From positions 90,001 through 122,000 of the forward strand of contig JBMYVL010000005.1 of the NCBI GenBank assembly GCA_049606355.1: 32,000 nucleotides of DNA, written 5' to 3'. Every line of letters starts with the position of its first letter. The stretch's first letter is position 1. Below are positions 1 through 32,000 of this stretch, in pieces. The stretch is from Opitutales bacterium (GTDB taxonomy: Bacteria > Verrucomicrobiota > Verrucomicrobiia > Opitutales > Coraliomargaritaceae). The notes beneath the pieces are model-generated. The model made no database searches. It was not told where the DNA came from and saw nothing but the letters and a program-made list of their open reading frames with translations. The position numbers and the translations under genes were made by a program.

Positions 1-1
1 C

Positions 2-1672
2 GGCACTTCGCGTTTTCAAGCTACGCTCGATTTGCAGCAACTAAATGGCCACGCGCACACTCAGGGCACAGTCGATCTGCTGCAGTTGCTACCCTCCGGA
101 TTACAACAGCACCTCCCCGATTACCGTTTTGAATCGGCTCCCTATTGTGACTTAAAACTACATTTTGAAAACGGGTTTGCGCTGAGCCGTGCCGAATTTC
201 ATGCGCAGGCCCACAAGCCGCAACTCGCCGGAGTCGCGTTCGATATGCTGCGGACTCGAGGCAGCTATGCGCAGCAGCAATTAGAGCTTAAACAATTCAG
301 TTTCGATCGTGGTCAACAGCACCTTGACCTACACTTGCACTACGATCTTGAAAACCAGGCCTATCAAACGGGGCTGTACGGTAGCATTATCCCCAACGAA
401 TACAATGCACTGATGCCACGCTGGTGGCGGAACCTCTTCAACGATAACTTTCGCTTCACTTCCAACAGTGAAGTCCATGGAGACTTTCGTATTCATGGCG
501 GCAGCTCTCCCTTTCGGACGGATCTCTACTATGGCACGATTCAGGGCAAAGACCTGAGTTACCGAGCGGTACCTATTGATGCAGGCAGCTTAATTGTACG
601 CGGTCGCCGCAGTTATTCAGAGATCCACCAATTGCATGCACGCAGCGGTGAGGGCTTTTTGCGTGGCGATCTACAATTCACGAGTTTTCGCGATGCAATT
701 CGAGCACCGGCTTCGATACGCTATGCCATCAATGCTGAGCTGCCGCTCCAATCCGCACAAAAATTAGTGACCCCTACGATCGCCAAAACTATCGAACGCT
801 TTAGTGCCGAGCAATTGGTTCAGGTCGAATTAAATGGAGCGCAATTCAATGAAGCGCTGTACCCACAATTCGAAGATAAAAGCTTTGTCCACCTCACCGC
901 GAATTCTAAGGGTCCAATACAGTATGCCCGTGTGCCACTTGATTATCTACGCTTCCGCCTCGACGCCGCACGCCGCTTCACTGCGATGCGCGAATTAACG
1001 TTCGGCTTTGCGAATGGAACCGGCACGGGAGCCATCGACATCGACTCCACGGATAAAAGCCAGCCCGCAGAGTTACACCTGCAGCTCTCTTTGAAAGATG
1101 CGGACTACAAGAAATCCCTGCAATCCATGCCAACGTCAGCAGATCTCGAGCGAAGCCTCGAAACCGCGCCCGAATCATCTCCCGACCAAGGACGGGAGGA
1201 CGCACGAGTCGCCGTCGACTTACACGCGAACGGCCCTGCAGATGATTTGTATCAACTGAACGGATACGGATCTTTCATTGTCAATGATGATGCGCTTGGC
1301 TCGATCCAGTTACTCGGCCCATTATCCAAAGTGCTACAAGAAACACCGCTCGGCTTTACGTCGTTTAATTTAAACCGAATGCATGGTGTTTTTTCGATTG
1401 GCGAAGCGCAACTCGACTTTTCCTCGCTCTCCATCGATGGTCCTCAGGCGAAAATTAATGCATCCGGCACCTTGCAACTACGCGACCATGCCCTGGACAT
1501 GCTAGTCGGCGTCGACCTATTTGGTAACATTGTCGGCACTACCAATGGCGTCCAACAGACCATCAAGATGCTGAATCCGCTCAATTACTTACTGCAGTTT
1601 CAACTTACAGGTACACTGCAGCAGCAGCGCTTCCGGTCGCTCTTCGATCCGCGCAATTTTTTACCGTTCTGA
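2..1672 (+). CDS. C-terminal part of a large AsmA/TamB-like envelope protein (5' end outside window)
   Basis: The reading frame is open from nt 2. The TTG at 32 is only the first start-like codon, with no stop upstream. Stop at 1670-1672. The protein is long and beta-rich, with a C-terminus (GTLQLRDHALDMLVGVDLFGN...) reminiscent of AsmA-family C-terminal regions. The family call is by eye only. Confidence 0.5.
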   Translation, partial: GTSRFQATLDLQQLNGHAHTQGTVDLLQLLPSGLQQHLPDYRFESAPYCDLKLHFENGFALSRAEFHAQAHKPQLAGVAFDMLRTRGSYAQQQLELKQFSFDRGQQHLDLHLHYDLENQAYQTGLYGSIIPNEYNALMPRWWRNLFNDNFRFTSNSEVHGDFRIHGGSSPFRTDLYYGTIQGKDLSYRAVPIDAGSLIVRGRRSYSEIHQLHARSGEGFLRGDLQFTSFRDAIRAPASIRYAINAELPLQSAQKLVTPTIAKTIERFSAEQLVQVELNGAQFNEALYPQFEDKSFVHLTANSKGPIQYARVPLDYLRFRLDAARRFTAMRELTFGFANGTGTGAIDIDSTDKSQPAELHLQLSLKDADYKKSLQSMPTSADLERSLETAPESSPDQGREDARVAVDLHANGPADDLYQLNGYGSFIVNDDALGSIQLLGPLSKVLQETPLGFTSFNLNRMHGVFSIGEAQLDFSSLSIDGPQAKINASGTLQLRDHALDMLVGVDLFGNIVGTTNGVQQTIKMLNPLNYLLQFQLTGTLQQQRFRSLFDPRNFLPF

Positions 1673-1676
1673 CGCC

Positions 1677-2273
1677 TTACTGCTTTAACTTCAAAAAGTG
1701 GTCCCACTCACGGTCATAGCTCTGCCCGATTAACGAGCTAATAAAAGGGCGCCAGCGGGGACGCTCTGGCTTACGGATCAAATGCATACTGGCCTGATGT
1801 GGCAGACGGTTGGCCTTCCGAGAATTACATTGTATGCATGAGGTCACGATATTTTCCCACGAGGTACGGCCACCCCGATCACGCGGAATCACGTGATCCA
1901 TGTTGAGCTCTTTGGCCTCGAAGGCGTGTCCACAATATTGGCAGCGGTAGCTATCTCGCTCAAAGAGATTTTCTCGTGTAAACTTAACCTCTTGTGCCGG
2001 CAACTGATCGTATTGGCGTAAGAGCAAGACTTTCGGCACGCGGATTCGCAGACGCACGGTTTGCACATACGCTTCACCATCACTCGGTACACAGGATTCG
2101 CTGTGCGCTAGCCACTGGGCAGAATCCATCATTTGGAAGCTACCATCGAGCGTATTGATAACTTGCGCGTGATCCTGTAGCAGCAGACTGAAGGCACGCG
2201 GGACAGCGACTATGTTCACAGCCTGCCAGAGGCGATTTAGAACCAGTACACGATATTTGAGTCCAGTGCCCAT
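1677..2273 (-). CDS. HNH endonuclease (McrA-like, about 198 aa)
   Basis: ATG at 2271-2273. HNH/zinc motif CQYCGHAFEAKELNMDHVIPRDRGGRTSWENIVTSCIQCNSRKANR. The N-terminal VLVLNRLWQAVNIV... region is typical of the small stand-alone HNH family. Confidence 0.85.
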   Translation of the reverse strand: MGTGLKYRVLVLNRLWQAVNIVAVPRAFSLLLQDHAQVINTLDGSFQMMDSAQWLAHSESCVPSDGEAYVQTVRLRIRVPKVLLLRQYDQLPAQEVKFTRENLFERDSYRCQYCGHAFEAKELNMDHVIPRDRGGRTSWENIVTSCIQCNSRKANRLPHQASMHLIRKPERPRWRPFISSLIGQSYDREWDHFLKLKQ

Positions 2274-2336
2274 CTGGAAACTACTGTGTTAATCGCCAGC
2301 GCTTGGCTGTCAACAGTTGCTTCGAATTCGGCGCTC

Positions 2337-3227
2337 CTAGGTGGTTAATTCGATACGTCGATCGGGCTCGCGAATCTGCGTGCGAAACCAGGTGCGCTGC
2401 TTCTTCACAAGCTGCAGGGTGTTCTGTAGGATTGCCGGTAACAAGTCCTCCCTCGGCAGCGCTCCCTTGAGGTAAGCGATTGTTTCTCGGTAACCGATTG
2501 CCGCTGCCGCGCTGGGGTTACGCTCAATCCCGAGCTTCAGTAAGCCTTGCACTTCCTCGACCAAGCCGTCCGCCAGCATTTGTGCCGCACGTCGCTCCAC
2601 GCGTGCGCGCAAGGCACTCGGCTCCCGCTCTAACAAGACCAAATGTTTGGTAAATTCGGGATACGGCTCCGGGCGCGCCTCAAATTCGGCCTGTAGCTGC
2701 GGTAACGACTTCCCCGCAGCCAGGCAGCGCTCCAAGGCACGCAATACGCGACGTGGATTTTGCTGATCGAGTGTACCCAGCCCTTCCGGACTGGCTTCCG
2801 CCAATTTTTCCAACAAGCCAGTCAAGCCCGCGGTATCATACAGCTGCGCGACGCGCGCTCTTACCGATTGCGAGACCACCACTGTATCAATCACTGGCGC
2901 AAGGAAACTCTTTAAATAAAAACCACTGCCCCCTGTCACGACGATCGATTTCCCACGCGCCGTAATATCCTGCACCGCCTGGTGTGCGGCGCGGTCAAAT
3001 GCCACGATATCATACGGTTCATCTACCTCCCGCACATCGATCAAGTGATGCGGAACACGGGCAAGCTCGGACGCAGTCGGCTTTGCGGTACCAATAGTCA
3101 TGCCCCGATAAACCAACGATGCATCGCAGGAAATGATCTCGGCATTGTGGGCTTCGGCATACTCGAGGGCATACTCGGTCTTTCCGACCGCAGTGGGCCC
3201 TGAGATAATGTGGAGGTGCTGTGTCAC
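2337..3227 (-). CDS. miaA: tRNA dimethylallyltransferase
   Basis: GTG start at 3225-3227, immediately followed by the P-loop GPTAVGKTE. SCDASLVYRGMTIGTAKP, the HHLID motif and the 296-aa length are typical of MiaA. Confidence 0.92.
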   Translation of the reverse strand: MTQHLHIISGPTAVGKTEYALEYAEAHNAEIISCDASLVYRGMTIGTAKPTASELARVPHHLIDVREVDEPYDIVAFDRAAHQAVQDITARGKSIVVTGGSGFYLKSFLAPVIDTVVVSQSVRARVAQLYDTAGLTGLLEKLAEASPEGLGTLDQQNPRRVLRALERCLAAGKSLPQLQAEFEARPEPYPEFTKHLVLLEREPSALRARVERRAAQMLADGLVEEVQGLLKLGIERNPSAAAAIGYRETIAYLKGALPREDLLPAILQNTLQLVKKQRTWFRTQIREPDRRIELTT

Positions 3228-3414
3228 TAAAATTTATTGCTTTCGCTGGAGTGAAACCTGACGGCAATTGTTCGTATGGCAACACAGGACAACTTGCGAC
3301 AGTGCCTCACTGATAGCTCCCAATGCGTGGCATTCGGAAGCAGCATCACTGTGCACGACAGGGACGCAGGTGTTCTCGACCGAAAGCGGCGCACAAAAAG
3401 TTGAAAAACATCGC

Positions 3415-3442
3415 TTGACTTCAAAAGCGCGCATCCTAGTTT
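3415..3442 (+). promoter_or_regulatory. Candidate sigma-70-type promoter for tRNA-Asp
   Basis: TTGACT (3415-3420), a 16-nt spacer, then TAGTTT (3437-3442), ending about 20 nt upstream of the tRNA 5' end. Motif match only. Confidence 0.35.
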
Positions 3443-3460
3443 CTGCCTCTTCTCCTCGGA

Positions 3461-3541
<81 letters not shown>

Positions 3542-3546
3542 AAGTA

Positions 3547-3576
3547 CCCGTACGTAGTTTCACGTGCGGGTTTTTT
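3547..3576 (+). terminator. Rho-independent terminator after tRNA-Asp (possibly bidirectional)
   Basis: Hairpin CCCGTACGT-(loop)-ACGTGCGGG followed by TTTTTT (3571-3576). An A-rich run on the other side could also terminate the convergent minus-strand operon ending at 3603. Confidence 0.75.
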
Positions 3577-3602
3577 ATGTCCGGATCGGTGCTGGCCGCC
3601 GC

Positions 3603-3839
3603 TTATCGAGGCCGATACTTCTTATGTAAATTAGCGGCGCGCTTTTTCAATGCCGCATCACCCTGCGCTTGAGCTGCGAAATCTTCCAGCCCACGCAGCA
3701 AGTCCCGCGAGGGCCTCAGGTTGAGAATATAGCCCTGCTCCAGATAATCAGCGAGCCAGCGCAACGCTGCCCGTTGCTGCGCAGCACTCGACTGAGGGTC
3801 GAGGAGTCGCTGGATCGTAATCGTTTCTTCGTTGGGCAT
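3603..3839 (-). CDS. Small hypothetical protein (78 aa, predicted helical, basic C-terminus)
   Basis: ATG at 3837-3839, 17 nt downstream of the preceding gene's stop. No recognisable motif. Called coding from its position in the operon and its intact ORF. Confidence 0.5.
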   Translation of the reverse strand: MPNEETITIQRLLDPQSSAAQQRAALRWLADYLEQGYILNLRPSRDLLRGLEDFAAQAQGDAALKKRAANLHKKYRPR

Positions 3840-3856
3840 AAGGGCAAGTTACGATG

Positions 3857-4279
3857 CTATTGTTCGGCTTGATTCACAAAATATACAGGCGCAGGCGAAT
3901 TCCCCGGCCGCGTGTAGGTCCCCGCCAAGGCGCAGCGGTCGGCCCGATACTCCAGCTGGTACGTCGAGCCGTCGTAGCCAGTATCTCGGAGGACGATATG
4001 CAGTGCTAACTGTGCCCCTGAGCCCACAAAGCTCGCGGATTCCACTTGAATCGGTGCAGGGTTGAAATAACGGACGACAACACCCTGTGGGCTTTCACTG
4101 TCAGCAAGCACCTCGAGGCGATAACCTCCATCACTGCGCAACCAAACGCCCATGAAGTCGGCCGGTTCGGGGAGCTTTGCCAAGCTCGCCGGGATCGAAT
4201 ATTTGGGTTGCAGCTCCGATTGCCCGAAAACGCTGCACACAGCTGCGAAGAAAAGATTGGCGAAAGCAAGCGTACGCAT
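3857..4279 (-). CDS. Small secreted hypothetical protein (140 aa)
   Basis: Internal ATG at 4277-4279 gives a signal-peptide-like N-terminus, MRTLAFANLFFAAVCSVFGQ. The 244-aa ORF-track version would overlap the channel gene by 265 nt in another frame. Confidence 0.6.
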   Translation of the reverse strand: MRTLAFANLFFAAVCSVFGQSELQPKYSIPASLAKLPEPADFMGVWLRSDGGYRLEVLADSESPQGVVVRYFNPAPIQVESASFVGSGAQLALHIVLRDTGYDGSTYQLEYRADRCALAGTYTRPGNSPAPVYFVNQAEQ

Positions 4280-4326
4280 GCCTTTAACTGCCAGCACAGC
4301 TGAACCGACGCAAGGCATGAATCCGA

Positions 4327-5145
4327 TCAGTCCCGACGGGAGAGACGATCCCCACAGACTTTGCAAAAAGATGCATCGTGGTCGTGATTTTGCCAGCCAC
4401 AGGCAGGGCAAGTGAAGCGATCGTGCGAGCGCGGCGCTCCCAGATGTGTCATTTCCGCAGTTACGATGGCAGTCGGTACGGCAATGATGCCATAGCCGGT
4501 GATCATAATTAATGACGCGACCAACTGCCCGAGGGGGGTCTGCGGCGAAATGTCCCCGTAGCCGACGGTCGTCAGCGTTACGATTGCCCAATACACACTT
4601 TTGGGAATACTGGTAAAGCCATTGGCGGATCCCTCAATTAGGTACATCAATGATCCGAGTACCAGGACGAGATTCACCACCGCAAAAATAAACACGGCGA
4701 TCTTCCGTGACGAAGCGCGCAAGGCACGCAGTAAGGTATTCGCTTCGCCTACATACTTAGCGAGCTTTAAGACCCGAAAGATCCGCAAGACACGCAACAC
4801 TCGCAACAACATCAAGTAATGGGCGCCGGGCAAAATCAGATCGATATAGCTGGGCAGAATCGCGAGCAGGTCGACAATCCCAAAAAAACTGCGCGCGTAT
4901 TTGCTCGGCCTTTCCGACACGTACAGGCGCAGGATATATTCAGCTGAAAACAAGACAGTAATCCCCCATTCGAGGATGTACAGCACCCGCTGTAGTTCTG
5001 CTGACAAGCTCGGTACACTCTCCCAGAGGACCAAGCCGACACTCACTAAAATCGTCAGGATGAGCGCGACATCAAAGGCCTTCTCATCCCAGCGCTGCGA
5101 CTGGAAAATAATACGCCGACACTCGACTTTGAACCGATTTGCCAT
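4327..5145 (-). CDS. Voltage-gated (6TM, Kv/KvAP-like) potassium channel with C-terminal zinc ribbon
   Basis: S4-like arginine ladder [19 protein letters not shown]+ selectivity filter TLTTVGYGD. Six hydrophobic segments. C-terminal CPAC-x11-CKVC. ATG at 5143-5145; the ORF-track start at 5151 is TTG. Confidence 0.88.
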
Positions 5146-5219
5146 GCTCAAACAGATTCTCTCGGTACATGCGTTTGCATGCTTTGATGATTACATCCCT
5201 TGAGCGCTGGGGCAAGCTA

Positions 5220-6113
5220 CTAGCGCGGCGCCAACGCAGCGCTCAGCGACTCCAGCACCTCCAGCGAGCGGGCGCTGGGAATCGACAGGTAATCGCCGAG
5301 GAGCAACTGTACACGGTTGTTTTGGATTGCCGAAAGTTGACCCCAAATCGGGTCTTTTTGTAGAGCCGCAAGGCGTGCGCGTAACTGTGTGGCTTCAGCC
5401 TCGCTGCCATCGTACGTCAAACAAAGGACCTGCGGATTGGCTGAAAGAAGCGCCTCCATATTCAGCTGCGGCCATGCCGATACCGCTTCCGCAGCAATAT
5501 TGCGTCCCCCGGCAATCCGTATCAAATCATCAGGAAACGTTCCTGCGCCTGCGCTATACAAGGCATCCAAACTGTACAACAGCGCCACCTTGGGTCGCTG
5601 CTCGAAAGGCACTAAACTGGTGCGCTGTGAATACGCGGCCACGGTCGCCTCGATCTCGGCAATACAATGCTCGGCGGCCGCGACGCGCTCAAGTTGCTCC
5701 CCAAGGATGTCGAGCACCGAAATGATTCCTTCGATTCCGCTTGCGGTGAACCGCTGCACACGAAATCCCAGATTCCGCAAGCGCTCCACCACAGTAATCG
5801 GGGTGAGACCCGAGACAAGGACCCAATCCGGCTGCAGCTCTAAAATGGCTTCATAGCTGGGTAGATCGAGGCGGCCAACCGAGGGAACCGCCAGCACTGC
5901 TGCCGGATACGTGCAATAATCACTGCGCCCCACCAGCTGCGCCTCTGCACCTAAACTAAAAATTGCTTGAGTCAGGTTCGGCGCCAGCGAAACCACACGT
6001 GGCAACTCGACAGGCGGCGTCTCGACCGGCCGAGGTTCCAGCCGCCGGTCGCAAGCAGCTCCGTGCAGGACCAGTAGCCAAAGGCTGAGCCACAGTATGC
6101 ACCTACCGGGCAT
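5220..6113 (-). CDS. ABC-transporter periplasmic binding protein, BtuF/siderophore-type (Peripla_BP_2-like), probable lipoprotein
   Basis: VVSLAPNLTQAIFSLGAEAQLVGRSDYCTYP and DWVLVSG motifs are typical of cobalamin or Fe-siderophore binding proteins. ATG at 6111-6113 gives the signal MPGRCILWLSLWLLVLHGAAC. It overlaps the Fur-family gene's end by 11 nt. Confidence 0.75.
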   Translation of the reverse strand: MPGRCILWLSLWLLVLHGAACDRRLEPRPVETPPVELPRVVSLAPNLTQAIFSLGAEAQLVGRSDYCTYPAAVLAVPSVGRLDLPSYEAILELQPDWVLVSGLTPITVVERLRNLGFRVQRFTASGIEGIISVLDILGEQLERVAAAEHCIAEIEATVAAYSQRTSLVPFEQRPKVALLYSLDALYSAGAGTFPDDLIRIAGGRNIAAEAVSAWPQLNMEALLSANPQVLCLTYDGSEAEATQLRARLAALQKDPIWGQLSAIQNNRVQLLLGDYLSIPSARSLEVLESLSAALAPR

Positions 6114-6486
6114 CGCTTTTAGTCGAACAATCCGGGCACTCCCCCGAATATATGATTTCACCACCTTTTACGACGAACCCGCGCGGCGCAGGTAGCGGTG
6201 GCAACTGCATCGCAAACGGCAGGTCGAAGACTCGATTGCAGGCACGACAAATAAAATGAGGGTGCTCCCCGCCAGCAGGTAGTTCATACCGACGTGGCTG
6301 CCCGGGAAATTCGACTCCCACAATTTGAAAACTCTCACTGAGTTCGCGGATCGCTCGATTCACTGTAGCCGGACCCAGCCGTGCCACTTTTTGGCGGCCC
6401 ATCCGTAGAATTTCTTCCCGGCTGAGGGGTCGTCCTGCTTCCTGCAGGACCGCATAAATTGCCTCGCGTTGCCGGGTCTGAATCAT
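6103..6486 (-). CDS. Fur-family metalloregulator (Fur/Zur/PerR subtype not resolvable)
   Basis: 127 aa. Winged-helix N-terminus. HPHFICRACNRVFDL plus C-terminal CPDC form the structural Zn Cys4 site of the Fur family. Confidence 0.85.
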   Translation of the reverse strand: MIQTRQREAIYAVLQEAGRPLSREEILRMGRQKVARLGPATVNRAIRELSESFQIVGVEFPGQPRRYELPAGGEHPHFICRACNRVFDLPFAMQLPPLPAPRGFVVKGGEIIYSGECPDCSTKSDAR

Positions 6487-6546
6487 CCGGCACTATTCAT
6501 CCACGCCAGCGAAAGTAGCACAAGCGAATTGCGCAGCTTCGGCCTG

Positions 6547-6948
6547 CTATGCATCCGTCGCAACGAAAACGTCTGCGGCCACTTGAACATTGTCAGCGCG
6601 CACAACCTTACGGTTGCCCTCCGCGAGCACCAACACCTTCGGCTTGAACTGCTCGACCACTTCCGCTTCGACCTGTGCAAACGACATAATCACCAGCAAA
6701 TCCCCGACCGCGCCTTTGTGCGCCGCAGCGCCGTTGAGGGAGATGGTGTGGGAGCCCTTGGGGGCTTCGATCGCATAGGTCTCGAAACGCTCACCATTGG
6801 CAATATTTGCTACCAGAATTTTTTCGTACGGCAGTAGCCCAACCTGCTCCATCAGCGCAGCGTCAATTGCCAGACTGCCCTCGTAATGAAGGGCGCGGTC
6901 GGTTATTTCAGCGCGTAGCAGTTTAGATTTGAGGAGCGAGAGTTGCAT
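6547..6948 (-). CDS. panD: Aspartate 1-decarboxylase
   Basis: [33 protein letters not shown]... contains the G-S self-processing site context. [10 protein letters not shown] and NGAAAH motifs. 133 aa. Confidence 0.92.
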
Positions 6949-7035
6949 GTGCGTAGTCTTAACAAGTTTGTATATGTGTCAAAAACAAGCTGTGTGCCGC
7001 GTTTTGTAGGCTTTGACAATTTGAAAGTGCTGAGC

Positions 7036-7761
7036 TCACCACAGGCCTAAGGTTTCCATCTGCAAGGTGGCTTGCTCCCCCCAGCCCCGATTCGCGGCAG
7101 GGCTTGCCGGGCTTGGGTGTAAAATTCGCCCATAATCGAGTGCGTGCTGGGATAATGCTTTGCGGGCGCGCGCTTCAGCAAAGGCTCCCACCCCAATCAC
7201 CCACTGCGGCTCCAAAATCTCCACCACCGCACGCAAGTGAGCATCGCAGCATGCATACAGCGCCTCTACTTCAGCGGCTGGCAATTTATCGGGCGTACGA
7301 TTGCGCCCACTCGACTCCATAAAAACCAAGGGGCAATAATTCACCACGAAGTGATCTTTAAAAAATGCTTCCGCCGTACCGAAGCGTGCCTGCATGGTGC
7401 CCCAAAAGCGCCGACCACTGACTTCACTGCGTTGACAAGCAAACCCTTCAATGCGCCGTTTAGGGTGTTCGTTCGCAGGCTTATGCACACTGCCGCGAAC
7501 ACCGATCCAATCCCGCACATGCGCAATTTCGCCAAACGGCACCCCGCATTGAGCCATACCGAAAGGCCCGGGGTTCATCCCCATAAACAGCACTCGTTTC
7601 GCGGCCGCACCATGCTGCTCCAAATAACTACAGTGCGGCTCCCAAGCATAGTCGAGGGGGTTATACACGACTGCGGTTGGTTCCGCAAAATCCAGCGCCG
7701 CCACAGCATCTGAGAGCGCCTGTGCAGCTTCGATGAGAGCCGCGCTACGTTGATTCGGCAT
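7036..7761 (-). CDS. Family-3 (SMUG1-like) uracil-DNA glycosylase
   Basis: YNPLDYAWEPH, GMNPGPFGMAQCGVPFGE and HPSPASPAANRGW closely match the SMUG1 signature motifs as I recall them. Start chosen at ATG 7759-7761; ATG 7780-7782 is also possible. Confidence 0.85.
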   Translation of the reverse strand: MPNQRSAALIEAAQALSDAVAALDFAEPTAVVYNPLDYAWEPHCSYLEQHGAAAKRVLFMGMNPGPFGMAQCGVPFGEIAHVRDWIGVRGSVHKPANEHPKRRIEGFACQRSEVSGRRFWGTMQARFGTAEAFFKDHFVVNYCPLVFMESSGRNRTPDKLPAAEVEALYACCDAHLRAVVEILEPQWVIGVGAFAEARARKALSQHALDYGRILHPSPASPAANRGWGEQATLQMETLGLW

Positions 7762-8053
7762 TGCCGGCCTCCGTTTTTGCATCGCTGTGACCAAGGTCAC
7801 GTGTCGGTGCCACATGATCACGAATACGCTGCTTCAAAACCTTCATTTCAGGAAAGCCCCCTTCTTGTTTGCGATCCCAAACGACTACACCGTCCACACG
7901 GACCTCAAAACGTCCGCCAGTCGAGGACGGGCACAAACTCACCGCGCCGAGCTCTTCCTCAAACGTCATCAGCAGTTCTTGCGCGGTCCAACCGGCGCGC
8001 AGTAACCAACGGCAACCGGGACAATACTCGATTTCTACAGTAGGCTTCATCAT
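7745..8053 (-). CDS. Rdx-family (SelW/SelT/SelH-like) thioredoxin-fold protein, Cys form
   Basis: N-terminal VEIEYCPGCRW (CxxC in place of CxxU), with RFEVRVDG..VWDRK...GFPE typical of Rdx proteins. 102 aa. Confidence 0.75.
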   Translation of the reverse strand: MMKPTVEIEYCPGCRWLLRAGWTAQELLMTFEEELGAVSLCPSSTGGRFEVRVDGVVVWDRKQEGGFPEMKVLKQRIRDHVAPTRDLGHSDAKTEAGNAEST

Positions 8054-8067
8054 AAGGGTATGCTCGG

Positions 8068-8571
8068 CTAACTCGCGCCTACTAACAACACTTCAGTGTA
8101 AGGACGCAAAGCGACTTCGGGCAACGCGGCTACCCATGCCTCTAGCAATTGGCCCTGCACCCTAAGCTGTGGCGCGATATCCAGCAAAGGCTGAGCTACA
8201 AAATCACGCTCAACGAGGCGCGGGTGCGGTAGCGTGAGGCGCTCGGTTTGCAGTTCGACGGCATCATAAAGGAGCAGATCCAAATCGATGGTCCGTGGTG
8301 CCAACTCATCGCCTCGCACACGACCCAAACTCGACTCCACGGAAAGACAGGCATCCAATAAAGCCTCCGGCTGCAGGTGGGTGGTCACTTCAACGACCGC
8401 ATTTAAAAAGTCCTCACCCTGCATGCCAATCGCCCGATTTTCATAAATTGGGCTGGCACGTACCACGCACACGCCATGCGCAGTGCGCAAGCGATCGAGT
8501 GCCGCCCGCATCTGCGCGCAGCGATCGCCCAGATTACTTCCCAGCGCAAGATACGCGCGGCTTAGCGGCAT
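8068..8571 (-). CDS. folK: 6-hydroxymethyl-7,8-dihydropterin pyrophosphokinase (HPPK)
   Basis: YLALGSNLGDR start motif, IDLDLLLY and PHPR motifs. ATG at 8569-8571 overlaps the folB stop by 10 nt. Confidence 0.9.
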   Translation of the reverse strand: MPLSRAYLALGSNLGDRCAQMRAALDRLRTAHGVCVVRASPIYENRAIGMQGEDFLNAVVEVTTHLQPEALLDACLSVESSLGRVRGDELAPRTIDLDLLLYDAVELQTERLTLPHPRLVERDFVAQPLLDIAPQLRVQGQLLEAWVAALPEVALRPYTEVLLVGAS

Positions 8572-8927
8572 TGAGTCACCTCCACGGCGAACGAATCGCA
8601 AATACAGGCAACGGGTGCAGAGGGCTTTTTAACCTTCACCGTCACCGCAGCGATCTTCTCAAAGCGTAGCAATAAGTCCGCAGCGATCGCCTCCGCGCAG
8701 CGCTCAATCAACTTGAAACGTGAGCCGGTAAAAATCGCTTCGACCGCGGCATACACCTGCGCGTAATCGACCGTGACCTCTGGAGTGTCCGCTGAAAATT
8801 CAAGCCCGTCCACCAGACGCAGGGAAAGATCGAGCTTAAAGCGCTGGCCAAGCTCCGCTTCGGCTTCGACGACTCCATGGTAGGCATAGAAGGCTAGATC
8901 ATTTAACTCAATGGTTGTCTTATTCAT
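8562..8927 (-). CDS. folB: Dihydroneopterin aldolase
   Basis: LAFYAYHGVVEAEAELGQRFKLDL and DYAQVY motifs. ATG at 8925-8927 overlaps the folP stop by 8 nt. The longer ORF-track form is a 5' shadow extension. Confidence 0.88.
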   Translation of the reverse strand: MNKTTIELNDLAFYAYHGVVEAEAELGQRFKLDLSLRLVDGLEFSADTPEVTVDYAQVYAAVEAIFTGSRFKLIERCAEAIAADLLLRFEKIAAVTVKVKKPSAPVACICDSFAVEVTQCR

Positions 8928-9756
8928 AACGTAAACAGTGGTCCATAACCGCCGCACAGTCAGCATTCTCGCGCACATCGTGGACGCGAATAAAATCCAC
9001 ACCTGCCTGTATCGCGAGTGCCGTGGTTGCCAGTGTGCCACTCAGCCGCTCCTTCGGCTCATCAATCGCCAACAGCTTCGCTAGCATCGATTTTCGAGAT
9101 GCTCCAAGCAGCAAGGGATAACCTAGCGTGCGCAACTCGTCCAGATGCCGCATCATTTGCCAATTCTCTTGGTAGGTTTTCCCAAAGCCCAGACCCGGAT
9201 CCAGCGCGATCGCATCGTCACGCACCCCAGCTGCGCGCACCCGCTCCACTGATGTCCGCAAAAACGTACGCACCGCATCCATCACCGCGCCGCAACCCGC
9301 GGCTTCATGCGGACGGTTGTGCATCAATATACAGGCCGCGCCGTGCGCCGCAATCACCCCAGCCATGTCGGGATCACGCTGCGCCCCCCAGACATCGTTC
9401 ACAATATCTGCACCTGCTCCGAGCGCCGCATCCGCCACTTCGCTCTTCGACGTATCAATCGAAAGCAGCGCATCGGTATGTGGGCGGATCTTCTCGATAA
9501 ACGGAACCACACGGCTTATCTCTTCGGAAGCGGGTACGGGCGCGTAGCCCGGGCGCGTCGATTCCCCGCCGATATCAATCAATGTCGCCCCGGCTTTCAC
9601 CATTTGATGCACGTGCAGCGCCGCCGCATCCGTATCAATAAACTCACCACCATCTGAAAAGGAATCCGGGGTGAGATTTAAGATGCCGACAAGATACGTC
9701 TGCCGGCCCAAGGGCAGCACTCGACGCTTTGTGTAAAATGTGCGCGGCTCTTTCAT
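8920..9756 (-). CDS. folP: Dihydropteroate synthase
   Basis: GILNLTPDSFSDGG, DIGGESTRPG, INDVWG, DPGLGFGK and SRKS motifs. 278 aa. Confidence 0.95.
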   Translation of the reverse strand: MKEPRTFYTKRRVLPLGRQTYLVGILNLTPDSFSDGGEFIDTDAAALHVHQMVKAGATLIDIGGESTRPGYAPVPASEEISRVVPFIEKIRPHTDALLSIDTSKSEVADAALGAGADIVNDVWGAQRDPDMAGVIAAHGAACILMHNRPHEAAGCGAVMDAVRTFLRTSVERVRAAGVRDDAIALDPGLGFGKTYQENWQMMRHLDELRTLGYPLLLGASRKSMLAKLLAIDEPKERLSGTLATTALAIQAGVDFIRVHDVRENADCAAVMDHCLRYE

Positions 9757-10575
9757 TTACCGTAATAAGGAAGCGCTTTCCTCGACGCGTGCAAGCATGC
9801 GGCACAAGTCGGAGACCGATGGATGCGCCCCGCTCGGCGTGTCAAACACGACGCCGTCAACACCCTCGATTGAATCCACCGGTAATAGGCCAAGCGATGC
9901 ATTGGTCATAAAAGCGGCATCGATCTCAGCCAGGACCTCAAGGCCAAAGCAACCTTCCTGTGTCTTGATATTTGCATGGCGCGCCTGCTGCAGCAGGACC
10001 TGGCGAACCACGCCCGGCAGCGCCCCCGTTGCCAACTCCGGAGTGCACAGAATGCCATCGCGAATAAAAAAGAAATTGGCCACCGCAGTCTCTGCCAGAA
10101 CTCCCGCAGTATTCGTACGCAAGACATCATAATAACCGGCACGGCGTGCCGTCTCCAGCAAGTAACGGTTCTCCGCATAGTTATGAGTCTTATGCCCCGC
10201 AAGCGGCGAGCGCTCATTCAACGGGTGGTTCAGCTCCACCTTTACGCGAACCGGACCGGAGGGCGCTGCAAACTTGGGGCGCGCATAGACAAACAACTGC
10301 GTATCGCACAGAGATAACTTAAGTGTGCCGCGCTCGATCCCATCCGTGTGGACCAACTCCCGCAGCGCGGCGAGCACAGCAGCTTCCGAATAGTCACAAC
10401 AGATACCGAGCGCACGGGCCGATGCGCACAAGCGCGCCCAGTGTGCCTCCCAATGCAAGAGGCGCCCTGCATCGAAACGCAGCGTTTCAAAGAGCCCATA
10501 GCCATGCGCGAAACTAGACGCGGTGGGCAGTAACTCGGCCTTGTCGCCGGAGGGGAGGATTACGATTTCAGACAT
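9757..10575 (-). CDS. pabC: Aminodeoxychorismate lyase (class IV aminotransferase fold)
   Basis: Class-IV aminotransferase features (GLFETLR, GHKTHNY lysine context). Located between pabB and folP with a 16-nt overlap and direct abutment. The pabC assignment, as opposed to ilvE or dat, rests on this context. Confidence 0.7.
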   Translation of the reverse strand: MSEIVILPSGDKAELLPTASSFAHGYGLFETLRFDAGRLLHWEAHWARLCASARALGICCDYSEAAVLAALRELVHTDGIERGTLKLSLCDTQLFVYARPKFAAPSGPVRVKVELNHPLNERSPLAGHKTHNYAENRYLLETARRAGYYDVLRTNTAGVLAETAVANFFFIRDGILCTPELATGALPGVVRQVLLQQARHANIKTQEGCFGLEVLAEIDAAFMTNASLGLLPVDSIEGVDGVVFDTPSGAHPSVSDLCRMLARVEESASLLR

Positions 10576-11915
10576 AAGGCATCGATAGTTTCACGGATTG
10601 CACGTCCCTTATCCAATGTTTCTTGATACTCACTTGCGGGATCCGAATCCCAAACGATACCGCCACCGACCTGATAGTCCAGTTGGCCATCCTTCACATG
10701 CAAGCTACGGATCGCTATATTGAACTCCGCATCCCCATTAAATCCAATGTAGCCGACTGACCCGCAATACAGGCCACGTCGTGTCGGCTCCAACCGCTCG
10801 ATGATCTGCATTGCGCTCACCTTGGGCGCACCGGTAATCGAACCTCCGGGGAAGGTCGCACGGATGCAATCAAACACATCCTTGCCGTCTGCCAAGCTTG
10901 CCTTCACTTGAGCAGTCTGGTGCATGACGCGCGCGTAGTGCTCCAAGTGATACAATTGCTCGACCTGCACCGAGCCAAATTCAGCGACCCGTCCAAGATC
11001 ATTGCGCTCCAGATCCACAATCATTAAAAGTTCCGCGCGTTCTTTTTCTGACTGCTGTAAGGCCTGCGCATTGCGCTGATCCGCTTGCGGGTCTCCCACA
11101 CGCGGACGGGTGCCTTTGATTGGGCGGGTCACCAGCGACTGCCCACGCTTACGCAAAAACTGCTCCGGTGAAGTGGACAGGACCTGTAGTTCGCCCGTGT
11201 CGAGGTAGGCGCTAAACGGCGCGGGGTTACCCTGCCGCAATGCGGCATACAACTGCAGCGGGTCGCCGCAAAACGCACTACGGGCGCGCTGGGAAAGATT
11301 CACTTGGTAGACCTCGCCACGGGCAATCGACTCCTTCACTTGCTCGATGGCTTTAATAAATTCACTACGCGTAAAATTCCACTGCCAGTCGCCACAGCTC
11401 GGCTTCGCGGGCGACTCGCTTGCTGCGCCTTGCTCAAGAAGAGTCCGCAATTCTTCCAAGACGACCGCAGCATCGGCGCGTATGCCGAGAGCGACTAAAT
11501 ACAGGACCCCGCTGCGATGGTTCAGCGCTGCGATTCCATCATACAAACCAAAATGTAGGTCCGGTATGGCGCGGTCATCGATTGCCTGCGCCTGAATCCG
11601 CTCAATCTGCCGACCGTAATCATAGGCCAAAAATCCAACGGCACCGCCCACAAACGGAATCTCGGTAGTGGCAGTATTGGCATACGGGGCCATCCGCTCG
11701 CGTAAGAGCGCCAAGCCATCTGCGCGTGAACCATGATCCACGTACTCGCCATCCTTACCGCTTAGCACCTCAAACGGATCCGCGCCAAAAAAACTCCATT
11801 CGCCCAAGCCATCATTCGATAATGTACTGTCCAAAACAAACGGATGCCGGCGACGTCCAAAACATGCCACGAGGGTCTCCACCGATGGCGGGTTCTGTAT
11901 TTCCAAGACCTGCAT
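10560..11915 (-). CDS. pabB: Aminodeoxychorismate synthase component I
   Basis: Chorismate-binding family motifs: SPEQFLR, IKGTRPR, LERNDLGRV, FPGGSITGAPK, RGLYCGSVGY. ATG at 11913-11915; the 11966 start is a TTG shadow. No pabA is adjacent. Confidence 0.85.
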   Translation of the reverse strand: MQVLEIQNPPSVETLVACFGRRRHPFVLDSTLSNDGLGEWSFFGADPFEVLSGKDGEYVDHGSRADGLALLRERMAPYANTATTEIPFVGGAVGFLAYDYGRQIERIQAQAIDDRAIPDLHFGLYDGIAALNHRSGVLYLVALGIRADAAVVLEELRTLLEQGAASESPAKPSCGDWQWNFTRSEFIKAIEQVKESIARGEVYQVNLSQRARSAFCGDPLQLYAALRQGNPAPFSAYLDTGELQVLSTSPEQFLRKRGQSLVTRPIKGTRPRVGDPQADQRNAQALQQSEKERAELLMIVDLERNDLGRVAEFGSVQVEQLYHLEHYARVMHQTAQVKASLADGKDVFDCIRATFPGGSITGAPKVSAMQIIERLEPTRRGLYCGSVGYIGFNGDAEFNIAIRSLHVKDGQLDYQVGGGIVWDSDPASEYQETLDKGRAIRETIDALCLKS

Positions 11916-11928
11916 TGCTACCGCTGAC

Positions 11929-13068
11929 TCAGTGCTGATTGGCGCGTTGCAACAAATACAAGCCAATCGCTTGGAAAAGGATATTCGGCAGCCAGATCAA
12001 CAAATCCGGACGCAACGTGACACTTCGCTCTAACCAGCTCACCGCAATGAGTAGAAAGTAAAAACTCATCGCGACGACCAAGGCGATTCCCAGGTTCGCA
12101 TAACTTTCTTTGCGCCCAACTTTCACGGCAAGCGGCACCCCGAAGATCGTCAGAGAGATGACTGAAAATGCGAGGGCGAAATTTTTCTGGAGATGAAACT
12201 GCGCCTGCAGTCGTTCCGTCGAGAGGCCCGCACCTGCTTCGGCTTCCAGTGCACTTTCTCGGAGGTCCAGCAACTGCGAAAATGTCATGTATTTGACTTT
12301 GACGCGCTCCGCGCTCGGCCGCCCGAAGACTTCATCCAGAGACCACTCAAATGGCAGCTCACCAAAGTCCAGCATATCCAAACTCATCCCACCAAACTGT
12401 TCCGGCGCATCCGGATCACGTTTTTCGGTCGTACCATCCAGCAAAGTTAGCACCAGTGTATTGTCGTCTTCGCGAAAGTCGACGCGCCCTTCACGCCCGC
12501 GGATAAAGAGCTCCACTCGCTTTTGCGCATCTAATTTCCAAAACCACACATCCTCCAACCGCTTGCCCTCGCGACTGCCGGTATAAATCACCGCACCGGG
12601 GAACTCATTGATGAAGCGGCGTGCCTCAATAAAGCTCACGGGGTTTTCACTTACCGCCGTCGCCATCAATTGCTTGTATGCCGTTCGAGACTTCGGCGCA
12701 TAGTGCAGGTTCACCATGATGCCGGCAACCACGCCCAGGCTCGCAATCAAAAAAACAGGCGCCGCTATTTGATAGAGCCCCAGACCTGCCGACTTCATCG
12801 CCGTGATCTCATTTTGCGCGGAGAGTCGGCCGAGTGCCATCAACGTTCCGGTCAACATCCCCAGCGGCAGTGCATAAGCGGCGACGTAAGGAATCAGCAG
12901 CGCAATCAATTTGATGAGTAGCAGCCACTCGAGTTGGCCGGCTACGACGAGCTCCACAATATCCTTTAGCGCATTGCCCATGAGGAGAACAAAAATAAAC
13001 AGCCCCATCGCGAGTAGGGTTGAAACGAGAATTTCCCGAAGGATATGGCGATGGAGTAATGTGAGCAT
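11929..13068 (-). CDS. LptF/LptG-family (YjgP/YjgQ) permease
   Basis: 379 aa. The N-terminal HRHILREIL... motif, six hydrophobic segments and a central periplasmic beta-jellyroll-size insert are typical of LPS export permeases. Confidence 0.8.
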   Translation of the reverse strand: MLTLLHRHILREILVSTLLAMGLFIFVLLMGNALKDIVELVVAGQLEWLLLIKLIALLIPYVAAYALPLGMLTGTLMALGRLSAQNEITAMKSAGLGLYQIAAPVFLIASLGVVAGIMVNLHYAPKSRTAYKQLMATAVSENPVSFIEARRFINEFPGAVIYTGSREGKRLEDVWFWKLDAQKRVELFIRGREGRVDFREDDNTLVLTLLDGTTEKRDPDAPEQFGGMSLDMLDFGELPFEWSLDEVFGRPSAERVKVKYMTFSQLLDLRESALEAEAGAGLSTERLQAQFHLQKNFALAFSVISLTIFGVPLAVKVGRKESYANLGIALVVAMSFYFLLIAVSWLERSVTLRPDLLIWLPNILFQAIGLYLLQRANQH

Positions 13069-13166
13069 CGGCGGCAGCTTGAGTTCTTAGTTAGTAGTTA
13101 GATGTAGCGCAAAACAACCTGATTTTCGCTCTTCACACTTCTTAGTTCTGCCTCCATGTTCGCCGC

Positions 13167-13736
13167 ATGGATACCCAACCTGACGAAGTCATCCAAATCT
13201 TCCGTGACAGTGGCGCTCTCCTCGAGGGTCATTTCGTGCTGCGCTCCGGCCTGCACAGTGCGCATTTTTTTCAGTGCGCTCAAGTCTGCCAGTACATGGA
13301 CAAAGTCACCCGTCTCGCTGAATTGATGGTTGAGCAGCTAAAAGGCTATGGCGCAACCACCGTCGTAGGGCCCGCGATGGGTGGGCTCGTGATTGGTCAA
13401 GAAGTCGCGCGACAGATGGGCCTGCGTTTCATTTTTCTGGAGAAGGTGGAGGACCGGCTCGAGTTGCGGCGTAATTTCAAATTCGCCCCTGGCGAGAAGG
13501 TCCTCATCGTCGAAGATGTGATCACGCGCGGCGGTCGAGTGGTCGAAGCCATTCAAAAATGCCGCGAACACGGTGCGGACCCTGTGGGCGTGGGTGTTAT
13601 TGTCGACCGCAGCCAGGGTCAAACCAGCTTCGACATTCCGCATCATAGTCTGGCGCAGCTCAGTTTCCCAACTTATGAAGCTGATCAGTTACCGCCGGAA
13701 CTCCAAGGGAGCGAGGCGACCAAACCGGGCAGCTAA
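13167..13736 (+). CDS. pyrE: Orotate phosphoribosyltransferase
   Basis: GHFVLRSGLHSAHFFQCAQV and the PRPP loop VLIVEDVITRGG. 189 aa. Confidence 0.9.
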   Translation: MDTQPDEVIQIFRDSGALLEGHFVLRSGLHSAHFFQCAQVCQYMDKVTRLAELMVEQLKGYGATTVVGPAMGGLVIGQEVARQMGLRFIFLEKVEDRLELRRNFKFAPGEKVLIVEDVITRGGRVVEAIQKCREHGADPVGVGVIVDRSQGQTSFDIPHHSLAQLSFPTYEADQLPPELQGSEATKPGS

Positions 13737-13738
13737 GG

Positions 13739-14038
13739 ATGAAAGCGTTGGTCCCCACCGTACGCCTCACCGGGCAGATTGAAGCACTCTCCTATTTGGC
13801 GCTGCTGGGCATCGCAATGCCACTGAAATATTTCCTCGGGCAGCCTGCGGCAGTGCAAGTCGTCGGTATGGCGCACGGCCTACTATGGATTGCATATGTT
13901 GGACTTGCTGGCCTCGGCTATCTGCAGCGCCGTTGGTCGCTGCGCACGGCAAGCCTGCTACTGCTCGCCAGTTTGCTCCCCTTCGGTCCCTTTGTTGCCG
14001 ACGCACGTTTGCTGCGCCCACTCGAAGCGGCAAAATGA
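13739..14038 (+). CDS. DUF3817-family small integral membrane protein
   Basis: ALSYLALLGIAMPLKYFLGQP...GMAHGLLWIAYV matches the DUF3817 signature as I recall it. Starts 2 nt after the pyrE stop. Confidence 0.65.
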   Translation: MKALVPTVRLTGQIEALSYLALLGIAMPLKYFLGQPAAVQVVGMAHGLLWIAYVGLAGLGYLQRRWSLRTASLLLLASLLPFGPFVADARLLRPLEAAK

Positions 14039-14088
14039 TTGAGATTTGACCCCACTCGGGGCTCGTTTACTAACAAAGGCGACCTTTT

Positions 14089-14535
14089 ATGCGCAAAGCC
14101 TTTGGCAGATTTCATCGCTCGGCGAGCACTCGCGCCACCTTCGCCCGCTTCGCTTCGGTCGGCGTGACGATTTCAGTGATTGATGCCGGTGTGCTCTATG
14201 CACTGCTAGGCTTAAGCACGAATGTTTATGTGGGACGTGCCCTCTCCATCGCGGCCGCCATGGCAGCCGGCTATGTGCTCAATCGCTACTTCACCTTTCA
14301 TCATCTAGAGACGGGACGTGCTTTCTGGCACTCGCTCCTGCGCCATTACAGCGTGCACAGCGTTGGAGCCGTCATTAATGTGGGCGTCTTCGCCATGGTG
14401 TTGAGGCTCGGCCAAATGCTGGGAGGTGAGGTGGCTGCAGCTGCCACCTTACCGCTGATCGGCGTTTGGATTGGTGGCGTCGTCGGAATGGGCTTTAACT
14501 TCTTCTTTTCCAAGCGATTGGTTTTTGACAGCTAA
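14089..14535 (+). CDS. GtrA-family membrane protein (lipid-linked glycan translocation family)
   Basis: FARFASVGVTISVIDAGVLYALL at the N-terminus, four TM segments, and C-terminal FNFFFSKRLVF. Confidence 0.8.
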   Translation: MRKAFGRFHRSASTRATFARFASVGVTISVIDAGVLYALLGLSTNVYVGRALSIAAAMAAGYVLNRYFTFHHLETGRAFWHSLLRHYSVHSVGAVINVGVFAMVLRLGQMLGGEVAAAATLPLIGVWIGGVVGMGFNFFFSKRLVFDS

Positions 14536-14543
14536 CCCGTCCC

Positions 14544-15716
14544 ATGGTCGCGCTTTTTCTCAACAGCATTGGCAGACACCTGAGTTGGTTTGCCTGCGCG
14601 TTTTGGCCCGGGAGCCACGACGGTGCGCCGCTCCGCCCGATGCGCGTCGTCTTCCTGCTGATTGGCTATCCTTTGTTTTGCGGGGTTCAGCTCTGCCACT
14701 GGCTTGGCTTTCTCATCGATGCCGTGTGTTTCCCGGCCTACCGCCAAACCGTTATTCGTACCCCGGTCTTTATTAGCGGCATTCCACGCAGCGGCACGAC
14801 CTTTGCGCACCGCAGCTTAGCCAAAGATACCACCCACTTCACCACCGTCAGTACTTGGGAGGCGGCCTTGGCCCCATCGATCGCCGAGCGCAAACTGCTC
14901 CGCGCGCTTGCCGGACTGGATCGGCGTCTGGGTGGACTCGGCGCCCGCTGGCTCGCCGCAGTGCTTTCCAAAATCAGTGGAGACTTTGATGCCATCCATA
15001 CCGTTGGGCTCAACATCCCGGAAGAGGACTATCTATGGCTCCTTCCCACAGGCAGTTGCTTCATCCTCCTCATGGCCTTCCCTTTTTCACCCTGGCTCCA
15101 ACAGACCGCTATGTTGGACCGTGCCCCACCTCACCTGCGCGAGCAATTGCTCGACTTTTACACCAGCTGTCTTCGCAAGCACCTCTATGTAAATGGCAGC
15201 GAGCGAGCGATTTTATCAAAAAATGCGGCTTTCGCGACCTGGTGCCCCGCGCTACTGGAGCGTTTCCCCGATGCAAAATTCCTGCTCTGCGTCCGCGAGC
15301 CGGAAGCCGCCCTACACTCCCAGCTCAGTTCGCTACGCACCGCGCGCAAACTCTTTGCTACAGATCCCGACGGGAGCACCACCGCGAGGACCCTTACGCA
15401 GATTTTCAGCCACAGTTACGCGACGCTCGCGGCATTCCTCCGCGAGCAACCCGCGCACAAGGTAGCGGTTGTTGTCCAGAGCGACCTACAGGCAGCGCCG
15501 GGCGCTGTGCTCCGCGCAGCAGCCAAACAGCTTGAACTTCCTCTGGATGCGGCCTGTGAGGCATATCTGGAAGCGCTCCAACAACCGCACCGTAGTGCCC
15601 ATCAGGCCATCCTCAGTCGTGAGGAACTTGACCCAATCCAAATCGATGTTTGCCTGCAATCGGCCTACCAAAGTATCCTCCAATCAGAATCTCGAATCCC
15701 GCTCCACCGCTGCTGA
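14544..15716 (+). CDS. Sulfotransferase-family protein with hydrophobic N-terminal region
   Basis: PAPS 5'-phosphosulfate-binding loop ISGIPRSGTTFAHRSL. A downstream LSKNAA.. region is consistent with the 3'-PB motif. 390 aa. Confidence 0.75.
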   Translation: MVALFLNSIGRHLSWFACAFWPGSHDGAPLRPMRVVFLLIGYPLFCGVQLCHWLGFLIDAVCFPAYRQTVIRTPVFISGIPRSGTTFAHRSLAKDTTHFTTVSTWEAALAPSIAERKLLRALAGLDRRLGGLGARWLAAVLSKISGDFDAIHTVGLNIPEEDYLWLLPTGSCFILLMAFPFSPWLQQTAMLDRAPPHLREQLLDFYTSCLRKHLYVNGSERAILSKNAAFATWCPALLERFPDAKFLLCVREPEAALHSQLSSLRTARKLFATDPDGSTTARTLTQIFSHSYATLAAFLREQPAHKVAVVVQSDLQAAPGAVLRAAAKQLELPLDAACEAYLEALQQPHRSAHQAILSREELDPIQIDVCLQSAYQSILQSESRIPLHRC

Positions 15717-15717
15717 C

Positions 15718-16881
15718 ATGGAAAAGCCCTCGTCTCAAACGCCAGCCACATCGAAGGACGATGCACTCGAGCGGAACGCCTCCCCCGCCGCTAAACTGCG
15801 TGTGGCATTCTTCTCCGATTCCCTACCCGAACGAAACGGAACGGGCGCTTACTACCACGACCTCGTAGGGCAGCTAGCCCCTCAACTTGCTGCGATTGAG
15901 GTTTTTCAACCCCTGGACCAGGTGCGCTACCTGCGCTTGTCGATCCCCATGCCGGGCGACCCCATGCAGCGCCTCACCACACCAAATCTTATTCGTATCG
16001 CCAAAGGCTATCGGGCGCTACAGCCGGATCTCGTTGTCGCCGTCACCCCCGGTCCTTTTGGTTTGTTGGGCCTTTACCATGCACGGCGCAGTGGCGCGCG
16101 TTTCATTACCGCCTTCCATACCGACTTCGAGCAACTCGCGCGGATTTACTGGCGCCCGCTCTCACGCAGTATTTGCAACGCCTACCTGCGCACTGCAAAC
16201 CGTTACTTGTGTAAACACAGCGCCACCGTACTGGTGAACAATTCCAAGCTTCGCTCCGACGTCGAACAACTGGGCGCCAAGCACGTGGAGGTCATGGGTA
16301 CGCCACTACAACCGAGCTTCCTGAGCAAAGCGATGCGCCCACCACCGGATGTGATTCAACGCATCTGCTTCGCTGGACGCCTCGCAGCGGAAAAAAATGT
16401 CGACCAAATCATTGCCGCCGCCGCCCACTTCCCGGACATTGAATTTGTAATCGGCGGAGAGGGTCCGTTACGGCGTAGCCTCGAAGCCAGCGCAGCGGCA
16501 CTCAACAATGTGCGCTTTACCGGGTGGCTCACCCGCGAAGAGCTGATCGATTTATTGGACAGTGCCAGCTTCCTGTTGCTGCCCTCGAAGCTGGAAACAT
16601 TCGGTTCGGTTGCGCTGGAAGCGATGGCGCGCGGCCGACCCGCGCTTGTTTCCGCGAATGCCGGGATCCACGACTGGCCCCTGCTGCGTGCGGGCCTGAT
16701 TGCCCTACCCAAAGGGCAAGACCTGGCCGATGCCATCCGTGCATTACTGCAGCTCTCCACAACTGAGCTCCACCACAAAGCTCGAAGTGCGCGAAATGCT
16801 GCCGAGCAACTCAATCGCGAAACAATTGGTCAGTGGGCCAGCGTGCTTGCCAACTATGCCAGCCACGCTCCACCGCGATGA
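15718..16881 (+). CDS. GT4-family (GT-B, retaining) glycosyltransferase
   Basis: ATG at 15718, 1 nt after the sulfotransferase stop. RVAFFSDSLPERNGTGAYYHDL N-terminus. E-x7-E motif ETFGSVALE in LLPSKLETFGSVALEAMARGRP. Confidence 0.85.
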   Translation: MEKPSSQTPATSKDDALERNASPAAKLRVAFFSDSLPERNGTGAYYHDLVGQLAPQLAAIEVFQPLDQVRYLRLSIPMPGDPMQRLTTPNLIRIAKGYRALQPDLVVAVTPGPFGLLGLYHARRSGARFITAFHTDFEQLARIYWRPLSRSICNAYLRTANRYLCKHSATVLVNNSKLRSDVEQLGAKHVEVMGTPLQPSFLSKAMRPPPDVIQRICFAGRLAAEKNVDQIIAAAAHFPDIEFVIGGEGPLRRSLEASAAALNNVRFTGWLTREELIDLLDSASFLLLPSKLETFGSVALEAMARGRPALVSANAGIHDWPLLRAGLIALPKGQDLADAIRALLQLSTTELHHKARSARNAAEQLNRETIGQWASVLANYASHAPPR

Positions 16882-17579
16882 AAGCATTACTGAGCATTCA
16901 TGACTGCATGCCGGAAACTTTGGAGCGCGTGCTTACACTGATCGAATGGCTCCAGTCGCTCGGCGTGCCTCCCCTTACCTTGTTGGTCGTGCCCGGGAAA
17001 AACTGGACAGCGAGGCAACTCGAACAACTGCACCGTTGGGTCGAGCAGGGCCACACCCTCGCTGCTCACGGCTGGGACCACCAGACCCAGCCGCGCCGGG
17101 CTTATCATCGTCTGCACGCCTACCTACTTTCCCGTAATGTCGCAGAGCACCTCGATCTGAACTCCACGGAAATCCTAAATCTCCTCTGTCGCGCCAAAGC
17201 GTGGTTTTCTCAGCACGCCCTCCCCGAACCCGAATTATACGTACCGCCCGCTTGGGCGCTCGGCACACTGCACCGCAACGATTTGGCAAAAGCCCCCTAT
17301 TGCCAGATCGAAACAACTCGTGGTCTGTATCAGATCCACAACCAGCGCATCCAGCGGCAATCCTTGCCGCTGGTCGGTTACGAAGCCGATACCACACTCC
17401 GCGCAGCCTTCCTGCGTCGCTGGAACCAGGCACAAGCAGGTCGTGCGCAGCGCCGCCAGCTGCCGCTACGTATTTCGATTCATCCGGACGACTTACAACT
17501 CCGTCTTGCCGACCAAATGCAAGCGCAGCTCTGCGCCGTCACAGAATTCCTTCATTATCGCGATGTATCTCCTAACTGA
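16878..17579 (+). CDS. DUF2334 / polysaccharide-deacetylase-like protein
   Basis: ATGA start/stop overlap with the GT4 gene (16878-16881). LLSIHDCMP... and LAAHGWDH motifs resemble the DUF2334 deacetylase-fold family. Confidence 0.6.
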   Translation: MKALLSIHDCMPETLERVLTLIEWLQSLGVPPLTLLVVPGKNWTARQLEQLHRWVEQGHTLAAHGWDHQTQPRRAYHRLHAYLLSRNVAEHLDLNSTEILNLLCRAKAWFSQHALPEPELYVPPAWALGTLHRNDLAKAPYCQIETTRGLYQIHNQRIQRQSLPLVGYEADTTLRAAFLRRWNQAQAGRAQRRQLPLRISIHPDDLQLRLADQMQAQLCAVTEFLHYRDVSPN

Positions 17580-18090
17580 GGGCGAAACCGAACGGTTGTA
17601 TTTTCAGGCGTTCATCGCACAGTACGGCTGCCACGATGTCGCAGTCGCTCGGGGCCGCAGTTCAGATCCACTGCGTCTCGTTAGCGAGGCCATTCAAGCA
17701 CGTTTGCCGAATCCAGACACCTGGGTCGTGCTCGATGCTGAACTCCACGACAGTGATCCCACGCGCCAACGACGCTTCCACAAAGCGCTGCGACAAGCCG
17801 CGCGCTATGACATTCGCATGGCCATCGCAGAACCCTGCTTTGAGGCGTGGCTACTCAGCCACCTAGACCTCCACAAGGATTATCGATTCAAGCAAACGAG
17901 CGCTTACTTCAGCACTCTACTCGAACAAAAGACCGGGCTTGTGTATCAAAAAAGTCACTACGCAGCGGATTATTTTGTGCGCGCGGATCGCTTAGCGATC
18001 GCGCGACAATCCCCCGTCGGCCGGCGTGGACTGTCACACTTAATTGAGTGTTTATTGAATCGCGCTGATTCCTTCACTCAGCGTCCCTGA
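17563..18090 (+). CDS. RloB-like (Toprim-fold) protein, orphan
   Basis: N-terminal LLTEGETERLYF (compare RloB EGEKTEPNYF), TWVVLDAE (compare VWVVFDRD) and AEPCFEAWLLSHL (compare SNPCFELWLLLHF). ATG at 17563 overlaps the DUF2334 gene by 17 nt. The 3' end overlaps convergent yjbQ by 13 nt. Confidence 0.7.
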   Translation: MYLLTEGETERLYFQAFIAQYGCHDVAVARGRSSDPLRLVSEAIQARLPNPDTWVVLDAELHDSDPTRQRRFHKALRQAARYDIRMAIAEPCFEAWLLSHLDLHKDYRFKQTSAYFSTLLEQKTGLVYQKSHYAADYFVRADRLAIARQSPVGRRGLSHLIECLLNRADSFTQRP

Positions 18091-18497
18091 AAACTGAGTA
18101 CAATGCGCCGCTCATGACTGCGAGCGCGGTGCTCCCACAGGAACACGCCCTGCCAGGTACCCAGGCAGAGGCGTCCATCCACAAAGGGAATCACTTCAAC
18201 CGTGCGCGTGAGTGCCATCTTAATGTGGCTCGGCATATCATCGGGGCCCTCACAGGTATGCGTAAAATCCGGATCTCCCTCAGGGACTAAACGATCTATA
18301 AAGCGCTCCAAATCACGCCGAGCCGATGGATCGGCATTCTCCATGATAACCAAACTGCAACTGGTATGGCAGCAAAACACAGTAACTGCGCCTTCCTGCA
18401 AACCGGAATCACGCAAGCCAGTCGCGATTGCATCTGTAAATTCCGCGGTCGATTTGCCCGGCGCCCGGACTGTGATTGCTTGTGTATAGACTGCCAT
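18078..18497 (-). CDS. yjbQ: YjbQ/UPF0047-family protein (secondary thiamine-phosphate synthase family)
   Basis: VTVFCCHTSCSLVIMENADP, GPDDMPSHIKMAL and LGTWQGVFLWEHR motifs. 139 aa. Confidence 0.88.
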   Translation of the reverse strand: MAVYTQAITVRAPGKSTAEFTDAIATGLRDSGLQEGAVTVFCCHTSCSLVIMENADPSARRDLERFIDRLVPEGDPDFTHTCEGPDDMPSHIKMALTRTVEVIPFVDGRLCLGTWQGVFLWEHRARSHERRIVLSFQGR

Positions 18498-18590
18498 GCT
18501 GAAACCTTATGAAGGCGGCGGTGGTATTTAGCAAAAGAATGTCGCAAGTTTAATCTTTTTCCGCGGCGCTACCGCGCGTATAAACAATGG

Positions 18591-19022
18591 ATGCCTTTGT
18601 TGATTCGCGAGCTGAGCACCCTTAGCCTGTTGGTCGCACTCGGGGTCACCTATTCGCTCCTCACTGGGCCGGCCCCACGACCATGGGCACAAGCGACGCC
18701 GCCTGCCGGGGCGATTCGTGTAGCAGATGCGGCCGTACTCAATGTGCTGTGGATCGATGTGCGCAGTCGTCGCGCCTACGCAACTGGCCACATACCGGGC
18801 GCAGTGAGTGATCCTTCGGATGGCTCTGAATCGGGGCGGTTTGAATGGATGGAGGCATGGCTCGCCGCACCGCGCCCAATTATAGTGTACTGCGCGGATG
18901 CAGGCTGCGACCAAAGTCGTCAACAAGCGGAGCGATTGCGGAGCGATCTCCCGAATGCAGAAATTTATTACCTAGAAGGAGGATGGGCCGCATGGCAGGC
19001 TTACGCAACTACCTCAGATTGA
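18591..19022 (+). CDS. Membrane-anchored rhodanese-domain protein
   Basis: N-terminal TM segment. LWIDVRSRRAYATGHIPGAV, active-site-loop region IIVYCADAGCDQS, and YYLEGGWAAW. Confidence 0.8.
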   Translation: MPLLIRELSTLSLLVALGVTYSLLTGPAPRPWAQATPPAGAIRVADAAVLNVLWIDVRSRRAYATGHIPGAVSDPSDGSESGRFEWMEAWLAAPRPIIVYCADAGCDQSRQQAERLRSDLPNAEIYYLEGGWAAWQAYATTSD

Positions 19023-19429
19023 TCCTGCGCTTGAGCCTTGCCGGTGTATTTGTCGTGGCAGCACTTCCAAAGCTCCAGGATCCGGTCGGTTTCGCAGTCA
19101 GCATCACAGGCTATCGCGTGGTTGGCACAACGACTGCGGCATGGCTCGCACTCATCCTCCCGTGGCTTGAGCTCGTCTGCGGAATTGGACTGCTCATTCC
19201 ATGGTTGCGCCGCGGCAGTGCGCTGATCCTCAGCTGCCTTTTAACGCTTTTCGTAGGGCTGCACCTTAGCGTGGTCGCACGGGGCCTATCGATTGATTGC
19301 GGTTGCTTCGCATTTGCAGAGGCGACCCCCGTACATCCCTCAATAGTTATCCTCCGCACGGTGCTCCTGCTCATTGCCAGTCTTTACCTATTGTGGAGCG
19401 ATGGGGGCGAGCGTGGCACTCGACCCTAA
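18992..19429 (+). CDS. MauE/DoxX-family redox-associated membrane protein
   Basis: ATG at 18992 lies 9 nt downstream of a strong Shine-Dalgarno AAGGAGG (18976-18982) inside the rhodanese gene. Four TM segments. DCGCF motif typical of MauE-like proteins. Confidence 0.75.
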   Translation: MAGLRNYLRLILRLSLAGVFVVAALPKLQDPVGFAVSITGYRVVGTTTAAWLALILPWLELVCGIGLLIPWLRRGSALILSCLLTLFVGLHLSVVARGLSIDCGCFAFAEATPVHPSIVILRTVLLLIASLYLLWSDGGERGTRP

Positions 19430-19477
19430 TGACTTCAAGTCTTGCTTGTTGTAGCCGTCCGCCTATCCCCTTCCATT

Positions 19478-20149
19478 ATGTTACGTACCATCTTTCGCCG
19501 CAGCATCGGAGTCATTGGCCTATGCCTTTGCCTGACCGCGCAGGCATCGACACTGACCTGGGATCGTACCGAAGTACGGATGGAATTGCAGCCACACGAA
19601 ACGGAAGCGCAAGCGGTCTATACGGTAACCAACAATGGTACGGATCCGCTGCGTATGGACCGTTTGGAAACAAGCTGCGGTTGCACACTCGCCAAGATCG
19701 ACCGAAAAATTCTGCGCACCGGTGAGTCTGCTCGCATCACTGCGATTTTCAATAAGGGGAAGCGGCAAGGGAAGAACCACACGACCGTAAAAGTCTACAT
19801 GGAGGGGAAATCTGAACCGGTCGCCGTGCTGCACATGGTGGTGCGCATCCCACTATTGGTAGAGGCAACTCCGCGGATACTCTATTGGAAATCCGGAAGC
19901 CTTCAGACCGAACAGCAGATTCGCTTGGCCCTCGATCGCCGCTATATGGATCGCCTGACGGCAGTTGATTATGACCGGCAGCGCCTCACGGTGATTCAAG
20001 AGTCGGATCCGGACGGCAAAGTTGACTTCATCCTGCGTGTCACCCCAAAACGTTTCGACGCCTCATTGCGGGATACCATCGTCATCCATGCCTCGGGACC
20101 TGACGGTCTGCGCGCGGATGCGCGTATTCATGTATTTGTGCAGCCGTAA
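19478..20149 (+). CDS. DUF1573-domain secreted protein
   Basis: Signal peptide MLRTIFRRSIGVIGLCLCLTAQA. The DUF1573 hallmark YTVTNNGTDPLRMDRLETSCGCT. The ORF-track start at 19442 is TTG. Confidence 0.75.
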   Translation: MLRTIFRRSIGVIGLCLCLTAQASTLTWDRTEVRMELQPHETEAQAVYTVTNNGTDPLRMDRLETSCGCTLAKIDRKILRTGESARITAIFNKGKRQGKNHTTVKVYMEGKSEPVAVLHMVVRIPLLVEATPRILYWKSGSLQTEQQIRLALDRRYMDRLTAVDYDRQRLTVIQESDPDGKVDFILRVTPKRFDASLRDTIVIHASGPDGLRADARIHVFVQP

Positions 20150-20165
20150 AACAACCGTACGGATA

Positions 20166-21638
20166 TCAAGCAAGATCGTACTGATCGATCCGTTTGCGCA
20201 GCGTGGCACGTGTCATGCCGAGAATTTTCGCAGCCGGGGCTTGCTTCCCTCCAGTCTCCGCCAGAGCGCGAGCAATGAGTGCCCGCTCCGCATGCTCTAG
20301 GATGTTACTGCCCTGCTCCGCGCGCAATTGCTGATATGCCGCGTCGAAGGGCGCTACTGCGGGAGCTCCCAACTCCGTATCCAAGTCGGGCGCAGCTGCA
20401 GCTGTTGCAGTCGACTCCGCCAGAACTGGCAAGTCTCCGACCGAATCAATAACCTCCTGCGGTAAATCCTTGATCAAAATACTATCACCCTGCGCCATCA
20501 CCGCGCTGCGATAGATGATATTTTCCAATTCGCGAACATTGCCCGGCCAGCGATACTTCGAAAGTACCTCCAGTGCCTCTGGAGCAATCGACTGGGTCGA
20601 TGCCTTGCGATCACTGGCGAGTCGCTTCAGGACAAAATCAATTAACTGCGGTACATCCTCCATGCGCTCGCGCAGGGGCGGCAGCTGAATCCGTACAACA
20701 TTGAGTCGATAATAGAGATCTTCACGAAAGGTTTTCTCTGCCACCATCGTTTCCAGTGGCTTGTTGGTCGCCGCCAGCATGCGCACATTGACTTTGATGG
20801 TTTCGCTACTGCCGACCCGCTGAATTTCGCCTTCCTGTAAAGCACGGAGTATTTTGGTCTGCGTCGGCAGCGCCATATCGCCAATCTCATCGAGGAAAAT
20901 GGTCCCTCCATCACATTGCTCAAATTTACCAATCCGCTGACCCGTGGCGCCGGTAAAAGCACCCTTTTCATGTCCAAAAAGCTCACTCTCAATTAGATTT
21001 TCCGGGATCGCCGCGCAGTTGACCGCGATGTAGGGCTGTGTGGCCCGCAAACTGTTTTGAAAGACGGCGCGCGCAATCAACTCCTTACCCGTGCCACTTT
21101 CACCGGTAATCATTACGGTCACATCGCTGGCGGCAACTTGGCCGATGGTCTTAAAGACTGCCTGCATCGCGGCAGAGCTACCGATAATGCCGCCTTCGAT
21201 ATCTTCTTGGCTCACGCTGGGGCCAGCATCGCCCTCCGCATGAGCTTTATCGAGATCCGCGGAAGCGGCTAAGGCGGCCTCTGTCAGCGCGAGGATCTTC
21301 TTCAGATCGAACGGCTTCATAATATAATCGAAGGCGCCAAACTTCATGGCCTCAATCGTCGTCTGCGTGGTGCCATAGGCCGTCATCAAAATGATCATCG
21401 CATTCGGATTAATCCCGCGCAGATGCTGGAGCGCTTCGATTCCGCTCATTCCCCCCATGCGATTATCCAACAGGATCACTTGCGGATTGTACTGCTCCGC
21501 GGCCGTCAGGCCCTCCTCGCCGCTCGCGGCTTCGACGACCGTGTAGTTGCGGGCAGACAGGATACGTTTGAGCGAGTAGCGCAAGTCATCGTCATCATCG
21601 ATCACGAGCACGATGGGTTGAGTAGCTTTACTTGGCAT
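20166..21638 (-). CDS. Sigma-54-dependent response regulator (NtrC family: REC, AAA+, Fis-type HTH)
   Basis: REC domain (VLVIDDDDD..., [11 protein letters not shown]). Walker [15 protein letters not shown] sigma-54 contact loop. [14 protein letters not shown]-terminal [19 protein letters not shown]. Confidence 0.93.
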
Positions 21639-21757
21639 GCAGTTACGGTTCAGGTGTTGGGCGTGGAGACGGACTATTCATTTGGCAGAAAGCTATCCCA
21701 AGAGCAGCTTCCGTACCGTATGCCCCAGCAAAGCTCGGGCGTGCCGCCTTCGCAAGT

Positions 21758-22264
21758 CTACAGCGCGCGATATTTTGCCCACAGGTGGGCAAAGGACCAG
21801 GCAAAATCCCGAGGGCGCTCCGCCAACCAGGCATCCAAGGCAGGTAGATCCACCCAACGCCCCTCGCTGATTTCATCTGGGTCCAAGACAAAGGGTCCTT
21901 CGGCACAGCAACGGTACACCCACACAAACTCCTGCCCCGTTTGTAGGCAGGCAGGCTCCTTAAAGACCGGAATCAATTCGGATTGCGGCACTAGCCCGAT
22001 TTCCTCGCCGAGTTCACGCAGTGCCGCCGCCGCATAGCTTTCGCCATGATCCACGTGGCCGGAGCAAGAGCTCACCCACTTTCCGGGGGCAGTATCCTTT
22101 TGCAGTGAGCGACGCTGCAAAAAAAGCTGCCCCGCCGCATTGAAGACAAATATGTGCACGGCGCGATGAAGCAGGCCCTCGCGGTGAACCACGCTGCGCG
22201 CCTCGCTGCGGATGACCACATCGTTGGCATCGACCACATCAAAAAGTTCATCCGCGGGGTTCAT
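21758..22264 (-). CDS. Nudix hydrolase (IDI/YfcD-like subgroup)
   Basis: Nudix box [23 protein letters not shown], preceded by [23 protein letters not shown]. 168 aa. Confidence 0.85.
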
Positions 22265-22398
22265 AAGAGGAAAGACGGGGCAAGCGAAGTAAAGTCATGC
22301 CACTTTGTCAGTGTCACGCACTGCTTTGTTCAATAAATCCGCGCGACAGCCCAAAATTTCATCCACACCACTCCCCTGCAGGCTGAGGCCGCCGCTCA

Positions 22399-23379
22399 TT
22401 AGCGAATCAAATCCTTAAAATCCTCAAACTGGCCGGTAAATCCACCCGGGACTCCCTTATGAATGACGGCGACGGCGTCATGCGAGTGCAGCGACTCTAA
22501 ATGAGCACAGGCAACCTGAAAGTCAGCGATGCGCGACTCCGCAGCGAGTTGCTCGTACAGTAAGCGCGCTGCGTCTTCGACGAATTTGGTGAACGCCCCA
22601 TTCAGTTCCGCAAAGGCCTGCTCATCCTCACGCTTCACCATTACCTGCGTCTCGGTCTTGAGCGCCTCTAAGCAGAGTTGCTGCAGCGCCTCAATGCTCA
22701 GATGCTGCCCCTCAGCCACTTCCACACTGACACGTGCGGTACTGCGCTGCGAATGCGGGATGCCGTAAATATTGCGACTATCGCGTGCATGCTCGGACAG
22801 TTCCGACGAGCACGGACAAGCAGAGGAGTAGATGAAGTCGAAATGGATGTATTTCCGAAAACGGTCGAGCTCGTCGACCTTACCTTCAAACGCACTGCGG
22901 TAGTACTGCCAGCCCTCGAGCCCGCTGCGCAAACTGGACTTGAGGATCGGATATTCAAACTCCAGCTTGAGTTGCGCACGATGGGCGCGAATCTCCCGCT
23001 TGTACGCCTCGAGAATCGCCTGCAGTAGATCCGGCGTAAATATACGCTCTTGGAACTCATAAAAGACCCGCATGATGCGCGACATATTGATGCCCTTCTG
23101 GTCCGCCTCTAATGAGACGGTACCCGTCACCGAGGTTTCCAATGTGTGCGTATCCGAGCTCGGTGTGATGTAACGCAGCGGTAAACGAAAGTTGGAAATC
23201 CCGACCTTCAAAATCGGCACATTCGCCCCAAAAATCTCGCGCGCATCTGCATTCTGCATATCCGGCAAACTGGCACGATACGCATCGGTCAAGACGAACT
23301 CGTCGTCATAGACTTTATTGGGCTGCGCACCATGGCGAGCGGGCGCCTGTTGCGCTGCACTGTCCTGATTATTTTTCAT
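22399..23379 (-). CDS. folE2: GTP cyclohydrolase IB (FolE2/MptA family)
   Basis: LPDMQN..., [24 protein letters not shown] and IPHSQRS match the FolE2 signatures (LPDVQ, VGI..l..P, CPCS, HNQRS). 326 aa. Confidence 0.8.
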
Positions 23380-23557
23380 TGAAATTGTGAAACCCCACGG
23401 AGCTAGAGATGTACCTGGCAGACCTTGACCAAGAACGGCGCCAACTGCAAGTACCTGCTGCGATTGTGGAGCGTAGCAAGAAAATCATTATCCGCGCAGA
23501 CGCAAGCGTGTAAAAATGCTTTGCGAGCGAGCGCTTCGCCACTCAACCTGCTGCAAA

Positions 23558-24343
23558 ATGTCAGCTGATTTTAAGATCTTAGGTTCCAGTAGCAGTGGCA
23601 ACTGCGCCCTACTTCGCACCGGACAGACACGAGTCTTGATTGATGCCGGTTTCTCGGGGAAGCGTATTGGCGCGATGCTCGAAGCGGTCGACGAGCGCAT
23701 TGAAGCGATCGATGCCGTCTTCTTAACCCATGAACACAGTGACCATGCACAAGGCATTCGCGGATTGGCGCGCTTCGCCGACCTGCCGATCTTTGCCAAT
23801 CGCGACACGGCCGATGCGGTCCAAGCCAAACTCAGCAAACGCCCGAATTGGCAAATCTTCGAAACCGGCAGCGCGTTTCGCTTTCGCGACATGGAGATAC
23901 GCTCATTTGCGCTCCCCCATGACGCCTATGATCCCGTCGGCTACACCTTCCACTGGGGGGAAGACGGCGACCTCATCTCCCCGCGGCAAAGCCTCGCCTG
24001 GGTCACCGACCTCGGCTACATGCCTGCGCACGTGCGCGAACACATTCGCGGGGTTGAAACACTGGTCATTGAGGCCAATTACGATGAAGCGCTGCTGGAG
24101 CAAGACACCAAGCGCCCGTGGTCAACCAAGCAGCGCATACGCGGACGGCACGGCCACCTTTCCAATACAGCCGCCTTTGAGGCAATCAACAGCTTGAACG
24201 GCGATTCCCAGCTGCGCGAAGTGTACCTGGCTCATTTGAGTCGCGACTGTAACACCGTGGAGCGTGTGCGCGCGACTTTTGCAGGGCTGCACGCAGCCAA
24301 TCGTTTCGCCATAAATGTTATCGACCCGGCCGCCAGTAACTGA
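23558..24343 (+). CDS. MBL-fold metallo-hydrolase (YycJ/VicX-like)
   Basis: [15 protein letters not shown], the LTHEHSDH metal motif, and a downstream HLS motif. ATG at 23558. Confidence 0.85.
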
Positions 24344-24371
24344 CCTGATAACACTCTTATTTAGACAAACC

Positions 24372-25796
24372 ATGGATATCGGATATCGTAAAACAAAGAT
24401 TATTTTCACCGTCGGTCCTGCGACGATGGAGGAAGCGGTGCTGGAGCGCCTGATTGAAACGGGCGTAGACATCTGCCGCATTAACATGGCACATGCGGAT
24501 CATGAGTGGACCCGTGAAATTATCCGCCGGGTGCGGCGCGTGGGTGAAAAGTGTGGTCGTCAGATTGCCATTCTAATGGATGTTAAAGGTCCGGAAATTC
24601 GCACGGGCGACGTTCCTGAAACCTACGCACTTGAAGTCGGCGAACGCCTCGACTTCACCTACGGGAGCGGGATCGGCAGTACCGGCGCGGATGGTGTGCG
24701 CCGCGTCGACGTCAACTACCCGGGACTCATGCAAGATATCAAGGTCGGCGACACCGTGCTGGTCGACAGTGGCTTGATTCGCCTCAAAGTGCTCGAAATT
24801 GAAGACGCCCGCGTGCGTACCGAAGTGATCATCCCGGGGCCACTGGGTAATCGCCGCCATATTAACCTGCCCGGCGTGCGCGTGAATTTGCCGGCGCTGA
24901 CCGAGAAAGACCAAGCCGATGTGGATGTCGGCATCGAAGCTGAGATTGACTTCTTTGCACTGTCCTTTGTGCGCGAACCGAACGATCTCGACATCTTCCA
25001 TCAGTACCTTGAGGAACGCGGCTCCAGCGCGAAAATCATTGCCAAAATTGAAGACCAGCAAGCGATCAGCAACCTGGAAGGCATTATTAAAGCTTCGGAT
25101 GGCCTAATGGTTGCGCGAGGCGATCTGGGTATCGAGTGCCCCTTTGAGGATCTGCCGCTCATTCAGAGTCGGGCAGTCCGAATGTGTATCCAAAACACCA
25201 AGCCGGTGATCGTGGCCACACACATGCTCGAATCGATGATTGAGTCGCCGATTCCCACACGTGCGGAGGTCACCGATATCGCCAATGCGATCCGTGAACA
25301 AGCAGACTGCGTGATGCTTTCCGGCGAAACCACCGTGGGCAAATATCCGGTCGAATGCGTTGAAGCGATCAATCGCATCGCTCATCGTACTGAGCGGGAG
25401 CAGAAGGAGGTCTTGCGTCAGGATCTGCAGCTCAATCTGCCTCGCTCGATGATGTTGCGCGCGGCCGCACAACTTGCCGCCAACATGCAAGCCACTGCCA
25501 TCTTGGTCTTTACGCGGCGCGGCATTTTCTCGCAAAAGCTGTCCTCGCTGCGTCCGCTGGTTCCTATTTACGCGTTCACAGACAATCCGGTACTGTTTCG
25601 CCAAATGCTTATCATGCGCGGCATCGAACCCTTCTACATGAAATTTGATCATGACCACGAGGCAACCATTCAAGACGCCTTTGCGCGACTGAAGGAGCGC
25701 AAATGGACCAAGCCGGGCGACCCGATCGTGGTGGTCACCAAGCTGTACGCGGGTGAAAAGTTGATCGACAGCACGCAGATTCGTGAGATAGATTGA
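24372..25796 (+). CDS. pyk: Pyruvate kinase
   Basis: [53 protein letters not shown] and ATHMLESM motifs. 474 aa from ATG 24372. Confidence 0.95.
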
Positions 25797-25820
25797 TTTT
25801 ACTATTTTATTACATCCCCT

Positions 25821-26348
25821 ATGCAAAAATTTAGAGCCCTCCTCCTCCCCCTCGCAATTGTGTTTGGTGCCATCGCTGTCTTTGAGACGGGTGCGCGCTA
25901 CGGCATGACAAACATGCGTGCGTACGCCATCGCCGAGCAGCTCCACAGCCTCACGCAAATTCGCATCACGATTCAAAACGAGGAGCAGGGCACCGCGCAA
26001 TTACCCGTGGTCCCGATCGCGCAAATTGATAATCTGATCGCATCCGGTTCCATGCTTCGCGAGATCTGGCACCTTGAGAAAAATGCCAAGCAAGTCTTGG
26101 AGAATACTCTGAGCTTTGTGATGCGCGCACGCGGCGCTGAAAATATCATCCAACGATTTGAAGCCGCGCGCGATAGCGAGGGCACGACTGCAGCAAACCA
26201 AACACAGTTTAATGAGATCATTGCCGCGATTCAATTAGCTCGCACGGAGCTGATCGACAACGCACCGACACCGGTCGCGAGTGAAACGGATGGCGTATTG
26301 GCGGATGAACCGGCTGCAGAAACATCCGCTGCGAGCGCTGCGGAATAA
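25821..26348 (+). CDS. Hypothetical N-terminally anchored or secreted protein with acidic Ala/Glu-rich tail
   Basis: ATG 24 nt after the pyk stop. Hydrophobic N-terminus LLLPLAIVFGAIAVF. No recognisable motif. Confidence 0.5.
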   Translation: MQKFRALLLPLAIVFGAIAVFETGARYGMTNMRAYAIAEQLHSLTQIRITIQNEEQGTAQLPVVPIAQIDNLIASGSMLREIWHLEKNAKQVLENTLSFVMRARGAENIIQRFEAARDSEGTTAANQTQFNEIIAAIQLARTELIDNAPTPVASETDGVLADEPAAETSAASAAE

Positions 26349-26354
26349 GGTCAC

Positions 26355-27548
26355 TCAACCGGAGCGGGTAGGCCTGGAGGCGCTACGAAGCCCCTGCCAC
26401 AAGAGTCCGCTCAAAGCCATCCACACGATGGCCTGAAAGGAGCTGAGCCAACCAAACAGGCTCAAGCCGACACCTGTAGCTGCAGTCATCAAGCCGCAGG
26501 CGAGCACCGCTTGCGAAGGTCGGCTTTGAGCGGCGCGCGCCAAGGGGTACAAGGCTCCGGCAAAGCATGCGGCAAGAATCGATTCTAGCCCACGACTGAC
26601 CGGCGAATCGAGATGAAGCACGATTCCCAGCGGCAGGCCGCAGAGCACAGCGCGCAGGTAGTACTGCAACCAACGCTGGACCTGCTGCGGCTCAAGCCCG
26701 CGAGCAGAGGGGGACGCTTCGCCCAGTGAGGCACGACTCTGGCACCAACGACCGAAGAGTAACACCGTGAGCAGTGCGGACAAGGGCCACAAGCCCGCTC
26801 CTTCGGCATCGGCGTGAAAGAACGCACGCAACTGCCACCCCGTTAAAAGCACGATACCCAAGGCCACCAATAAATCATAATGCAGGAGACGCGCTTGCAG
26901 GGAGCGCCATGCGGGCACGATAAAATGGCTGCCGCCGACCAGTAGACTCAAGATCGCGAAACAGAGCTCCAGCAGTCGGAACAAGCCGTGCAAAGAAGGG
27001 TCGAGCGAGGTGGTGAACTGTGGTGTGGACAGCAGCAGACCGTTTAGCGCGAATATACCACACAACACCCAGCGCCAAGTTAGGGGCGACCAACGCGCCG
27101 TCACCCCCTCGCGAAACGGCGCCGCGCTGTAGCCGAACGACCGCAATTCCGCGAGGAAGGCGGCTAAATCGAACGCCCGCGGTTGCCACTGCATCCATAG
27201 GCTGCGCCCTTCAAGACTCACGCGTGCCTGCTCTGCCCCCTGCTGTCGTTTAAACAGGTGCTCCACCAGCCACGCGCAGCCCAAGCAACTCAAGCCATCC
27301 AAGCGGAGTTGGCAGCGGCACCCCTGAGCTTCGCTGGTAGCCTGCAACGCTGCAGCCCAGGCGAAGGCAGCGCGATCGACTGCAGCCGCATCGACTGGAC
27401 GGCCGGCCTCATCTCGCATCGCGTAAAAGGTCTCAAGGCCTGCCTCGCGAATGCGCTCATAAACCTGCGCGCAGCCTGCACAACAAAACTCAGCTTTCTT
27501 AGCGGTTGCGGCAAAGGTCGTACCGCAATGTTTGCAGATCTGTTTCAT
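26355..27548 (-). CDS. Membrane protein with a CcoI/FixI-type Cys-rich metal-binding N-terminus, an HMA-like domain and about 8 TM helices; lacks P-type ATPase catalytic domains
   Basis: CKHCG-x14-CCAGC (ATPase-cat_bd-like). LRLDGLSCLGCAWLVE (HMA-like CxxC). HFIVPAWRSL...YDLLVALG and LLFGRWCQSRA resemble the MB/M1/M2 helices of P1B ATPases. No DKTGT, TGE or GDGxND motifs. ATG at 27546-27548; GTG at 27590 is an alternative start. Confidence 0.65.
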   Translation of the reverse strand: MKQICKHCGTTFAATAKKAEFCCAGCAQVYERIREAGLETFYAMRDEAGRPVDAAAVDRAAFAWAAALQATSEAQGCRCQLRLDGLSCLGCAWLVEHLFKRQQGAEQARVSLEGRSLWMQWQPRAFDLAAFLAELRSFGYSAAPFREGVTARWSPLTWRWVLCGIFALNGLLLSTPQFTTSLDPSLHGLFRLLELCFAILSLLVGGSHFIVPAWRSLQARLLHYDLLVALGIVLLTGWQLRAFFHADAEGAGLWPLSALLTVLLFGRWCQSRASLGEASPSARGLEPQQVQRWLQYYLRAVLCGLPLGIVLHLDSPVSRGLESILAACFAGALYPLARAAQSRPSQAVLACGLMTAATGVGLSLFGWLSSFQAIVWMALSGLLWQGLRSASRPTRSG

Positions 27549-27595
27549 TGTCTCGCCGGTCCTCGCGCTTGCCGAAGCAAGCCCATCCACTCCGC

Positions 27596-30500
27596 TTACG
27601 ATGCATCAAAGCGCTCGATGCCCTTACGTACATCGGCGAGAAACGCAGCCGCACCGACGCCATTCACCCAGCGATGATCAAAGGTGAGCACGAGCGACAC
27701 GACTTCCATCGTCCCTCCATCCGAGGACTTCGGATCCGGTAAGGTGAAAGGCGCACCAATAAAGAGCGTCGCGACCGATGGCGGCACGACCACTGGGATC
27801 GCCGAGCGCACATGGTAAGCGCCCATACTGGAAATCGACACTGCCACGCGATTTTTGGAGGCCACTTCGCCCTGCCGGGTTGCGCGCAAGGCGGCGTTGA
27901 AAGCCTCTGGAAACTGTGCCCAGTCGAGGGTGTTGGCTTCTTTAACCACGGCCGTCTCCAAAACATCCCCCGGCAAAGCCACCGCCACGCCAAGGTCAAT
28001 CCGCTCAGGATCATGCATCAACTCACCGCCGCGGATAAACGAGGCAAAGCGCTCGTGTTTTTGCATCGCCTGAAGCACCGCCCATGCAGTCATCGTCGCA
28101 GTCGACAGGGTGCCGCCGCCGGCCTCCTTACTGCGCAGGCGCGCATCCCGCACGGCCTCCCAACGGCAGGTCATATCAATCGTCGCCGGAACGATGCCCT
28201 CCAATTGGCGAATGGCTTCCATCGAAAGCCCCGCGGACTTCTTCAAACTGGCATAATCCTGCGGGGCCGTTGTCACCGCAGGGGCTGCGGTGGCGGACTG
28301 CGTGGCAACCGAGCGGCTGACTTTTAAGATCGCGAGCTCCTGCCCGACTTTGACTTCGTCCGCTTCGGCAATTTTCCACTCCTGCAACACACCATCTGTA
28401 TCACATTCGATCGGGAAGACCGCTTTATCGGTCTCCACTTCACAGAGCGCATCATCCGCCTGGATAGGATCCCCGACTTGCTTGAGCACGGAAACAACCC
28501 GCGCCACGCGGATCCCCTCCCCTAAAATCGGCACCGTAATGACTTTTTCGCTCTCTTCCATCATTGCTTGCTCCATCGCTATCGTAGTATCAGGTGCGCC
28601 GCCCGCAGTCGGGTGTGTAACTGCTTCGACATCCAGTTTGAGTGAAGCCTGCAATGTCGAAGCGAGCAAGCGCTCGATTGCGGCCAGGATTCGTTCCTTA
28701 TCAGGTAAAGCCGCATATTCGTAAATTGGGTTGAAGCCGACATGCACATCCGCCTTCGAGACAATCACTGGTGGGCTCTTCAGGGCTTCCAGCAGGGCAC
28801 GTTCACTGCATAAGTCTGCGACAATCATCTGGCCGACGCTGGCGCTGATGTTATCTTCCTGAACGATCAGCAAACGCCCGGTCTTTTGCACGGATTCAAG
28901 CAGTGCCGCCCGATCCCACGGCGCAATCGAGCGCAGATCGATACACTCCACCGAGAGCTGAGTATCCATGCCAGCCAAGGTCTCTTCGACCAATTCCACG
29001 CAGTTCCCCCAAGTCACCAGCGTCAACAAATCCCCCTCACGCACGCGACGTGCCTTGCCGAGCGGGATCGCCTCTACCGGAGCGACCGTCGCTTGCTCGG
29101 CCCACATTAAATGCTTGGGCAGGAGAATAATCGTTGGGTCTCCACCCTGCAGGGCTGTCCAAAAAAGGCCTGCGGCATCATTGGGCGTCGACGGCACGAC
29201 GACACGGATACCGGGAATGCGCGCGAACGAAGCTTCGCCCGCCTGACTGTGCCACAGCGCACCGCCGGGCAGGTAACCGCCACAGGGCGCATAAATAACC
29301 AGTGGGCATTGCCAATTGCCAAAACTGCGCCAGCGCAGGGTCGCCATATTCGAAACAAGTTGATTCCAGCCGGGGTATATAAAATCGACAAACTGTATTT
29401 CGAAACAGGGACGTTTGCCATAGGACGCCAGCCCCACGGCCACACCCATGATGGTCGATTCCGCCAAGGGCGAATTAACCGCGCGCGACGGATCTTTCGT
29501 CGACAGCCCTTTGGTTAAATTAAACACGCCACCTTTCGGATCCGCAATATCTTCACCAAAAAAGACCACGTCGGGCAGGGTATCCATCGCGCTATGGAAC
29601 GTGCGGTTGACTGCATCCAACATCCGGCAGGAGGGCTCCAGCTCAACCGTTGGCGGAGTCGGATTGACCGGTTCGCCGACGAGGTGCAAGGTACTCTCAC
29701 TGGCGAGTGGATCGGTCGCACCGCTGGCAATTCGGTAGGCCTCGCGGACTGCTTCGCGTGTACTCGCTTCGAGCTCGGCAGCCGCCGCCTCGGTGAGCAC
29801 GCCTTCATCAATCAAGCGCTGCTGGTACAGTACGATCGGATCGCGCGCGTGCATCGCTTCCAGTTCATCGGCGGCGCGATACATGCGCTGATCATCGGCG
29901 CTCGAATGATTGGAAAAACGCTCCACATCACACCAGATAAAGGCGGGGCCCTGCCCCGCTCGTGCGCGTGCCACCGCCTCCCGGCCGGCAGCTGCCACCG
30001 CTTCGACGTCGCTACCATCCACGCGCAACCACTCACGTTGATCGAGCACGCCCAAGGCCAAGGGATTGGTCCGCTGCGTCGATGTACTGATCGCGATACG
30101 GTTGTCCTCGACGACAAAGACCACCGGCAGGCAGCGCTCTTTGGCAAAACACACCGCTTCAAAAAAATCACCCTGGCGCGCAGACGCTTCGCCCAAGGAA
30201 GCGTACACTACGTTCGACTTCCCATCGAGCTGCATCCCCCAAGCTGCCCCACAGGCAGGTAGAAGATGCACCCCGACCGGAGAGGGATGACTCCAAATAT
30301 TGAGCGCGCGATCACTGAAGTGGCCGGTCAATTGGCGGCCGCCACTGGAGGCCTCGCGCTTTGCATAAAAAGCCAAGGCCAGATCATGATCACTGAGGCC
30401 CCGCTGCAGGCAAAACGCACGATCGCGGTAATAGGGAAAGGCATAATCGTCCGGCTCCAGCTCCAGCGCAATCGCTGCCAAGGCCTCATGCCCCATGCCG

Positions 30501-30643
30501 GAGATATGGAACCAACCCTTCCCCTGCCGAATGAGACTTTGTTCGCGTAAATCACCCAGCCGGCTGCGCCAGAGTGTGTGGAGCAACGCCACGCGTTTGT
30601 CTGAGCCGAGCTGCACCGTCGCAGTTGAGTCGTTGTGTGCCAT
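27596..30643 (-). CDS. Fused 2-oxoacid dehydrogenase: E1-alpha, E1-beta, lipoyl domain and E2 acyltransferase core in one 1015-aa polypeptide
   Basis: Residues about 15-320 are E1-alpha (TPP motif [13 protein letters not shown]...[10 protein letters not shown], and FSNHSSADD). Residues about 338-662 are E1-beta ([53 protein letters not shown]). Residues about 700-775 are the lipoyl domain ([13 protein letters not shown], Lys740 codon at 28424-28426). Residues about 800-1015 are the E2 core ([18 protein letters not shown]). The ORF is uninterrupted, with ATG at 30641-30643. Confidence 0.85.
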
Positions 30644-30688
30644 TAGGATGAAATTGAGCAGCTGCAGAATCCGAAGCTGCGCGGTCTA

Positions 30689-30716
30689 TAAATACTCGCG
30701 CTGAATTCCCAAGCAA
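30689..30716 (-). promoter_or_regulatory. Candidate promoter for the fused dehydrogenase operon
   Basis: On the minus strand: TTGCTT (30716-30711), a 16-nt spacer, then TATTTA (30694-30689), about 45 nt upstream of the ATG and just downstream of the opcA terminator. Motif match only. Confidence 0.3.
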
Positions 30717-30733
30717 GGACGAAACCCGTACGG

Positions 30734-30769
30734 AAAATGTAAAAGCTAGGCGACGCAAGCGGCGCCTAG
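30734..30769 (-). terminator. Rho-independent terminator of the zwf-opcA unit
   Basis: Hairpin CTAGGCG.CG...CG.CGCCTAG (30746-30769, overlapping the opcA TAG stop), followed on the minus strand by CTTTTACATTTT. Confidence 0.6.
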
Positions 30770-31746
30770 AAAAACAGGGCTTCCGCCAAGGCTTGCTCCG
30801 CTGCCAGGGCTTTCACGTGTGTGGGCACGTGCTCCACATGTTGGCCAAAGTTGGCATCGATAACGCCACGAGAGGCTTCCGCCAACTTACGCCACTTGAA
30901 AAAGCGCTCGTCCACATAGGCAAACTCCAGACTCAACAGGCAGTCGCTGGCTGCATCGTCGCACGGCAGAATCTCTGTCGCGATCGCAGCAGTCTGGTCT
31001 GCTGGTGCGCACTCCCGCAGGCAATCGAGGGCCCAGTCCATTAAGCGCTGCGCCTCGCCGCGCATGCTCGGACAATGGCGAATGGTGATTCCCTGGAGCC
31101 CGGCATACAGTTGCTCACTGGAATAACCGCTCAAAAACTGGCCAATTGATTGGCGCACCGGCAACAGGCGCGCCTTGGCAAGGTCATGCACGCGTCCCGG
31201 TTCAGGCCAGTCGAGTTGCTCCAAGGCGGCGGACTCTAAACTGCTGTCGTAGACGCAGCGCCGCACGCCCACCAAGAGATTGTTGAAATACTTCTCGATA
31301 CGGTGCGCGGGGACTTCGCTGAACCAATGGTAGGTCGGCAAGTCGCCCTCCAGCCAGACCGATACCTGATTGGAGAGATAGCCGAAATCCTCGGGCTTAT
31401 AGCGGAGCAACAGTGCTTCACAGCAGCACATTTCCCGATGCGAATCACCAATGTAACACTGGCTAAAAAGCTTCGCGGTCATCGACCCATCCTCGATCGC
31501 ATGGCTGGGGCATAGCACGATAATGCGACTCGGGTAGCGCTGGGCAAAGCGAATGAGCGCATCAAAGCGCGCCCGCGCCGCCTCGGGAGCCACCTCTGCA
31601 CCAAAATGCAGGACCACGTTCATTTGCGAGGCGCGAAACTCGGTGGGCGCATCGGTGGTATCGGTCGCCCACATCGCCGCCAGACGCTCGGTCACCTCAC
31701 GCACAGGGAGTTCAATCCCCGGCAGCACATCGATCAGTTCAGACAT
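30766..31746 (-). CDS. opcA: Glucose-6-phosphate dehydrogenase assembly protein OpcA-like
   Basis: Starts 24 nt downstream of the zwf stop on the same strand. Motifs resemble actinobacterial and cyanobacterial OpcA: ASQMNVVLH, YPSRIIVL, EGDLPTYHWF. The call rests on context plus motifs. Confidence 0.6.
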   Translation of the reverse strand: MSELIDVLPGIELPVREVTERLAAMWATDTTDAPTEFRASQMNVVLHFGAEVAPEAARARFDALIRFAQRYPSRIIVLCPSHAIEDGSMTAKLFSQCYIGDSHREMCCCEALLLRYKPEDFGYLSNQVSVWLEGDLPTYHWFSEVPAHRIEKYFNNLLVGVRRCVYDSSLESAALEQLDWPEPGRVHDLAKARLLPVRQSIGQFLSGYSSEQLYAGLQGITIRHCPSMRGEAQRLMDWALDCLRECAPADQTAAIATEILPCDDAASDCLLSLEFAYVDERFFKWRKLAEASRGVIDANFGQHVEHVPTHVKALAAEQALAEALFF

Positions 31747-31770
31747 GTTCCGTAGTTCAGCGCGTCAGTT

Positions 31771-32000
31771 TCAGCCGGAGCGGCGCCATTGGTGGCCACC
31801 CTCCTCGAGTAATTGCTCACTTGCCTCGGGCCCCCAGGAGCCGGCGGCATATTCTTCGAGCCCCTCGGCACCACTGGCGGCCCAGTAATCAAGGATCGGC
31901 GTGATCAATTTCCAGGAGGCCTCCGTCTCATCGCCGCGAATGAATAAAGTACTATCGCCGACCATTGCGTCCAGAATCAGACGCTCGTAAGCCTCCGGTG
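31771..32000 (-). CDS. zwf: Glucose-6-phosphate 1-dehydrogenase, C-terminal end (5' part outside window)
   Basis: The frame is open to the window edge. ...PEAYERLILDAMVGDSTLFIRGDETEASWKLITPILDYW...YAAGSWGPEAS is the conserved G6PD C-terminus. Confidence 0.9.
   Translation of the reverse strand, partial: PEAYERLILDAMVGDSTLFIRGDETEASWKLITPILDYWAASGAEGLEEYAAGSWGPEASEQLLEEGGHQWRRSG

Follow-up and report, generated by a model that had tools for sequence, protein, structure and literature searches.

To our knowledge, the three-subunit design of the 2-oxoacid dehydrogenase complexes, in which the peripheral subunit-binding domain (PSBD) of E2 holds both E1 and E3, has long been regarded as universal. 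In the classical complexes built on an α2β2-type E1, such as the PDH of G. stearothermophilus (1w85) and the BCKDHs of T. thermophilus and human (1um9, 1dtw), α, β and E2 are separate chains, and both E1 and E3 dock on the PSBD. Actinobacterial exceptions to this design have received considerable structural attention (PMC10415282). In OdhA, a fusion of a dimeric E1 and a trimeric E2 module, these modules impose a closed homo-oligomer, which is a homohexamer (PMC10415282). OdhA/KGD (8p5t, 2xt6) carries E1 and E2 catalytic domains on one polypeptide, but its E1 is homodimeric and of the E1o class, its E2 domain precedes E1 in the chain, and in place of a lipoyl domain of its own it borrows that of E2p. 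A second partial precedent is the QncN/QncL/QncM system of quinocarcin biosynthesis, reportedly the subject of Peng et al. 2012. According to PMC6335953, QncL comprises Transket_pyr, Transketolase_C, lipoyl and E2 acyltransferase domains in one chain, such that E1β is tethered to E2. In the same account, the E1α-like QncN is separate, the genes belong to an NRPS cluster, and the acyl group comes from a ketose phosphate and goes to an ACP of the system's own, QncM.

The gene reported here goes a step beyond the actinobacterial cases, in that E1α, E1β, a lipoyl arm and E2 are all on one chain. It lies on the minus strand at 27596..30643 of the window, by which we mean the whole 32,000-nucleotide stretch of Opitutales DNA under analysis. 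As a previous, sequence-only reading had claimed, it is a single uninterrupted ORF (1015 codons plus stop; product of 1015 aa) with the E1α, E1β, lipoyl and E2 parts in that order. The five Pfam domains which that reading had predicted were all recovered, and E3_binding was absent: E1_dh at residues 31-309 (4e-56), Transket_pyr at 341-512 (4e-31), Transketolase_C at 529-652 (3e-19), Biotin_lipoyl at 701-773 (7e-16) and 2-oxoacid_dh at 821-1012 (1e-24). The first three score 190.6, 108.3 and 69.6 bits and pass their respective Pfam cut-offs of 22, 27 and 25.9; Biotin_lipoyl scores 58 bits and 2-oxoacid_dh 87.5. In the AlphaFold (AF2) model, three confident modules are separated by two disordered linkers. 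The chain differs from OdhA/KGD in having an α/β-type E1, the order E1-lipoyl-E2, and a lipoyl domain of its own. It shares E1β, lipoyl and E2 on one chain with QncL, as far as the domain description in PMC6335953 goes, but it also includes E1α. We propose that the gene probably encodes a working single-chain 2-oxoacid dehydrogenase, and a catalytic cycle, an origin and an assembly for it are set out below.

A long ORF of this kind could be an artefact of assembly or sequencing that merges adjacent E1αβ and E2 genes; split two-gene versions do occur in other lineages, and the gene is broken into two ORFs at one of 78 loci (L076). The fusion recurs, however, with identical in-frame junctions in more than 120 independent protein clusters (74-80% identity, all full length and with all five domains) and in 78 genomes that include isolates and one closed MAG chromosome. 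The full-length fusion is kept in these 78 species-level genomes, nearly all of them Opitutales; at the 78 loci in genome contigs, the tblastn alignment is mostly one segment over residues 1-1013, and a 100% identical protein is present in an independent assembly. Further, the fusions are consistently shorter than the split genes by the ~78 residues of the PSBD, and a missed stop codon cannot explain proteins that lack these residues. Recurrence across clusters and genomes, together with this difference in length, effectively refutes a frameshift or misassembly, and we give the artefact next to no credence. Judged from these sequences, the gene is near-universal in the order and 74-80% identical across its genera, a pattern characteristic of core enzymes.

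An E1 of the α/β type is recognized by a ThDP/Mg motif of the form GDG-x(24-27)-NN, a cofactor-activating Glu in the β part, and His residues for reductive acylation. The chain has the domains of an E1 of the α/β heterotetramer type. The E1α module (residues 9-320; 29684..30619, minus strand) is modeled with a pLDDT >90 and has a mean column conservation of 0.86 over 120 clusters. Its ThDP/Mg-binding loop, G151-E152-A153 ... E179-D180-N181 (30101..30193, minus strand), is invariant in the 120 close clusters. The sequence-only reading was right about this motif but not about its spacing, which is x26 rather than x27. Throughout the fusion clade, the Mg-binding GDG is replaced by GEA, where more distant relatives have GDA or GDG; this substitution counts against our proposal. 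The HSTSDD-like loop and the E1β signatures proposed from sequence are also present, the former as H246SSADD and the latter as E395 and H465SQ, and E395, H246 and H465 are invariant in the 120 clusters. The E1β module spans residues 335-664 (28652..29641, minus strand). Its best PDB matches are the BCKDH E1β 1um9_B (39% identity, TM 0.95) and the G. stearothermophilus PDH E1β (34%); over the classical α2β2-E1 complexes, the E1β identity is 34-39% with a TM of ~0.95, and the catalytic residues and the lipoyl motif are the same as in the fusion.

These comparisons leave the E1 approximately equidistant from BCKDH and Gram-positive PDH E1, and the PDB ranking interleaves the two classes. Every NCBIfam equivalog cut-off that would assign a substrate class was missed; the top scores fall well under them (PDH E1β, 192 vs. 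454 bits; PDH E1α, 191 vs. 411). The genes around the fusion did not favor either class. Pyruvate and branched-chain 2-oxoacids appear about equally plausible as substrates, and the fusion may be the pyruvate or the branched-chain oxoacid dehydrogenase of Opitutales. An NJ tree of the E1 region, which is a crude distance tree in which several motif-based labels are wrong, suggests a mixed branching of E2-type fusions and forms with E1αβ only; we gave it no weight.

Downstream of the E1 modules, flexible linker 1 (residues 665-696; 28556..28651) is poorly conserved (0.31, with indels) and has a pLDDT <50. The lipoyl domain follows (residues 697-777; 28313..28555; Biotin_lipoyl 7e-16), with its lipoyl-lysine, K740, at codon 28424-28426, precisely where it had been placed from sequence; the surrounding ETDKA is invariant in 120 clusters. 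Linker 2 is rich in Ala, Thr and Pro (residues 778-812; 28208..28312), also has a pLDDT <50, and shows a conservation of 0.35 over residues 778-800. The E2 acyltransferase core (residues 813-1015; 27599..28207; 2-oxoacid_dh 1e-24) contains I937-S938-S939 and the catalytic motif D989-H990-R-W-V-N994-G (27659-27679); all of these features are on the minus strand. The lipoyl domain and the CAT-like core, with its Ser and its DHR His, are those of an E2.

One could nevertheless contend that E2 has no catalytic role in this chain, being a scaffold or a relic, and that E1 and the lipoyl arm feed a separate, canonical E2 complex, which is the reverse of the OdhA arrangement. The Pfam 2-oxoacid_dh match begins only at profile position 35, the DHRxxDG motif has an Asn, and the C-terminus is shortened. 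Against this, Ser938, His990 and Arg991 are invariant in 120 clusters, as are all of the catalytic residues of E1α, E1β, lipoyl and E2, and the core is as highly conserved as E1 (0.88 vs. 0.86-0.89). It aligns to solved E2 core structures, OdhA/KGD appearing weakly among its PDB matches, and the AF2 core is complete at pLDDT 80-94, the N-terminal helix 808-815 included. The Asn had been flagged in the sequence-only reading; the DHRWVNG motif is indeed there, but its Asn is no departure from active enzymes, as wild-type A. vinelandii E2p reads DHRVING and its core (1eaa) is a natural DHRxxNG variant. Given this precedent, and because the D379A variant of E. coli E2o retains 9.5% activity (PMC5986005), we rejected the notion that E2 is inactivated by the change from Asp to Asn. 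We therefore consider a relic E2 very improbable. The A. vinelandii protein differs from the fusion in three respects: its E2 stands alone, it has a PSBD, and its C-terminal ...AILL knob builds the 24-mer. The fusion ends in ...IERFDAS (family consensus ...IERFDLV), two residues short of the A. vinelandii ...DIRAILL and without its Leu-Leu; a 24- or 60-mer core is thus uncertain.

The nearest relatives of the fusion are uncharacterized two-gene operons that encode a fused E1αβ (~660 aa) and a lipoyl-PSBD-E2 protein (~390-430 aa). Where the source names the organism, they come mostly from Planctomycetota, e.g., Pirellulaceae GCA_019636375.1. At three such loci (L079, L085 and L087), the E1αβ protein has 657-673 aa and is up to 50% identical to the fusion, and the lipoyl-E2 gene starts 3-97 bp downstream. 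The operons resemble the fusion in their single lipoyl domain, DHRxxNG motif, ...IExF(S/E)L C-terminus and lack of a linked lpd. They differ in having two genes and in an E2 that retains a divergent PSBD of 40 aa. This conserved element is missed by Pfam but recognized by fold search: the best 15 PDB matches of its predicted fold (pLDDT 85) are all PSBDs (TM 0.60-0.76), as are 7 of the 11 PDB matches of its profile.

Linker 2 of the fusion occupies the site at which these relatives carry the PSBD. The 1015-aa protein has no Pfam E3_binding match even at E<=1, and the isolated linkers match nothing in Pfam at E<=10. Profiles of the relatives' element, built from 3 and 20 sequences and run at --max, yielded no matches; over 128 fusion proteins, the best E-value was 91. 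With the disorder of this region in the AF2 model, these results rule out a cryptic PSBD and bear out the sequence-only reading, which had seen none in the segment that links the lipoyl domain to the core. The PSBD-like element is present in 119 of 120 split E2s vs. none of the 128 fusions, and the distance from the lipoyl-Lys to the DHR motif is 327 residues in the former vs. 249 in the latter. This comparison supports the idea, also put forward in that reading, that a covalent tether of E1 makes the PSBD dispensable; fusion and loss of the PSBD appear to go together. There is one exception, a fused relative (P0128) that retains the PSBD-like element.

That same relative ends in E2 plus an ACP. 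Among others with an E1αβ-lipoyl arrangement, L080 ends in E2-ACP-ketosynthase and lies within a PKS cluster, and dozens, P0147 and P0158 among them, end in KAS-III/FabH. These proteins invite a different interpretation of the fusion, namely, that it is no catabolic dehydrogenase but loads starter units in the synthesis of lipids or polyketides. Its E2-like domain would move the acyl group from the lipoyl arm to an ACP, as in QncN/QncL/QncM; the donor might even be a ketose phosphate. QncL, with E1β, lipoyl and E2 fused, is characterized as loading an ACP (PMC6335953). The use of ACP, KS or KAS-III modules as putative acyl acceptors in certain relatives, vs. the CoA presumed for the fusion, counts against our own proposal. 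However, no ACP, KS or PKS/NRPS gene lies next to the fusion in the window or at the 78 loci; its neighbors are housekeeping genes, e.g., pyruvate kinase, folE2 and sdhCAB. A near-universal gene with 74-80% identity across the order is unlike a biosynthetic cluster, and the nearest split relatives stand alone as two-gene operons. The fusion is thus unlikely to be a loading enzyme.

That the window contains no lpd gene had been remarked from sequence and is confirmed. None was found within 8-10 kb of 88 fused or split loci (1.54 Mb), either by tblastn with an Lpd query validated against the PDB or by a scan for the active-site motif. As the split relatives likewise have no neighboring lpd, this absence does not set the fusion apart, and it points to an E3 supplied in trans at both kinds of loci. 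That E3 can work untethered is shown by the turnover of E1o, the E2o core and E3 when the lipoyl domain is free (PMC5986005). A scan of 25700-32000 for promoters and terminators gave no excess of sites over shuffled sequence. Of 76 Opitutales loci, ~39 have a gene for a Cys-rich membrane protein adjoining the fusion, whereas distant fusions and split operons do not; we considered a functional link to this downstream gene and rejected it as lineage synteny with no mechanistic connection.

For the single-chain dehydrogenase that we favor, the cycle would begin with ThDP-dependent decarboxylation of a 2-oxoacid by the E1αβ part, which would then reductively acylate K740 of the chain's own lipoyl domain. 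On its two flexible linkers of ~32-35 residues each, the lipoyl domain would swing to the E2 core at the C-terminus, whose His990 and Ser938 would pass the acyl group to CoA. The reduced lipoyl arm would be re-oxidized in trans, with no docking domain, by an E3 encoded elsewhere. The fusion probably originated in Opitutales (Verrucomicrobiota) by the end-to-end joining of a two-gene operon of E1αβ and lipoyl-PSBD-E2, a type of operon that survives elsewhere, mostly in Planctomycetota where the organism is named. We suggest that the PSBD was deleted in the process because docking of E1 had become superfluous. Since E1 must dimerize and E2 must trimerize to form their active sites, the assembly should be closed, with two-fold and three-fold axes, and at minimum would be a hexamer like that of OdhA. 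We put forward more tentatively, at a little below an even chance, the full picture of a self-contained three-in-one dehydrogenase with such a closed assembly, in which E1, lipoyl and E2 are locked at 1:1:1 and which is served by an E3 without any docking site.

If this is true, the split proteins with a PSBD and the fused ones without it constitute a natural experiment, and the PSBD of this lineage serves to hold E1, stable binding of E3 being dispensable for a working complex. The pairing opens the question of whether the role of the PSBD is holding E1 or recruiting E3. It also bears on the share of tethering in active-site coupling and on the assembly formed when a dimerizing and a trimerizing enzyme are joined via a swinging arm.

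The sequence-only reading had suspected an undescribed architecture. We found no description of a full E1α-E1β-lipoyl-E2 chain in open-access papers, and to that extent the suspicion holds; QncL and OdhA are partial precedents, though, and the databases hold hundreds of entries. The architecture is uncharacterized rather than unknown. The fusion is widespread among Opitutales recovered from marine metagenomes. The database entries bear generic names (“thiamine pyrophosphate-dependent enzyme”, “E1 component”), and metabolic reconstructions that rely on such E1-only annotation would miss the E2 function.

The ORF at 27596..30643 of the window (minus strand) is read without interruption into a product of 1015 residues. 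Pfam places five domains in this fusion, all well over threshold: E1_dh (residues 31-309), Transket_pyr (341-512), Transketolase_C (529-652), Biotin_lipoyl (701-773) and 2-oxoacid_dh (821-1012). No match to E3_binding, the model for the peripheral subunit-binding domain (PSBD) of E2, was found in the whole protein, even at E<=1. This is the domain content that the sequence-only reading had anticipated. Its motifs and coordinates were likewise correct, including the lipoyl-lysine K740 (codon 28424-28426), save that the spacing in the ThDP loop is x26, not x27. NCBIfam matches (PDH E1α/β and various E2 models) all fall far under the equivalog cut-offs.

The fusion is a genuine protein that recurs at full length across clusters and genomes. 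An independent assembly contains a 100% identical protein, all five domains are present in each of >120 clusters (74-80% identity, ~1010 aa), and 78 loci emerged when one genome per species was scanned; residues 1-1013 were mostly matched in these as a single segment. The ORF is thus not an artefact of a missed stop or frameshift. The source organisms of the clusters, where named, are Coraliomargarita, Lentimonas, Puniceicoccaceae or Opitutales, and homologues carry no annotation beyond "thiamine pyrophosphate-dependent enzyme" or "2-oxoisovalerate dehydrogenase E1 component". The same scan returned more distant copies at 45-51% identity. All catalytic residues are invariant in 120 close clusters: G151-E152-A153, D180-N181, H246SSADD, E395 and H465SQ in E1, and ETDK740A, S938 and D989-H990-R-W-(I/V)-N994-G in the lipoyl domain and E2. 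In the two linkers, which also contain indels, mean column conservation is only 0.31-0.35, against 0.86-0.89 for E1α, E1β, lipoyl domain and E2 core. Three contigs with an Opitutales-type fusion (72-78% identity; loci L018, L032 and L069) sit in MAGs assigned to Yoonia, Polaribacter and Zhongshania, most likely through binning contamination.

An AlphaFold2 model built from a 68-sequence alignment (mean pLDDT 87.8) has confident modules at 9-664, 697-777 and 813-1015, with pLDDT <50 in segments 665-696 and 778-812. The latter linker, which separates the lipoyl domain from the core, has no PSBD-like sequence or fold by Pfam, by a Pfam scan of the isolated linker or by AlphaFold2, as first proposed. 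Just downstream of the genes for the closest proteins with E1αβ only (<=50% identical), after a gap of 3-97 bp, lies a separate lipoyl-E2 gene (loci L079, L085 and L087). This split E2 aligns with the lipoyl domain (39% identity) and core (30%) of the fusion, with an extra segment between them. Its family has >1600 detected members, from Planctomycetota where a source gives the organism, and all 114 full-length members examined have the fusion-like DHRxxNG motif and ...IExF(S/E)L tail.

The split E2s share a conserved 40-residue element, IPPKTRKYLKE.NLLD.AD.IP..G.KLMP.DVDAYLA, that Pfam does not call. Its profile matched solved PSBDs end to end in seven of 11 PDB matches, at marginal E-values (0.05-0.9). 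Its AlphaFold model has pLDDT 85, and a Foldseek search of the whole PDB with that model returned PSBDs as all of the top 15 hits (TM 0.60-0.76, rmsd down to 1.2 Å). The element was detected in 119/120 split E2s and in the single-chain protein P0128, whereas the profile found it in none of 128 E2-type fusions (best E-value 91); the distance from lipoyl-Lys to DHR is 327 residues in split proteins versus 249 in fused ones. Therefore, the joining of E1 to E2 and the deletion of the PSBD coincide, in keeping with the earlier idea that tethering E1 would make this domain unnecessary for E1. In the split family (P0282-P0401, e.g. L085:8001-9218), a PSBD that is divergent but well conserved goes undetected by Pfam E3_binding; the members are for this reason on record as having no subunit-binding domain, but probably do have one. 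The chief value of the fusion is this natural pair: a fused form without a PSBD and a split form with one.

Experiments with E. coli components have shown that E3 can act on a lipoyl domain without any tether (PMC5986005). The window has no lpd gene, as noted from the start, and a search of 88 fused or split loci (1.54 Mb) turned up none at a distance of up to 8-10 kb, either by active-site motif scan or by tblastn with a query that had been checked on solved E3s, bacterial to human. Any E3 gene is therefore unlinked in the ancestral two-gene form, too.

E1 active sites form in dimers and E2 active sites in trimers, and OdhA is, to our knowledge, the only E1-E2 fusion with a solved structure. 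That protein is a homohexamer, in which two E2 trimers are bridged by three E1 dimers (PMC10415282). The same logic would hold for the fusion, although its E1 and E2 modules are joined only via flexible linkers and the lipoyl domain. Its C-terminal tail ends two residues earlier than in the A. vinelandii core, which forms a 24-mer, and has no terminal Leu-Leu, making higher-order cores uncertain; in actinobacterial E2p, small tail changes can abolish them. The Asn of DHRWVNG, initially regarded as a departure from the norm, is no peculiarity: wild-type A. vinelandii E2p naturally has DHRVING (PDB 1eaa; 1dpc is its N-to-D mutant). In E. coli E2o, changing the equivalent Asp379 to Ala leaves 9.5% activity (PMC5986005).

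In Foldseek, the nearest matches of the E1β module are BCKDH E1β chains (T. thermophilus, 39% identity; human, 35%), ahead of PDH E1β of G. stearothermophilus (34%) and human (28%). Sequence searches rank these relatives in the same mixed order, and homology therefore cannot give the substrate class. Pyruvate kinase lies two genes from the fusion in 23 loci, and sdhCAB adjoins two of the distant copies. A loading role like that of QncL (E1β-lipoyl-E2, with separate E1α-like QncN and ACP QncM; PMC6335953) is less favoured: the surroundings are housekeeping, with no ACP, KS, PKS or NRPS genes near the fusion in the window or the loci examined. This context favours a core catabolic enzyme, PDH or BCKDH. 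QncL, which, unlike the fusion, does not include E1α, and OdhA/KGD (E2o-E1o, without the lipoyl domain of the fusion) are partial precedents that temper the suggestion of an undescribed architecture; E1αβ fusions are common in databases. The full E1α-E1β-lipoyl-E2 chain was not found described in the open-access papers searched.

In a search of 1.84 billion representatives, the E1αβ-lipoyl unit proved modular, with three kinds of C-terminal partner: an E2 core (the fusion and about nine 50%-identity clusters), E2+ACP (P0128) and KAS-III/FabH (dozens of 50%-identity clusters, including P0147, P0158 and P0274). The last are a large family of about 1100-1160 aa (also L083:8001-11429), one member of which stands alone in housekeeping surroundings on a 312-kb contig. 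They would start fatty-acid or polyketide synthesis straight from a 2-oxoacid via the lipoyl arm; the literature searched yielded no description of them. In the PKS-type cluster L080:6001-14034, E1αβ (677 aa) precedes one 873-aa protein that runs from a lipoyl domain and PSBD-like element through an E2 core (DHCVMNG) to ACP and ketosynthase; next come a DH-like gene and another of >2251 aa. This cluster and P0128 (E1αβ-lipoyl-PSBD-like-E2-ACP) look like loading modules derived from an oxoacid dehydrogenase, akin to QncN/L/M.

Five nt past the fusion's stop codon (47 nt if the true start is the ATG at 27548) begins a gene (26355-27590, minus strand) whose 411-aa product, a membrane protein, combines an N-terminal Cys-rich domain of the CcoI/FixI type (PF12156) with an HMA-like CxxC domain and several TM helices. 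Lacking ATPase domains, it looks like a P1B-ATPase front end. It lies directly downstream in about 39/76 Opitutales loci, often with a LysE/RhtB-like protein (~205 aa) next in line, and was not found beside distant fusions or split operons. Upstream by 122 bp, on the same strand, 30766-31746 encodes a 326-aa protein resembling OpcA, with a glucose-6-phosphate dehydrogenase assembly domain (5e-11); a subset of the loci keeps this adjacency, and no zwf gene is seen between this ORF and the window end. The 546-aa ORF at 32-1672 (plus strand) has no Pfam match at E<=1e-4. A RloB-like ORF (17320-18090, plus strand; 1e-18), overlapping the end of a DUF2334/polysaccharide-deacetylase ORF, and a stand-alone HNH endonuclease ORF (1677-2273, minus strand) could be leftovers of defence or mobile elements. 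The ORFs at 8068-11966 (minus strand), which carry folate-pathway Pfam domains (HPPK, pterin-binding enzyme, class-IV aminotransferase and chorismate-binding enzyme), and the LptF/LptG permease ORF after them are ordinary chromosomal context.
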